64,000 nucleotides of DNA from an uncultured Bacilli bacterium (GTDB taxonomy: Bacteria > Bacillota_I > Bacilli_A > ML615J-28 > CAG-313): positions 21,485 to 85,484 of the forward strand of contig CANQDG010000001.1 of the NCBI GenBank assembly GCA_947591495.1, in the 5' to 3' direction. A program made the position numbers and the translations under genes. Shown one piece after another: positions 1 through 64,000 of this stretch. Under the pieces are notes generated by a model. That model had not been told where the DNA came from. It did not search any database and worked only from the letters and a program-made list of their open reading frames with translations. The stretch's first letter is position 1; each line of letters starts with the position of its first letter.

Positions 1-1
1 G

Positions 2-1063
2 TTAATTGCTTGCAAATTTGCGGGATATAGTTTAGGTAGAGCTGATATTTTAAGAAGAGCAGTTTCTAAAAAGAAAAAAAGTGTTCTTGAAGAAGAAAGA
101 AAGATGTTTGTTGAATCATCAATTAAACAAGGATATAGCAATGAGGTAGCTAGTAATATCTATGATTATATTGTAAAATTTGCTGATTACGGTTTTAATA
201 AAGCCCATTCAGTGGCATATGCCAAAATCGCCTATCTTACAGCTTATTTAAAATGTCATTATTTTAGTTATTACTTTTCAACTTTAATGACGTCTTTTAT
301 GTTTGGTAGTAACCTTTTAGATTATACCAAAGAATTAGCAGCTAAGAATGTTAAGGTTAATCCCCCATCGATTAATCAAAGTAGTGATATTTTTGATGTA
401 ATCAAGGGTGAAATTTATTTTCCATTATCAATTATTAAAGGCTTAGGAAGTGTAAAAGTGAATGAACTTTTAGAAGAACGAAAAAAAGGTAACTTTCTTT
501 CGTTTGAGGACTTTATAATTAGAACTAAAAATATTTTAGCATCTTCTTTAATAGAAAATGTTATTTATAGTGGCGCTTTAGATGAATTTGGATTAACCAA
601 AAAAGCGATGATTGAAAGTTATCAAAATATCATTGCCCAAAGTCTTTATAGTTTTGTCAAAGGTGTTCTAAGCATAAATTATGTTGATGATGAATATAAT
701 TATGGTATTTTAAAAGATAAAGAAATCGAAACTATTGGTCTAAATATAAAATATAATTTCTTTAAACAATGTGCTAATTTATATATCAAATATAATATGA
801 TAAAGCTAGCAGAAATTAAAGAAAATCAAAAAGTAAAAACGATGGGTGTTATTGAAAAAGTTCGTGAAATTATGACTAAACAACAAGAAAAAATGGCTTT
901 TGTTGAAATTAGTGATGATACAACTAAAATGGAAATGGTTTTTTTCCCTAAAGTTTATCAACAAGTTATGCCCCTTAATAAAGGAATGATTATTATGGTA
1001 GCTGGTATAACCCAATTAAGAACAACACTTCAAGTAGTTGTTGAAAAGATCAAAAAAATATAA
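2..1063 (+). CDS. dnaE: DNA polymerase III alpha subunit DnaE, C-terminal part (5' end outside window)
   Basis: FNKAHSVAYAKIAYLTAYLK motif of the Pol III alpha fingers/C-terminal region, followed by an OB-fold-like segment. The reading frame is open from the window edge, so the gene is 5'-truncated by the window. Confidence 0.75.
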   Translation, partial: LIACKFAGYSLGRADILRRAVSKKKKSVLEEERKMFVESSIKQGYSNEVASNIYDYIVKFADYGFNKAHSVAYAKIAYLTAYLKCHYFSYYFSTLMTSFMFGSNLLDYTKELAAKNVKVNPPSINQSSDIFDVIKGEIYFPLSIIKGLGSVKVNELLEERKKGNFLSFEDFIIRTKNILASSLIENVIYSGALDEFGLTKKAMIESYQNIIAQSLYSFVKGVLSINYVDDEYNYGILKDKEIETIGLNIKYNFFKQCANLYIKYNMIKLAEIKENQKVKTMGVIEKVREIMTKQQEKMAFVEISDDTTKMEMVFFPKVYQQVMPLNKGMIIMVAGITQLRTTLQVVVEKIKKI

Positions 1064-1074
1064 AGGAGATTGAC

Positions 1075-1956
1075 ATGCGCGTACTTTGTTTTGATATTGG
1101 TGGTACTAACGTTAAATATGGTATCATAGAGGATGGAAAATTTTTAGAAAAAGGATTATTTGATACCAAAGCTGAATTAGGCAAAGCGTATTTAAATAAT
1201 GAATTAATTAGTCTTGGTAAGTGGGCTAAAGAAAAATATCAAATTGAAGGTATTGGTATTTCTTGTGCAGGGACCGTCAATTTTGAAAAAGCTTGTATTG
1301 ATATTGCACCTGATGCTTTACCAAACTTTTCCAATTGGAACTTTCGCGAACTTTTTAAAGAAAATTTAGCTTTAGATTGTATTGCTGATAACGATGTAAA
1401 TTGTTTTGCTAAAGCCGAATGTGTGGCAGGAGCAGCCAAAGATTTTGATCATTTCATCGTCATTACGGTTGGAACTGGTATTGGTGGCGCTATTGTTATG
1501 AATGATGAAATATGGCGTGGTAAAAATTATAATGCTGGTGAAGTAGGTAGAATGCTTATTGGTAATAATAAATGGGAAAACATTGCCTCAACATCGGCTT
1601 TAATAAAAGAAGCAAGAAGAGCAGGACTTGATGTTAATAGTGGTCTTGAACTATTTAAACTATATGATGAAAGAGAAGAACTTGCCATTGCCCTTGTTAA
1701 TCGTTTCTATGATTTATTAGGTATTGGGATGGCTAACTTAGTATATGTGTTTAATCCAGAAGCCATTGTTGTAGGTGGGGGAATTTCCAAACGTGAAGGA
1801 TTAATTAATGCTCTTAGTCATTATATGAATTCCCATTTACCATATGGATTTAGAAATACGGCTCAAGTTGTTGGTGCCACTTTTAAAAATGATGGGGGAA
1901 TGTTAGGTGCATACTATAATTTCATAGATTATCAAAAGGAGAAAAATAATGGATAA
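1075..1956 (+). CDS. glcK: ROK-family glucokinase
   Basis: N-terminal LCFDIGGTNVKYG sugar-kinase motif and a ROK-type glycine-rich segment. AGGAG RBS lies upstream. Gene order is glcK-pgm-pgi. Confidence 0.8.
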   Translation: MRVLCFDIGGTNVKYGIIEDGKFLEKGLFDTKAELGKAYLNNELISLGKWAKEKYQIEGIGISCAGTVNFEKACIDIAPDALPNFSNWNFRELFKENLALDCIADNDVNCFAKAECVAGAAKDFDHFIVITVGTGIGGAIVMNDEIWRGKNYNAGEVGRMLIGNNKWENIASTSALIKEARRAGLDVNSGLELFKLYDEREELAIALVNRFYDLLGIGMANLVYVFNPEAIVVGGGISKREGLINALSHYMNSHLPYGFRNTAQVVGATFKNDGGMLGAYYNFIDYQKEKNNG

Positions 1957-3655
1957 AAAAACATTAGCAAAAGTCCAAGAATGGTTAGACTATTCAAATT
2001 TAGATGAAACGCTCAAAAAAGAACTTGTTGCATTACAAAATGATGAAGAAGCTTTAAATGATGCTTTTTATCAAGATATTGCTTTTGGCACCGGTGGCCT
2101 TCGGGGCATTTTAGGAGTTGGAACTAACCGAATGAATATTTATATTGTTAGAAAAGCAACATTAGGTTTTCTAAATTATATGATTAAAAAATACCCAAAT
2201 ATCAAACAAATGGGAGTTGCTATTTCTTATGATTGTCGGAAAAATTCTTATCTTTTTGCCAAAGCAGCATCTGAAGTAATAGCTAGTGCTAAAGTTCCGG
2301 TTTATTTGTATACCTCAATGCGTTCTACGCCACAACTTAGTTTTACTGTTAGATATCTTGGTTGTGCAGGGGGCATTATGATAACAGCTAGTCATAATCC
2401 ACCAATTTATAATGGTTACAAAATTTATGATGATCAAGGATGTCAATTAGTTCCTACTTTAGCCGATAAAGTAATCGATGAAATAAACCAAATCACGAAA
2501 ATGTTTGAAATTAAGACCGAAGCCTTTACTAAACTTTGTAATGATGGCTTAATTAAAATGATTGATCAAACAGTTGATGAGGCTTATCTTGCAAAAGTAA
2601 AAGAGATAAAAATTAATGATGTTTTAAAAAAGAATATCAAAATAGTTTACACTCCACTTCATGGGACCGGTTCAACCCATATGGTAAATCTCCTTACATC
2701 ATGTGGATATGAAGTATATCCGGTTGAAGAACAAATGGTCCCTGATGGTAATTTTACCACTCTTAAGTCGCCAAACCCAGAAGAGGCAAGTGCTTTTGAA
2801 TATGCCATTAAAAAGGGTCAAGAAATTGATGCAGATATTTTAATTGCAACCGATCCTGATGCGGATAGAATGGGAATTGCGGCCAAAAATAATAAAGGTG
2901 AATATGTCTTATTAACAGGAAACCAAACAGGAGCTATTTTATTAGATTATTTAGGTAAGTATCGTAAACCAGAAAAAAAACCTGTTGTTTTTAATACAAT
3001 TGTAACATCTAATTTTGCTAAAGCTATTTGTGAAAAATATCATCTAAAACTTGTGCAAACTTTAACCGGCTTTAAATACATTGGTGAACAAGCAGCTTTA
3101 ATTGAAAATACCGATCAAGAATTTTTCTTTGGATATGAAGAATCATATGGTTATGTTATTAAAGATTTTGTTAGAGATAAAGATTCTTTCCAAGCATCTC
3201 TTTTACTTGCTGAAGTAGCATCTTTTTATAAAGCTCAAGGCAAAACTTTAATCAATGTTTTAGACGATTTATTTGAAGAATATGGTTATTATTTAGAAGG
3301 TGTATGCAATATTACGCTTACAGGTGTTGAAGGCAGTCAAAAAATTGATCGGATTATGCGTCATTTTCAAACAACTCCTTTAAGTAGTATGGCAGGATGT
3401 CATATAAAAAGTTTTGAAGATTATGACAAATTAATAAAACTTGAAAATGGTATTAAGTCTTCCCTTACTTTACCACAATCGTTTGTTTTAAAATATATTT
3501 TTGACAATGATGGTTGGGTAGCTTTAAGACCATCAGGAACTGAACCAAAATTAAAAATTTATATTGCAATTAAGGCTAATAGTTATGAAGCAGCTCAAAA
3601 TTTAATTGCTAAAATAAAAAATGAAATTTTAACAATAATTGATAATATTAAGTAG
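1949..3655 (+). CDS. pgcA: alpha-phosphoglucomutase / phosphomannomutase (alpha-D-phosphohexomutase family)
   Basis: GTGGLRG motif and active-site serine loop TASHNPP. Length of 568 aa matches Firmicute PgcA. RBS AAGGAG. Confidence 0.8.
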
Positions 3656-3663
3656 GTGATAAA

Positions 3664-4986
3664 ATGAAAATTACCATTGACTATAAAAATGTCTTAAAAT
3701 TTATAACAGAAAAAGAAATTGCACAAAATAAACAAGCCACTTTAGATGCTAAAAAAATCCTTCTTAATAAAGAAGGTTTAGGCAATGATTTTTTAGGATG
3801 GATTGAATATCCTTTAAATTATGATCAAGAAGAATTTGCTAATATTAAGAAAGCAGCTGCTCAAATAAGAACTGAAAGTGATGTTTTGGTTGTTATAGGA
3901 ATTGGTGGTTCATATCTTGGCGCTAAAGCTGTCATTGAGGCACTTAAACCTTATTTTCCTAAAAAGGATGATTTAGAAGTTATTTTTGTTGGTAATAATC
4001 TTTCTTCTAGTTATATGCAAGAAGTCTTAGATTATTTAAAAGATAAAGATTTCTCAATTAATGTTATTTCTAAATCGGGCACAACAACTGAACCTGCTAT
4101 TGCTTTTCGCTTGTTACGCAATTTATTAATAAAAAAATATGGTTCTTTGGCTAATAAGCGTATATATGCAACAACTGATAAAGCCAAAGGGGCTTTAAGA
4201 ACTCTAGCAAATGAAGAACACTATACAACTTTTGTCGTTCCTGATGATATTGGTGGTAGATATTCGTGGTTTACAGCGGTTGGCCTATTACCTATTTGTG
4301 CAAGTGGAATTGATATTGATAGCTTAATGGAAGGTGCTAAAGAAGCATACTTAGAGTGTGTAAATTGTGAATATGAAAAAAATACTGCTCTTCTTTATGC
4401 ATCGATTCGTAACCTTTTATATAAGAAAAAAAGATTAATTGAAGTTTTAGTAAATTACGAACCTAAATTACTTTATGTTAGTGAATGGTGGAAACAATTA
4501 TATGGTGAATCAGAAGGCAAAGATCATCAAGGTCTTTTCCCCGCAAGTCTAGTTTATTCAACTGATCTTCATTCAATGGGTCAATATATTCAAGATGGTA
4601 TGCGAATCATGTTTGAAACGGTTTTAAATATTGAAAAACCTCAATATGATCTTGTATTAGAAGAAGAAAAAAATAATTTAGATGGTCTTAACTTTTTAGC
4701 AGGAGTTAATTTAGATAGTGTTTGTAAAAAAGCTATGCAAGGAACGATTTTAGCTCATGTTGATGGTGATGTTCCTAATATTATTTTAAATATCGAAAAA
4801 CTTGATGGTTTTAATATCGGTTATTTATTATATTTCTTTATGTTTGCTTGTGGTATATCGGGTTATATGCTTAAGGTTAATCCATTTAATCAACCAGGTG
4901 TAGAAGACTATAAAAAAAATATGTTTGCTTTACTTGGCAAACCAGGCTATGAAGAATTATTAAAGACGTTGTTAAAAAGACTTTAA
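3664..4986 (+). CDS. pgi: glucose-6-phosphate isomerase
   Basis: 440-aa Firmicute-type PGI with [12 protein letters not shown] and the SKSGTTTE sugar-isomerase motifs. Confidence 0.9.
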
Positions 4987-5000
4987 AAAACATTTAAGGA

Positions 5001-5024
5001 ATGCTACGAAAGTAGCATTTTTTC
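5001..5024 (+). terminator. rho-independent terminator after pgi
   Basis: ATGCTAC-GAAA-GTAGCAT hairpin followed by TTTTT. Confidence 0.7.
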
Positions 5025-5113
5025 TATGTAAACATTTTTATAAGCATAAAAAACAACAAAATTCGCAATTGGAGTATAATTTATATCTTGGACGGAAAGG
5101 AAAATAATTTACT

Positions 5114-6538
5114 ATGGATCTCGCAAAAACAAACAAAAAACAACATCATTTTGAAATAGATATGACAAATGGTAATTTTTTCAAAAAAATCGTCATTTTT
5201 TGCCTACCTTTAATTTTCACAGGAATTTTACAATTATTATATAATGCGGCCGATTTAATTGTTGTAGGAACTTTTAGTAAGGTTCCTAATGCCTTAGGAG
5301 CAGTCGGATCTACCTCGGCTTTAATTAACTTAATTGTTAACTTATTTATGGGCCTTTCAGTTGGAGCAAATGTAATGTCAGCTTCGGCTTTTGCGGCAAA
5401 AGATGAAAATAAATTATCCAAAATAATTCATACTTCCATTACAGTCAGTGTTATTACTGGTATTTTCTTAGGAATTATTGGTTTTATCTTTGCTAGACAA
5501 TTTCTAGAATGGATGCACAGTCCAATTGATTTAATTGATTTAGCTGTTATATATCTTAAAATATATTTTTTAGGAATGCCTTTTAATATGTTATATAATT
5601 TTGCAGCAAGCATTTTAAGAGGTGTTGGTGATACTAAAAGGCCATTAATCTTTTTAAGTATTGCCGGGATGATTAATGTTGTTTTAAATATTGTTTTTGT
5701 AGTGGCATTTAAAATGGATGTCGATGGTGTTGCAATTGCCACTGTTATTTCGCAAATTGTATCTTGTATACTTATTATGAGTTGCCTTTGTAAAACCAAA
5801 GAAATTTATCATTTTTCTTTTAAAAAAATTGCTATTCACAAAAAAGAATTAGGCGAAATTATTAAAATTGGACTTCCTGCTGGTATTCAAAGTTCGATTT
5901 TCTCCATATCTAATGTTATTATTCAAACATCAGTTAATCAGTTTGGTTCGATTGCGGTAAATGGCAATTCGGCTGCTCAAAGTATTGAAGGGTTTGTATA
6001 TATATCAATGAATGCGGTTTACCATGCAGCCTTAGCTTTTGTTGGACAAAATATCGGTGTTAAAAAATATAATAATATTCCTAAGATAACATGGTATTGT
6101 TTAGCCTTTGTTAGTATGGTTGGAATAATTTTAGGTGGTGGTTTATTTCTTCTTGGTAGATATGTTACAATGATTTATACAACAGTACCTGAAGAAATAG
6201 ATGTATCACTGATTAGATTACATTATTTATGTTTGCCATATTTTCTTTGTGGCATTATGGATGTAATGGTGGGTATTTTACGTGGCTTTGGATATTCTGT
6301 TTTACCAATGATTGTTTCCATTTTGGGTGTTTGTGGCTTTAGAATTCTTTGGATATATACAATCTTTTATCAAACGACCAATTTTGCTGATCCTAAAGAT
6401 TTACATTCTTTATATATATCATATCCAATTTCTTGGATTGTTACTTTCTTAGTACATTATTTAACTTATATAATTGTTTATAAAAGAAAAATTAAACAAA
6501 TTAAAAACCAAGACTTGAAGATATCATACCAAAATTAA
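5114..6538 (+). CDS. MATE-family multidrug/oligosaccharidyl-lipid efflux transporter
   Basis: 474 aa, 12 predicted TM helices, and the typical MATE N-terminal region (FFKKIVIFCLPLIFTGILQLLYNAADLIVVG). Confidence 0.8.
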   Translation: MDLAKTNKKQHHFEIDMTNGNFFKKIVIFCLPLIFTGILQLLYNAADLIVVGTFSKVPNALGAVGSTSALINLIVNLFMGLSVGANVMSASAFAAKDENKLSKIIHTSITVSVITGIFLGIIGFIFARQFLEWMHSPIDLIDLAVIYLKIYFLGMPFNMLYNFAASILRGVGDTKRPLIFLSIAGMINVVLNIVFVVAFKMDVDGVAIATVISQIVSCILIMSCLCKTKEIYHFSFKKIAIHKKELGEIIKIGLPAGIQSSIFSISNVIIQTSVNQFGSIAVNGNSAAQSIEGFVYISMNAVYHAALAFVGQNIGVKKYNNIPKITWYCLAFVSMVGIILGGGLFLLGRYVTMIYTTVPEEIDVSLIRLHYLCLPYFLCGIMDVMVGILRGFGYSVLPMIVSILGVCGFRILWIYTIFYQTTNFADPKDLHSLYISYPISWIVTFLVHYLTYIIVYKRKIKQIKNQDLKISYQN

Positions 6539-6635
6539 AAATAAATGTTTTTTATTAAAGTGGTAAATAGCCACCTTTTGAATATGAAAAAAGTTACCAT
6601 AACATCAACTTATATGTTATGATAACTTTTTTTCT

Positions 6636-8894
6636 TTAATTATAAATGATATCTACTAACCATGGATTATCGATAAAAGGATTAAAATTACCTTGAATTG
6701 CTTGAATTTGTTCATTGCGATATTCTTCGTAGAAATCAACTGGATCTTGTTTATGCCAATCAATTAATAACTCAATGCTTTCCGCAACCCCTAGTTTTTC
6801 AATATCCATGCCATAACGAATATTCATATAGAAAATAATTCTTGCAACATCACCTTTTATTTCATCACGTGGTTCATAGTAAATATTATTAGTGGTATTA
6901 CCAAATTTTTTATCGGCTTTAGAAGAATTTATCGATGTTAAAGCAGGCCTTAATTGATGAAGATCAGTTCCTGGTCCTTTATTACTACCTTCAACATCTT
7001 TATAAAGACCTCCTGATAGATTTTTAGCCCAAACATGTTCACGATTCCAAGTAATACCATTTTCCCAGATGCCACTAATCGACTGACCACTATAAAATAA
7101 AATAATATTACCAGGATGATCAAAATCAGGGTCAGTTTTAACATATAGATTACGAGCATCATTATAACTAACAAGATTGGTATGAGTAGAAGTTATTAAA
7201 TTAGTAAGAGCATCTTTTAATGAGTTACCAACAAGATTTTTAATAGATGTATAATATTCTTCATGATTATAATGATATAGTTCATCTTGGTGCTTGTTAG
7301 AAAAATCCCAAGAAGGTAGTGAACTAATTTCAATGAAATTCATTTTTGATGTGGTGCCGTATTGGTCAATTGCTAAATCTATTTGTTTATAAGATGATAA
7401 ATCATAAATGTTAGTATAAGGATTTTGTTGATAAATCTTACTAAGAGTAGTTAAATCACCAAGATTAGTAGGTCTATTAATAATTAAATTACTGCTTTTA
7501 GCAAGATATGCACAAGAAGAACTAATAATATAATCGTATTCATTTAATAAAACATCATCGATGTTATTAGCTATATTTATTAATATTTGTGTATTATAAT
7601 TATCAAATAGTAAAGCATCTTGACTACAAGTTAAACAAGCAGTTGGTGTTAAATGATAAATATTTTTTTGAATATTAGTTAAATCGACAAAAACTTCAGC
7701 TTTTAAAGAGGCAATATTATGAAAGCCAATTAAGTATTCAACGCTTGCACCATCAAGTAATGCATTTAAAAGAGTAGAATCATATTCTTCACTAGTAATA
7801 ATAACAACATCAAGATCATTAAGATTAAAATAAATTATATTTTCTAAAATAGTTACCTTAGTTGATAAAACACTATTTAGATAAGAAGGATAATCATATG
7901 AAATAACATAAGGTGAGGTAATCGTAAAGCCTTGATAAGTAATTTCTAATTGGCCTTTATAAAAGCGATCATTGATAAAATTACTAATTTTTAAATCATC
8001 TTTTAGATCAACTAAGTTGATGACCTCAGAAGTATGATCACTATATAAAATTGATAAACTACCTTTATAATCAAATTTATCACCTATTTTATAGGCTTCA
8101 GTTAAACCATTTGGTGTAATTGAAATGATTTCTTTTTCCGTTAAATGATAAATGTGAATATTCATTAAACCAAAGTTACCAGTAGCCTTTTTAGTATATT
8201 CAAATTTAATTTTATTGATTTTAGGATTAGTTAAAACGGCTGAAAGCACATATTCACTATTTTTAATAGTTTCATTAAATTCAAATTTATCAATTATTTG
8301 ATTATTGCTATCTAAGCCATAGACCGTAAGTAAAGCATCACCACCTGCTCCTTTACCGATTAAGGTGATATCAACTTTAAAACTCGTTTCTGGAAAGAAG
8401 ATAGGTGAGGTAATACTATTACCATTACTACTAAATTTTAAAGATCCATCCGCATAACAACTTGCTTGATAATTGTAAACCCAACCATTTGGTGCAACAT
8501 TTTGATTAATAAAACTTTGATTTAAAATTTCTTGTTCAACTGGTGTAATCGAAGGAACTTTATATATATAAATGTCTGAGTAACTAGAATCAGCAGTATA
8601 ATCGGTTTGACTTTTTAATGATTTTACGCGAAAAGAAATTTCGAGGATATTAGGAGTTAAATAATCCGAAAAGTCAAAGAATGTTGTTGTTTCGTGATGT
8701 GTAGTTTGATTTGCAAAAGTCATTTCTACCTCATATAATTTAACCTTTGGTTGTAATGACCAACTTAAAATGTTATGATCAACCATTAAATTATTAGGTG
8801 TAGGAGCGACTTTTTCATCAGGCGTTGTCGTAGTACAACCGCTTATAAATAAAATAGTTATTAAAACTACCAAAAAATTAATAAATTTTTTCAT
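6636..8894 (-). CDS. surface lipoprotein with C-terminal endonuclease I (EndA/Dns-like) extracellular nuclease domain
   Basis: Lipobox LFISGC after the internal Met. A GGAGGG RBS precedes the ATG at 8894; the ORF-track start at 8918 is likely too long. The C-terminus carries EHVWAKNLSGG...DLHQLRPALTSINSSKADKKFG and GDVARIIFYM, which match the endonuclease-I catalytic motifs. Confidence 0.65.
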   Translation of the reverse strand: MKKFINFLVVLITILFISGCTTTTPDEKVAPTPNNLMVDHNILSWSLQPKVKLYEVEMTFANQTTHHETTTFFDFSDYLTPNILEISFRVKSLKSQTDYTADSSYSDIYIYKVPSITPVEQEILNQSFINQNVAPNGWVYNYQASCYADGSLKFSSNGNSITSPIFFPETSFKVDITLIGKGAGGDALLTVYGLDSNNQIIDKFEFNETIKNSEYVLSAVLTNPKINKIKFEYTKKATGNFGLMNIHIYHLTEKEIISITPNGLTEAYKIGDKFDYKGSLSILYSDHTSEVINLVDLKDDLKISNFINDRFYKGQLEITYQGFTITSPYVISYDYPSYLNSVLSTKVTILENIIYFNLNDLDVVIITSEEYDSTLLNALLDGASVEYLIGFHNIASLKAEVFVDLTNIQKNIYHLTPTACLTCSQDALLFDNYNTQILINIANNIDDVLLNEYDYIISSSCAYLAKSSNLIINRPTNLGDLTTLSKIYQQNPYTNIYDLSSYKQIDLAIDQYGTTSKMNFIEISSLPSWDFSNKHQDELYHYNHEEYYTSIKNLVGNSLKDALTNLITSTHTNLVSYNDARNLYVKTDPDFDHPGNIILFYSGQSISGIWENGITWNREHVWAKNLSGGLYKDVEGSNKGPGTDLHQLRPALTSINSSKADKKFGNTTNNIYYEPRDEIKGDVARIIFYMNIRYGMDIEKLGVAESIELLIDWHKQDPVDFYEEYRNEQIQAIQGNFNPFIDNPWLVDIIYN

Positions 8895-9066
8895 CTTTCC
8901 CTCCTTGTGCTTATACAAGTATTATATCATATTTTATCAAAAAAACGATATAAACTAATAATATAAAAATAAAAATGATGTTTCGATAATGGCTAAGCAC
9001 TCATAAAATAGATAAAAAAAGTACATAATCTTTACCTATTAAAGTAAATGTTATGTACTTTTTGAA

Positions 9067-9390
9067 CTATATTATTAAAAAAAACGTAGATATTATAATT
9101 GCAAGTAAAATAGCAAAAACTTTAAATGATAAAAATACAAGCGAAATTATCATACCGGCGGTGGCTAGTTCCATTCCTTTTTCACCTGTTTTTTTACATT
9201 GATTGCGTGCTATAATTGAACAAATTAAGCCAACCATATCTAAAATAAACGAAAACACAAACCCAACAATTGCCATAGCATTGATTGGTTTTTCTTCGGT
9301 AATTTTTGTAGATTTATTTATTAAACATCCACATTTGATACAAACATCCGCATTATCATCAATTTGATTTCCACAATTTTGACAAAACAT
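9067..9390 (-). CDS. zinc-ribbon membrane protein (hypothetical)
   Basis: N-terminal CxxC...CxxC (MFCQNCGNQ...CIKCGC) followed by two TM helices. The likely start is the internal Met at 9390, which has a GGGAGA RBS. Confidence 0.45.
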   Translation of the reverse strand: MFCQNCGNQIDDNADVCIKCGCLINKSTKITEEKPINAMAIVGFVFSFILDMVGLICSIIARNQCKKTGEKGMELATAGMIISLVFLSFKVFAILLAIIISTFFLII

Positions 9391-9676
9391 AATTTTTCTC
9401 CCTTTCATATATAAAAAAAATAGATGTTTTTATAAGACTATTTGCATATTTTGATACAAACATTATTATTTTAACATAGATAATTATCCTTTGGTTATAA
9501 TTGATAGCAATTATGGAGGAAAAATTGACAATTACATATTATTATAATTTATTAAAAAAGTTTGATAAATTAATATTAAGTATTTTTTTTCCCATTTTAC
9601 TTTAATAAAAAGAAAGAAAGTGATATAATAAACTATAAAGTGGAGTATTATGCATCAAAGATGCGAGGTAAAAATT

Positions 9677-12600
9677 ATGAAAGCCAAAAACGAAAGAAAA
9701 TATTACATTCAAGGTCGAAACCAACATTTAATGAACGTCTTAGAAAAAGATTATTATATTGAAATTGGTACGATTGATATGGCCGTTTTAAATAAAATTA
9801 TCAAAAAAGAAAAAGTTAAATTAGGAGAATTAATTATTCCTCATAATTTAGATAATGATGTAAAAGGTCATGAAAAAACATCAGAAGAACAAGCCAAAGA
9901 TATAGAAATAGCTAATGAAAATTTAGGTCGTTTATGTGAAGGAATTGGACAAATCACCAGTAATTATGAGACCGACTTATATTATCAGTTAAACTATTTA
10001 ATTAATTTACGGCTTAAAAATGCTACTTCAAAGTTTTTCATTACAGCTGGTATCGTTAAAATTTTTGACGAAAAGGGCTGTGAAAAATATGCTCCTGTGG
10101 TTTTAATACCTTTTGAATTTAATTATAAATTTGACTATGATAATGAAATTGATAAAGCTATCTTTCAAACCGAATTAGTTGTTTGTGATGATCCTGTTAT
10201 TAATACCCAATTAATTAAATATGCTTCAAATATTTGTGAAAGTGCTAAAGTTGATAATAAAAAATTTAATGATTATTATTTAAACCATCCGCTTGCTAGT
10301 GCTAAAGATATTGATAAACTTTGCATTGATTTAGCAAAGGATATGCATACAACGGTTCAACCTGATAATTATTTAACTATTGCTTTTGTTGAATATCCTG
10401 ATATTATTTTAGATAAAGCATATATGTCGGTTGAAGGCTCTATCAATGAAATGACCGAAGAAAATATTTTTGAAAAATATTACAAAAATATTAATGCCAT
10501 TATGCCAACTAATACACTTCAAAAATATGTATTATTAAAAGCTAATGATGGTGATAGATTCGCAGTAGATGGTAATTTAGGTAGTGGTAAAACGCATACC
10601 ATTATAAATATTATGGCCGACCAAATTATGAAAAATAAAAAGATTTTATATGTCAATCAAGATTTAGATAACATCTTTGATTTAGAAAAGAATCTTTGTG
10701 CATTAGGTATGAAAAACTACCTTTATGATTTAACCCAAAATTTATTAAATGTTGATAATAATCTCGAAAGACTTTTAGGCGATAAAGTTACGTTTGAACG
10801 AATTGATACAAAAGGTATTTCAAATACCATTATTAAAGATATTTTCGTTTTGCCAAATACTTTACAAAAAAGACTTCATGGATTTAAAATTAATAATATT
10901 TTCAATTATCTTGCGCTTATTAAACAAAAATACCCTGATGTTTACCAAATGCCTTTAGAAATTAAACTTGAATATCATGAAGCTGAATTAATTTATCATC
11001 AATTAGAAACAATCGAAGAATCCTTAAAAGTAATTGATTTGTATGCTGATAATATTTGGCATCGTCTCCAAGTATCACATAATAATATTACCATTGATGA
11101 CATCATTAGCCGCATTAAAGATTTAGCTTTGATTCATAAAAAAACCAATGATGCTTTGAAAAAGTTTATTAATAAATATGGTATTATGATGCCAAGTAAT
11201 ATTAACGAACTTTATAAAATTATTTTGCATATTTATAGCTTTGTATCGGTTAGACCATTACCAAAATGGAAAAAAGATGAAGTTAGAAGAAAAATTTTAA
11301 CCAATTTAAGAGAAATTCAATCGCTTGTTGATATTAACTATAATATTAATAAATATTATGAAAGTACCGTTTGTAAAAATTATCAAATAGGTAGAATGAA
11401 GGAAATCGTTGATACTATTGCTTCAAAATACATTAAAATTGATAAAGATTATCAAACTAAAAATGCTATTTTTATTAATCGTCTTATTAGTTATGGTGAT
11501 AGCCTTAGTCGTCTATGTAATGAAATAAATGATAATGTGCTTAAAATGGATAAAATTAGTGCTACTTTATCTAATATTTTTAATCCTACTATTTTAGATG
11601 AAAACACTTATAATTTCATTACCGGTCTTAGTAATCTTTTATCAAATAATAAGTTAGATATTATCTTATTTGAAAAATATCAAGATTCTTCAGCACTATT
11701 TACTAAGCATTGTGACAATATTTTAAATGTTTATGATGAATACCAAGAAGTGCGTGAATTTTTACTTACTTATTTGAATCATTTTGAATTATTAACAACT
11801 GATCTCATTGATTCAGCATCAAAAAGAAAAAATCCTAAACATTCATTTGGTGCTTTTCTTAATAAAAAAGCTATTAAACAAAATCATACTAATCTTCAAG
11901 ATATTATTGATAATATATATAAATATGGTAAACTTCGTAAAAATATTAGTAGTGAATTAGCCATTATTTTTAATAAAAAAGAATTCAGTGAAGAATTTAT
12001 TAGTGTATTTGTGCAATTTGCTAATTTTATAGCTGATCTTTCTAATGTTCAAAAAACTTATTTTGAAGCCTTTTTAAATAAAATGAGTAATGAGAAAAAT
12101 CATTTGCAATATTTAAGACAAGTTAACCAAATATTAAAAGATTGTAAAGAAGAAGGATATCGCACCACAAGTATTTGTACTAATTTAAGATATTATAATA
12201 TTATCATTGATGATAATAACGTCTTTAATAAAGTTTCATCGCTAAAGACTTGTCGCAAATACTTACAAAATATTGATAAATTAAAAACAGAAATATCAAC
12301 TATTTTTAATAATTCACAACACGTTCAATATGATGAGATGGTAACTTTAATTAAAACCGATTTACAATATCAAGATTTACAAGATAATCTTATCAATCAT
12401 GCTGATACATATAAACAAAATCTAGGAAAATACTATAATGGTTTAGATACAATTATTAATGAAATTGGTCGAACGATTGAGCATTATGATGAATTCTTAA
12501 AAGTTTTAATTAATAAAGATAATATTAATAATTTACTAACTGATGAAACTTTTGATGAATTGTTAGAAGAAGCAAAAGATTTAAATAATTTATATGATAA

Positions 12601-14098
12601 ATGGAATGAATGTTATCGAAAATTTGCGGTATGCTTCAAAGGAAGTCAACCCGATTTCTTAACTAATAGTTTTGATGCTAATACTAAACTATTTAAACAA
12701 TTTATTGATAAAAGCAATCAAATAGAACCAATCTTAACGATTAATGAATTAACACAAAATTTTTTAGAATTTGGTTTTAAAAATCTTTTTGATTGCATTC
12801 GTAGTTGTAAATATGGTATTGGGGTATCTAAAAGTTTTATTTATTCAATCCTTTTAGAATACGAAAAAGAAGCTTTAGAAAAATACCCAATTTTAAATAA
12901 TATTAACGAAGGTTTAGAAATTATTAGTGATTATAAACGTTATGAACTCGGTTATTGTCAAAATAATTTAGACAAATTAAAGAGTCGTAGTAATGCTTTG
13001 AAAAAGAATAATGTTAATTTTAGTAATCTTAAATTCAATGAATATAATAAAATTATTGATTTAAGCATTAAACATCTAAACACAAGTTTATTCTTAAGTG
13101 ATTTAAATATTTTTAATAGCAATCTTAATTTAGAACCATTTGATTTAGTTATTATTGATGATGCCCATCTTTCATCATCTAATAAGTATAGCCGTATATC
13201 AGAGTGTAAACAAGTTATTGTTTTCGGTAGCCGTTCATTTAAAAGTTCCGTTTCTAATTCTTTAATGAAACGACTTGGCGAGCCTTGTACGATTAATTTT
13301 AATCGACGTTATGTATTAGCTAATTCAAAATTTAATAATTTATGGACTAAAAATAATCAATATATATACTCATATGATAATCAATATAATATTGTGATGA
13401 GTGATAATTTTGATGATTTTATAAATGATATTTTAGAAACATTTAAGAAAAAGCCAGAGCATATTATTAATATTTTAGTTGCTAAAGAAGAAACAAGAAG
13501 ATTAATTTATACTGCGATGGTGGAAAAATTAGCCGATTATTTTTCACCCGTAGAAATTATTGAATTTTTATGTTATAAAATAAGAATTCTTAATGCTCTA
13601 ACTGAATGTAATCGTTATGTCAATGATGTCTTTGTTTATTTTGATGATTTTAAAGATTTAGAAGATTCCGTTAAAGAATTAGTTTTCCGTAACTTTTTAG
13701 TTGTACATAGCGGGGCATCAATTTATTTTATGAAAAATAAAATTGAAGCTCAGAATACTAAAATTAAACAAATGATTCGTAAATCAATGGGTAAAATTAT
13801 TAATGATGACCAAGAAGAAACCGAAATTGTCCGCCTTTTCAAAGAAGAATTAAGCAAACATAATTTAGAAGTTGAAAATGGCTTTGGTCGTTTTGATTTA
13901 ATCATTCGCAAAAGAAAACCAATTGGCATTATTATTTTAGGCCAAGAAAATGAAGATTTAAATACATTTATTGATGACTATATTTATTATCATGATGAAT
14001 ATAGTAAAAGAGGTTGGAAAATCGAATATGTCTATATGCTAGATTTATTCAATGATTTTAACAAAGTAGTTAATGAATTTACTAATGAGGAAAAATAA
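9677..14098 (+). CDS. giant DUF4011-like / Upf1-like SF1 helicase-like ATPase with C-terminal Vsr/DUF559-like (PD-(D/E)xK) domain
   Basis: 1473 aa from the ATG at 9677, which has a GAGGT RBS; the alternative ATG at 9650 gives 1482 aa. The N-terminal region has an APVVLIPFEF segment reminiscent of DUF4011. Walker A is GNLGSGKTHTI plus a motif Ia-like KKILYVNQDLDNIFDLEKNL at about aa 310. A motif II-like FDLVIIDDAH lies roughly 860 aa downstream at about aa 1165. Motif IV-like SLMKRLGEPCTINFNRRY follows. Motifs III and VI look degenerate. The tail GWKIEYVYMLDLF resembles DUF559/Vsr endings. Confidence 0.55.
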   Translation: MKAKNERKYYIQGRNQHLMNVLEKDYYIEIGTIDMAVLNKIIKKEKVKLGELIIPHNLDNDVKGHEKTSEEQAKDIEIANENLGRLCEGIGQITSNYETDLYYQLNYLINLRLKNATSKFFITAGIVKIFDEKGCEKYAPVVLIPFEFNYKFDYDNEIDKAIFQTELVVCDDPVINTQLIKYASNICESAKVDNKKFNDYYLNHPLASAKDIDKLCIDLAKDMHTTVQPDNYLTIAFVEYPDIILDKAYMSVEGSINEMTEENIFEKYYKNINAIMPTNTLQKYVLLKANDGDRFAVDGNLGSGKTHTIINIMADQIMKNKKILYVNQDLDNIFDLEKNLCALGMKNYLYDLTQNLLNVDNNLERLLGDKVTFERIDTKGISNTIIKDIFVLPNTLQKRLHGFKINNIFNYLALIKQKYPDVYQMPLEIKLEYHEAELIYHQLETIEESLKVIDLYADNIWHRLQVSHNNITIDDIISRIKDLALIHKKTNDALKKFINKYGIMMPSNINELYKIILHIYSFVSVRPLPKWKKDEVRRKILTNLREIQSLVDINYNINKYYESTVCKNYQIGRMKEIVDTIASKYIKIDKDYQTKNAIFINRLISYGDSLSRLCNEINDNVLKMDKISATLSNIFNPTILDENTYNFITGLSNLLSNNKLDIILFEKYQDSSALFTKHCDNILNVYDEYQEVREFLLTYLNHFELLTTDLIDSASKRKNPKHSFGAFLNKKAIKQNHTNLQDIIDNIYKYGKLRKNISSELAIIFNKKEFSEEFISVFVQFANFIADLSNVQKTYFEAFLNKMSNEKNHLQYLRQVNQILKDCKEEGYRTTSICTNLRYYNIIIDDNNVFNKVSSLKTCRKYLQNIDKLKTEISTIFNNSQHVQYDEMVTLIKTDLQYQDLQDNLINHADTYKQNLGKYYNGLDTIINEIGRTIEHYDEFLKVLINKDNINNLLTDETFDELLEEAKDLNNLYDKWNECYRKFAVCFKGSQPDFLTNSFDANTKLFKQFIDKSNQIEPILTINELTQNFLEFGFKNLFDCIRSCKYGIGVSKSFIYSILLEYEKEALEKYPILNNINEGLEIISDYKRYELGYCQNNLDKLKSRSNALKKNNVNFSNLKFNEYNKIIDLSIKHLNTSLFLSDLNIFNSNLNLEPFDLVIIDDAHLSSSNKYSRISECKQVIVFGSRSFKSSVSNSLMKRLGEPCTINFNRRYVLANSKFNNLWTKNNQYIYSYDNQYNIVMSDNFDDFINDILETFKKKPEHIINILVAKEETRRLIYTAMVEKLADYFSPVEIIEFLCYKIRILNALTECNRYVNDVFVYFDDFKDLEDSVKELVFRNFLVVHSGASIYFMKNKIEAQNTKIKQMIRKSMGKIINDDQEETEIVRLFKEELSKHNLEVENGFGRFDLIIRKRKPIGIIILGQENEDLNTFIDDYIYYHDEYSKRGWKIEYVYMLDLFNDFNKVVNEFTNEEK

Positions 14099-14099
14099 A

Positions 14100-14633
14100 A
14101 TGGCTAAATCTAATCGTGAAGAAATTTTAAAGATTATTAGTTTATTAAAAAATGCTAAACCTCCCATTAAATTAATTAAAAAACAGTTTAAAAAGCTTTA
14201 TGAAGTTGGTTTTAATTTCAATAGTAAATATTATCGTGGTAAAACACTGATGCATTATGTGGTAGAAAATTATGCTAATCAATTAATTAAACCGCTTATT
14301 GATTATGGTTGTAATCCTAATATTTGTGATGATAACTATCAAGCACCTATTCATCAAGCTATTCTTAAAAACAACGAAAAAGCAATGAAACTACTTATTA
14401 AATACGGAGCAGATGTTAATATTGCGGGGGAATTTGAACAAACCCCTCTTCATCTTGCGACCATATGTGGCAATATCAAATGTATCAAAATTTTAATCAA
14501 TCACTGTGCTGATATTAATTTGGTTGATGAAAAAAATTTATCGATTTTAGATTATGCCAAAGATGAAAATAATATAGAAATAATAAAATACTTAAACAAT
14601 ATAGTATTAAAGGAGAAAAATCATGTTAGCTAA
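14100..14633 (+). CDS. ankyrin-repeat protein
   Basis: About four ANK repeats (TLMHYVVENYANQLIKPLIDYGCNPN; APIHQAILKNNEKAMKLLIKYGADVN; TPLHLATICGNIKCIKILINHCADIN). The ATG with a GAGGA RBS lies 1 nt after the stop of the giant ATPase gene. Confidence 0.75.
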   Translation: MAKSNREEILKIISLLKNAKPPIKLIKKQFKKLYEVGFNFNSKYYRGKTLMHYVVENYANQLIKPLIDYGCNPNICDDNYQAPIHQAILKNNEKAMKLLIKYGADVNIAGEFEQTPLHLATICGNIKCIKILINHCADINLVDEKNLSILDYAKDENNIEIIKYLNNIVLKEKNHVS

Positions 14634-15399
14634 TGAAAATTTTGTACCCCCATATGGATGGTTTAGTTTTGTATGGGGAATAGTTGTTATCATTTTTGCA
14701 ATAGTAGTTTTATTTTTGTTTATTTTTAAACATGTACATTCAAAAATAATTATAATTACATATACTTCATTAGTATTATTAATTATAGTTAGTTTAATCG
14801 CAAAAAGCTATATTGCGGCAGTTGCTATAACTGTTTTATTAGTATTATTAAGCTTTATGACCATTTTATATTACTTGCCAGAATATAAAAAAATGTTCAG
14901 TAAAAAAGCCGTAGAAAAACATTCCAAAGAATTTTTAAACAACCAAGAAGTAAAAACCGAACTAATAGAAACCCTTATCAAAGCAGTCGACCATTTATCT
15001 AGTAGAAAAATTGGGGCAATTATTACAATTGAAAGAGAACATACATTAAACACACTTGTTGAAGGTTCAGTTAAACTTGATGCTTTAGTAACTTTTGAGT
15101 TATTAGAAACTATTTTCCATCCTAATACTGCTTTACATGATGGAGCTGTTATTATTAGAGGTGATCGTATCAAATGTGCTAGTGCTTTTTATACACCAAG
15201 CACTAAAAAAGACATTCCTCAACATTATGGTTCAAGACATCGTGCTGCGATTGGTATTAGTGAACAAAGTGATGCTTTTACGATTGTTGTGTCCGAAGAA
15301 ACAGGTCATATTGCGACAACCGTTGATGGTACTATTACGGGCAATATCTCATTAGAAAGTCTTAAAACTTCATTAAATCAACAAATTATCGTAAGATAG
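14623..15399 (+). CDS. cdaA: diadenylate cyclase CdaA (c-di-AMP synthase), membrane-anchored
   Basis: Three N-terminal TM helices plus a DAC domain with the DGA and RHRAA motifs (NTALHDGAVIIRGDRI...GSRHRAAIGISE). The start overlaps the ankyrin gene stop by 11 nt. RBS AGGAG. Confidence 0.9.
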   Translation: MLANENFVPPYGWFSFVWGIVVIIFAIVVLFLFIFKHVHSKIIIITYTSLVLLIIVSLIAKSYIAAVAITVLLVLLSFMTILYYLPEYKKMFSKKAVEKHSKEFLNNQEVKTELIETLIKAVDHLSSRKIGAIITIEREHTLNTLVEGSVKLDALVTFELLETIFHPNTALHDGAVIIRGDRIKCASAFYTPSTKKDIPQHYGSRHRAAIGISEQSDAFTIVVSEETGHIATTVDGTITGNISLESLKTSLNQQIIVR

Positions 15400-15416
15400 A
15401 AAGGAGTAAAATAAAG

Positions 15417-16613
15417 ATGTTTACCGCCAATTTTACTGAGGGTCAAATAGTTGCCATTTGTTTATTAACAGTCTTTATTTTAACTATTTGGGCGATTAAA
15501 TTAATATGCTTTAATCGGTTAACTTTTGTTGATAGTTTAATTTCCGTTATTATTTTTGTTGTATGTCTTTTTGTAAAATTAGCTACCGGCTGGATCATCT
15601 TTTTAATTGTATTAGATAGTTTGGTTTTATTATATGCATTAGCTAGTTTAGTATTAATTATTTATGCTAAAAAGGAAATTAGTGATAAAACAACTGAATA
15701 TTTGAAAAATACTGAATATGATTTTTTCATTCAAATGAACTATAATGAAAAAATCACTGATTGTAGTAGTTCTTTATTAAAACTACTCAAACTTTCTAAA
15801 AAAGAAGTTTTACATAATCGTGGTTGGAAATTTATTTTTGATAGTTTTGATATTAAATCTTTAAATAAACAAGAATTTAGTTTAGATTATGTAACACAAT
15901 TTTTAGCTGAATTTAAAGAATGCAATAGCAAACATAAACGTTATAAATTCCAAATGGAAATTGAAACGAAAAATCAAGATAATCCTGATGAAACTGAAAT
16001 TGTAAAATATGATGCCATTGTTCAACCGATCTTTATTGGTAAAATGCTTGTTGCTCGCAATATTTATTTTTATCAAGATAAACTAGCCGTAATAGATAAA
16101 TTAAAAAATTTAGTTCGAAATGCTTGTGTTGATTTAGAAGATGCTTACTTACAACTTGATGTAATGATGAGTTTATCTGAAGGCGTAATTATGTATTATG
16201 ATTTTCAAAACAAAGTATATGTAGCAACTGAATGTATGAGAATATATACGAATACAACAAAAAAAGAATATACTTTTGAGGAACTATTTGCGAAAATTCA
16301 TCCTGATGATGTTAACAGTTATATCGAACAAGCTGAAACTGTTAATAGTCTTTCGGTAACTAAAATCAAATATCGGATGAAAATAGGCCCTAAATTTTAT
16401 CAAGTAGAAGAAGATTCCATCTATATGCGAAAAGATTATGGTTTAATTTCTATTTTAAGAATTTCCGAACAACAAGTTTATCAAAATGCCAAAACTAAAA
16501 ATGAACTCGAAATTTTAAATAATTTAACAACTAAAAATATTTCTAATACTGTTAATAAAACCGAAGATATTTTAAATACCATTTTAGGAGAAAAAGTCGA
16601 AGATGACCATTAG
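15417..16613 (+). CDS. membrane protein of unknown function (occupies the position usually held by cdaR)
   Basis: Three N-terminal TM helices followed by a ~310-aa soluble region with no motif I can name. The GAAAGGAG RBS lies 10 nt upstream. YbbR-type repeats are not recognisable. Confidence 0.45.
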   Translation: MFTANFTEGQIVAICLLTVFILTIWAIKLICFNRLTFVDSLISVIIFVVCLFVKLATGWIIFLIVLDSLVLLYALASLVLIIYAKKEISDKTTEYLKNTEYDFFIQMNYNEKITDCSSSLLKLLKLSKKEVLHNRGWKFIFDSFDIKSLNKQEFSLDYVTQFLAEFKECNSKHKRYKFQMEIETKNQDNPDETEIVKYDAIVQPIFIGKMLVARNIYFYQDKLAVIDKLKNLVRNACVDLEDAYLQLDVMMSLSEGVIMYYDFQNKVYVATECMRIYTNTTKKEYTFEELFAKIHPDDVNSYIEQAETVNSLSVTKIKYRMKIGPKFYQVEEDSIYMRKDYGLISILRISEQQVYQNAKTKNELEILNNLTTKNISNTVNKTEDILNTILGEKVEDDH

Positions 16614-17730
16614 TGCAGTCTTATTAATGGCCGGTTCTTCCACAAGATTTGATAATTTAAAACAAAAAACTTTGTATCAAATCGATCAACAACCACTTTT
16701 TATGTATAGTTTAAAGGTTTTTTATCATCATCCACAAATCGAAAAAATTGTTTTAGTATGTCATAAACAAGATATAGATATGGTTAAAGAAATCGTTGAT
16801 AATAATTATTTTGATGAAAAAATTCTTATAACAGTTGGTGCTACAACTAGACTTGGTAGTCTCAAAAAAGGGTTAGCTTTCATTAATAGTGAGGTTGTTT
16901 TAGTTCATGATGTAGCTAGACCATTAATTCAAAAAGAAGATTTAGATAATATCATTTTGGCAAGCACAAACTATAAATGTGGATCACTTTATCATAAAAT
17001 ATATGATACAGTTAAAATGGTTAACGAAGAAGTAACAACCATTGATCGGGAACAATTAAAAGCGACAACCACCCCGCAATTTTTTCATCAAGAATTGTAT
17101 CAACAAATCTTACAAACGAAAGATGATGCCAATATTACTGATGAAATTATGCTTTTTGAAAAAGAATATCCGATCGCTTTTATTGAAGAATCAAGGCCTA
17201 ATTTAAAACTTACCACTAAAGAAGACTTAGATTATTTAAAATATATTTTAATGAAAGATAGTATATATAAAATAGGTCATTCTTTTGATTTCCATCCCTT
17301 TGCGAAGAATCGCCCTTTATATCTTGGGGGAATTAAATTTTCCACCGATTATGGTCTAATGGGGCATAGCGATGCTGATGCGGTATATCATGCGGTAACA
17401 GAAGCCTTAATTGGGGCTATTAGTCAAGGTGATATTGGTGATTGGTTTCCTGATAATGATAAAAGATATCTTAATGCTAATTCTAAAATCTTTTTAGAAG
17501 AAGTAATAAAAAAGGTTCAAAGCTTAAATTATACAATTGAAAATATTGATATTCTTATCTATTTAGAAAAACCTAATTTAAAAAATTATAAAGCCCTGAT
17601 GGCCCAAAATATTAAAGAATTAACTAGATGCCAATTCATCAATGTTAAAGCCACAACTTTAGAAAAAAAAGGATTGGTTGGAAAAGGCGAAGGCATTGCT
17701 TGTGAGGCAGTCGTATTAATCAAAAAATAG
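16603..17730 (+). CDS. ispDF: bifunctional 2-C-methyl-D-erythritol 4-phosphate cytidylyltransferase / 2-C-methyl-D-erythritol 2,4-cyclodiphosphate synthase (IspDF)
   Basis: N-terminal IspD motif (ISAVLLMAGSSTRF). C-terminal IspF motifs (IGHSFDFHPF...GHSDADAVYHAVTEALIGA...GDIGDWFPDND). Confidence 0.85.
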   Translation: MTISAVLLMAGSSTRFDNLKQKTLYQIDQQPLFMYSLKVFYHHPQIEKIVLVCHKQDIDMVKEIVDNNYFDEKILITVGATTRLGSLKKGLAFINSEVVLVHDVARPLIQKEDLDNIILASTNYKCGSLYHKIYDTVKMVNEEVTTIDREQLKATTTPQFFHQELYQQILQTKDDANITDEIMLFEKEYPIAFIEESRPNLKLTTKEDLDYLKYILMKDSIYKIGHSFDFHPFAKNRPLYLGGIKFSTDYGLMGHSDADAVYHAVTEALIGAISQGDIGDWFPDNDKRYLNANSKIFLEEVIKKVQSLNYTIENIDILIYLEKPNLKNYKALMAQNIKELTRCQFINVKATTLEKKGLVGKGEGIACEAVVLIKK

Positions 17731-17880
17731 CAACTTAAATCTTTTTAAAAGCAAGTAAAATGATGCTATAATAATTAGTTATAAAAAGGACTATTTACTA
17801 TTTAGTAAGTAATCCTTTTTTTGTAAATATAATAATATAATAGCAATAATGAATAATATAATAAAGTAGGAGAACGATTT

Positions 17881-18516
17881 ATGAAAAAAGTTTTAATTAT
17901 TGTTTTTATTATTTTAATTCCTCTTATCACATTTACGCTAATTGATAATTATTTTAGTGAAAAATCTAATCTTTATTTAGAAAAAGAAATTACGACCACA
18001 ATTTCAAATGTCTTAGCTGATGCGATTGTTTTAAGCAATATTACAAGTGAAGCCGATGATTTATTACAATTTAAATATAATACTGAAGGTAAAATTAGTA
18101 GTATATTTATTGATAGCACGAAAACTAATAAAATTATTTCTTCAACCAATACCATTTTATCACGTCTTTTAAAAGAGGGAACTTTAGAAAATTCCATTCA
18201 AGCCATTAATCTTCCCATTGGTATTTTATTATCAAGAGCTCTTTTTACTACGATTGGACCAAGCGTAAGAATTGAAGTATTACCGATTACTTCTTATAAA
18301 ACAGATATTGTTACTAATTTAGTTAATTATGGAATTAATAATTCCTTATTTGAAGTATATTTAAAAATTGATGTTGATGTTGAAACAATAATTCCCCTTA
18401 AACAAACTAAAATAGCTTATACAACTAATTTATTACTTGCTTCAAGTATTATTCAAGGTGAAGTGCCATATTATTATTATTTAGGAGAAGGAACTATTCA
18501 ATCATTACCAATTTAA
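17881..18516 (+). CDS. yunB: sporulation protein YunB-like
   Basis: An N-terminal TM helix and the conserved YunB core (INLPIGILLS...GPSVRIEVLPI...GINNSLFEVYLKIDVDVETIIP...GEVPYYYY). Confidence 0.55.
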   Translation: MKKVLIIVFIILIPLITFTLIDNYFSEKSNLYLEKEITTTISNVLADAIVLSNITSEADDLLQFKYNTEGKISSIFIDSTKTNKIISSTNTILSRLLKEGTLENSIQAINLPIGILLSRALFTTIGPSVRIEVLPITSYKTDIVTNLVNYGINNSLFEVYLKIDVDVETIIPLKQTKIAYTTNLLLASSIIQGEVPYYYYLGEGTIQSLPI

Positions 18517-18580
18517 AAAAATACTTTATTATACAAATAGTAAAAAAAATGTTATAATAAGATTAAATAGGAGTATAAAA

Positions 18581-20134
18581 ATGGCTAAGAAAGAAAAAAC
18601 TCATAGAATAATAAAAAAGAAGATTAAATATATTCCCCTTCGTTATATTTTAGCAATGTTAATTATTTTATTTGAAATTATTGCCATTATGCTGATTGTA
18701 ATTGGCTTGACAATTAATTTACCATATTTTTATATAGCGGCCGTCATAACGCAAGCCTTTTGTGTGCTTTTAATTGCTAATTCGAGTGACAACCCTGATT
18801 ATAAAGTGCCATGGTTATTAGTTGTCTTAATAATTCCGGTTATTGGGTTTATGCTTTACTTTATGTTTTATTCAAGAAAATTTTCTAAAAAGCAAATTAG
18901 AAAATTAGAAAAACTAAAAAATGCAGCCGTTAATGTTAATGATGAAATTGCCTTAAATGAATTAAAAAAAACAAATGAAGTAGCTTATGCTTCAAGTATT
19001 ATTTTAAAAAAGTTAGCTGATTCACATTTATATCAAAATACCAATTTTAAATATTTTTCAACGGGTGAGGCTTATTATAATAATTTATTAGAAGATTTAA
19101 AAAAGGCTGAAAAATTTATTTTTATGGAATATTTTATTATCGAAGAAGGTCTTTTTTGGAATAGTATCTTAGAAATCTTAAAAGAAAAAGTTAAAAATCA
19201 AGTCGAGATTAAAATTGTCTATGATGATATTGGTTGTATGAAAACTTTGCCAGGTAATTATTATAAAACCTTAACGAAATTGGGAATTAAAACTGTTCCT
19301 TTTTCCAAATTACGCGGTCAAGCTAATAATGAGTTTAATAACCGAAGTCACCGTAAAATTACTGTTATTGATGGCATCATTGGCTATACGGGTGGAATTA
19401 ATATTGCGGACGAATATATTAATAAAATTGAAAAGTTTGGCTATTGGAAAGATGTTGGGATAAGAATGGAAGGCGAAGCAGTTGTTGAATTAACAAGACT
19501 CTTTTTAATGGATTTTTATATTAATGATAAAAAACCGCAATATGAATTTGCACCATATTATAACTTAAAAAAGGGTGAAAGTAAAAGTTTTTGTGTACCA
19601 TTTGGTGATGGACCTAATCCTGTTTATAAAAAAAGAGTAGCTAAAACGTTAATTTTAAATATGTTAAATCAAGCTAAAAAGTTGGTCTATATTACCACAC
19701 CATATTTAATAATTGATAATGAAATTGTCCAAGCTTTAGAAAATGCTTCCTTAAGAGGTGTTGATGTTAGAATTATTACACCCCATATTCCCGATAAGAA
19801 AATCGTTTTTATGATTACAAGAAGTTATTATGCTTCCTTAATTGATGCAGGAGTTAAAATATATGAATATCGACCTGGCTTTATTCACGCTAAAACATAT
19901 ATTGTTGATGATGAATATGCAATGATTGGAACTATTAATCTTGATTATCGTAGTTTAGTTCATCACTTTGAAAATGGCGTTTGGATTTTTAATGATGAGG
20001 CTATTTTAGAAATGAAAAGTGATTTTTTAAAAACCCAAGAAGAATCAATTTGGTTTAAGAAAGATATGATAAAAAATAATGCTTTGCAAAAATTATTAAA
20101 AGCTATTGTTAAAATATTTAGTCCTTTATTATAA
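18581..20134 (+). CDS. cls: cardiolipin synthase
   Basis: Two N-terminal TM helices and two PLD HKD motifs (HRKITVIDG; HAKTYIVDDEYAMIGTINLDYRS). Confidence 0.9.
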   Translation: MAKKEKTHRIIKKKIKYIPLRYILAMLIILFEIIAIMLIVIGLTINLPYFYIAAVITQAFCVLLIANSSDNPDYKVPWLLVVLIIPVIGFMLYFMFYSRKFSKKQIRKLEKLKNAAVNVNDEIALNELKKTNEVAYASSIILKKLADSHLYQNTNFKYFSTGEAYYNNLLEDLKKAEKFIFMEYFIIEEGLFWNSILEILKEKVKNQVEIKIVYDDIGCMKTLPGNYYKTLTKLGIKTVPFSKLRGQANNEFNNRSHRKITVIDGIIGYTGGINIADEYINKIEKFGYWKDVGIRMEGEAVVELTRLFLMDFYINDKKPQYEFAPYYNLKKGESKSFCVPFGDGPNPVYKKRVAKTLILNMLNQAKKLVYITTPYLIIDNEIVQALENASLRGVDVRIITPHIPDKKIVFMITRSYYASLIDAGVKIYEYRPGFIHAKTYIVDDEYAMIGTINLDYRSLVHHFENGVWIFNDEAILEMKSDFLKTQEESIWFKKDMIKNNALQKLLKAIVKIFSPLL

Positions 20135-20140
20135 AAAAGA

Positions 20141-20176
20141 AGCAAAAGTGCTTTATGGCATTTTGCTTTTTTTTAT
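20141..20176. terminator. bidirectional intrinsic terminator between cls and the convergent minus-strand gene
   Basis: AGCAAAAGTGC / GCATTTTGCT hairpin followed by a T9 run. Confidence 0.65.
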
Positions 20177-20202
20177 AAAGATGAATCAAGAAGACTAATT
20201 AT

Positions 20203-20586
20203 TTAACCTATTTCTACCTCACCCATAGGTTCTTTTTGATTAAAACTAACATATGCAAGCATTAAAGTTCCGATAAAAATTAAAATACTTCCAATTAAAC
20301 GAATTTTTTCTAAATTATTTTCATCGACTTTTTTATCATCATTTTTCGTTGCTTGATAAAAATTATAATTTCGTAAAACAAAATATAAATAGATTAAAAT
20401 AGAAACAGCAGATATAAACCGGTAAATTTGTAAAGCCTTTTGAATATTATGGCTTTTTTTATTTATGAGGGCTTCTTCGATAATTTGATTGGCTTTAATA
20501 TTTAAGATACTGAGGATAATTAAAATGACCGAAATGTTATCCTCAAAGACGAGACGATCATAATCTTCTTGGTTTTCTTTATTCAT
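20203..20586 (-). CDS. small membrane protein (hypothetical)
   Basis: 127 aa with three predicted TM helices. No recognisable motif. Confidence 0.4.
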   Translation of the reverse strand: MNKENQEDYDRLVFEDNISVILIILSILNIKANQIIEEALINKKSHNIQKALQIYRFISAVSILIYLYFVLRNYNFYQATKNDDKKVDENNLEKIRLIGSILIFIGTLMLAYVSFNQKEPMGEVEIG

Positions 20587-20695
20587 AGTTATATATATGA
20601 AAAAAATAAAATATTATACAAAAAGGAAAATAAAAACAAATTTTAACCTAAAATAAATAAATTGGTGTATAATAATAATGAAAAGGTGATAACAA

Positions 20696-20940
20696 TGAAT
20701 GATGAAAAAATAGTTAAATTAATTAAACAAACCTTAAGAAAATTAAGACCATATTTAAATGCTGATGGCGGTGATATTGATTTTGTCCGCTTTCAAGATG
20801 GAATCGTTTATGTAAAGGTCCTTGGGGCATGTATTGGTTGTTCATCAATTGGTGATACAATTACTAATAGTGTAGAAGCTTTACTTTTAGAAGAGGTTCC
20901 CGGAGTCATTGGTGTAGAGGTAGTTGAAGAGGAAATATGA
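20696..20940 (+). CDS. NifU-like (Nfu) Fe-S cluster carrier domain protein
   Basis: LRPYLNADGGDIDFVRFQDGIVYVKVLGACIGCSS, including the CxxC motif. The start is assigned to the internal ATG, which has an AAAGGTGA RBS. Confidence 0.75.
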
Positions 20941-21272
20941 AACCGGGCGATATTGTTAATGCTAAAATAACGAATATTTTAGGTTATGGGGCTTTTGTGG
21001 TAGTAGGGGATTATGATGGCCTTGTTCATATTTCAGAATTTTCTGATAATTATGTTAAAAATATTAATGACTTTGTGAAAATTGGTCAAGAATTAAGACT
21101 TAAGGTATTAGAAGTTGATGAAGAAAATCATCGCGTAAAATTGAGTTATAAACAAATCCATAAAACCCGTGGAATTAGATGTCATATTCCTGAATATGAA
21201 ATTGGTTTTAAGCCTTTAAATGAAAAATTACAAAATTGGATTGATGAATATGATGAAAATAAAAAAGAATAG
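20937..21272 (+). CDS. S1 RNA-binding domain protein (YabR/GSP13-like)
   Basis: S1 fold signature GDIVNAKITNILGYGAFVVVGDYDGLVHISE...IGQELRLKVLEVDEENHRVKLSYKQ. Confidence 0.8.
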   Translation: MKPGDIVNAKITNILGYGAFVVVGDYDGLVHISEFSDNYVKNINDFVKIGQELRLKVLEVDEENHRVKLSYKQIHKTRGIRCHIPEYEIGFKPLNEKLQNWIDEYDENKKE

Positions 21273-21807
21273 AAAAATAATGGTTTTATTTTTTATAATA
21301 TTTTTTATGCTAGCCCTTTCAAGCTGTAAGAAAGATGAAATTATGCAAAATTATACCCAATTAACAGATAAAAATCATATATATAAAGAAGTAGAAGTTA
21401 CAGACGTTTTGACCAAATTAGAAAACCATGAATCGTTTTATTTAATCATGGGATTTCCTGAATGTCCATGGTGTCAAGCCTTAATGCCCGTGTTAAATGA
21501 AGTGGCAAAAGATAATCATGTTGAACAAATTTATTATTTAAATCTTAAAGAAATTAGAGATAATGAACAAGCAAAAGGACATGTTGAATATTTACGGCTT
21601 GCTAATGACTATTTTTATCAAGCAATAGATGAGGCTAATAACCGCCTTAATGCTCCTACTTTTGTTAAAGTAGTAGATGGGGTAATGATAAAATATCATT
21701 TAAATACCGTTGAAGGACATGTTAAAAATGATCATAATGTTCTACCACCTTTAACAAATGAACAAGAAGCCAAGTTAAAAGACCTTTTAAAAGAATTTTT
21801 TGTTTAA
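21253..21807 (+). CDS. thioredoxin-fold lipoprotein (CxxC)
   Basis: Signal peptide with lipobox LALSSC. CPWC redox motif within a thioredoxin-like context. Confidence 0.55.
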   Translation: MKIKKNRKIMVLFFIIFFMLALSSCKKDEIMQNYTQLTDKNHIYKEVEVTDVLTKLENHESFYLIMGFPECPWCQALMPVLNEVAKDNHVEQIYYLNLKEIRDNEQAKGHVEYLRLANDYFYQAIDEANNRLNAPTFVKVVDGVMIKYHLNTVEGHVKNDHNVLPPLTNEQEAKLKDLLKEFFV

Positions 21808-21854
21808 AAAGTCATAAAAGAAAAAACTTAAAAATAAAATGTCATAGGTGAAAT

Positions 21855-22544
21855 ATGAAAAAGCGACACAAATACATTTTATTTTTATTTTTGACTTTTA
21901 TTATTCTAGGCTTTATGAGCTTTTTTTCGGTTAAAACGGTTATAGCTCATCAAGCAAAAAATGAAATTTTAATCTATTTAGATGCAGGTCATGGTGGTTT
22001 TGATGGTGGTGCTACTAGTTATGATGAACATACAATTGAAAAAGATATAACTTTAAAGACGTGTTTATATTTAAAATCTTATTTAGAAAAAACCGGTTTT
22101 AAAGTAAAAATGACAAGAACTACTGATAAAGCTTTAGCTAAAAATAAAAGAGATGACATTTTAAAAAGAGTTAGTTTGATTAATAAATCAAAATGTAATA
22201 TATATATATCAATTCATGCTAATGCTTATCCTAGTAAAACAGTCAAAGGAGCTCAAACTTTTTTTACTACTCGTTATGATGAAAACTTATTACTAGCGAC
22301 GAAAATTATGAATTATTTATATACAGTTGATGCAACTAATCAAAGAGTTGCTAAAGAATTAAATGGGAAATATTTGCTAGATAACACTAATAAAATTGGT
22401 TGCTTAGTTGAACTAGGATTTCTAACAAATGAGTTAGATTTAGTTTTACTTACAAGTGATGATGGTTTAGCTAAAGTGGCATCTTTGATTTATTTGGGTA
22501 TTCTAGACTATTTAGAGGAACAAAATGGAAAAACTAATGATTAA
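21855..22544 (+). CDS. cwlD: N-acetylmuramoyl-L-alanine amidase (Amidase_3), CwlD-like
   Basis: TM anchor, then ILIYLDAGHGGFDGGA...YISIHANA zinc-ligand motifs. Size is about 230 aa as for CwlD. Confidence 0.65.
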   Translation: MKKRHKYILFLFLTFIILGFMSFFSVKTVIAHQAKNEILIYLDAGHGGFDGGATSYDEHTIEKDITLKTCLYLKSYLEKTGFKVKMTRTTDKALAKNKRDDILKRVSLINKSKCNIYISIHANAYPSKTVKGAQTFFTTRYDENLLLATKIMNYLYTVDATNQRVAKELNGKYLLDNTNKIGCLVELGFLTNELDLVLLTSDDGLAKVASLIYLGILDYLEEQNGKTND

Positions 22545-23007
22545 AATTAAAAGTGTTGAAGAAATGCAAAAGTTAGCATATGACTTAACGATGGCCGCGA
22601 CACCATCAACGGTCATTGCTTTAAATGGTGATTTAGGAGCTGGGAAAACAACTTTTACTAAAGGTGTTGGTCTAGCACTAGGAATAAAAAGAATTATTAA
22701 TAGTCCCACTTTTACGATTATGAAAACTTATGATGTAACTAATAATCACCATCATATTAAAACTTTATATCATTTAGATGTATACCGTTTAAATGATAGT
22801 CATGAAGATTTTGAATTAGAAGAATACTTTTATCAAGATGGCCTAACTATAATTGAATGGGCTCATATTATTCAAGATCTTTTACCGAATAACACTTGGT
22901 ATATTGATATTTATCGACTAGATGATACAACTAGAAAATTAGTCTTGACCAATATGCCAACTAACGTTTTAAAAGCAGTAGAGGAAAAATATGAAATTAT
23001 TTATTGA
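22525..23007 (+). CDS. tsaE: tRNA t6A37 biosynthesis ATPase TsaE
   Basis: P-loop NGDLGAGKTTFTKG. Lies in a tsaE-tsaB-rimI-tsaD cluster. Confidence 0.85.
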   Translation: MEKLMIKIKSVEEMQKLAYDLTMAATPSTVIALNGDLGAGKTTFTKGVGLALGIKRIINSPTFTIMKTYDVTNNHHHIKTLYHLDVYRLNDSHEDFELEEYFYQDGLTIIEWAHIIQDLLPNNTWYIDIYRLDDTTRKLVLTNMPTNVLKAVEEKYEIIY

Positions 23008-23590
23008 TAGTTCAACTAATTATTTATATTTAGCAATTGTAGATGAAGATGAAATTGCAACCCTTGTTCGTAGTAGTAAAAATGATCACTCGGAAACGCT
23101 AGTTGATACGCTTAAAAATTTTTTAGATACTAATCATATCTTAATAGATGAAATTGATAGTATCTATGTTGGAAGAGGACCAGGATCTTATACGGGGGTA
23201 AGAATATCAGGCACAATTGCGAAAGTCTTAGCCCTTATTAAAAAAATAAAACTATATAGCTTTTCAACGCTTGATTTATTAATGGTTTCGGCCTTAACCA
23301 AAGAAAATATAGACGAAACTTACTACCTTGCGAAAATTATCGCTAAAAAAAATTATAGTTATTATAAAACCGCTAAAGTTGAAAAACAAGATTTGCACCT
23401 ATTATCAGATGATGCTTTCACAAATGATGAAGCACTAGATAAATTTACTAATTATCAGTTAATTGAACCAACCGAAAGTTTATTTAAAAAACCACAATTA
23501 TCACTAAATTTACTCAAATATCAATTATACAAAGAAGAAGATGTTTATAGTTATGTGCCAAACTACCTACGAAGTGAAATCAATGGTTAA
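22991..23590 (+). CDS. tsaB: tRNA t6A37 biosynthesis protein TsaB
   Basis: YeaZ-like N-terminus (LFIDSST...VGRGPGSYTGVRI). Confidence 0.8.
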   Translation: MKLFIDSSTNYLYLAIVDEDEIATLVRSSKNDHSETLVDTLKNFLDTNHILIDEIDSIYVGRGPGSYTGVRISGTIAKVLALIKKIKLYSFSTLDLLMVSALTKENIDETYYLAKIIAKKNYSYYKTAKVEKQDLHLLSDDAFTNDEALDKFTNYQLIEPTESLFKKPQLSLNLLKYQLYKEEDVYSYVPNYLRSEING

Positions 23591-24014
23591 AATAAGCCCC
23601 TTAACAAAAGCCGATATTAAAGCGGTAGTCTTATTAGAGGAGGCTTTTTTAAAAGAAACTTTAGGTGAAGAACTTTTAGAATCAGAATTAAATAGTAATA
23701 TTACTAAATTTTACGTTGCTAAAATCGATAATAAAGTAGTAGGCTATATTGGTAGATATGCTTATTTAGATGAGGCTGAAATTTTGAATTTTGTGGTTGA
23801 TGAAAAATATCAAAGAAAAGGAATCGGTCAAAGTTTGTTTGATCAAATTAAAAAGGATTTGCCAACTTTAAAACGCATAACATTAGAAGTTAGACCATCT
23901 AATGCTAAAGCTATTAATTTTTATACTAAAAATGGTTTTCAAAATATTAGTATACGTAAGAACTATTATCAAAATGGTGAAGATGCATTAGTATTAATGA
24001 AGGAGTATCTATGA
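23583..24014 (+). CDS. rimI: ribosomal-protein-alanine N-acetyltransferase (GNAT)
   Basis: GNAT acetyl-CoA motif QRKGIGQSLF. Canonical position between tsaB and tsaD. Confidence 0.7.
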   Translation: MVKISPLTKADIKAVVLLEEAFLKETLGEELLESELNSNITKFYVAKIDNKVVGYIGRYAYLDEAEILNFVVDEKYQRKGIGQSLFDQIKKDLPTLKRITLEVRPSNAKAINFYTKNGFQNISIRKNYYQNGEDALVLMKEYL

Positions 24015-24961
24015 AAATATTAGCAATTGAATCAAGTTGTGATGAAACAAGTGTAGCCGTTGTTGAAGATGGCAAAAAAGTTTTAACTAATGTTGTTTAT
24101 ACCCAAGAAATTCATAAATTATATGGAGGAGTTGTCCCCGAGGTTGCTAGCAGACGTCATATTGAGAAAATAACTTATGTTTTAGATGCCGCAATGACAG
24201 AAGCTAAATTATCATATGATGATATCGATATGATAGCAGTAACCGCCGAACCGGGTTTAATAGGTTCATTGATGGTTGGAGTAAATGCAGCAAAAACTAT
24301 TGGAATGGCCTATCAAAAGCCCGTAATAATGGTAAATCATATCTATGGTCATATTTATGCTAACTATTTAGAAAGTGATTTTCTTTTTCCGCTTGTTGCG
24401 TTAGTTGTATCAGGTGGCCATACCGAACTTGTTTTAATGAATGACCATTTCCAATTTGAAGTTTTAGGGGAAACCTTAGATGATGCGGTGGGCGAGGCTT
24501 ATGATAAAGTCGCAAGAGTTGTAGGCGTAGGTTATCCTGGTGGCCCTATTTTAGATAAAATGGCCAAACTTGGTAAACCAACTTATAAATTGCCACATAT
24601 TAAACTTGCTAAAGACAGTTATAATTTTAGTTTTTCGGGCTTAAAATCAGCTGTGATTAACCTTAGCAATAAAGCCAAAGATCGAAATGAGACTTTAGAT
24701 AATAATGATCTAGCCGCTAGTTTCCAAGATGCTGTCGTTGATGTTTTAGTTAGTAAAACCGTAATGGCTGCTACCAATTATAATGCTAAACAAGTTTTAC
24801 TTGCAGGAGGCGTTGCGGCTAATAGTGGCCTACGCGAAAAAATGCAAGAAGCAATGGATCAATTAAAAATCCGTCTTACTTATCCATCCATTAAAAATTG
24901 TACTGATAATGCAGCAATGATCGCTGTTGCAGGTTATTTTCAAGCCAAAGCGATGAAATAA
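24011..24961 (+). CDS. tsaD: tRNA N6-adenosine threonylcarbamoyltransferase TsaD
   Basis: Kae1/YgjD motifs (ILAIESSCDETSVAV; HIYGHI; SGGHTEL; GGVAANSGLR). Confidence 0.9.
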   Translation: MKILAIESSCDETSVAVVEDGKKVLTNVVYTQEIHKLYGGVVPEVASRRHIEKITYVLDAAMTEAKLSYDDIDMIAVTAEPGLIGSLMVGVNAAKTIGMAYQKPVIMVNHIYGHIYANYLESDFLFPLVALVVSGGHTELVLMNDHFQFEVLGETLDDAVGEAYDKVARVVGVGYPGGPILDKMAKLGKPTYKLPHIKLAKDSYNFSFSGLKSAVINLSNKAKDRNETLDNNDLAASFQDAVVDVLVSKTVMAATNYNAKQVLLAGGVAANSGLREKMQEAMDQLKIRLTYPSIKNCTDNAAMIAVAGYFQAKAMK

Positions 24962-24986
24962 TAAATATTTTAAAAGGGAAAAAACA

Positions 24987-25391
24987 ATGAAAATAAAATT
25001 AAATGAGATAATAAATGCTTTATATTTTGCTAATAGCGAATATGATGAAATGGCTTTATTAGATACACAAACTTATGAAATAATATATATTACAAGTGAT
25101 TTTAAATTAAGTGAAGCTGAAATTGATGAGTTATATGATCATTGTTTAGTGCTTCCTAGTAGATATGATATTAATGAATATCATATGATACAACACTTTG
25201 TTGCATCAATTGAAGACGATCAAACCTATAATAGATTAGTTAAAGCCATTACTGGCCGTGGTGCTTTTAGAAGATTTAAAGATGAATGTTTTTATTTAGG
25301 TATTATTAATGATTGGTATAAATTTCGAGATGAAAAATATAAACAAATCGCAATTGATTGGTGTGAAGAAAATCACATAGAATATGAATAA
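24987..25391 (+). CDS. hypothetical protein (UPF0158-like)
   Basis: 134-aa ORF with an AAGGGA RBS. No catalytic motifs. Confidence 0.4.
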   Translation: MKIKLNEIINALYFANSEYDEMALLDTQTYEIIYITSDFKLSEAEIDELYDHCLVLPSRYDINEYHMIQHFVASIEDDQTYNRLVKAITGRGAFRRFKDECFYLGIINDWYKFRDEKYKQIAIDWCEENHIEYE

Positions 25392-25440
25392 AAAACAAGA
25401 CTTATCAACATTTTGCAATAAGCAATTGAATTGAATAAAA

Positions 25441-25469
25441 AAAGTAGATGTGGTATAATAACTTTGTAA
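25441..25469 (+). promoter_or_regulatory. sigma-A type promoter for pckA operon
   Basis: TTGAAT, a 17-bp spacer, then the extended -10 TGgTATAAT. Confidence 0.7.
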
Positions 25470-25518
25470 AATTTGGTTTTTTTATAAAAATCAATATTTA
25501 TAAAGTAAATAAGCGTTT

Positions 25519-25603
25519 GATGTATATGAATGCGCGAATAATAAAATACCGATTGCTACGAACGCAAAGAGGATACATCAGTATGCTTTTTGCGTTTTTA
25601 ATT
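25519..25603 (+). promoter_or_regulatory. pckA leader: intrinsic-terminator hairpin with upstream complementary segment (candidate attenuator)
   Basis: Stem ACGCAAAGAG (25562-25571) pairs with CTTTTTGCGT (25586-25595), followed by TTTTTAATTT. The 14-nt loop contains ATACATC, which is complementary to GATGTAT at 25519-25525. Confidence 0.5.
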
Positions 25604-25639
25604 TAGTTAAAAAAATAAAAATAAATAGAGGAGGCCATT

Positions 25640-27274
25640 ATGGCAACAAAAAACAATTTACCTATGAGCGAAATCGGTGCTCAAAACAAAAAGGTTTATA
25701 GCCGTATTCGTACAACGATTGAAACTGCATTTTATCGTAATAATGTAGTTGAAGTAACAAGTCTTGCTCAAGCATATGAACTTGCAAAAAATTCTACTGG
25801 AACAATTGTAACTGATCAACCAGTTGTTAGTCCTGAAAAATTTGGTTTACCAAAAGATGCTAAAGTTTTACTTTATAATGATGGTAGAGTAACAGGACGT
25901 CAAGCTAAACTTCGTCGTCTAGTTGATGAAACTAATGTAGAAGATTATGCTGGTTATGTACGTGAAGTAGTATTTGCATCACGTAACAAAAAAATGTATC
26001 ATGCTCAAGCATATGTAGGACTTGACAAAAAGTTTATGTTAAAGGCTCATTTACTTGTTCCTGAAGGATATGAAAATACCCTTTATTCTTGGATTTTAAA
26101 TTTCCAAGCTGTTGATAAAGAATATACTAAAATGTATAATGATTCTTTAGTTCTTGATGAAGGTGATATATATATTTATTCAGATCCTGATATGTTAACA
26201 GATCGTTTCCCAGAAGGTCTTGCTTTATTTGATCAAGCTCACAACTGTGCAATGCTTTGTGGTATGAGATATTTTGGTGAACACAAAAAAGGAACTCTTA
26301 CACTTGCTTGGAGTATTGCAGAAAGAAATGGTTATACAGCTTGCCATGGTGGCCAAAAACGTTTCAATTTCAAAGATGGTTCATCAACTGTAATTGGCGT
26401 ATTCGGTCTATCTGGTTCAGGTAAATCAACTATTACTTTATCAAATCATGGTGGTAAACTTGATACAACTGTTTTACATGATGATGCATTTATTATTTCA
26501 AATAAAGATTGCTCATCAATTTCACTTGAACAATCATATTTTGATAAAACACAAGATTATCCACTTGATAATCCTCAATCTAAATATTTCTTAACAGTTC
26601 AAAATTGTGGTGCAACAAGAAATAGTGAAGGTAAAATTGTTTTAGTAACTGAAGATGTTTGTTGTGGCAATGGTCGGACAGTTAAATCTGTTTTAGCTAC
26701 AAGTAATCGTGAATATGCTTTTAATACTCCGGTTGATGCAATATTCTGGATTATGAAAGATAAATCACTTCCTCCTGTTGTTAAAGTAAATGATCCAGCT
26801 CTTGCTTCAGTAATGGGTGCAACTCTTGCAACAATGCGTTCAACTGCTGAACAAGTATCAGCTGATGAATTAAATAAATTAGTCTTTGTTCCATATGCTA
26901 ATCCATTTAGACTATATGAATTACATAAAGATTATGAACACTTTAAACAATTATTTGAAGAAAAACACGTTGATTGCTATATCATCAATACTGGTTTCTT
27001 CTTAGATACTAAAGTTACACCAAAAGTAACACTTGGTTTAATTGAAGAAATTGTTCAACATCAAGCTAAATTTGTTCCATTTGGACCATTTACTCAACTT
27101 GAATATTTACCACTTGAAGGCTATGAAGTAAACTTTGGTGACAAAGCATATCTTGACCTTGTTAAAACTCAAATGGCTTCAAGACTTGAATATGTTAATA
27201 GCTTAAAAGGCACTCGTGAAGAATTACCTGAAGATGCTGTTAATGCTATCAAAAAAGTAACTACTGAATGCTAA
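25640..27274 (+). CDS. pckA: phosphoenolpyruvate carboxykinase (ATP)
   Basis: GLSGSGKSTIT kinase-1a motif in a 544-aa ATP-dependent PEPCK-length protein. RBS GAGGAGG. Confidence 0.9.
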   Translation: MATKNNLPMSEIGAQNKKVYSRIRTTIETAFYRNNVVEVTSLAQAYELAKNSTGTIVTDQPVVSPEKFGLPKDAKVLLYNDGRVTGRQAKLRRLVDETNVEDYAGYVREVVFASRNKKMYHAQAYVGLDKKFMLKAHLLVPEGYENTLYSWILNFQAVDKEYTKMYNDSLVLDEGDIYIYSDPDMLTDRFPEGLALFDQAHNCAMLCGMRYFGEHKKGTLTLAWSIAERNGYTACHGGQKRFNFKDGSSTVIGVFGLSGSGKSTITLSNHGGKLDTTVLHDDAFIISNKDCSSISLEQSYFDKTQDYPLDNPQSKYFLTVQNCGATRNSEGKIVLVTEDVCCGNGRTVKSVLATSNREYAFNTPVDAIFWIMKDKSLPPVVKVNDPALASVMGATLATMRSTAEQVSADELNKLVFVPYANPFRLYELHKDYEHFKQLFEEKHVDCYIINTGFFLDTKVTPKVTLGLIEEIVQHQAKFVPFGPFTQLEYLPLEGYEVNFGDKAYLDLVKTQMASRLEYVNSLKGTREELPEDAVNAIKKVTTEC

Positions 27275-27311
27275 TCAATAAAAATAAAAAACAATCTTAA
27301 GGAGAATCACA

Positions 27312-28721
27312 ATGGGTGTTAAAATTGTTGATACTTGTTTAAGAGATGGACATCAATCATTACTTGCTACACGTCTTGCAACTGAAGATATTCTTCCAGT
27401 TGCAAGTCTTCTTGATAAGGCCGGTTATTATGCCTTAGAAGTTTGGGGTGGTGCAACTTTTGATGCATGTCTACGTTTCTTAAATGAAGATCCATGGGAA
27501 AGATTACGTTTAATTCGTAAAGCTTGTCCTAATACAAAATTACAAATGTTATTTAGAGGTCAAAATATTTTAGGGTATCGCCATTATTCTGATGAACTTG
27601 TTGAAAAATTTGTTCAAAAATCGCTTGAAAATGGTATTAATATCATTAGAGTATTCGATGCTTTAAATGACTTACGTAATTTAAAAAGTGCAGTAGATGC
27701 AACAAATAAATATAAAAAGCAATATGATGGTCATTGCCAAATAGCTTTATCTTATACTACTAGCCCCGTTCACACAATTGATTATTTTGTTAACCTTGCA
27801 ATTGAAGTTGAAAAAATGGGCGCCGATTCTATTTGTATTAAAGATATGGCCGGCGTTTTATTACCAAATGATGCTTATGAACTTGTATCAAGAATTAAGG
27901 CGAAAGTTAAAATACCATTAGAACTTCATACTCACTGTACGGGTGGGGTTGCGGAAATGACGATAATGAGAGCAATTGAGGCTGGTATTGATATTGTTGA
28001 TACAGCTTTATCACCACTTTCAGGTGGTACAAGTCAACCTTGCACAGAAGCTTTAGAATATGTTTTACAAGGAACTAAATATGATCCAGGTCTTAATCTT
28101 GAATATTTAAAAAAGGCATGCGATTTATTAACAGTTGTTAAAGATCGTTTCCTTGCTAATGGTGGTTTAAACCCTAAAGCTTTAACTACTAATCCTAATA
28201 TCTTAAAATATCAAGTTCCAGGTGGTATGCTTTCTAACCTTATGAGTCAATTAAAAGGTCAAGGAGCAATGGATAAATACGAAGAAGTTTTAAATGAAAT
28301 TCCACGTGTGCGAAAAGACTTAGGTTATCCACCACTTGTTACTCCTCTTTCACAAATGGTAGGAACGCAAGCTGTTATGAATGTTATTAGTGGCGAACGT
28401 TATAAAATGAGTCCTGGTGAGGTTAAAGCATATTTAAGAGGAGAATATGGTAAAGCTCCAGCTGAAGTAAATGAAGAAGTACGGAAGAAAATTATCGGTG
28501 ATGCACCAATAATTACACATCGTCCTGCTGATGATATTGCCCCTGAATTTGATGCAATGAAAGCTAAATATGGATCAATTGTTAAATCAGATGAAGATGT
28601 TTTATCTTGTGCCTTATTTGAAAATGTTGCCGTTAAATTTTTAGAAGCTAAAAATAATCCTAAACCTACAGTATCTGAAGAAAAAGATGAAGTAGAAGAA
28701 TTTGAAGTATTAATAGGGTAG
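27312..28721 (+). CDS. oadA: oxaloacetate decarboxylase alpha-type carboxyltransferase (5S/HMGL-like domain only, no biotinyl domain)
   Basis: IVDTCLRDGHQS opening and a TIM-barrel carboxyltransferase. The protein ends without an AMKM-type lipoyl/biotinyl domain. RBS AAGGAG. Confidence 0.8.
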   Translation: MGVKIVDTCLRDGHQSLLATRLATEDILPVASLLDKAGYYALEVWGGATFDACLRFLNEDPWERLRLIRKACPNTKLQMLFRGQNILGYRHYSDELVEKFVQKSLENGINIIRVFDALNDLRNLKSAVDATNKYKKQYDGHCQIALSYTTSPVHTIDYFVNLAIEVEKMGADSICIKDMAGVLLPNDAYELVSRIKAKVKIPLELHTHCTGGVAEMTIMRAIEAGIDIVDTALSPLSGGTSQPCTEALEYVLQGTKYDPGLNLEYLKKACDLLTVVKDRFLANGGLNPKALTTNPNILKYQVPGGMLSNLMSQLKGQGAMDKYEEVLNEIPRVRKDLGYPPLVTPLSQMVGTQAVMNVISGERYKMSPGEVKAYLRGEYGKAPAEVNEEVRKKIIGDAPIITHRPADDIAPEFDAMKAKYGSIVKSDEDVLSCALFENVAVKFLEAKNNPKPTVSEEKDEVEEFEVLIG

Positions 28722-28729
28722 GTGATAAA

Positions 28730-29476
28730 ATGAAAAAAATTTTTAAAGCATTATCGCTTGTCTTAATTTTAATGATGATGATTACTTTAACTTCTTGCAA
28801 AAAAGAAAATTCTAAAATTAAACCAGCTGATCATCAAATTACAGCTGACAACTTTATTTATTATGATGAAAGCCATAGTAAAGATGATTACGTTTTTATT
28901 GGTTATTTTGATGGTGATGATAAAATATATTTAGAAGCAACTGCTGATTTTAAGTATAGTGCTTCTTATCAACCAATCTATTCAAAGATATCAAAAGATG
29001 GTTCGGTTAATGTGCCTAATATCGTTGTAAAAGGGAAAATATTTAAAGGTCTCTTTACTGAAAAAATGGAAAAGCAAGATGATGGCACAGAAAAAATGGT
29101 AATCGATGATAAAGGGAACCCAGTATTAACAAGAGTAACTGAAATAACTGATGAAATAACTAAAAAAGGAGTTTTAACAGTTGAATTTATCACTTATGGT
29201 AATGCAGGTTTAATTGCTTTAGTATGTATTGTTATTGTTTTCTTAATGCTTGCTTTAATATGGGGAATTGTTTCCTTATTTAGATTTTTCCCACAAAAGA
29301 AAGTTAAAACAGACGATAAAACAAATAAAAGCCAAGTAATAGAAACGAAAAAAGTATTTACAATGGCAGATATAAAAGATGACGATATGATGGCTGCAGC
29401 TTTAGTTGCAACAATCGATTATCATAACGAAACAGGCGAAAATGTTCGTGTTGTTTCAGTTAAACAAATAGGATAG
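28730..29476 (+). CDS. lipoprotein-extended OadG-like gamma subunit
   Basis: Lipobox LTSCKK. The C-terminal ~80 aa (TM helix, then FRFFPQ...MMAAALVATIDYH) resemble the OadG/MmdD TM-FFPE-AAI..HH signature. Confidence 0.55.
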   Translation: MKKIFKALSLVLILMMMITLTSCKKENSKIKPADHQITADNFIYYDESHSKDDYVFIGYFDGDDKIYLEATADFKYSASYQPIYSKISKDGSVNVPNIVVKGKIFKGLFTEKMEKQDDGTEKMVIDDKGNPVLTRVTEITDEITKKGVLTVEFITYGNAGLIALVCIVIVFLMLALIWGIVSLFRFFPQKKVKTDDKTNKSQVIETKKVFTMADIKDDDMMAAALVATIDYHNETGENVRVVSVKQIG

Positions 29477-29486
29477 GAGAAAAAAC

Positions 29487-29837
29487 ATGAAAGTTTATAA
29501 AGTTAAAGTAAATGGTAAAGTTTACGAAGTAGAATTAGAAAGTGTTACTGAAAGCGCAGCTAAAATTTCTGCACCTAATCCAGAAACTTCTAAAGTTCAA
29601 AATACAACTGTTACAAATGGTGAAGGTAGTCCTCTTAATGCACCAATGGCTGGAACAATCTTAGATGTTAAAGTTAAAGTAGGCGATACAATTAAAGAAG
29701 GCGATGTCGTTTGTATTTTAGAAGCGATGAAATTAGAAAATGAAGTAGTAGCTCAGACATCAGGTGTGGTAAAATCAATTGCTGTAGCAAAAGGTGATAG
29801 CGTATCTAATGGTCAACTTTTAGTAGTAATCGGGTAA
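29487..29837 (+). CDS. biotin carboxyl carrier protein of Na+-decarboxylase (stand-alone biotinyl domain)
   Basis: Biotinyl-lysine motif EAMKLENEV within a ~70-aa lipoyl-like fold, after an Ala/Pro linker. Confidence 0.8.
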   Translation: MKVYKVKVNGKVYEVELESVTESAAKISAPNPETSKVQNTTVTNGEGSPLNAPMAGTILDVKVKVGDTIKEGDVVCILEAMKLENEVVAQTSGVVKSIAVAKGDSVSNGQLLVVIG

Positions 29838-29843
29838 TTACTT

Positions 29844-31022
29844 ATGGAAATGATCAAAGATTTATTTGAAAATTTCTACAAGCAAATGGGATTTTTAAAT
29901 GAAGGGCAGTTTGATCCACTTAGTTTTGTTTTTAGACTAATTATGATTGTGGTAGCATGTTTACTAATATATCTTGCTATTGCTAAAGGCTTTGAACCTT
30001 ATTTATTAATTCCAATTGGTGTAGGTATGTTACTAGTTAATCTTGCACCAGCTTTATATAGTGCAGGTGATAATGGTGAAGCAGCAGGTTTATTACGCAC
30101 TTTACATTTAGGAGTTGAATGGGAAATTTTTCCACCACTTATCTTTTTAGGAATTGGCGCAACTACTGATTTTGGACCATTAATTTCTAGACCTAGTAGC
30201 TTGATTCTTGGTGCTGCAGCTCAACTTGGCATTTTTATTACTTTCCTTGGTGCTATTTTCCTTGGCTTTAATGCTTTAGAAGCAGCTTCAATTGGTATTA
30301 TTGGAGGAGCAGATGGACCAACTGCCATTTTCCTTTCTAATAAATTATTAAATGGAGCAGATGGTGGACAAATGCTTTGTGCAACCATTGCCGTTGTGGC
30401 TTATTCATATATGGCTTTAGTTCCAATTATTCAACCTCCAATTATCAAACTTCTTACTACTAAAAAAGAACGTCAAATTAAAATGGTTGAAGCACGAAAA
30501 GTATCAAAAGGTGAAAAAATTCTTTTCCCTGTTGTTGTTATGGTAGTAGTAATTACGTTAATTCCATCTTGTGCACCATTAATTGGTATGTTAATGTTAG
30601 GTAATTTAATTAAAGAATCAGGCGTTGTACCAAACTTAGTTGATGCAGCATCTAAAACATTGCTATATGCTATTACTATTTTCTTAGGCTTATCTGTTGG
30701 AGCAACAGCTACCTTAAATGGCCCTGAAGATGCTTTAAATTTTGTTAAGATTCTAGCATTAGGTATGGTAGCTTTCAGTATTGCTACTGCAGGTGGTGTT
30801 TTAGTTGGTAAATTAATGTGTAAATTATCAGGTGGTAAAGTTAATCCTATGATTGGTGCTGCTGGTGTATCGGCTGTACCAATGGCTGCTAGAGTAGTTC
30901 ATAAAATTGGTCTTGAAGAAGACAAATCTAATTACTTATTAATGCATGCAATGGGACCAAATGTTGCAGGTGTTATAGGTAGTGCGGTAGCAGCAGGTTT
31001 ATTACTTAGTATTTTAGGATAA
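29844..31022 (+). CDS. oadB: Na+-translocating decarboxylase beta subunit (OadB/GcdB/MmdB family)
   Basis: 392-aa polytopic membrane protein with the characteristic N-terminus (FDPLSFVFRLIMIVVACLLIYLAI) and the conserved GGADGPTAIF region. Confidence 0.85.
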   Translation: MEMIKDLFENFYKQMGFLNEGQFDPLSFVFRLIMIVVACLLIYLAIAKGFEPYLLIPIGVGMLLVNLAPALYSAGDNGEAAGLLRTLHLGVEWEIFPPLIFLGIGATTDFGPLISRPSSLILGAAAQLGIFITFLGAIFLGFNALEAASIGIIGGADGPTAIFLSNKLLNGADGGQMLCATIAVVAYSYMALVPIIQPPIIKLLTTKKERQIKMVEARKVSKGEKILFPVVVMVVVITLIPSCAPLIGMLMLGNLIKESGVVPNLVDAASKTLLYAITIFLGLSVGATATLNGPEDALNFVKILALGMVAFSIATAGGVLVGKLMCKLSGGKVNPMIGAAGVSAVPMAARVVHKIGLEEDKSNYLLMHAMGPNVAGVIGSAVAAGLLLSILG

Positions 31023-31040
31023 TAAAACCATTTAGATTAT

Positions 31041-31075
31041 AAAGGGGTATAAAGGATTGTTTACCCCTTTTTTAT
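31041..31075 (+). terminator. intrinsic terminator after the oad operon
   Basis: AAAGGGGTA...TACCCCTTT hairpin followed by TTTTATT. Confidence 0.75.
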
Positions 31076-31255
31076 TAAAGTTATATCTAAACTAAAAATG
31101 CATCTTTATAGGGTGCATTTTTAGTTTATCCTTATTATAGTTTGTAGAAAGCGTTTACATTGGGTAAAATATAAAAAATATATTTTTTTATGTTATAATG
31201 TTAAAAACATATAATTATACAAATATGTTTATAATTTTGAAAGGGGATTTAAAAA

Positions 31256-34200
31256 ATGACGCAAAAAAGTAGTTCTTTTAAATGGCTTAGTGCCCTGCGA
31301 TTATTAATATTGTTATTTTTTATCTTTTGTTTTACAGCATGTAAAAAGGATGACAAACCTATTGAGACAACGTATACATTAACATTTATATCAGATGGTA
31401 ATGTTATTGATACAATTAATGCAAAAGAAGGCGAAACAATAAATTTACCAAAAGATCCAGTTAAGACAGACTATGATTTTTTAGGGTGGTGTTTAGATGA
31501 AAAAGCTGAAGGTGAAGTTGTAACATTACCTACAACAATGCCAGCGGAAAATCGTACATATTATGCTAAATTTGTTGTAACAACTCCAATGGTTGATGGT
31601 TATAAAGTAACCTTTTCAGCAAACGCACCAGATGGTGTTACAGTAGATAATCAAATGGCGCCACTATCAGTTGAAAAAGGAACATCTTTTGTTGTTCCAG
31701 AATGCACTTTTGAAGCTAATGGATATATGTTTGCGGGATGGGCAACATCTGAAGGTGGTAAAGCTGATCTTACCCAAGGCGATTTTATTGTAGGTGCTGA
31801 ATATACACCTACAACTGATCTAACACTTTATGCTTGTTGGCTTAAAGGATATATTGATCGTGATGGATCAACTGATATTATTTATGCTGGAAATAGTGTA
31901 GTAGGTTTTGGTTCAGCTGTTCTTGATCGCTATGGTATGGAGAAAAAATTAGGCTTTGCGGAAATCGACCAAGAAACAGGAGAAGTTGTGGGATTTACTT
32001 TTTACTTTGATGCCTCAGAAGGTGGTGACCTTACTGGTATCATTTCTAATAGTATATTCTATTATCGTGGCAAAGAATATGGTATGTATGTATTAAAAGA
32101 TTATGTTTATAATCTTGTAGGTGAATATATTCTTTATCTTGATGGTTATGGCAGAGCTACCTACAATACCATGGTTGGTGATCAATTAAAAGCTATTTAT
32201 GGTATATATGAAAAAGACGAAGAATATGGTGATTATAATTTTTATGAAATAGATCCGACAACAGGTGAACCTATTATTGATCCTGATAATGTTACACTTC
32301 AAGGCTTTAATTTTAGTTTACTAGAGGGTCAAGTAAATGAAGTAGAATTACCAGATGATGCACCAATTAAAGGCTATTATTTTGTACTTGGTAATGAAAG
32401 TGGTTCATATTTACTTTATGAAAATGGTGAAGTAGTATATGATAAATTACTTGAGCTTAATGGTTATGGTTATGCCAAACTATATGAAATTAACAGCGAT
32501 GATGAAGAATCAGAAATTACTAAAACTTTAATTGCGGAAGGTGCATATTCAGGTAGTGAGAATTATTATGACTTCCAAGGTGAATGGCATTTTGAAAGTG
32601 ATGATCTTATTTTTAATTTTATTTTAACTGCTTTAAGTATGCAAACCCTTGAAGGTAGTGATACACTATTACCGATTTATTTAGTATATGATGATACTCA
32701 TAGTGGAATTTTTAATCAAGAAGATGACGAGGCTACTCTTGAGTTTGATGGATATAGCGGTGCTACTTATACTTCATCACTTGGTGAATATAGTGGTGTG
32801 GCTTTGATTAGTGGTAATTTATGTACTTTATATGTATATGATGAAGATGGTTATGTTAGTGATACTTTATACTTTAATGTAAATTGGCAAGCAAAAACTT
32901 TTAGTCTTTTCAATGATGGATTTATTATTGAAAATGGCGTCCTTGTTGCTTATACTGGTACTTCTAAGGCTATTGTAATACCTGATAGCGTTCATGAAAT
33001 TGCCGATAATGCTTTTAAAGATATGGATCTTGTATCAGTCGTTATTCCAGCAAGTGTAACTAAAATAGGCAATAATGCTTTCCAAAATAATTACACTTTA
33101 ACAAGAGTTACTTTCTTAGGTACTGATCCTAATGCCATTAGTATTGATTGGCATAATGCAAATGATCCATTCCGTTGGCCTGCAGGCAACTTTGTAATTG
33201 TTGTTCCAGAAGAAAATAAAGATGACTTTGTTAGTGTTTGGTCTAATGCTTGGCTTGATGCTTCAGGCAATGCTAATAAATATCGAATTAAAGGCTCAGT
33301 TGAAGTAAATAAACTTCCAGAATTTGAAGTAACTTCTGATGGTACGCTAATCGGTTATCATGGTCAAAATGATGCTGCAGTTTTAATTGACTTAACTATT
33401 AGTGTAGGTCAAACTGAATATGGTGGACCAGATATTACTATTATAGCAATTGGCGATGGTGTGTTTAGGGGAGCAACTTATTTACACTCAGTTGATCTTG
33501 GTAATGTAACTACCATTGGTGCTAGTGCTTTTGAAAATTGTGTATCACTTGTAAGCGTAAACTTTGCTAAAGTTGAAACAATAGGTAGTGCGGCTTTTGC
33601 GGGATGCACATCACTTGCTAATGATGCAGGTAAAATAGAATTACCTGCTATCAAAACAATTGATGAAAGTGCCTTTGCTAGTTGTAGTAGTATTAAACAC
33701 GTAGTTTTAGGTGAAAACATAACTAATATTGCTGCTCTTGCTTTCTTTGAAGTTGCTATTTTAAGTAGTGATATTCTTTATGTTGAATTTAGTGGAGGTA
33801 GTACTCATCCTACCATTGCTTCTTATGGTGGTATGGGTAGTTCAGGTGGTGCTTTCTATGGTAACGTATCATATCGCATCATCGTTCCTAATATTGAATA
33901 TGCTTTAGCTTGCTATGCTGATTCTAGTTGGTATAGTTTTAATAGCAGGTTAATGCTTAAAGCTGGCGAAGAAGCAGGTGAGTATTTTGATGGTGCATAT
34001 TCGCTTATCCTTGATGGAAGAGCAGTAGCTTTTAATGGTAGTGAAATTTGGTTATATAATATTGTTGGTAAAACAATCACTTTCTATGACTTTGAAGAAG
34101 TAAGTACCAATTATGTTGTTGCAACAGGTACTTATGAAAATAATACTATTACATTTGATTATGCTCTTGAAGATCAATCATCAAAAACTTATCAATTTAA

Positions 34201-34768
34201 ACTTGCTGGTACAGGTGGTGTTACCTTTACCTCAGAAGATGGTAACTATATTTTAGTAGTTGAAGATCCACGTGAATTAGACCCTGACACATGGAGTTCA
34301 TCAGATAAAGTAAGAAATACATTTACAGCAACTTTAAATGGTAAAGAAGTAACCGTCCAAATGAAAGGTTATCGAGCAGAAATTAACGATTTTGTTGATA
34401 CAGATGGTCAAACTTATAGTATTTATGATATTGCTTTTAATGGAACTACTTTTACATATAAAAAAATGGCAACTGTATCTTCAGGAGATCTTAATTTCCC
34501 TGCAAGCGGTAAAATTGAAAATCTTACTTGCGAAGATGGTAGTGTTTTAAATTTACACAAAAGCGGAAAATTAACATATGTGTACGGAAAATTAAATGAT
34601 GTTGATGGTATAGATATGCCTTCATTTAGTGATGGTGGTGTACCATGTACGAGCATTGAAGGTAATGTTGTTAAATTTACAAGACTTTATAAAAATGATA
34701 AATATGAAATTACCGTTATTATAAATCAAGATGCAGGTACATTTACTTATACTTGGGTCAAATTATAA
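31256..34768 (+). CDS. large surface lipoprotein with Listeria-Bacteroides (Flg_new) repeats and BspA-type leucine-rich repeats
   Basis: Lipobox FTACKK. Flg_new-like modules (YTLTFISDGNVIDTINAKEGE...DYDFLGW). BspA-type LRR segments (IPDSVHEIADNAFKDMDLVSVVIPASVTKIGNNAFQNN...). Confidence 0.75.
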   Translation: MTQKSSSFKWLSALRLLILLFFIFCFTACKKDDKPIETTYTLTFISDGNVIDTINAKEGETINLPKDPVKTDYDFLGWCLDEKAEGEVVTLPTTMPAENRTYYAKFVVTTPMVDGYKVTFSANAPDGVTVDNQMAPLSVEKGTSFVVPECTFEANGYMFAGWATSEGGKADLTQGDFIVGAEYTPTTDLTLYACWLKGYIDRDGSTDIIYAGNSVVGFGSAVLDRYGMEKKLGFAEIDQETGEVVGFTFYFDASEGGDLTGIISNSIFYYRGKEYGMYVLKDYVYNLVGEYILYLDGYGRATYNTMVGDQLKAIYGIYEKDEEYGDYNFYEIDPTTGEPIIDPDNVTLQGFNFSLLEGQVNEVELPDDAPIKGYYFVLGNESGSYLLYENGEVVYDKLLELNGYGYAKLYEINSDDEESEITKTLIAEGAYSGSENYYDFQGEWHFESDDLIFNFILTALSMQTLEGSDTLLPIYLVYDDTHSGIFNQEDDEATLEFDGYSGATYTSSLGEYSGVALISGNLCTLYVYDEDGYVSDTLYFNVNWQAKTFSLFNDGFIIENGVLVAYTGTSKAIVIPDSVHEIADNAFKDMDLVSVVIPASVTKIGNNAFQNNYTLTRVTFLGTDPNAISIDWHNANDPFRWPAGNFVIVVPEENKDDFVSVWSNAWLDASGNANKYRIKGSVEVNKLPEFEVTSDGTLIGYHGQNDAAVLIDLTISVGQTEYGGPDITIIAIGDGVFRGATYLHSVDLGNVTTIGASAFENCVSLVSVNFAKVETIGSAAFAGCTSLANDAGKIELPAIKTIDESAFASCSSIKHVVLGENITNIAALAFFEVAILSSDILYVEFSGGSTHPTIASYGGMGSSGGAFYGNVSYRIIVPNIEYALACYADSSWYSFNSRLMLKAGEEAGEYFDGAYSLILDGRAVAFNGSEIWLYNIVGKTITFYDFEEVSTNYVVATGTYENNTITFDYALEDQSSKTYQFKLAGTGGVTFTSEDGNYILVVEDPRELDPDTWSSSDKVRNTFTATLNGKEVTVQMKGYRAEINDFVDTDGQTYSIYDIAFNGTTFTYKKMATVSSGDLNFPASGKIENLTCEDGSVLNLHKSGKLTYVYGKLNDVDGIDMPSFSDGGVPCTSIEGNVVKFTRLYKNDKYEITVIINQDAGTFTYTWVKL

Positions 34769-34796
34769 AAAATAAATCAGTTAGAAAGGGAAAAAT

Positions 34797-37472
34797 ATGT
34801 TTAAGAAAAAAACATTTATTACAACTATATTACTTAGTTTAGTTATAATGTTATCAGTTGTTCTTACAGGTTGCTTTAAAAGTGTATATTCAGTAACAAT
34901 ACCAACTGGTGAAGGTTATACTATAAGTGAAATTGATAATTATTATACAGCAGGAAATATAGTAACATTCAAAATTACAGTTACAGATCCTAAAAAAGAA
35001 TTAGCATCAGTAACATCAGAACAAGTTAGTATAACTAATGAGGATGGTAATTGTAGTTTTACAATGCCAGCTGAAAATGTCACAGTTCAAGTTGAATTAA
35101 AAGATGCTAAAGCACCTGCAAAATATACAGTAACCGTGCCAGCAGGCGTTGGTTATACTGTAAGTGGTGTTAATCTAGAAGGTTATGAAGCAGGCGAAGA
35201 AGTAGTATTCACTGTTAGTGTTACAGATTCTGAAAAAGTATTAGAATCGGTAACATCAGAACAAGTTAACATTACTAATGAAGAAGGAAATTATCGCTTT
35301 ACAATGCCAGCTGAAAATGTTATAGTTCAAGTAACACTTGTTGCCAAAAAATACAAAGTTGATTTTTATTCAGATGGTGAAACCTTATTTACAACTAAAT
35401 ACGTAGAATCAGGAAAACCAGTTGAAGAACCTGAAACTAATCCTACTAAAGAAGGTCAAACATTCCGTTATTGGTGTACTGAACTTGGTGAAGAATATGA
35501 TTTTAGTGAACCAGTTACAAGTGATTTAAGATTAGAGGCAAAATTTGGTGTTCATATTACTTTTAATCTTAATGGTGGAACTGGTGATACACCAGAAGAA
35601 ATATGGGTTAAAGTATTAGGTATGCCTACAACTCTACCAACCGGTGATGGTATTACCAATGGCGATAAAGTTTTTGCAGGATGGGAAGACTTAGAAACTA
35701 AAACAGTTTATTCTTCAGGAGAACAAGTTACTATTACACGTAGTGTAGAACTATTTGCTAAATGGGAAGAACCTACTATAACTTATACTGTTGAATTCTA
35801 TTGTGGTTCATATAACAATAATGGTATAACTGGAATAGCGCCAGAAACTAAAGTAGTTAACAAAGGTGATAAAGTTATTTTACCTGCTAATCCATGGACA
35901 AGAGAAGGATATGCTTTTAAGGGCTGGAAAATCCAACGCTATGTAGACGAGTATTGGAAAGATATTGAAGGCGAAATCGATAAACAACAAGGTTATGAAT
36001 ATCAAGTAAATGAAAATATTCGTGTTACTGCTACTTGGGAGCAATCAAAATTAACGATTAAATATGATGCTAATGGCGGATCTGGTGAAATTGCAAGTTC
36101 AACTAGCAAATATGGAGGTAAAACAATTTTTATTACGGAAGAAATGTTTGTAGCTCCAGCTGGAAAAACTTTTGCAGGATGGTCATTAACACAAAATGGT
36201 GAAGCAATTTATGTTTCAAGTGGCACAATCCAATTAGACGCAATTAAAGATAGTTTAGTTAGAGATGAAAATGGTAATTACGAAGTTACTTTATATGCAA
36301 TATGGAAAGAAGCAAAAGAACCAGTACAAGTAGCAGATATTGAAGGTGTTTGGACATCAGGTAATAAAACGGTTGTAATATCAACTGTTGTAGCAGGTAA
36401 TGATATATATGGTGGTATGTATGGTTCGGTTGTTGGTTCAATTATTGTTAATAATGAATATATGCTTCTTTACGATTTGCAAGATTTTGGTTCTGATTAT
36501 GGCTTTGCTGCTTTTCCAAAAATAAGTATGTCGGAAGAATATAGCATGGAAATGGTATCAGTTACATATAAAGATAATCAACTTACAGTTAACTCTGATG
36601 TATACACTTCTAAAACATCTTTAACTAATGCTTCTAAAGCAGATTTTGTAGGTGAATGGAAACGTGATGATACATCTCAAATATTGACAATAACAGAGGA
36701 TAAAGTCACTATTAGTAGTAGCAGTAATGTAACTGTATTTGAAGTTATTGATAAATATCTTGTTATTGAATATAATAGTGCATATCAATATCTACTTACT
36801 AAAAATGATAATAAATTAGAAGGCTATTATAACGTTGCAGAAGCAGCACCTAAAGCAGTATCATTTACAAAAGTTGAAGAAGTAACACCTGAAAAATATA
36901 CTGTAACTGTATCAAAAGGCGAAGAATATACTGTAAGTGGCTTAGTAGAAGAAGGCTATGAAGAAGGTGCTACAGTAACCTTTACAGTAACAGTAACTGA
37001 CTCTAAAAAAGCATTAGAATCAGTAACATCAGAACAAGTTGAAATAAAAGGTACTGATGGTAGTTATACTTTTACAATGCCAAAAGAAAATGTAACTATT
37101 ATAGTAACTTTAAAAGATGCAGAAGAACAACCAGATTTACCAGCTGGTGATTTATATAATGCAGAAGTTAAAGCTGAATATAGTAATAATAGTTATAGTT
37201 TTACAATTGATAAACTAGTATATGATGAAGAAGGTATGAAAATTTATATTTGGGGTACTGTTAATGGAGAGAAAGTAGAAGGAAAAGAATATACATTAGA
37301 AGCTAGTCAAATAAGTTGGTATGAAGGCCCAGGAACAATAGAAAAGTATTGGAAAGCATATATTTGTGGTAAGCAGGCAGATAATGGTATAGCTATTCTT
37401 TCTGATGGATCTATTATATTCTGTGATAACCAAGATGCTCAAATTGCCGACAACGTTTATCGTAAAGCTTAA
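34797..37472 (+). CDS. large surface lipoprotein with Listeria-Bacteroides repeats and three ~70-aa internal tandem-related modules
   Basis: Lipobox LTGCFK. A repeated module YTVTV..G.GYTVSG...VTSEQV.ITNEEGNY.FTMPAENV.VQV.L occurs three times. Flg_new-like repeats (YKVDFYSDGETLF...FRYW). Confidence 0.7.
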   Translation: MFKKKTFITTILLSLVIMLSVVLTGCFKSVYSVTIPTGEGYTISEIDNYYTAGNIVTFKITVTDPKKELASVTSEQVSITNEDGNCSFTMPAENVTVQVELKDAKAPAKYTVTVPAGVGYTVSGVNLEGYEAGEEVVFTVSVTDSEKVLESVTSEQVNITNEEGNYRFTMPAENVIVQVTLVAKKYKVDFYSDGETLFTTKYVESGKPVEEPETNPTKEGQTFRYWCTELGEEYDFSEPVTSDLRLEAKFGVHITFNLNGGTGDTPEEIWVKVLGMPTTLPTGDGITNGDKVFAGWEDLETKTVYSSGEQVTITRSVELFAKWEEPTITYTVEFYCGSYNNNGITGIAPETKVVNKGDKVILPANPWTREGYAFKGWKIQRYVDEYWKDIEGEIDKQQGYEYQVNENIRVTATWEQSKLTIKYDANGGSGEIASSTSKYGGKTIFITEEMFVAPAGKTFAGWSLTQNGEAIYVSSGTIQLDAIKDSLVRDENGNYEVTLYAIWKEAKEPVQVADIEGVWTSGNKTVVISTVVAGNDIYGGMYGSVVGSIIVNNEYMLLYDLQDFGSDYGFAAFPKISMSEEYSMEMVSVTYKDNQLTVNSDVYTSKTSLTNASKADFVGEWKRDDTSQILTITEDKVTISSSSNVTVFEVIDKYLVIEYNSAYQYLLTKNDNKLEGYYNVAEAAPKAVSFTKVEEVTPEKYTVTVSKGEEYTVSGLVEEGYEEGATVTFTVTVTDSKKALESVTSEQVEIKGTDGSYTFTMPKENVTIIVTLKDAEEQPDLPAGDLYNAEVKAEYSNNSYSFTIDKLVYDEEGMKIYIWGTVNGEKVEGKEYTLEASQISWYEGPGTIEKYWKAYICGKQADNGIAILSDGSIIFCDNQDAQIADNVYRKA

Positions 37473-37483
37473 ATAAAATAATA

Positions 37484-37524
37484 AAAGTTTGATTCAAATA
37501 ATACTGAATCAAACTTTTTATTTT
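37484..37524 (+). terminator. intrinsic terminator
   Basis: AAAGTTTGATTCA-loop-TGAATCAAACTTT followed by TTATTTT. Confidence 0.8.
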
Positions 37525-37776
37525 ACCTATTAATATTTTTATTGATAAATTATGGATAAAATGAAAATATAATCATCTTGATATTTTATAAAAAAATATT
37601 ATAAAAAATATAATAATTTTTTAATGTAAAAAAGATTTCTTTTTTATAGACTTATTTTTTATATATTAATAAAATCATAAAAAATACTATATTAAAAATA
37701 CTATATTTTTTATTAATATTTTTTTAGTAAAAAAAGTATATATTTTTTTAATAAAAAAAGTTTATTTAATCTAATA

Positions 37777-38400
37777 TTGTTAAAAAATGGTATAAAAATT
37801 GCAGAAAACGTTTTCGATGGAAAAAAATCGGCAAGGTCCTTAGGTCATAACTTTAGTGGTGAACCAACATGGCAGTGGCAAGAAAATCATCAAAAAGCTC
37901 TTGCCATCTTTGCGTGTCAAAATGAAGGATGTCAAGAAACATTAACAATTGATGCTGAAGTAAACATTATGTATGATGATGCTACATGTAGAAAAGAAGG
38001 AAGCATAACTTATCTTGCTAAAGTAGAATTAAATGGCAAAATTTACCGAGCAGAATTCAACGAAGTTATTGCTAAAAAACCACATGAATATCCAGAACCA
38101 ATCTGGTGTTGGTCAAAAGATCTTAAGAGTGCTATAGCCATCTTTGAATGTGATAATTGTGGTAATCAAGTTGAAATAGAAGCTAAGATAACGCAAGAAG
38201 CTATTGAAGATGGAAAAATGCGATATACTGTTCATGTAACTTTTGAGGGTATTGACTATGAAAATAGTATTGACGCAAGATATAATAAGAAGTTTAATGG
38301 TACAACAGCCTTTATCTTCGCTACAATTGCTTTTACAGGTATTATTATGGGAGCTATTATTGTATTCAAAATTAGAAGTAGTATCCCTTACCAAAAATAA
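37777..38400 (+). CDS. tail-anchored Cys-repeat protein without signal peptide (possible remnant of a surface protein)
   Basis: TTG start with no recognisable RBS or signal peptide. Two ~55-aa repeats each carry Cys pairs (FACQNEGCQETL / FECDNCGNQVEI). A C-terminal TM helix follows. The gene sits after a 300-bp stretch of almost pure A/T. Confidence 0.35.
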   Translation: MLKNGIKIAENVFDGKKSARSLGHNFSGEPTWQWQENHQKALAIFACQNEGCQETLTIDAEVNIMYDDATCRKEGSITYLAKVELNGKIYRAEFNEVIAKKPHEYPEPIWCWSKDLKSAIAIFECDNCGNQVEIEAKITQEAIEDGKMRYTVHVTFEGIDYENSIDARYNKKFNGTTAFIFATIAFTGIIMGAIIVFKIRSSIPYQK

Positions 38401-38420
38401 AAGCCATTAAATAAATAAAA

Positions 38421-38460
38421 GGTTCATGAAATGTCTTTTCATGAGCCTTTTAAGTATTTT
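38421..38460 (+). terminator. intrinsic terminator
   Basis: GGTTCATGAAA-TGTCT-TTTCATGAGCC followed by a T-rich tail. Confidence 0.7.
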
Positions 38461-38652
38461 CTAGCAAAAAAGAGCCTTTTTTGGGGTACGATAGGTTAAA
38501 GTTTTAACTTTTTTTGTCTTGCTTTTTTTTACAAAAAGTGTTATAATTAATATGTAATGAGAGTGTATGGAAGCTTAAAATAAGTAGTATTCATAAACAG
38601 TTTAATAGCGTAGATCATCTCTTTATTATTAAAATCAAAGGAGGTGAAAACG

Positions 38653-38904
38653 ATGAAACATGTTCAAGCTGCTTGTATTTTCCAAACATTAATTTTTAGT
38701 CAAAAAGATGAATTTAATTATTCACAAGAAGAAGCTTTAAATTATAATAAAGCCGAAGTTAGAAAATATAAAGAATCATTAGATAAAGTTCATGCTCGCT
38801 ATAAAGTAGTTGAAGAAACCGAATTAAATGATGGCTCGATTATGCTTAAGATTCGCAAACAATATAATGATACAACTGATGTTAGTGAATATTTTAATTT
38901 ATAA
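38653..38904 (+). CDS. small hypothetical protein
   Basis: 83 aa with a strong GGAGGTG RBS 7 nt upstream of the ATG. No recognisable motif. Confidence 0.45.
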   Translation: MKHVQAACIFQTLIFSQKDEFNYSQEEALNYNKAEVRKYKESLDKVHARYKVVEETELNDGSIMLKIRKQYNDTTDVSEYFNL

Positions 38905-38910
38905 AAAATA

Positions 38911-38947
38911 AATGTTCTACAATATTTTAGTAGAACATTATTTTTTG
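38911..38947 (+). terminator. intrinsic terminator
   Basis: AATGTTCTAC-loop-GTAGAACATT followed by ATTTTTT. Confidence 0.75.
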
Positions 38948-39041
38948 GTAATTATTTGCATATAAAAAAATTATAATTAATCTTGACTAGAGATAGTAAA
39001 ATCAGTATAATTATTATTGATAAAAACGGAGGTATAATCTG

Positions 39042-41984
39042 ATGGAGATTATTAAATATGTATTATTAGGATTTGATATCCTTATTATCGTTTTATTATT
39101 ATTACGTTTATTAAGTGGTTTTCGTAAAGGTACAATTAGATCAGCTATTATACTAGCAACCCAGTTAGTGCCTTTAATTATTCTTTTTGCTTTTTCTGGC
39201 TTGATTGCTAAAAAAGTTGTTAATAGCAATATAAATATTGAGGGAACTGATACAACTATTTTAGAATTTGCGCAATCATTGTTGCCAGAAGAAATGATTG
39301 ATACACTTAATGGTATTAATGCCTCATCTATGATCAATGATGTTTTAATTTCAGGTGTTAAACTCATACTTTGTATTGCTTTTGCGATAATTACTTTTCT
39401 TATCATTTCACCTTTAATTAGATTTATTCTTTTTCTTGCATTACCAGGCTTAAGAAAGAAAAAACCAAAACTAGGTAGTAGATTGGGTGGTATGGGAATT
39501 AGATTTGCTGGATCACTAATATTATTTTGGCTCTTTGCTTTGCCAATTTATGGATCACTTGAAGTAGCTAATGTTGCTAGCCAAACGATAGCTCAGGCTG
39601 AAGTACAAGTTGATGATAGCACCATTGAAGATAGTTTATCTGGATCATTTATTCTTAAAATGACAAGTGCTATTGGTAAGAAGAAAAATGGAGCTTTTGG
39701 TTTTGGTGCAAAACGTTTAGGTCAAGTTTTACAAATAAAGGTTGATAAAACTAAAATTAATTTAATTAAAGAAATTGATGGAATCATACCAATGATTCCA
39801 AGAGTTATGGAATTAAATCAAATCTATAGTAAAGAAAATAATATACAAGATTTAATCCTGGCTTTAAATGAACAAGATATTGATAATATCTTTAATGTTT
39901 TATCAAATAGTAGTATTATAAAATTAGCATGGCCGATTGCGGTAAGTTATTTAAAACAAGCCGAAGAAAGTAGTGAATTTATTGGTAAAATGCAACTTGA
40001 TTATGATAAATTAGCTTCAATTGATATTAGCGAAAACTTCACAGCGACTGCCACTTTACTTAAAGAAACTTTAAAATTTGCTAAGGCTAATGATTTAACT
40101 AAGCTTGACATGAGTATTTTAGAAAGTGATGAAAACATTAATCAAATAATTACTATTTTAAATAGTGCTTATAACATAAAATTATTTGAAGAAATTTTCC
40201 CTAAAGCAATTTATGCTCTTTTATCTGAAAAAATGAGCACTACGGAATATGCTTTCATCTTAGATTTTATTACTCCTGCTTATTTAAAAAATGATTTGCC
40301 ATCTGATGTTAGTAATATAGCTAAAATTTATGTATCTTTAAAAGAAGCTAAAATTTTTGATTATTTCTTACAAAAAGAAGGTACATATACTTTTGATGAT
40401 GATACAAAGAAATTATTAGATACAGCAAAAGATTTACTTTTAAATATTCAATTATTAAAAAATAATTATGGTAAATTATTAGAAAATGTTGATCAGTTCA
40501 TACCAGATGATATTCCACTAGATTTTTCTAATGTTTCAAGTGAATCGGTTGATTGGAAAGTAGAATTTGGTCTTTTATTTGATTTTATTACTACTGGTTA
40601 TAAACTAATGGTTAATACTAATTTTGATAGCAATGATCCAATGGCTATTTTAGACAATGAAAATACGCCAACATATATTGCGGAAATGATTAACATTATC
40701 TTAGAATCACAATTAGCTGATAAATATTATTTGCCAGCTTTTGAAGATCTCATCAATCAATATACAACAGGAACTGATTTTGAAAAATATCAATCATATT
40801 TTGATATAGCATATCTTAAAGATGGTCTAGTTGACGATATTCAAAGCATTGCTAAATTATATAAAATTTATAAAGAATTAGAATTAAATAGATTATTTGA
40901 TGAAGATCCTGATTTTAGTATAGGTTTAGAAGATGAAGCTATAAAGACTAAATTTACAACTTTTATTAATGATTTATTAAATTTAAAAGTGATTAATAAT
41001 CATGAAAGTGAACTTTTAACCGATTTATTAGATTTAAGTGGCTTAAATGAATATATCGAAATTGATACATCCAATCCTAATATTGATTGGACCGCTGAAA
41101 AACAAATTTTATCACAAATCATTGTATCAATCTTTGATTTAACCGATCTTAAAGAAATGCTTGATAGTCAAGAAAATCTTGATATTTTAGCACATAAAGC
41201 CAGCATTATAAAAGTCGCAGAAGTCTTAGATTTGATGACTAAATCAAATCTTACTAAAAATACCGTTTTCGATTTATTAAATAAAGTTTTTGAAACAGCT
41301 GAATACAATATTTCTTTGGATGAAAATGATAAAGCTGCTATAATTAATAATACCTTTAAACAAGAAATTACTATTCTTTTAGAATTATTGGAGTCATCTA
41401 ACGAATTATTTGAAAAAAATCAAGATGGTAATTTAGTTCTTGATGAAACTAGTAGTGCAACAATCGTTAACTTGATGAAGAAAGCTTCAACATCAGTTAT
41501 TGCAACAAAAATTATCGGTCAAGTTATAAACGATAATTTAGGACAAGATGGCTTAAATATTTTACCATTAGATGAAACTGGTCAACCAGTATATGATTTT
41601 AGCAATCCTAACACTTTAAAGGATAATGCCGATAGTGTTGGTGTGTTAATTGATTTATATGTAACTTTACATAATATTGATACATCAAATCTTACAGATA
41701 ATGATATTGACTCATTAAAAAATTGCTTAGATGAAATGGGTCAAACAGGTCTTAATCAAGAATTAATTGATGCATTCTTAAACACAATATTAGAAAATGA
41801 TAATATTGATGCACCTGCTGATGTTGATTGGCAACAAGAAAGTCAAACTTTAACAGATGTATTAAATGCTTATCAAGAAAGTTCTGATAAAGATAATTTT
41901 ACAATTGACGATCCTGATCTTCTTGAGGCAGTAAATCAAAGTGATGTTGCTAAAAGTATTTTAGAATACTTAAATATTATCTAA
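39042..41984 (+). CDS. CvpA-like membrane domain fused to ~850-aa acidic, internally repetitive domain (hypothetical)
   Basis: N-terminal TM helices with the CvpA-like LRLLSGFRKGTIRS motif. Repeated F(D/I)xxYLK(N/D)xLxxDxxxIAK(I/L)Y segments. Strongly acidic composition. Confidence 0.55.
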   Translation: MEIIKYVLLGFDILIIVLLLLRLLSGFRKGTIRSAIILATQLVPLIILFAFSGLIAKKVVNSNINIEGTDTTILEFAQSLLPEEMIDTLNGINASSMINDVLISGVKLILCIAFAIITFLIISPLIRFILFLALPGLRKKKPKLGSRLGGMGIRFAGSLILFWLFALPIYGSLEVANVASQTIAQAEVQVDDSTIEDSLSGSFILKMTSAIGKKKNGAFGFGAKRLGQVLQIKVDKTKINLIKEIDGIIPMIPRVMELNQIYSKENNIQDLILALNEQDIDNIFNVLSNSSIIKLAWPIAVSYLKQAEESSEFIGKMQLDYDKLASIDISENFTATATLLKETLKFAKANDLTKLDMSILESDENINQIITILNSAYNIKLFEEIFPKAIYALLSEKMSTTEYAFILDFITPAYLKNDLPSDVSNIAKIYVSLKEAKIFDYFLQKEGTYTFDDDTKKLLDTAKDLLLNIQLLKNNYGKLLENVDQFIPDDIPLDFSNVSSESVDWKVEFGLLFDFITTGYKLMVNTNFDSNDPMAILDNENTPTYIAEMINIILESQLADKYYLPAFEDLINQYTTGTDFEKYQSYFDIAYLKDGLVDDIQSIAKLYKIYKELELNRLFDEDPDFSIGLEDEAIKTKFTTFINDLLNLKVINNHESELLTDLLDLSGLNEYIEIDTSNPNIDWTAEKQILSQIIVSIFDLTDLKEMLDSQENLDILAHKASIIKVAEVLDLMTKSNLTKNTVFDLLNKVFETAEYNISLDENDKAAIINNTFKQEITILLELLESSNELFEKNQDGNLVLDETSSATIVNLMKKASTSVIATKIIGQVINDNLGQDGLNILPLDETGQPVYDFSNPNTLKDNADSVGVLIDLYVTLHNIDTSNLTDNDIDSLKNCLDEMGQTGLNQELIDAFLNTILENDNIDAPADVDWQQESQTLTDVLNAYQESSDKDNFTIDDPDLLEAVNQSDVAKSILEYLNII

Positions 41985-42002
41985 ATTTTATAGATTATAA
42001 AA

Positions 42003-42050
42003 AAAGAGACTGTTAAATACCTAATTATAAGGTAGATAACAGTCTCTTTT
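42003..42050. terminator. bidirectional terminator between convergent genes
   Basis: 13-bp perfect stem AAAGAGACTGTTA / TAACAGTCTCTTT. Confidence 0.7.
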
Positions 42051-43386
42051 AAGCTACATTATTTTTCGTATCATCTTCTTGATTAGCATCAAGAAGAGAA
42101 TCATCAACTTTAGTTGCATTACCTTCAGATAAATTATCAGAAGTAACTTCACTAGGAGTAGGGGTTGGATTTAATAGTCCCGCATTAGGATTAATATCAC
42201 ATGATTTATATATAGCAAATTTAGCACAAGCAGGTCCGATTAACTCATATAAGACTGAAGATGATAAAATAATAGTGACAAGTTCAAGACCTAAGTCAGG
42301 CGGTAAAATTCTTTCGGCTAAAAAGGCAAGACCAATAGAAACACCTGCTTGAGGAATTAAAGCAAGTCCTAAATAACGTTTAACTTCTTTAGTATCTTTA
42401 CTAATGGTTCCGCCAAGCCAAGCTCCAAAGTATTTACCAACAATTCGAATGATAAAGTAGGTTACACCAATAAGTCCAAGGCTTGTCGCAAATAAAGAAT
42501 GAAGATCGAGTTTCATTCCCGATAAAACGAAAAAGATGGTCATAATTGGAGGCGTAAAATTATCTAATTGATGATAAAGATATTTATCATAACTGACATT
42601 GATATATGTCGCACCAAAAATCATACAAGAAAGAAGTGGGGAAATTTCCAAGATTCCACATAGTCCACTTAAGCCAAGGAGCATTGCTACAATAATAATT
42701 AAACGATTATCTTTGCTTCTTGAAGGACCTAATAATTTATTTAAAACAAAACCTAATACAAAACCTAATGCAATAAGCAAAATATTATAGATAATTGGTA
42801 AAATAATCTCGAGTGGTTTAATATTACCAGAGGAATTGGAGGCAAAAACGCTAGCAATACTAAAGATAAAAAGACAAACAACATCATCTAGGGCTACTAC
42901 TTGTAATAGTGTTTCCACAAAATGTCCTTTAGCATTATATTGTTTAATCGTCATCATTGTGCTTGCAGGGGCCGTAGCAGTAGCTATGGCACCAAGTAAT
43001 AAAGCAAAATTCAAGTCCTTTCGGAAAACAAAACAAACAAAGATTGTTACTACAATAAAGGCCATAACAGCTTCTAAAATAGTAATAATAATTACTTTAA
43101 TGCCTGTCTTTTTTAAAACATCTTTTTTGAAAAACTTTCCTACTCCAAAAGCAATGAAAGCTAAAGCAATATCACTAATAAATCCCATATTATCGACAAT
43201 AATTTGAGGAATAATACCTAAGACCGCAGGTCCGATTAAAACGCCCGCAATAATATAAGCAGTAACATTAGGCAATTTTAATAATTTAGTTATCCTAGTC
43301 ATCAAAAAACTGACGGATAAAATAATAAATAGTGATAAAAGTATTTGTGTTTCAATTGAAAAATTAGAAAATAAGTTGCTAAACAT
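42049..43386 (-). CDS. monovalent cation:proton antiporter (CPA2/Na+-H+ exchanger family)
   Basis: 445 aa with about 12 TM helices of Na_H_Exchanger type and an acidic C-terminal tail. Confidence 0.8.
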   Translation of the reverse strand: MFSNLFSNFSIETQILLSLFIILSVSFLMTRITKLLKLPNVTAYIIAGVLIGPAVLGIIPQIIVDNMGFISDIALAFIAFGVGKFFKKDVLKKTGIKVIIITILEAVMAFIVVTIFVCFVFRKDLNFALLLGAIATATAPASTMMTIKQYNAKGHFVETLLQVVALDDVVCLFIFSIASVFASNSSGNIKPLEIILPIIYNILLIALGFVLGFVLNKLLGPSRSKDNRLIIIVAMLLGLSGLCGILEISPLLSCMIFGATYINVSYDKYLYHQLDNFTPPIMTIFFVLSGMKLDLHSLFATSLGLIGVTYFIIRIVGKYFGAWLGGTISKDTKEVKRYLGLALIPQAGVSIGLAFLAERILPPDLGLELVTIILSSSVLYELIGPACAKFAIYKSCDINPNAGLLNPTPTPSEVTSDNLSEGNATKVDDSLLDANQEDDTKNNVA

Positions 43387-43508
43387 CAGTGATACTTCCT
43401 TTTATTTGATATAAATACTAAGATATGATATAATTATATCACTTTCTTTATATAAAATCAAATTATAAAAAATAAGCATATAATAAGAAAAATTTATGGA
43501 GGTTTAAA

Positions 43509-44405
43509 ATGATTACACCAAAAATTGAAACATTACTTAAAGTTTGTGAATTAAAAAGTTTTACAAAAGCCGCTACAGCACTAAATTTAACTCAACCAGC
43601 AGTCAGTCAACATATTAAACAAATCGAAGAAGATTTAAACATAAAAATTTTTAATCGAACTGATAAAGAATTAAAACTTACATCTGAAGGTGAAATAGTT
43701 GTTAAATATGCTAGAAGAATGGTTACTTTATATCAAAATTTACGTCGGGCGATTGAATTAGAAAAAAAGCAATTAAAGCATTTAAGTGTAGGAGTAACGC
43801 ATTCCTTAGAAAATAATATCATTTCAAGTGTCTTTGCTAAATATTGCTATGAAAAAAATAACATTCATGTTACAATTATTACCGATACAATTAAAAACCT
43901 TTATAATATGTTAAAAACCTATGAAATTGATTTAGCTATTATTGAAGGTAAAATTTTAGATAATGATTTTAAATCAATTTTACTTGATACAGATTATTTA
44001 GTCTTAGCTGTTTCTAATTCTAATCCTTTAGCATTAAAAAAGATTATTACCTTAGAAGATTTAAAAAAGGAAAAATTAATTTTAAGACTGCCAGGATCTG
44101 GAACTAGATCACTTTTTGAGGCTCATCTTGCATCACATAACGAATTATTAGATGAATATAATGTTATTCTCGAAGTTGATAATATCGCTACGATTAAGGA
44201 ATTAGTTCAAAAAAACTTTGGTGTATCAATTCTTTCTAATAGTGCGTGTTTAAAAGATGTTAAAAAGGATAAGTTTAAAGTAATACCTGTTGAAAACTTG
44301 AGTATGGTAAGAGAAATAAATATTGTATATCATCGTGATTTTGCTCACCAAGATATTTTAAATGATATCGCAAAAATTTATTATGAACTAAATCAACAAG
44401 CATAA
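43509..44405 (+). CDS. LysR-family transcriptional regulator
   Basis: N-terminal HTH (LKSFTKAATALNLTQPAVSQHIKQIE) plus a LysR substrate-binding domain. Divergent from the antiporter gene. Confidence 0.85.
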   Translation: MITPKIETLLKVCELKSFTKAATALNLTQPAVSQHIKQIEEDLNIKIFNRTDKELKLTSEGEIVVKYARRMVTLYQNLRRAIELEKKQLKHLSVGVTHSLENNIISSVFAKYCYEKNNIHVTIITDTIKNLYNMLKTYEIDLAIIEGKILDNDFKSILLDTDYLVLAVSNSNPLALKKIITLEDLKKEKLILRLPGSGTRSLFEAHLASHNELLDEYNVILEVDNIATIKELVQKNFGVSILSNSACLKDVKKDKFKVIPVENLSMVREINIVYHRDFAHQDILNDIAKIYYELNQQA

Positions 44406-44417
44406 AGCTTAAAAATC

Positions 44418-44474
44418 ATTGTCAACTAAAAAATAAATATATTAGTTGACAAAAAAGCATCAAATCATTATAAT
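44418..44474 (+). promoter_or_regulatory. BirA operator (bioO) overlapping consensus promoter of birA-bioY
   Basis: Perfect 11-bp inverted repeat TTGTCAACTAA-N13-TTAGTTGACAA at 44418-44452. The right arm contains a -35 TTGACA, followed by a 17-bp spacer and the -10 TATAAT at 44469-44474. Confidence 0.7.
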
Positions 44475-44489
44475 AATTATGGTGATAAA

Positions 44490-45470
44490 ATGTTAAATAA
44501 TCAAGAAATAAAAAAGCAAATTCTTAAGATCTTAAAGGCTCATCCTAATCAATTAATTACAGGTGCTTATATTGCAAATACTTGTCATATTACAAGAAGT
44601 TATGTTAGTAAAGTTGTTAAAGAATTAATCGAAATTGGCTACTATATTCAAATAAAAAATCGTAGTGGATATATATATCAAAGTGATAATAAAGTTTTAG
44701 ATCAAGAATATCTTAAAAAAAACTTAAAGCCTTTAATGGATGTTATCGTTTTAGATAAAGTTGATTCAACCAATAACTATCTAAAAATACTCGCAAAAGA
44801 TTCCAAAAAAGAAAAAATCCTTGTTGTTGCTAATATGCAAACAGCTGGTAGAGGTCGACTTGGACGTAATTTTCTATCAAATAATGCCAGTGGTATTTAT
44901 ATGAGTATGTTAATAAGGCCTACTTTTAATTTAGAATATGCAAAAAAATTAACTTGTTTAGTTGCCAGTGCCGTAAGTATAGCAATTAAAAAAATGACTA
45001 ATCTAGATGCTAAAATTAAATGGGTTAATGATATATATATAAATAATAAAAAAGTTTGTGGAATTTTGACGGAAGCTGCTACACAATTTGAAGGTGGCAA
45101 TTTAGAATATATAATTATTGGCATAGGTGTCAATATGTATCATCAACATTTTGATGATGATTTAGTCAAGAAAGTCACTACAATCGAAGATGAAAGTGGT
45201 CAAATTTATTCACGTAATGATTTAATTATTACAATTATTAATCAAGTTAACCAATATTTAGAAAATATTACTAATGATATTTATATGGAAGATTACATTA
45301 AACGATCGCTAGTAATCAATAAAAAAGTCGAATTACAAAAAAATGATACCACCCAAGAAGTTTTAGTTAAAGGAATTACTAAAGATGGTGAACTAGAAAT
45401 TTTAGTAAATAATACGATTCAAAAAGTGACTTCAGGGGAAATTACGAGGATGGTATTATTAAATGAATAA
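44490..45470 (+). CDS. birA: bifunctional biotin operon repressor / biotin-[acetyl-CoA-carboxylase] ligase BirA
   Basis: N-terminal wHTH and the biotin-protein-ligase motif QTAGRGRLGRNF. C-terminal SH3-like domain. Confidence 0.9.
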   Translation: MLNNQEIKKQILKILKAHPNQLITGAYIANTCHITRSYVSKVVKELIEIGYYIQIKNRSGYIYQSDNKVLDQEYLKKNLKPLMDVIVLDKVDSTNNYLKILAKDSKKEKILVVANMQTAGRGRLGRNFLSNNASGIYMSMLIRPTFNLEYAKKLTCLVASAVSIAIKKMTNLDAKIKWVNDIYINNKKVCGILTEAATQFEGGNLEYIIIGIGVNMYHQHFDDDLVKKVTTIEDESGQIYSRNDLIITIINQVNQYLENITNDIYMEDYIKRSLVINKKVELQKNDTTQEVLVKGITKDGELEILVNNTIQKVTSGEITRMVLLNE

Positions 45471-45996
45471 AACGTTAAGAAAAATCATTAAAATAGCCAT
45501 TTTTGCTTCGATGCTAGCAGTAATGTCACCATGGTCAATTAATATAAGTATAATACCTATTACCTTTGCTCTTTTTGCAATCTATTTAATTGGTGCTGTT
45601 ACCAAAGGTTTTGACGGCCTTTTTGCGACAATGATTTATATTGTTTTAGGAATTATTGGACTTCCGATATTTTCATCGTTTAGAAGTGGTATTAGTGTCA
45701 TAGTGGGACCTACAGGAGGTTATCTTGTAGGTTATTTACCTTGTATTTTATGTGTTAGTTTAATAACATCAATTAATAAGAAAAAATTTTTTCTCTATCC
45801 TTTATCGATGATTATAGGAACGTTTTTTTGCTATTTGCTAGGAACCATTTGGTATGTTATATTAACAGAAAATTCAATTGGTTATGCTATAAGTGTTTGT
45901 GTATTGCCTTTTATTTTAGGAGATATGATCAAGATTATAGTTGCAAGCATAGTGGCATATATAATTAATACTAAGACCAAAATTTTTAATTATTAA
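45463..45996 (+). CDS. bioY: biotin ECF-transporter S component BioY
   Basis: 177 aa with 5-6 TM helices and a BioY-like sequence (GPTGGYLVGYL). Overlaps the birA stop. Confidence 0.8.
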   Translation: MNKTLRKIIKIAIFASMLAVMSPWSINISIIPITFALFAIYLIGAVTKGFDGLFATMIYIVLGIIGLPIFSSFRSGISVIVGPTGGYLVGYLPCILCVSLITSINKKKFFLYPLSMIIGTFFCYLLGTIWYVILTENSIGYAISVCVLPFILGDMIKIIVASIVAYIINTKTKIFNY

Positions 45997-46064
45997 TAAA
46001 AATAAATAATAATAAAGCGTCATTAAAGAGTTTTTCCCAATATTTTGATATAATATCAATAGAT

Positions 46065-46153
46065 GGAAAATTACTCAAGTGGTTGAAGAGGATGGTTTCG
46101 AAAACCATTAGGGTGTCAAAGCTGCGGGGGTTCGAATCCCCCATTTTCCGCCA
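46065..46153 (+). tRNA. tRNA-Ser (anticodon CGA)
   Basis: Acceptor stem GGAAAAT / ATTTTCC with discriminator G and an encoded CCA. Anticodon stem ATGGT / ACCAT with loop TTCGAAA. Long variable arm and T-arm GGTTCGAATCC. Confidence 0.8.
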
Positions 46154-46427
46154 TTAATGTTATTTGTTCTTTCATAATAATGAATTTTAAATCAATATAT
46201 TACAAGAACTACAACAAAATTTTTGCAAACTGGAAGATTTGTAGACCCAATTTCTGATGTTGGTCTTAAACCAAAATATGCAATACAACAATTAATGAAA
46301 AAAGGACTACAATAAAAACCAAAAATAAAACTGTTACAACGCCATCAACAACGGCAACAGTTACTACAACAACTACAGAACAAGTGCTTTAAGGAAAAAA
46401 CTTAAGGACAAATGTGAGAAGTTATGG

Positions 46428-46470
46428 CAAGAAAGTTCGTAAGGTAAAAAGCAAGAACTTTCTTTTTTTG
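46428..46470 (+). terminator. hairpin + T-run
   Basis: AGAAAGTTC...GAACTTTCT followed by TTTTTTG. Confidence 0.4.
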
Positions 46471-46492
46471 CAACGTTATTATCTAAATTGAC

Positions 46493-46530
46493 GCAAAACA
46501 ATTGATATTTGCATTGTTTTGCGCTATAAT
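46493..46530 (+). promoter_or_regulatory. abiEi promoter with operator-like inverted repeat
   Basis: Perfect inverted repeat GCAAAACAAT-N10-ATTGTTTTGC. It overlaps a TTGATA -35 (46502-46507), with a 17-bp spacer before the -10 TATAAT (46525-46530). Confidence 0.6.
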
Positions 46531-46556
46531 AGTTAAAAAAAATAGGTGATTTGATT

Positions 46557-47294
46557 ATGGTAAAATGGATTCCCTTTGTTATTACAAAAAAGGATATGCG
46601 ACCGCATTTCTCGAGCGATATACAATATGAAAATTGGATCGCAGGGCAGCTTCGCGCTAAAAGAATCATGAAGGTGCGCAAAGGGCTCTATGTCCTAGTC
46701 GATATTACGGGTGAGCCGATGGCAACGAAATTTGAGATTGCAAGCAAAATCACGGATGACGCTTTTCTATGCTATCATTCGGCATTGGAATTTTACGGCG
46801 TGGCGAATCAGGTGTTCCATACGATGATGGTCGGGAGCAAGTTGCGGTTTAATTCGTTCTCTTTCCTCGACGTCGATTATATCCGCAAACAGCCAAACAA
46901 CGATTACGGTATCGCGTATATCAAACAGGCAGGGGTACGCGTCACCACGCTCGAGCGCACGGTGATTGACTGTATCAACAATATCGATTCGTGTGGTGGG
47001 ATTGACGAACTACTTGGTGCGCTTGTGCAGATCCGCATTCTCGATGAAAAAGAACTGCTTGGCACGCTCAATGCCTACAACAGTATATTTCTCTATCAAA
47101 AGGCGGGATATATTCTACAACACTATCAAGAAAAATTTGACTTGTCGGATGCTTTCTTTGTGGAATGCAAACGGCACTTGACAAAACAAGTGAAGTATTT
47201 CTTAAATGATGAATATGGTGAAGTGGAGTACAATTCCGAGTGGCGGCTGATGGCACCGAAAAATCTCATTTCTCGGATTGGAGGAGGCTATTAA
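46557..47294 (+). CDS. abiEi: AbiEi-family antitoxin/transcriptional regulator (type IV TA / abortive infection)
   Basis: N-terminal wHTH with the KGLYVLVD motif typical of AbiEi. GC content is visibly far above the flanks. AGGTGA RBS. Its stop abuts the start of abiEii. Confidence 0.65.
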   Translation: MVKWIPFVITKKDMRPHFSSDIQYENWIAGQLRAKRIMKVRKGLYVLVDITGEPMATKFEIASKITDDAFLCYHSALEFYGVANQVFHTMMVGSKLRFNSFSFLDVDYIRKQPNNDYGIAYIKQAGVRVTTLERTVIDCINNIDSCGGIDELLGALVQIRILDEKELLGTLNAYNSIFLYQKAGYILQHYQEKFDLSDAFFVECKRHLTKQVKYFLNDEYGEVEYNSEWRLMAPKNLISRIGGGY

Positions 47295-48233
47295 ATGCAA
47301 TTTTCAAAGCAATATTTGAGTAGTTTAGCAGCGCAGACGGGTTTCATCAAGGAAACACTCGAAAAGGTCTTACGCCTTGCCGAGGTCTTGCGATTTCTGA
47401 ACGGCGATTCCCTCATCGGTGGAAAGCTCGCATTGAAAGGTGGCACGGCAATCAATCTAACGGCGGCCGAACTTCCACGGCTATCCGTGGATATTGACCT
47501 CGACTATGCGGAAAACGTCACCCGCGATAAACTTCCTGTCGCAAAGGAAAAGATTGGCAAGCGCCTCACAGACTATATGTTCCAAGAAGGTTATTCGTTC
47601 ATCGACACGAGGGAATATTTTGCCCTTACATCTTTTGTGTTTGGCTATATCAACTGCGCAGGCAATCGGGACAATATAAAGGTCGATGTCAACTATCTCG
47701 ACCGTTGCCATATCCTTCCCCTCGAAAAGAAGAACCTTTTGACGAAGGGGATTATTGGCGGCTTTAACGTTCTTGCACTGAACATGACCGAACTATATGC
47801 CAGCAAGATCAACGCGCTTTTGTCGCGGGCGACGCCGCGGGACTTGTACGATGTCCATTCGATGATTGAGCACGATATCGTAACCGATAAGACTTTGCTC
47901 AGAAAATGCTTGATATTTTACAGTGTCATCGCGGGCGACTATTCGATTACGGAATTGAACTACGCCAATCTCAAAAGTTTGAATTTTTACAAATTCAAGA
48001 CGCAGTTAAAGCCCGTGATCGCCAAGACGGATCCTTTTGACATCGAAAATGCAAAGATAATCGTGATAGACTACTTAAAAGATCTGATTGTCTTGACGGC
48101 GGGTGAAACCGAATTCGTGCAGAAAATGAAAGAGAAAGTTTATGAGCCTTCACTCCTTTTCGATGACGAGGCTATTGTCCAACGTATCTTACACCACCCC
48201 GCCGCATTGTGGCGCACGAGAGGAACGGAATAA
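47295..48233 (+). CDS. abiEii: AbiEii/AbiGii-family nucleotidyltransferase toxin (DUF1814)
   Basis: LALKGGTAINL...RLSVDIDLDY nucleotidyltransferase motif characteristic of AbiEii. GC-rich. Confidence 0.75.
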   Translation: MQFSKQYLSSLAAQTGFIKETLEKVLRLAEVLRFLNGDSLIGGKLALKGGTAINLTAAELPRLSVDIDLDYAENVTRDKLPVAKEKIGKRLTDYMFQEGYSFIDTREYFALTSFVFGYINCAGNRDNIKVDVNYLDRCHILPLEKKNLLTKGIIGGFNVLALNMTELYASKINALLSRATPRDLYDVHSMIEHDIVTDKTLLRKCLIFYSVIAGDYSITELNYANLKSLNFYKFKTQLKPVIAKTDPFDIENAKIIVIDYLKDLIVLTAGETEFVQKMKEKVYEPSLLFDDEAIVQRILHHPAALWRTRGTE

Positions 48234-48651
48234 AGACAAAATAGGTTGAATTTGGCAATATTCAAAGATGTGGTGCTAATGGATATTAATGAAAAAAATA
48301 AGGTAATTCTTGTGCTGAAAATTTACGATAACATAGAATTAAAATTTTCCGCTGGTTGAAATGGCATTTGGTGCAAGCGCAAAGGATAAATTATTGCGCT
48401 AGATATTTTAATATTCACGGATGAAATATAATTTGCAATCAGATAGATGATTTAGCTAGGTATAATAATTGTGTATATGATAATTTGTTTAAAAATGGAA
48501 TTAGATATAATATAGGTGTAAAAAATTTTCGTATATAAGAGAGTTAAATATCTGGGCAATTTTAACACATCTTGTAGTATATAGTAATGATGAAACTCTC
48601 TTATAGGGAAGTTTTTTTGCAATTTATAGGTCAAACAGGGATGATGGCTTT

Positions 48652-48981
48652 ATGAAGAAAATATTTATAGTTTTAGCTAGCATAATGTTTATAATGTGTT
48701 TAACTGGATGCAAAAAAGAATATTCTGATGATAGTTTAGAATTATATATAAAATTAGAATATAAAGATAAATTTGAAAATCAGGAATTTACAATGACTGA
48801 TTTTAAATATGATAATCTGAAAAGTTTTTGGTATTATGGTTGGTATGATGATAATGATGAAAGTTATGGCATAATGTTTATATATTTGCAAAAAGCTGGA
48901 CAAAAAGCAATAAAACATTTTGAAAAACTTGAATTCGTAAAAGATGTAAAAAAAGAACCATTAATGGAAATTGCAAGTTAG
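48652..48981 (+). CDS. small lipoprotein (hypothetical)
   Basis: Signal peptide with lipobox LTGCKK. 109 aa. Confidence 0.5.
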   Translation: MKKIFIVLASIMFIMCLTGCKKEYSDDSLELYIKLEYKDKFENQEFTMTDFKYDNLKSFWYYGWYDDNDESYGIMFIYLQKAGQKAIKHFEKLEFVKDVKKEPLMEIAS

Positions 48982-49152
48982 AGTAAAAGAAATTATTATA
49001 TGAAGAAAAACAAAAAAATTTATTTGTTTTTAATCTAGAAGAATGAAAATGCTGCATAGCCAAAAGTGCTCTAAAATATGATAGTTTTATGGTATTTTTT
49101 CATAATAGTTATAATCTATTACTTTAGATGGGGCAAAAAATATAATTTCAGT

Positions 49153-49185
49153 AACTCTCTTGTTTAACATAAGGGAGTTTTTTGC
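49153..49185 (+). terminator. hairpin + T-run upstream of lipoprotein gene (repeated leader element)
   Basis: AACTCTCTT-GTTTAACAT-AAGGGAGTT followed by TTTTGC. A degenerate copy lies at 48593-48620. Confidence 0.5.
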
Positions 49186-49234
49186 TTTATTATCTATTTA
49201 GTTTTATAAAATAATAATTGAGGAGGATATATCT

Positions 49235-49798
49235 ATGAATTCATTCAAAAGATTGTTTATTTTATTTGGAGTGATACTCTTTATTATATTTCTTCCCTCT
49301 TGTTTCAAACATGAACATTTTGAATTTCAAGAAGGAATATATAAATATGATGGTGAACCATTTTTGTTTTATCAAGATGTAATAATTGAAGATATAATTA
49401 TTGAATTTAAAGAATCTGATCTTGATTATAATGATTTAGAAGATAAAACTAATTATATTCAAAATCGTAAAAATAAAAAAACATATGAAGTAATATTTAG
49501 TTTGAAAAGACAAAATGAAACTAATTATATTGAAGCATCTTTTCTATCACTTCCTAAAGTTGGTGATCAAATTGATCGATATCGTATTGATATTGATTTA
49601 ACAGATTTAATGAAAGAAGAAGCAAGAGCAGAATTTCGTTTGCAATTTTCAAATAATATAAATGAAGAACCTATTGCTAATGAAATATCATTAGATTTAA
49701 TGGAACTAACTATTAATGGAAATACAAAAAACATAATGCCAGAAGATGATCCATTTAATTATAGTAATAGTTTGTATTATATAGGAGGAAATATATGA
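49235..49798 (+). CDS. lipoprotein (hypothetical)
   Basis: Signal peptide with lipobox LPSCFK. GGAGGA RBS. 187 aa. Confidence 0.5.
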   Translation: MNSFKRLFILFGVILFIIFLPSCFKHEHFEFQEGIYKYDGEPFLFYQDVIIEDIIIEFKESDLDYNDLEDKTNYIQNRKNKKTYEVIFSLKRQNETNYIEASFLSLPKVGDQIDRYRIDIDLTDLMKEEARAEFRLQFSNNINEEPIANEISLDLMELTINGNTKNIMPEDDPFNYSNSLYYIGGNI

Positions 49799-50070
49799 AG
49801 AAATTTTTAATTATAATTTTATCAATAATTTCAATTTCAAGTTTTTATTATTTATTACCCAAAACTATAAATGCTACAAAAATACTATATGATAAAGTTG
49901 TGGTTCAATATGTGTGCTAGTCGTGAAGATGGGTTTTTAATGTCATATCAAAATGAATGCAAAAATAGGCAAGTTATGCCTATAATATTACTCTATTCAA
50001 AATAGAATTAGACATTATGACAAGAGGAATAATTAACGAAGATTAATTAAACGCTTTAAGAGAATGCTTG

Positions 50071-50127
50071 CGAAAACCATTATGGTTGTAAAAGACTGCA
50101 GGGCTTTGAATCGTCCATTTTCCGTCA
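50071..50127 (+). repeat. degenerate direct repeat of tRNA-Ser 3' portion (attR-like / tRNA pseudogene)
   Basis: GCGAAAACCATTA...TTTGAATCGTCCATTTTCCGTCA aligns with tRNA positions 46097-46153 at roughly 70-75% identity. Weak similarity may extend over the whole tRNA, back to about 50035. Confidence 0.5.
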
Positions 50128-50322
50128 TTAACTTAACCAGATTGATAAATTCATGCAAACATAAATTTTTGTTTTTATGAATTATCAGTCTGTTTTTTAT
50201 TTATAAAGCAATATTAAAATAGTAGTTAAATAGACAAAAAATGAAAAAAAATAAAAAATTGTCTATTTAAATTGACTTTTTTAATGATGGTAGTATAGCA
50301 TTATTGAATGGAGTTGATTTTT

Positions 50323-50475
50323 ATGCAACTATATAAAAGAGAACAATATTTAAAAAAAATTAGAGGCTTTTATCATGATAATGAAATGATAAAAGTTATA
50401 ACAGGTGTTAGAAGATGTGATAAATCATCAATGATGCTAATGATAAAAGATGAGCTTATTAATAGTAAGCTATAA
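50323..50475 (+). pseudogene. N-terminal fragment of a DUF4143/COG1373 AAA+ ATPase with disrupted P-loop
   Basis: A 50-aa ORF with REQYLKKI...IKVITGVRRCDKS matches the N-terminus of this ATPase family. The P-loop glycine is replaced (GKS becomes DKS) and the ORF stops after 50 aa. Confidence 0.55.
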
Positions 50476-50491
50476 AACATAACTATTCAAT

Positions 50492-50580
50492 AATTGCATA
50501 TTTTCAATAGTTTTTTGCTAATAAAATTGCATATTTTTAATAGTTTTTTACTAATAAAATTGCATATTTTTAATAATTAA
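50492..50580 (+). repeat. 33-bp tandem direct repeats (about 2.5 copies) upstream of AAA ATPase gene
   Basis: AATTGCATATTTTCAATAGTTTTTTGCTAATAA, then AATTGCATATTTTTAATAGTTTTTTACTAATAA, then a partial third copy. Confidence 0.65.
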
Positions 50581-50610
50581 TATATAATATTAATAGAAAG
50601 GATAAAAAAT

Positions 50611-51927
50611 ATGCAAAGAGAAATATATGAGAAACTGGTAGAATGGAAGAATCGATCTAATAAAAAGCCATTAATAGTTTTTGGTGCCAGACAAGTTGGT
50701 AAAACATATTTAATAGAAAAGTTTGGTAAGGAAAATTATGAATATTTGTTTTATATTAATTTTGAATTTGACATTAAGGCCAAAAGATTATTTGAAAATA
50801 ATCTAGATATTAAAACTATCCTCTTTCAACTATCTGCTTATAATTCTAGCATTCCTATTATTGAGGGTAAAACATTAATTTTTTTAGATGAAGTACAAAA
50901 ATGTCCACAAGTTTTAACAGCTTTAAAGGCTTTTGCCATAGATAATAGATTTGATGTTATAGTAAGTGGATCAATGCTTGGCATTATTATGCATGAAGTA
51001 TCTTCCTTTCCTGTTGGATATGTTGAAAGATTACATATGCTACCAATGTCATTTAAAGAATTTTTATGGGCTAATAATTATTCTGATGAAATGATATTAG
51101 AATTAAAAAAGTATTATGATGAAAAAAAACCACTACCGGAATTTTTACATGAAAAATTAAATGAATTATTTTTACATTATATTGTTGTAGGTGGTATGCC
51201 TGAAGTGGTAAAAACTTATATTGAAACTTCTAATATGTATAATGTAATAGAGGTACAAAAACGAATACTAGAAGACTATAAAGATGATGTTGCTAAATAT
51301 TCTACTAAAACGATGAAAGAAAAGGTTAGAGAATGTTTTGAATCAATTCCTGAACAACTAGCCAAAGATAATAAAAAGTTTCAATATAAAGTAGTTAAAT
51401 ATGGAACTACCTCAAGATATTATAGTAACTCATTAAATTGGATATTAGATTCTGGCCTAGGTATTAAAGTAAATCGCCTTAAAACTTTTGATATCCCACT
51501 TAGAGCGTATAGAGATTATAATGCTTTTAAATTTTATTTAAGTGATACAGGGTTGTTACTAGCTTTTTATAAAGAAAATTTAAGTAATGAAATTATTAAT
51601 GGTAATCTTGGAATATTTAAAGGTGCTATATTTGAAAATATTATTGCGCAATCATTAATATATAATGATTTAGATATTTATTATTATCAAAAAGCTGATA
51701 ATCTAGAAATAGATTTTGTTACATATTTTGATAATAAAATAGTTCCCATCGAAGTAAAATCAGGGAAAAATGTTAAAGCTACCAGTATAAAAAATATTAT
51801 AGAAAAAGAAAAACTAGATTATGGAATTATTTTATCAACTAATAATTTAAATTATGAAAATCCAAAAATAAAAATGTTACCATTATATATGATAATCTTT
51901 TTAAAAACAACAAATGGAATACAGTAG
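50611..51927 (+). CDS. AAA+ ATPase with C-terminal DUF4143 (COG1373 family)
   Basis: Walker A VFGARQVGKTYL and Walker B LIFLDEVQ. A C-terminal restriction-endonuclease-like DUF4143 region. Confidence 0.75.
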   Translation: MQREIYEKLVEWKNRSNKKPLIVFGARQVGKTYLIEKFGKENYEYLFYINFEFDIKAKRLFENNLDIKTILFQLSAYNSSIPIIEGKTLIFLDEVQKCPQVLTALKAFAIDNRFDVIVSGSMLGIIMHEVSSFPVGYVERLHMLPMSFKEFLWANNYSDEMILELKKYYDEKKPLPEFLHEKLNELFLHYIVVGGMPEVVKTYIETSNMYNVIEVQKRILEDYKDDVAKYSTKTMKEKVRECFESIPEQLAKDNKKFQYKVVKYGTTSRYYSNSLNWILDSGLGIKVNRLKTFDIPLRAYRDYNAFKFYLSDTGLLLAFYKENLSNEIINGNLGIFKGAIFENIIAQSLIYNDLDIYYYQKADNLEIDFVTYFDNKIVPIEVKSGKNVKATSIKNIIEKEKLDYGIILSTNNLNYENPKIKMLPLYMIIFLKTTNGIQ

Positions 51928-52020
51928 CATTAATCTTATTTATATACTTTTGCATATTAAAATGATTGTAAAGTTGTTGTTTTGTGCTATTGTTTAGCCA
52001 TTATTAATTTCTATTGAATA

Positions 52021-52320
52021 TTGTTTTTAGGAATTCTAAATATAATTATAAATTTTAATACTAAAAAGAAAGGTAATAATATGAAATTAGATTTAGGTAC
52101 AATTATAGTAATAATATTTTTTCTAATTTATTTATTGCCAATAATATTTTTTTCTCTATCAAAACGAAACGAAATTTTTGAATTAAAGCATAAAAAATGT
52201 TTTGAATCAGAAGAAATTTGGCATAAAATTCATGTTAGAGCGACAGTTATGACAATTCCATTTGCCATCTTAGATTTATTATTAATCTTTATAAATAATG
52301 CCATTCTAAAATCGTTTTGA
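52021..52320 (+). CDS. small membrane protein (hypothetical; possibly frameshifted with the downstream short ORF)
   Basis: 99 aa with two TM helices. A further ~37-codon open frame follows the stop in a different frame. Confidence 0.3.
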   Translation: MFLGILNIIINFNTKKKGNNMKLDLGTIIVIIFFLIYLLPIIFFSLSKRNEIFELKHKKCFESEEIWHKIHVRATVMTIPFAILDLLLIFINNAILKSF

Positions 52321-52477
52321 CATTAATAATTTTAACACTTGTAATTATCGGCTGGAATATGATTGTAAAATATACTGATAGAGCTTATTTTAAGAAAAAA
52401 GAATTAAATGAACAAATTAAAAAAGAATCCGGTTGGAAATAATTTTGTTAACATTTATTCTAAATAAAAAACAAATA

Positions 52478-52552
52478 TAAAGGTAAGTAATTGAGTTTAA
52501 AAAATAATGATTTATTTTAAATGAATCATTATTATCTTAATAACTTACCTTT
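52478..52552. repeat. large imperfect palindrome
   Basis: AAAGGTAAGTAATT...AATAATGATTTATTT / AAATGAATCATTATT...AATAACTTACCTTT followed by TTTT. Confidence 0.45.
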
Positions 52553-52727
52553 TTTAGTAAAAATAGATTCACATAAAAAAGATATACATAGGTTTTATTA
52601 TCTAATAAAATGAATAAAAATAGTATTTTATTAAGTCAGAAAAAGTTATTAAAAACTTGCATGTTTTCTTAAAAGATATTATAATGGTAATAGATAAAAT
52701 ACAAAAATTAAGATAGTAGGTAATCAA

Positions 52728-53435
52728 ATGAATTTTAAAGAATTAATTTTATATTTTTTTATATATGCTTTTCTAGGATGGTGCACGGAAGTTAGTTTTG
52801 CCACATTGAAAACGGGAAAGTTTGTTAATCGAGGTTTTTTAAATGGACCCATTTGTTCTATTTATGGTTTCGGAATGATTTTGGTTTTATTATTACTAAA
52901 TCCTTTAAGAAATAAGCTTTTCTTGTTATTTATATTCTCTATATTTGTTGCAACATTTTTAGAATTTGTGACAGGTTTTGTTTTAGAAAAATTTTTTCAT
53001 CGTAAATGGTGGGATTATTCTAATGAACCATTTAACATTAAAGGTTATATATGTTTACGTTTTTCGATTATTTGGGGGTTATGCTGCGTATTTGTGATTT
53101 CAATTATTCATCCATTAATTGAAAAATTAGTTCACTTTTTGCCTAATGTGGTATCAATTATTTTAATTGTAATTTTTATTGTATATTATATTATTGACAA
53201 TATCGTTACGATTTTACAAATTATTAAGTATAGTAAATTTACTAAAGAATTAACCGAAATTAAAAAAATCTTACGGCTTTCATCGGATAAAATTGGTGAA
53301 AAAGTTTCTGATACAACCCTTGCTTTAATAAAAAAATCAGAAGTTTTGTTAAATAAAATTAAAAAATCACGGCTAGTTAAAGCCTTTCCAAGATTAAATC
53401 ATGATAATAATGATAATAATGATAAAAATAAATAA
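52728..53435 (+). CDS. membrane protein, putative ABC-transporter type IV / DUF1113 family
   Basis: N-terminus FFIYAFLGWCTEVSF typical of this family. 5-6 TM helices and a C-terminal Asn/Asp-rich tail. Confidence 0.5.
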   Translation: MNFKELILYFFIYAFLGWCTEVSFATLKTGKFVNRGFLNGPICSIYGFGMILVLLLLNPLRNKLFLLFIFSIFVATFLEFVTGFVLEKFFHRKWWDYSNEPFNIKGYICLRFSIIWGLCCVFVISIIHPLIEKLVHFLPNVVSIILIVIFIVYYIIDNIVTILQIIKYSKFTKELTEIKKILRLSSDKIGEKVSDTTLALIKKSEVLLNKIKKSRLVKAFPRLNHDNNDNNDKNK

Positions 53436-53463
53436 TTAAAAAATTAAATCCAAGGAGGAACAA

Positions 53464-54081
53464 ATGAAGGTATTATTAATTAATGGCAGTCCTAAAAGTG
53501 ATGGCTGTATTGCTAGAGCTTTAAAAGAAATGGAAACTATTTTTAAAGAAGAACAAATTGAAACTGTTATGGTTCAAGTAGGTAATCATGATATTCGAGG
53601 CTGCATAGCTTGTGGATTTTGTTATAAAGAAAAAAGATGTGTTTTTGATGATTTAGTTAATGAGGTTGCTAAAGAATTTGCGCAATGTGATGGATTAGTT
53701 ATTGGATCACCTGTCTATTATGCTTCCGCCAATGGCACATTAATTTCATTTTTAGATCGACTTTTTTATAGTACAAGTTTTGATAAAACAATGAAAGTTG
53801 GTGCAGCTGTTGTTTCTGCAAGACGTGGTGGTAATACGGCGACTTTTGATGAATTAAATAAATATTTTACGATATCAGGTATGCCAATAGCTTCTAGTCA
53901 ATATTGGAATATGGTTCATGGCTTTTCCGCAAGCGATGTTGAAAAAGATGAGGAAGGTTTACAAACGATGCGAACACTAGCACGTAATATGGCCTTTTTA
54001 ATTAAATCAATTAATCTTGGTAAAAAAGAATTAGGAATGCCGCCGAAAGAAAAACGACTTTCAACCCATTTTATTCGTTAA
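53464..54081 (+). CDS. iron-sulfur flavoprotein-like NADPH-dependent FMN reductase
   Basis: Flavodoxin-like N-terminus VLLINGSPKSDG. Compact cysteine motif C-x2-C-x2-C-x5-C (CIACGFCYKEKRC). RBS AAGGAGG. Confidence 0.6.
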   Translation: MKVLLINGSPKSDGCIARALKEMETIFKEEQIETVMVQVGNHDIRGCIACGFCYKEKRCVFDDLVNEVAKEFAQCDGLVIGSPVYYASANGTLISFLDRLFYSTSFDKTMKVGAAVVSARRGGNTATFDELNKYFTISGMPIASSQYWNMVHGFSASDVEKDEEGLQTMRTLARNMAFLIKSINLGKKELGMPPKEKRLSTHFIR

Positions 54082-54099
54082 ATTACGTTTTCTACTTTC

Positions 54100-54128
54100 T
54101 TGCTAATATTCCTAATTCGTGTTATAAT
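54100..54128 (+). promoter_or_regulatory. sigma-A promoter upstream of tgt
   Basis: TTGCTA, a 17-bp spacer, then the extended -10 TGtTATAAT. Confidence 0.6.
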
Positions 54129-54146
54129 TTACAAGTAGATAAATAA

Positions 54147-55292
<1,146 letters not shown>

Positions 55293-55293
55293 T

Positions 55294-56190
55294 ATGAAAA
55301 AAATATGGGCAATTATAACTATTTTTATTTTAAGTTTCTTTTTGAATAGCTGTGGTTTATTAAAAAATAAATATGTTGAAAAACCCAATGGGGTTGATAT
55401 AACGATTTTAGAAGAATATAAAGAGCATATGTTAGTTCTTAATACCATTCCCGTTATTCATTTTGATTATCCTAATGTGCGCATTTCCACCGATTCAACT
55501 AATGCTTTAGTAACTTTTGTTCAAAATGATCCATATCAATTTAGTGATGCTTTTGCTTCTCATTTAGCTACTTATCGTGATGATCAAATTATTGAAACAA
55601 GAGTTGTTGAAAGAGAAGAAAAAAAGGGAGCTAAATTTGGTAATGATTACTTACCAATTGATAATGGTAATAAATCTTTAGAAAAGATTATTATTGCTAC
55701 TTTAGATGATGGAACGAGAGTATCTTATTCATTTCGAACCTTTACTAGTAATGGCAAAGTATATTATGCTTATACATATATTGAAAATATTAAAATAGGC
55801 TTAGAAATGCCCCTAATGTGTGTACAAGATGATAATACAAGAAAATTAGTATTATTACCACTTCCATATGATACTAAATATATTGTTGGTTCTAATACTG
55901 ATTTGGATAAGCTTTTAAAAAAAGATGAGTATTTGAGTGGTACTAGTGAAGATTATTATACCTTTAGTTATCCATTATATTTAAGAGAAAAAAGTATGGA
56001 TAAAGAAGTATTAATTAATGAACTTATGAATTGGTATCAAACTCATTGTCATTTAGAAGAAGTGGATGGTAATTATTTTATTGAATATTTAGGGGTTAAA
56101 TTTCAAATTTATTTTAATTTAGAAAAAATGAATAATGATACAGAAATGTTAGAACCCGCTTTTAAACTTCAATATGTTGCAAAAAATTGA
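55294..56190 (+). CDS. lipoprotein (hypothetical)
   Basis: Signal peptide with lipobox FLNSCG. The ATG lies 2 nt after the tgt stop. Confidence 0.5.
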   Translation: MKKIWAIITIFILSFFLNSCGLLKNKYVEKPNGVDITILEEYKEHMLVLNTIPVIHFDYPNVRISTDSTNALVTFVQNDPYQFSDAFASHLATYRDDQIIETRVVEREEKKGAKFGNDYLPIDNGNKSLEKIIIATLDDGTRVSYSFRTFTSNGKVYYAYTYIENIKIGLEMPLMCVQDDNTRKLVLLPLPYDTKYIVGSNTDLDKLLKKDEYLSGTSEDYYTFSYPLYLREKSMDKEVLINELMNWYQTHCHLEEVDGNYFIEYLGVKFQIYFNLEKMNNDTEMLEPAFKLQYVAKN

Positions 56191-56235
56191 CAAAGATAAT
56201 AATTTATGCTATACTTATGAGGTATTGCTAAAATG

Positions 56236-56300
56236 CGAAAAAGGTCATAATTTTGATGATTTCGGAGGATTTCAATGAATTATGACCTTTTCGTTTTTTT
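56236..56300 (+). terminator. intrinsic terminator with long stem
   Basis: 17-bp stem CGAAAAAGGTCATAATT / AATTATGACCTTTTCG with a 25-nt loop, then T7. Confidence 0.7.
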
Positions 56301-56350
56301 ATAAATAGATAAATTTCATATCTTGAGTGCTTTTAACATATAATTAATGG

Positions 56351-57460
56351 GTGAGGCATATGGTAAAAAAGCACATCAATAAGAAATTATTTATTACGAT
56401 TATTGCTTTAGTTCTTTTTGGTTTATTAATGGTTTACAGTGCAAGTAATGTTGTAGCACTCTATAAATATAATGATAAAGCTTATTTTTTAAAGCGCCAA
56501 CTTATATTTGCGATTATTGGAATAGCCATTATGATTGTTATTATCAATATTGATTTAAGAAAGATCTATAAAGCAACAACTTTTATTTATGTAATAGCCT
56601 TAATAATGCTTATTTTGGTTTTAATTCCTGGAATTGGTATTATTAGAGGGGGGGCACGAAGTTGGATTGGCATTGGTTCTTTTTCTATTCAACCATCGGA
56701 ATTTATGAAACTGGCAATTATTTTATTAATTGCTAAATATTTAAGTAATAATTATAAAGACTTAAAAAAACCTCTCGAATTTATCAAAGTTTTAGCCTTA
56801 ATCGTTATTGCATTTGGTTTAATTATGTTACAACCTGACTTTGGGACAGGCTTAGTTTTAGTTTTATCATCTATTTTATTATTATTTTGTGCCGGTGCGC
56901 CTTTAAAATATTTCTTAATTTTACTTGGTATGGGAGTTGTTGGAATAATAGTTCTAATTATTAGTGCTCCATACCGTTTAGCGCGAATTTTAGCCTTTCT
57001 AGATCCTTGGAGTGATCCATTAGGAAGTGGATTTCAAAGCATTCAGTCGCTTTTTGCCATTGCCCCAAGTGGTCTTTTCGGTCTTGGCTATAATAATAGT
57101 ATGCAAAAGCATTTCTTTTTACCTGAGCCACAAAATGATTTTATTTTTGCCATTGTTTGCGAAGAGTTTGGCTTAGTTGGAGGATTAGTTGTTATTGGTG
57201 TTTTCGCCTATATTGTAATTGAATCAATTAAGATAGCTTTACACGTTGATAATAAATATTTAAAATTTCTAGCACTTGGTATTGGCCTTTCATTATTTAC
57301 GCAAGTTTTTATTAATATTGGCGTTGTAATTGGCCTATTACCTGTAACCGGTATTACGCTTCCCATTTTATCATATGGAGGTTCAAGTTTAGTTTTAACT
57401 TTGATGTTCCTTGGTATTATTATTAATATTAGTCAATATACCGAAGAGGTGAAAAAATGA
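56351..57460 (+). CDS. ftsW: SEDS-family peptidoglycan glycosyltransferase FtsW/SpoVE
   Basis: 10-TM FtsW/RodA/SpoVE-family sequence (GARSWIGIGSFSIQPSEFMK...). Position before murG-murB matches the Bacillus dcw order spoVE-murG-murB. Confidence 0.8.
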   Translation: MRHMVKKHINKKLFITIIALVLFGLLMVYSASNVVALYKYNDKAYFLKRQLIFAIIGIAIMIVIINIDLRKIYKATTFIYVIALIMLILVLIPGIGIIRGGARSWIGIGSFSIQPSEFMKLAIILLIAKYLSNNYKDLKKPLEFIKVLALIVIAFGLIMLQPDFGTGLVLVLSSILLLFCAGAPLKYFLILLGMGVVGIIVLIISAPYRLARILAFLDPWSDPLGSGFQSIQSLFAIAPSGLFGLGYNNSMQKHFFLPEPQNDFIFAIVCEEFGLVGGLVVIGVFAYIVIESIKIALHVDNKYLKFLALGIGLSLFTQVFINIGVVIGLLPVTGITLPILSYGGSSLVLTLMFLGIIINISQYTEEVKK

Positions 57461-58518
57461 AAACCATCGCATTTAGTGCCGGGGGAACATTAGGTCATAT
57501 TATGCCGGCTCTTTCTTTTATTAATAAAATTAAAAAGGAACGCAAAGATATAAAAATTATTTTTCTTGCAACTATAAAAGATGAAAATTATGAAATTTTA
57601 AAAAATCATCAACAAATTGATCAAATTTATTATCTCAAAGTATATGGTAAGCCATCAAAAATTTTTAAATATCCCCAAGTCATTTACTATGATGTAAAAG
57701 CGCTTTTTAAAATTAAAACAATTCTTCAGGAAAATAAGGTCAAAATGGTCATTGGAATGGGAGGATACATTAGTGGATTAACTTTAAGTGTTGCTAATCA
57801 TTTAAAAATTCCAACCATTATTCATGAACAAAATAGCGTTTTAGGACTTGCTAATAAACTAAATGCTAAAAAAGCCCAAGTTATTATGACAACCTTTAAA
57901 AATACGGATGGTATAAAAGATCTAAATAAAGTTAAATGGATTGGTAATCCTCGTTATACTGATGCTTTAAAATATGCATATAATCCTTTTTTAGATTGTA
58001 AATCAATTCTAATTACATCGGGCACTTTAGGATCACAAAAATTAAACGAAGTAGCAGTTGATTTTATTAATAGTCCTTTTGCCAAAAATTATACAATTAC
58101 GCTTATTACTGGTCAAAAATATTATGAAAAAGTTCGTGCGCAAATTCCTGAAAGATATAATTTTATTATTAAACCTTTTACTAATAATCTTTTAGAAGAA
58201 ATTTCAAAAGTGGGAATTGTTGTCGCAAGAGCTGGTTCAACTACTCTTTTTGAAATTATTGGCTGTATGAGGCCTGCTATTATTGTTCCTTCTCCTAATG
58301 TTGTTAATAATCATCAAGTATCAAATGCCCAAAGTTTAGCAACTGATGAGGTTATTATCAACATTTTGGAGGAAAATTTCGATTATCAAACATTATATAA
58401 CGCATTAGAAGAAATTACTAAAAACTATCATAAGTATCAAAAAAACTTACAAAATTATCAATTAGAAGACCCTAATCAAAAATTTTTTAATTATTTTTTA
58501 GAATTATTAGGAGACTAA
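57457..58518 (+). CDS. murG: undecaprenyldiphospho-muramoylpentapeptide beta-N-acetylglucosaminyltransferase
   Basis: N-terminus FSAGGTLGHIMPAL with GT28 N- and C-terminal domains. Confidence 0.9.
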   Translation: MKTIAFSAGGTLGHIMPALSFINKIKKERKDIKIIFLATIKDENYEILKNHQQIDQIYYLKVYGKPSKIFKYPQVIYYDVKALFKIKTILQENKVKMVIGMGGYISGLTLSVANHLKIPTIIHEQNSVLGLANKLNAKKAQVIMTTFKNTDGIKDLNKVKWIGNPRYTDALKYAYNPFLDCKSILITSGTLGSQKLNEVAVDFINSPFAKNYTITLITGQKYYEKVRAQIPERYNFIIKPFTNNLLEEISKVGIVVARAGSTTLFEIIGCMRPAIIVPSPNVVNNHQVSNAQSLATDEVIINILEENFDYQTLYNALEEITKNYHKYQKNLQNYQLEDPNQKFFNYFLELLGD

Positions 58519-58523
58519 ATGTA

Positions 58524-59435
58524 ATGAAAGAAATAACTGATTTTATTAATTATGTAAATAATAATTATTTAGGTGAAATTAAAACAAATCTTTCTTTTAA
58601 AGATATAACAACCCTTAAAATAGGAGGTCAGATAGCTTGCTATTATTTACCTAAAACGTTAGATGACTTAGTTGTTAGTTATAAATTTTTAAAAAAGAAG
58701 CAAATCCCTTATTTAGTTATTGGAAATGGTTCTAACATTTTAGCAAGCGATAAATATTTTGAAATGGTTGTGATTAATTTAAAAAAACTCAAACAAATTA
58801 CCCAAATTGATCAAGGTAAGTTTTTAGTTGAAGCAGGAATTAATAATAATCGTTTAGCCTTATATTTGGCAAAACAAGGCTATACTAGGGGTGAGTTTTT
58901 AAGTGTAATTCCTGGAACTTTTGGTGGAGCTATTTATATGAATGCGGGGGCATATCAAACTGAAATTAAAGATATCCTTAAAGAAGTAACTTATATCACA
59001 AGTGATGGGCAACTAGTAACTAAAGTAGTTGATGAATTAGCTTTTTCTTATCGGCATAGTCACTTTCAAGATATCAAAGGCATCATTGTTAATGCCTTAA
59101 TTGAAGTAGAACTTGCTAAAATCAAAACTTTTCCGTTAGAAAAAATTTACACTTTACGAAAAACCAAAAAAAATACACAACCACTTAATTTATCATCGGC
59201 AGGTTCAACTTTTAAAAATCCTTTAAGCTATGAAGCATGGCAAATCATTGATAATTTAGGTTATCGGGGCTTTAAAATTCATGATGCCATGGTAAGTATG
59301 AAACATAGTAACTATTTAGTCAATATGGGGAATGCAACTTATGAAGATATGATGCGTTTGATTAATCTTATAAAAACTGATGCCAAAAATCAGTATAATA
59401 TTGAGTTAGAATGTGAATGGGAAATTTTAAATTAG
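58524..59435 (+). CDS. murB: UDP-N-acetylenolpyruvoylglucosamine reductase
   Basis: FAD-binding domain (YLVIGNGSNIL) and the C-terminal MurB domain (SAGSTFKNP). Confidence 0.9.
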   Translation: MKEITDFINYVNNNYLGEIKTNLSFKDITTLKIGGQIACYYLPKTLDDLVVSYKFLKKKQIPYLVIGNGSNILASDKYFEMVVINLKKLKQITQIDQGKFLVEAGINNNRLALYLAKQGYTRGEFLSVIPGTFGGAIYMNAGAYQTEIKDILKEVTYITSDGQLVTKVVDELAFSYRHSHFQDIKGIIVNALIEVELAKIKTFPLEKIYTLRKTKKNTQPLNLSSAGSTFKNPLSYEAWQIIDNLGYRGFKIHDAMVSMKHSNYLVNMGNATYEDMMRLINLIKTDAKNQYNIELECEWEILN

Positions 59436-59486
59436 CCCATTCTTTTTTTAACTTTTATCATACATTAATCTTGGGAGGTTAAAAAG

Positions 59487-59903
59487 ATGAATCAAAATTA
59501 TTTAAATTTAATTAAATTGTATAAAGATCAAAATTACAATAATGATTATATGCCTAATTATCATCCTTTTTATGATGCTATCGAAGGATATTCAAAAGGC
59601 AATATGGATAAAGGCTTATATAATCAAATGGGCAATTTGACGCCAAGAAAATTAGATAGTAATAACCCATTAAATTTACTTCGAGCTTATCAATTTGCCA
59701 TAATCGATTTACAACTATATTTAGATGTTAATCCTAGTGATTTAGAAACAAAAGCATTATTTGATAAATATTTAGAAAACTACAATGATCTTAAAAAAAG
59801 ATATGAATCAACAAATTATCCACTTACCCTAGATTCACCTGATAATGCAGGCAAAACTTGGAAGTGGCAAAAAAATTGGCCATTTAAAGGGGGAAATAAT
59901 TGA
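59487..59903 (+). CDS. cotJB: spore coat protein CotJB-like (possibly CotJA-CotJB fusion)
   Basis: The C-terminal half (LLRAYQFAIIDLQLYLDVNPSDLETKALFDKY...YESTNYPLT...WKWQKNWP) matches the CotJB signature. The extra ~50 N-terminal residues contain a Y.PF-type motif. Confidence 0.55.
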   Translation: MNQNYLNLIKLYKDQNYNNDYMPNYHPFYDAIEGYSKGNMDKGLYNQMGNLTPRKLDSNNPLNLLRAYQFAIIDLQLYLDVNPSDLETKALFDKYLENYNDLKKRYESTNYPLTLDSPDNAGKTWKWQKNWPFKGGNN

Positions 59904-60460
59904 TGTTCTTATATGAAAAAATTTTAGAATATCCGGTTAATATTACAAGAAAAGATTTAAAAATGGCAAAATTAATTGCAAGCCAATATGGTGGTCCGCA
60001 AGGCGAATTAGCTGCTGCCACAAGATATTTAAATCAAAAAGTCACGATGCCAGATGATTTTGGGAAATCATTGTTAAATGATATTGGCACCGAAGAATTA
60101 GCCCATATTGAAATTTTACAAACAATGATGGCACAGTTAATGAAAGGGGCAACAATCGAAGAAATTAAAGCGGCGGGTCTTGATGCGTATTATACTGAAC
60201 ATGGCAAAGATTTATTTCCGGAAAATGCCTCAGGTGTTCCATTTACAACTGCTTATATTTCCGCAACCGGTGATGTAATTGCCGATATTGTAGAAGATAT
60301 GGCGGCCGAACAAAAAGCAAGAGCCGTATATGAAAATTTAATCGAACTTGCCACCGATATGGAAGTTATTCAGCCATTATTATTCTTAAGACAACGCGAA
60401 GTTGTTCATTATCAACGATTCAAAGAATTACTAGAACATTATCAACAAATGGGTTATTAG
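59900..60460 (+). CDS. cotJC: spore coat protein CotJC (manganese-catalase-like)
   Basis: Ferritin-like CotJC family with the N-terminus YPVNITRKDLKMAKLIASQYGGPQGELAAATRYLNQ. Overlaps the cotJB stop. Confidence 0.75.
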   Translation: MMFLYEKILEYPVNITRKDLKMAKLIASQYGGPQGELAAATRYLNQKVTMPDDFGKSLLNDIGTEELAHIEILQTMMAQLMKGATIEEIKAAGLDAYYTEHGKDLFPENASGVPFTTAYISATGDVIADIVEDMAAEQKARAVYENLIELATDMEVIQPLLFLRQREVVHYQRFKELLEHYQQMGY

Positions 60461-60657
60461 AAAATCAAGCAAAGATGAAAAATAGATATTTTAAATCTTT
60501 GCTTTTGGTTATAGGAATTCTAAAAGGAAAGATAAAAAAATATTATCAAAAAGTTTTGCAAAATAAGATAAAAAGAGTATAATTAAAACGACTATTTTTT
60601 TAGAGGAAAAAAATAGTTAAGCTAAATAAAAATAAACAAGTAGAGGAAAGAAAAATT

Positions 60658-61932
60658 ATGGCAAAAAAAGAAGTTTTAGAAAACAAAGTTTTAGGAAACA
60701 ATGAAGAATTAACTTTAGAACAAAAGTATGCGCTAGCAAAAGAATGTTTTGCAAAAGAAGACTATGAAGGGGCAGTTACATACTTTGAACAACTTGCAAA
60801 AGTTCACAATGCTGATGCAGAATTTGAACTTGCAGGACTTTATGCAGCCGGAATTGGCGTTGCTAAAGATGAAAAGAAAGCGGCATATTATTATGAACTT
60901 GCCGCGATGCTTGAACATGCTGAAGCTCAAAATGCAATTGCTGATTGCTTCTATTATGGTCAAGGCGTACCAAGAAACTATAACAAAGCAGTATATTGGT
61001 ATCGTCAAGCTGCTAATAAAGGAAATTTATATGCAACGGAATCGCTTGCTAACTGTTACTATCGCGGTGAAGGGGTAGTACAAAATTATGAATTAGCAAT
61101 TAAATATTTCCAAATAGCAACCGAAGGTGATTCACCTTGTGTTTGGGCTTTATATAATTTAGGCGAATGCTATTTCTATGGTAAAGGCACCCAAAAAGAT
61201 GAAGCTAAAGCTGTAGAATATTATACACTTGCAGCAGAAAAAGGTAATATGCTTGCCGCATCTACCCTTGGTGATTGTTATGCATATGGTAATGGTGTAA
61301 AAAAAGATTTTAGTGAAGCTGTTAAATGGTATACTAAAGCGGCTGATGCTGGCAATGAATGGGCTCAAAACAAATTAGCTAATTGTTATTATTATGGTGA
61401 TGGCGTTGAACCAGATGAAACCAAAGCATTAGAATATTTTACTTTATCGGCTGAGGCTGGTAATAAAAATTCAATGAGTCGTATGGGTGACTGTTATTAT
61501 TATGGTCGTGGTACTGAACAAAACTATGAAAAAGCTTTTGAATGGTATCAAAAAGCGGCTCTTGCAGGACATAACATTTCTAAATACAATCTTGGTAACT
61601 GCTACTTTAATGGTAATGGCGTTGAACAAAATTATGAAGAAGCATTAAAATGGTATCAAGAAGCTGCTGAACAAAATATTGAAGGTGCCATGAATCGTCT
61701 TGGTGACTGCTATCAATATGGTTATGGTGTAGAAATCGATTATAGTAAATCTTTAGAATGGTATCAAAAAGCTGCAGATAAAGGTAACGCTTGGGCTCAA
61801 GATATGATCGGTAGCTTTTATGAATACGGAAAAGGTGTAGAAAAAGATTTAGATAAAGCCATTGAATGCTATCAAAAAGCTGCCGATAAAGGCAATAAAC
61901 ATGCTAAAGGTCGTCTTTCTCGACTTGTTTAA
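60658..61932 (+). CDS. Sel1-repeat (TPR-like) protein
   Basis: About ten tandem Sel1 repeats (A..W...AA..G...A...LG.CY..G.GV..D...A..WY.KAA). Confidence 0.75.
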   Translation: MAKKEVLENKVLGNNEELTLEQKYALAKECFAKEDYEGAVTYFEQLAKVHNADAEFELAGLYAAGIGVAKDEKKAAYYYELAAMLEHAEAQNAIADCFYYGQGVPRNYNKAVYWYRQAANKGNLYATESLANCYYRGEGVVQNYELAIKYFQIATEGDSPCVWALYNLGECYFYGKGTQKDEAKAVEYYTLAAEKGNMLAASTLGDCYAYGNGVKKDFSEAVKWYTKAADAGNEWAQNKLANCYYYGDGVEPDETKALEYFTLSAEAGNKNSMSRMGDCYYYGRGTEQNYEKAFEWYQKAALAGHNISKYNLGNCYFNGNGVEQNYEEALKWYQEAAEQNIEGAMNRLGDCYQYGYGVEIDYSKSLEWYQKAADKGNAWAQDMIGSFYEYGKGVEKDLDKAIECYQKAADKGNKHAKGRLSRLV

Positions 61933-62125
61933 TATATATATCAGATTTTCTTATAGTAGAAAATGATCGTTTAAACTTATCAAAAAAATTAAAAACAAAG
62001 TATTAACCAGTGGGATAAACTACTGGTTTTTGCATTCTAAAAAAACAAGATATAAATTATTTGAAAAAAAAAACATCTTGTGTTATAATAACAAAAAAAT
62101 AGTGGTGTTAATTTGGAGGCAATTT

Positions 62126-63322
62126 ATGAGTAAAATTATGGCGGTTAATGCAGGAAGTTCATCCTTAAAATTTCAATTATTAGAAATGCCAGAAGAAAAA
62201 GTAATTACAGAAGGCTTATTTGAAAAAATTGGGTTAAAAGATCCGCATTTTACAATTAAATATAATGGTTTAAAAGAAGAAGAAGATGTCAATATTCGCA
62301 ACCATCAAGACGCAGTAGAAATGCTTTTAAAAGTATTAGTTAGCAAAAAAATTGTTAATAAACTTGAAGACATTTCAGGTGTTGGTCATCGAATTTTACA
62401 CTGCGGTGAATTTTATAGCGATTCAGTTTTAATGACTGAAGAATCAATTAAAAATGTTGAATCAGTTAATGATTTAGGACCATTACATAATCCCGCTAAT
62501 CTTATGGGAGTTAGAGCCTTTATGAAAGCTTTACCTAATGTGCCTAATGTTGGTGTTTTTGATACTTCATTTCATTTAACAATGGATAAAGAAGCATATA
62601 TGTATGCTGTTCCATATGAATGGTATGAAAAATATGGAGTTAGAAAATATGGCTTTCATGGCACATCACATAAATATGTCTCAATGGAAGCAGCTAAACA
62701 TTTGAATAAACCACTTGAAAGTCTTCGACTTATTACTTGTCATATGGGTAATGGGGTTAGTTTAGCAGCTATTAAATATGGTAAATGTGTTGATACTACA
62801 ATGGGACTTACACCATTAGATGGTATTCCAATGGGAACAAGATCAGGTACAATTGATCCTGCTGTAGTCGATTTTATTTGTCGTAAAGAAAATAAAACAG
62901 CAGAAGAAGTAAATCGTATTTTAAATAAAGAATCAGGATATATTGGATTTTTCAAAAAATCTTCTGATGCACGCGATTTGCGCAAGGCTCAAGCCGAAGG
63001 AGACGAAAAAGCCGATTTAATTTTACGAATGCAAGAAAAAAAGGTTGTCGATTATATAGGTAGTTATTATGCTTATATGGGTGGTGTTGATGCAATTATC
63101 TTTACTGCGGGTATTGGTGAAAAAGCCCCTGAAACAAGACATAATATTTGTGAAAGATTAAAAGAACCTTTTGGTATTGAAATTGATGAAGAAAAGAATC
63201 AGAAAAAAGGCGAGTATGTGGAACTATCAACTAAAGCATCAAAAATTAAAGTATTAGTAGTTCCAACAAATGAAGAATTAATGATTGCTCGCGATGTAAT
63301 GAGAATAGGAAATATTAAATAA
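62126..63322 (+). CDS. ackA: acetate kinase
   Basis: N-terminus KIMAVNAGSSSLKF with ASKHA fold motifs. The start is assigned to the internal ATG, which has a GGAGG RBS. The ORF-track start at 62030 lacks an RBS. Confidence 0.9.
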   Translation: MSKIMAVNAGSSSLKFQLLEMPEEKVITEGLFEKIGLKDPHFTIKYNGLKEEEDVNIRNHQDAVEMLLKVLVSKKIVNKLEDISGVGHRILHCGEFYSDSVLMTEESIKNVESVNDLGPLHNPANLMGVRAFMKALPNVPNVGVFDTSFHLTMDKEAYMYAVPYEWYEKYGVRKYGFHGTSHKYVSMEAAKHLNKPLESLRLITCHMGNGVSLAAIKYGKCVDTTMGLTPLDGIPMGTRSGTIDPAVVDFICRKENKTAEEVNRILNKESGYIGFFKKSSDARDLRKAQAEGDEKADLILRMQEKKVVDYIGSYYAYMGGVDAIIFTAGIGEKAPETRHNICERLKEPFGIEIDEEKNQKKGEYVELSTKASKIKVLVVPTNEELMIARDVMRIGNIK

Positions 63323-63365
63323 AAACAGTTAAATTAACAAAAATAAAAAAGTTAGGAGGAATACT

Positions 63366-64000
63366 ATGAATCAACCAAATGATGATATGTTTTCAGCAAA
63401 ACCGGTTCTAAAGGTTATTGGTGTTGGTGGCGGTGGCGGTAATGCGATAAATCGTATGATTGATAATGATGTTCGAGGTGTTGAATATATTGCTGTTAAT
63501 ACTGACTGTCAAGTGTTGAGATTATCAAAGGCTGAAGTTAGAATTCCGATTGGCAATGAACTTACTCGTGGTCTTGGTGCAGGAGCTAATCCTGATATTG
63601 GTCGTCGTGCTGCTGAAGAATCAGAAGCTGAACTTAGAGAAGTTTTAAAAGATACTGATTTAGTATTTATTACAGCTGGTATGGGAGGTGGCACTGGAAC
63701 TGGTGCTGCACCAGTTATTGCGCGATATGCTAAAGAAGCAGGTTGTGTTGTTGTAGGTGTTGTAACTAAACCTTTTGGTTTTGAAGGTCGTAGACGGATG
63801 CAACAAGCAATTGCCGGCATTGAACAAATGCGCCCATATGTAGATACATTAGTTATAGTTCCAAATGATAAATTACTTGATATTATTGGAACTAACACGA
63901 CTTATTTAGAAGCATTTAGTGAAGCTGATAACGTTTTAAGACGTGGTGTGCAAGGTATATCAGAAATTATTACCCTTCCAGGAGTTATTAATGTTGACTT
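63366..64000 (+). CDS. ftsZ: cell division GTPase FtsZ (5' part; continues beyond window)
   Basis: [15 protein letters not shown] and the tubulin signature [16 protein letters not shown]. Absent from the ORF track because no stop codon falls in the window. Confidence 0.9.

What the first reader, a model, noticed from the sequence alone, without database searches (positions are those of the whole stretch)
46065..50127. tRNA-Ser(CGA)-flanked mini-island carrying a GC-rich AbiEi/AbiEii (type IV TA / abortive infection) cassette
Directly 3' of tRNA-Ser lies a ~4-kb segment ending in a degenerate copy of the tRNA 3' portion (an attR-like signature). Inside are coding debris and a two-gene cassette whose GC content is visibly far above the AT-rich background. 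The cassette is an AbiEi-like wHTH antitoxin (KGLYVL motif) abutting an AbiEii nucleotidyltransferase toxin (LKGGTAINL...RLSVDIDLDY). Its promoter carries a perfect 10-bp inverted repeat (GCAAAACAAT-N10-ATTGTTTTGC) across the -35, as expected for AbiEi autorepression. Two small lipoprotein genes complete the island. No integrase remains, so the island is fixed or decaying. This is a clear horizontally acquired phage-defence / addiction module.
Basis: partly seen in the sequence, partly recalled or inferred. Interest (0 to 1): 0.6.

Follow-up and report, generated by a model that had tools for sequence, protein, structure and literature searches.

The report
Acquired AbiE toxin–antitoxin cassette beside tRNA-Ser
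This is an intact two-gene AbiE toxin–antitoxin / abortive-infection cassette that an AT-rich uncultured gut bacterium acquired from GC-richer bacteria, sitting in a ~4-kb insertion next to a tRNA-Ser gene; it is a well-supported but ordinary example of a very common defence/addiction module.

Summary
tRNA-Ser(CGA) lies at 46065-46153. A GC-rich block (0.44 against ~0.25) at 46475-48239 holds abutting abiEi (46557-47294) and abiEii (47295-48233). A perfect 11-bp inverted repeat brackets the -35 of the best promoter in the region. A degenerate tRNA copy lies at 50038-50131.

Corrections:
- The copy spans the whole tRNA, not only its 3' part. It matches a foreign allele (that of L001), not the window's own tRNA.
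- Pfam does not recognise the antitoxin. PADLOC profiles (1.7e-75) and the predicted fold (Rv2827c/MenA4, S. agalactiae AbiEi) do.
- The "island" is composite. The 1.76-kb cassette, with its operator, occurs at 81-85% DNA identity in unrelated, tRNA-free contexts of GC-richer bacteria. The lipoprotein part has host-like composition and is restricted to this lineage.
- The left flank plus abiE recurs after tRNA-Ser in a different species (L001). It also recurs directly after the CCA of tRNA-Leu(TAG) in a third (L070).
- None of 46 related bioY–tRNA-Ser loci carries the insertion.
- No recombinase is present.

Both genes are under purifying selection (dN/dS 0.07-0.125).

Verdict: a new member of a known kind, of low to moderate interest. 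How the integrase-less element moves between tRNA 3' ends is unresolved.

The parts
46065..46153 (+). Functional tRNA-Ser(CGA), forming the left boundary of the insertion. Unlike the homologous tRNA in related genomes, it has no terminator within 100 nt downstream.
   Evidence: ARAGORN; Rfam tRNA model, 58 bits; terminator scan.
46154..46474 (+). AT-rich left flank, shared only with the AT-rich hosts L001 and L070. It starts exactly at the CCA of the tRNA. Positions 46330-46392 are the remnant 3' end (…TEQVL*) of a small upstream ORF. Positions 46430-46463 plus a T-run form a conserved hairpin.
   Evidence: 88-95% identity to L001; 85% identity to L070; alignment; in-frame stops; no significant similarity of 46154-46372 to GC-rich homologues.
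46476..46539 (+). abiE promoter and putative AbiEi operator. Imperfect 27-nt inverted arms contain a perfect 11-bp core at 46492-46502 and 46513-46523. The -35 is TTGATA at 46502-46507, the -10 is TATAAT at 46525-46530, and the RBS AGGTGA lies just downstream of this part at 46544-46549.
   Evidence: The same architecture is kept in all cassette homologues: 13-20 of 27 positions overall and 6-10 of 11 in the core.
46557..47294 (+). abiEi, a 245-aa two-domain antitoxin and repressor with an N-terminal winged helix and a C-terminal domain.
   Evidence: PADLOC AbiEi 1.7e-75; no Pfam hit; AlphaFold pLDDT 90.9; Foldseek to 1ZEL at 3e-7 and to 6Y8Q at 1.2e-5; dN/dS 0.07-0.08.
47295..48233 (+). abiEii, a 312-aa DUF1814 nucleotidyltransferase toxin. 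Its start codon abuts the abiEi stop codon.
   Evidence: PF08843 at 3e-23; PADLOC 8.7e-105; Foldseek to MenT4 (6Y56) at 1.2e-8, plus MenT3 and MenT1; invariant residues KGGTAINL, DIDxD, K171 and RDLYD; dN/dS 0.10-0.125.
48234..48651 (.). AT-rich non-coding spacer. Homology to cassette copies in other genomes stops at 48231-48241.
48652..48981 (+). Small lipoprotein 1 (109 aa, lipobox LTGC), with host-like GC of 0.23.
   Evidence: No family hit beyond weak matches to lipoprotein signal peptides.
49235..49798 (+). Small putative lipoprotein 2 (187 aa, atypical lipobox LPSC). A 41-aa ORF at 49795-49920 overlaps its stop codon. It is an orphan gene restricted to this lineage.
   Evidence: Only 3 homologues among 5.8 billion proteins. 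The 62%-identical one lies between nusG and rplK in another MAG.
50038..50131 (+). Full-length decayed copy of tRNA-Ser(CGA) plus TTAA, forming the right boundary (attR-like). It shares the 2-nt-longer variable arm found only in the L001 allele.
   Evidence: E 3.6e-16; 77/95 identical to the L001 allele against 74/95 to the window's own tRNA; not called as a tRNA; no cloverleaf fold.
50138..50198 (+). Strong intrinsic terminator, 10 nt after the pseudo-tRNA. It sits where related genomes carry the native tRNA-Ser terminator.
   Evidence: -22.1 kcal/mol, z -5.8, followed by T6. In relatives, 23 of 35 distinct flanks have a hairpin plus T-run within 100 nt of the CCA, in the clear cases starting about 13 nt after it.

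Best explanation
**What it is.** The core is an intact abiEi-abiEii operon of the AbiE/MenAT family, with its own promoter.

**How it most likely works (inferred from characterised homologues).**
- AbiEii is a DUF1814 polymerase-beta-like nucleotidyltransferase.
- When free, it probably adds nucleotides to tRNA 3'-CCA ends. That blocks aminoacylation and translation, giving growth arrest or abortive infection.
- AbiEi neutralises the toxin. The route is either binding with induced toxin auto-phosphorylation (as in S. agalactiae AbiE, MenT1 and MenT3) or the still unknown MenA4/MenT4 route.
- Through its N-terminal winged helix, AbiEi probably also represses its own promoter. It would bind the two inverted half-sites that cover the -35 and -10.

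**How it got here.**
- Shown: the 1.76-kb cassette (46475-48239: operator, two genes, nothing else) came from GC-richer gut bacteria.
- Shown: in AT-rich Bacilli it is joined to an AT-rich left flank that begins exactly at a tRNA 3' end.
- Inferred: in this genome the flank, the cassette and about 1.8 kb of lineage-type DNA form a ~4-kb insertion. It sits between the native tRNA-Ser(CGA) and a decayed, foreign-allele tRNA-Ser copy, which is followed by the native terminator.
- Inferred: the layout fits recombination at the tRNA 3' end, with a possible core CCATTAA. The recombinase would be encoded elsewhere, or the event was a single crossover through an element-borne tRNA copy.
- Shown: the insertion lies in a tRNA-Ser-to-tgt interval that is hypervariable among relatives.
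For: **Family membership**
- Toxin: Pfam PF08843.
- Both proteins: PADLOC profiles.
- Predicted folds: both top matches are the two proteins of one M. tuberculosis operon, Rv2827c and Rv2826c.
- Catalytic-type residues are invariant across 38 homologues.
- dN/dS is 0.07-0.125.

**Operator**
- A perfect 11-bp inverted repeat sits on the best promoter in the region.
- Its architecture is conserved in every homologue.
- The cassette's left homology boundary (46475) coincides with the outer edge of the left arm.
- Characterised AbiEi and Rv2827c bind 23-bp inverted repeats that overlap their promoters (PMC7319586).

**Horizontal transfer**
- Third-position GC is 0.52-0.575, against 0.08-0.20 for host genes.
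- Cassette GC stays at 0.44-0.48 whatever the flank GC (0.36-0.54).
- Flanks are unrelated in L010, L015, L016, L018, L023 and L071-74.
- In L010 the cassette sits in a defence island with GmrSD, type III RM and Thoeris.

**Insertion**
- All 46 related bioY-tRNA-Ser loci lack it. In 23 of 35 distinct flanks the tRNA is followed by a terminator.
- In the window, that terminator follows the pseudo-tRNA, not the functional tRNA.
- L001 carries the same flank and cassette at the same tRNA, at 88-95% identity, while core genes are 59-79% identical at protein level.
- The pseudo-tRNA is of the L001 allele type.
Against: - Nothing functional has been tested: toxicity, neutralisation, DNA binding and phage defence are all untested.
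- S. agalactiae AbiE protected E. coli against none of 32 coliphages (preprint).
- Pfam has no model that recognises the antitoxin. Sequence and profile searches of the PDB found nothing for either protein.
- The best structural match for the toxin is MenT4, and its antitoxin mechanism is unknown. The auto-phosphorylation step therefore may not apply here.
- No empty site was found within the same species. All six conspecific contigs are collinear with the window.
- The right end of the element is not visible in L001, because the contig ends. It is absent in L070.
- No integrase is present.
- In L070 the flank follows tRNA-Leu, which a tRNA-Ser-specific mechanism cannot explain.
- dS against the nearest copies is 0.5 or more, so the transfer is not recent.
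Confidence: 0.8

Rival explanations
1. The main job of the cassette is addiction. It stabilises the DNA segment or mobile element that carries it by post-segregational killing. It is not a phage defence.
For: AbiE stabilises ICESa2603-family elements in Streptococcus suis (PMC11062541, listed). S. agalactiae AbiE gave no protection against 32 coliphages. The cassette travels as a minimal self-regulated unit into many contexts.
Against: L. lactis AbiE is a demonstrated abortive-infection system (introduction of the preprint). One homologue sits in a dense defence island. In L070 the toxin gene has been deleted while the antitoxin survives, which shows the module can be lost. The two roles are not mutually exclusive.
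Confidence: 0.3
2. There is no island. tRNA-Ser was duplicated in tandem in this lineage, the downstream copy decayed, and the cassette and other genes accumulated between the two copies independently.
For: The repeat covers the whole tRNA. Classic attR sites, which keep only a 3' fragment, usually do not. No integrase is present. Only the 1.76-kb cassette has a foreign composition.
Against: The pseudo-copy carries the two single-base insertions of the variable arm seen only in the L001 allele. It is closer to that allele (77/95) than to the window's own tRNA (74/95). None of 46 related loci has a second copy. The native-type terminator follows the pseudo-copy, not the functional gene. The left flank is shared at about 90% identity with another species, starting at the tRNA end.
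Confidence: 0.1
3. Integration occurred by RecA-dependent single crossover (Campbell type). The partners were a circular DNA carrying a complete L001-type tRNA-Ser gene and the resident tRNA-Ser. No site-specific recombinase was involved.
For: The tRNA is duplicated at full length and no integrase is present. The left copy keeps the resident variable arm, while the right copy has the foreign arm followed by the resident terminator. That is the pattern expected from a crossover 3' of the variable arm.
Against: It does not explain the identical flank abutting the CCA of tRNA-Leu(TAG) in L070, where homology with tRNA-Ser is negligible. The available homology is only about 35-40 nt. The right copy is 17-22% diverged throughout, including the part that would have been resident DNA.
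Confidence: 0.2
4. The abiE genes are native and vertically inherited in this lineage, and their high GC reflects amino-acid or expression constraints.
For: A syntenic relative (L001) has them at the same locus.
Against: Third-position GC is 0.52-0.575, against 0.08-0.20 in host genes. Identity to L001 jumps from 46-64% in the flanking native DNA to 88-95% from the tRNA 3' end onward. All 46 other syntenic relatives lack them. Close homologues sit in unrelated genomes with GC 0.39-0.59.
Confidence: 0.02

Closest known systems
MenA4-MenT4 (Rv2827c-Rv2826c) of Mycobacterium tuberculosis
   Same: - Best structural match for both proteins: 1ZEL at 3e-7 with TM 0.64, and 6Y56 at 1.2e-8 with TM 0.65.
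- Same gene order, with the antitoxin first.
- Large two-domain antitoxin.
- Promoter overlapped by inverted repeats with a gap of about one helical turn: 13 bp there, 10 bp here.
   Different: - Sequence identity is only 14-18%.
- One pair of repeats here, against two pairs there.
- The antitoxin is 245 aa, against about 295 aa.
- Firmicute-type sigma-70 promoter.
- The host is an AT-rich gut bacterium.
AbiE (AbiEi-AbiEii) of Streptococcus agalactiae and Lactococcus lactis pNP40
   Same: - Bicistronic operon with the antitoxin first, encoding a DUF1814 toxin.
- The AbiEi fold matches 6Y8Q at 1.2e-5.
- Autoregulatory inverted repeats lie at the promoter.
- Carried on mobile DNA.
   Different: - No detectable sequence similarity: phmmer and profile searches of the PDB found nothing.
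- The Pfam AbiEi models do not hit.
- The repeats are 27-nt imperfect arms with an 11-bp perfect core and a 10-bp gap, not 23-bp arms with a 3-bp gap.
- Nucleotide and target specificity are unknown.
tRNA-associated genomic islands and integrase-less att-flanked remnants (CIME-type, cis-mobilisable elements). This comparison rests on general knowledge, not on a tool result.
   Same: - Sits at a tRNA 3' end.
- Flanked by a direct repeat derived from the tRNA.
- Carries defence/addiction cargo and no recombinase.
- The same element occurs at the same tRNA in another species.
   Different: - The repeat is a whole decayed tRNA of a foreign allele, not a short 3' core.
- Only part of the island is compositionally foreign.
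- The same left end is also joined to a different tRNA (Leu-TAG).
- No helper element has been identified.

Membership tests
AbiE / MenAT toxin-antitoxin (abortive infection) system | Toxin belongs to the DUF1814 (PF08843) nucleotidyltransferase family | tested here: met
   PF08843 at 3e-23, 83 bits against a cutoff of 22.5. PADLOC AbiEii at 8.7e-105 over its full length. Foldseek matches to MenT4, MenT3 and MenT1 at probability 1.0.
AbiE / MenAT toxin-antitoxin (abortive infection) system | Polymerase-beta-type catalytic motifs in the toxin: GG[ST], DxD, and a downstream Lys and Asp | tested here: met
   K48-G49-G50-T51, D66/D68/D70, K171, R178 and R182-D183...D186 are invariant across 38 homologues. 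Mapping them onto the published catalytic residues is by inference only.
AbiE / MenAT toxin-antitoxin (abortive infection) system | Antitoxin is a COG5340/AbiEi-type protein with a winged-helix N-terminal domain and a C-terminal antitoxicity domain | tested here: met
   Pfam fails: the best hit is AbiEi_1 at E 0.021, below its cutoff, and there is no AbiEi_4 hit. PADLOC AbiEi scores 1.7e-75. The model (pLDDT 90.9) has Rv2827c and S. agalactiae AbiEi as its only significant fold matches.
AbiE / MenAT toxin-antitoxin (abortive infection) system | Bicistronic operon with the antitoxin upstream of the toxin, translationally linked | tested here: met
   The abiEi stop codon (47292-47294) is followed at once by the abiEii ATG at 47295. 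GGAGGAGG lies 7 nt upstream. The promoter lies upstream of abiEi, and the best sigma-70 match in the region lies there.
AbiE / MenAT toxin-antitoxin (abortive infection) system | Negative autoregulation through inverted repeats overlapping the promoter | tested here: inconclusive
   The repeat is present, perfect over 11 bp, covers the -35 and -10, and is conserved in architecture in all homologues. Binding and repression cannot be tested with these tools.
AbiE / MenAT toxin-antitoxin (abortive infection) system | The toxin arrests growth, the antitoxin rescues, and phage infection is aborted | not testable with these tools
   Indirect evidence only: dN/dS of 0.07-0.125 and a defence-island context for one homologue.
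tRNA-integrated genomic island | Inserted at the 3' end of a tRNA gene and bounded by a direct repeat of tRNA sequence | tested here: met
   (E 3.6e-16). The repeat is a full-length, degenerate tRNA copy of a foreign allele.
tRNA-integrated genomic island | Encodes an integrase or recombinase | tested here: not met
   Every ORF from 46154 to tgt (54159) was assigned or searched, and none is a recombinase.
tRNA-integrated genomic island | Absent from the same site in related genomes (empty site) | tested here: inconclusive
   All 46 related bioY-tRNA-Ser loci lack it, and many show the tRNA followed by a terminator. These are other species, however. All six conspecific contigs carry the insertion.
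tRNA-integrated genomic island | Composition differs from the host across the island | tested here: not met
   Only 46475-48239 is atypical, at 0.44. The left flank is 0.29 and the right part is 0.22-0.28, both host-like.

The most novel reading that the evidence does not exclude
The AT-rich flank plus abiE may be the visible part of an undescribed family of small integrase-less elements in uncultured gut Bacilli. These would insert precisely at the CCA(TTAA) end of different tRNA genes: Ser-CGA in two species and Leu-TAG in a third. They would carry a decayed tRNA as their attachment arm and be moved in trans by an unidentified recombinase. A more remote idea links the tRNA-Ser-like copy to a toxin whose relatives modify tRNA-Ser. 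I consider that link very unlikely, because the copy is structurally decayed.
Probability: 0.15. Interest if true: 0.45.

Novelty: new member of a known kind. Interest (0 to 1): 0.25.

Why it matters
AbiE is among the most abundant defence/TA systems, so one more copy changes little. Three modest points remain.
- It documents inter-phylum-scale spread of a minimal, self-regulated 1.76-kb abiE unit (operator plus two genes) into very AT-rich uncultured gut Bacilli. The boundaries are sharp and fall exactly at the operator edge and the toxin stop codon.
- It identifies an AbiEi subfamily that is invisible to Pfam and to NCBI naming (its homologues are annotated 'hypothetical'). Structurally it is MenA4-like, and it would improve annotation profiles.
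- The junctions at two different tRNA 3' ends, together with the foreign-allele pseudo-tRNA, give a concrete and testable case of how integrase-less islets move.

Tried and rejected
- **Exact-protein look-up of AbiEii.** Nothing on record.
- **DNA search of 46154-50140 against plasmids and phages.** No match.
- **attL junction pattern in metagenome and viral contigs.** No match. The left-flank pattern in viral contigs also gave no match.
- **PDB sequence and profile searches for both proteins.** Nothing significant.
- **PHROGs and NCBIfam.** No hit for either AbiE protein.
- **Rfam at permissive E-values over 45900-50700.** Only the tRNA was found. There was no riboswitch or other RNA, and the pseudo-tRNA was not detected.
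- **Search for a conspecific empty site.** Look-ups through BioY, lipo2 and the ATPase returned only collinear, island-bearing contigs.
- **Second tRNA fragments.** None in the 46 related loci or in L070.
- **Left flank 46154-46372 as a decayed form of the GC-rich upstream ORF.** Rejected, because alignment scores equal those of shuffles. Only 46373-46474 is homologous.
- **Remnant of the 121-aa/HTH_3 genes that follow abiEii in GC-rich hosts.** None in the window.
- **Viral relatives of AbiEii.** At most 51% identical (≤47% over the full length), so they do not bear on the origin.
- **Not done.** The rest of the 64-kb window was not searched for recombinases.

Full report
**1. Observation**

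ARAGORN and Rfam find one tRNA in the window, tRNA-Ser(CGA) at 46065-46153.

The composition profile shows a block at GC 0.44-0.49 between about 46600 and 48250. The background is 0.21-0.30.

Two abutting ORFs fill the block. One runs 46551/46557-47294 (245 aa from the ATG). The other runs 47295-48233 (312 aa). The second ORF starts on the base after the first ORF's stop codon, with GGAGGAGG 7 nt upstream.

Third-codon-position GC is 0.52 and 0.575. Six neighbouring host genes have 0.08-0.20.

Upstream of the first ORF lies CGCAAAACAAT (46492-46502), then 10 nt, then ATTGTTTTGCG (46513-46523). This is a perfect 11-bp inverted repeat. It extends to imperfect 27-nt arms at 46476-46502 and 46513-46539.

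The repeat brackets TTGATA-17 nt-TATAAT (46502-46530). That is the best sigma-70 match in 45900-50700, at 11 of 12 positions. Only six independent perfect inverted repeats of this size and spacing exist in the 64 kb.

A second, degenerate tRNA-Ser copy lies at 50038-50131 (E 3.6e-16; nothing else in the window comes close). It spans the entire tRNA plus four bases, at 78% identity over the 5' 49 nt and 83% over the 3' 36 nt. No tool calls it a tRNA, and it does not fold as one.

**2. The two proteins**

*Toxin.*
- It matches Pfam AbiEii PF08843 (3e-23).
- It matches a PADLOC AbiEii profile end to end (8.7e-105).
- A model built on 38 homologues (pLDDT 87) matches MenT4, MenT3/TglT and MenT1 of M. 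tuberculosis. The Foldseek E-values are 1e-8 to 3e-4, at probability 1.0.
- KGGTAINL, DIDxD, K171 and RDLYD are invariant in the family.

*Antitoxin.*
- It gets no Pfam assignment. AbiEi_1 scores E 0.021, below its cutoff, and there is no AbiEi_4 hit.
- It gets no NCBIfam assignment.
- None of its 238 database relatives carries a Pfam domain or an informative name.
- PADLOC AbiEi profiles match over the full length (1.7e-75).
- A confident model (pLDDT 90.9, pTM 0.87) has only two significant structural neighbours. They are Rv2827c (MenA4, 3e-7) and S. agalactiae AbiEi (1.2e-5).

The best structural hits of the two proteins are the two products of one M. tuberculosis operon, Rv2827c-Rv2826c.

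dN/dS against four homologues is 0.07-0.08 for abiEi and 0.10-0.125 for abiEii. Both genes are therefore maintained by selection.

**3. The operator**

In every cassette homologue I retrieved, the same layout is kept. It comprises an outer TTxTTAxCTA box, an inner CGCAAAAC-type box, a 10-nt spacer holding the -35, and a right arm covering TATAAT. Between 13 and 20 of 27 positions are symmetric.

The window's copy has the most perfect core.

The left limit of DNA homology between cassette copies in unrelated genomes (46475-46478) is the outer edge of the left arm.

Characterised AbiEi binds two 23-bp inverted repeats 3 bp apart. Rv2827c binds pairs 13 bp apart, overlapping the promoter (PMC7319586). 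The 10-bp gap here sits between these values. Autorepression is therefore a well-founded inference, but it is untested.

**4. Origin of the cassette**

The segment 46475-48239, and nothing beyond it, recurs at 81-85% DNA identity in contigs with GC 0.39-0.59. The flanks there are unrelated and no tRNA is nearby.
- L010 is a defence island with two GmrSD genes, an SbcCD-like pair, type III RM, Thoeris and a Mob relaxase.
- L015 lies next to shikimate-pathway genes.
- L016 lies next to an IS transposase.
- L018, L023 and L071-74 are further contexts.

Cassette GC is 0.44-0.48 in all of these, whatever the flank GC.

In L071-74 the homology reaches about 100 nt further left, to 46373. That stretch covers the last codons (…TEQVL*) and the terminator hairpin of a small ORF that is Cys-rich and collagen-like (GxT repeats). 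In the window, this stretch survives as debris with in-frame stops.

dS to the nearest copies is 0.5-1.1. Third-position GC is somewhat lower in the AT-rich hosts (0.49-0.575) than in the GC-rich ones (0.56-0.68). The transfer is thus old enough for partial amelioration.

**5. The insertion and its boundaries**

*Conserved locus.* The bioY-tRNA-Ser(CGA) arrangement is conserved in 46 metagenomic loci and in L001. None of the 46 carries abiE, the lipoproteins or a second tRNA copy.

*Terminator position.* In 23 of 35 distinct flanks, the tRNA is followed by a terminator hairpin and a T-run; in the clear cases the hairpin starts about 13 nt after the CCA. In the window the functional tRNA has no such terminator. 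The pseudo-tRNA has a strong one, starting 10 nt downstream (-22.1 kcal/mol, z -5.8, then T6). The ancestral layout of tRNA plus terminator has therefore been split by about 4 kb.

*L001.* L001 is a different species with conserved synteny. Its protein identities to the window are LysR 79%, BirA 60.5% and BioY 59%. DNA identity is 64% in bioY and 46% in the spacer. From the tRNA 3' part onward it has the same left flank, promoter and abiEi at 88-95% identity, until the contig ends.

*Allele of the pseudo-tRNA.* The pseudo-tRNA is closest to the L001 tRNA allele (77/95, 1 gap). Identity to the window's own tRNA is 74/95 with 3 gaps. Alone among 48 alleles, the pseudo-tRNA shares the L001 allele's two single-base insertions in the variable arm. 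It is therefore not a local duplicate. It is a foreign, element-associated copy.

*L070.* In a third AT-rich MAG, the same flank and abiEi (85% identity to window 46151-47345) start exactly at the CCA of tRNA-Leu(TAG). abiEii there is mostly deleted, and rsgA follows. No repeat is detectable there.

*Junction sequences.*

| Junction | Sequence |
|---|---|
| Window, left | GCCATTAA\|TG |
| L070, left | ACCATTAA\|TG |
| Window, right | GTCATTAA\|CT |

Some relatives have CCATTAA natively after the tRNA (L028, L065). A 6-7-bp crossover core at the tRNA end would reconcile all three cases. A single homologous crossover through an element-borne tRNA copy would explain the window, but not L070.

*What is missing.* No recombinase gene lies anywhere between the tRNA and tgt. 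I found no conspecific empty site, because six same-species contigs are all collinear with the window.

**6. The rest of the "island"**

The segment 48240-50037 has host-like GC (0.22-0.28). It has no homologue next to any other cassette copy.

lipo2 has only three relatives in the protein database. The one at 62% identity lies between nusG and rplK in the same MAG as L070. These genes are lineage-type DNA and not cargo of the GC-rich cassette.

Whether they travelled with the AT-rich element cannot be decided without the right end of the element in L001-type genomes.

The whole tRNA-Ser-to-tgt interval is variable. It is 8.0 kb here and 4.9 kb, with entirely different genes, in L047 and L039.

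**7. Mechanism: what is shown and what is inferred**

*Shown:*
- family membership of both proteins;
- the operon and promoter architecture;
- purifying selection on both genes;
- foreign origin of the cassette;
- insertion relative to the ancestral tRNA-plus-terminator layout.

*Inferred from characterised homologues:*
- The toxin transfers nucleotides to tRNA 3'-CCA ends and stops translation.
- The antitoxin neutralises it. One route is binding plus induced auto-phosphorylation, as in S. agalactiae AbiE, MenT1 and MenT3. The invariant T51 in KGGT is a candidate acceptor. The other route is the unknown MenA4/MenT4 mode.
- AbiEi represses its own promoter.

The biological role, phage defence or stabilisation of mobile DNA, is open.

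**8. Verdict**

This is a new member, and a Pfam-invisible subfamily, of a very well-known kind. The only puzzling element is how the integrase-less AT-rich flank plus abiE came to sit exactly at the 3' end of two different tRNA genes.

Noticed in passing
window 50611-51927 (with 50308-50475 and 50492-50590): An AAA_14 + DUF4143 ATPase matches the PADLOC candidate defence system PDC-S01 (8e-156). It is preceded by three tandem 33-nt repeats. Before those lies a 55-aa ORF with a weak AAA_14 N-terminus (E 0.03), probably the remnant of a second such ATPase. This places a second putative defence gene in the same variable tRNA-Ser-to-tgt interval.
   Followed up: partly
L070 152-1540 (GCA_947627195.1, CANQVC010000030.1): The same AT-rich flank and abiEi start exactly at the CCA of tRNA-Leu(TAG). 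abiEii is reduced to fragments, so the antitoxin is orphaned, and rsgA follows. This shows that the element is not specific to tRNA-Ser and that the toxin gene can be lost first.
   Followed up: partly
L073 9660-9845; L071 about 9500-9840; window 46330-46470: In GC-rich hosts the cassette is preceded by a small ORF that is Cys-rich and collagen-like, with GxT repeats (61 aa in L073). It has no Pfam family. Its last codons and its terminator are conserved with the cassette and survive as debris in the window.
   Followed up: partly
L010 1-20909: A cassette homologue (85% amino-acid identity for AbiEii) sits in a dense defence island. The island carries two GmrSD genes, an SMC/Metallophos pair, a type III restriction-modification system and Thoeris (ThsA SIR2-STALD plus two TIR ThsB). 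A Mob_Pre relaxase gene lies next to it.
   Followed up: no
L047 3605-8489; L039: In relatives, the interval between tRNA-Ser and tgt carries entirely different cargo: a membrane protein, a cold-shock protein and two paralogous Big_2 surface proteins. The interval is therefore a general hotspot of gene flux in this bacterial family.
   Followed up: partly
window 48594-48622 and 49153-49185: Two similar hairpin-plus-T-run elements (AACTCTCTT...GGGA(A)GTT TTTTT) each lie about 30-50 nt upstream of a lipoprotein gene. The second is a good terminator (-11 kcal/mol, z -3.7). The first is part of a longer weak hairpin. No Rfam family matches either one.
   Followed up: partly
L075 10001-10540: The only distant homologue of lipoprotein 2 (62% identity) is inserted between nusG and rplK, within the conserved ribosomal-protein cluster of another MAG. 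That is an unusual place for an orphan gene.
   Followed up: no
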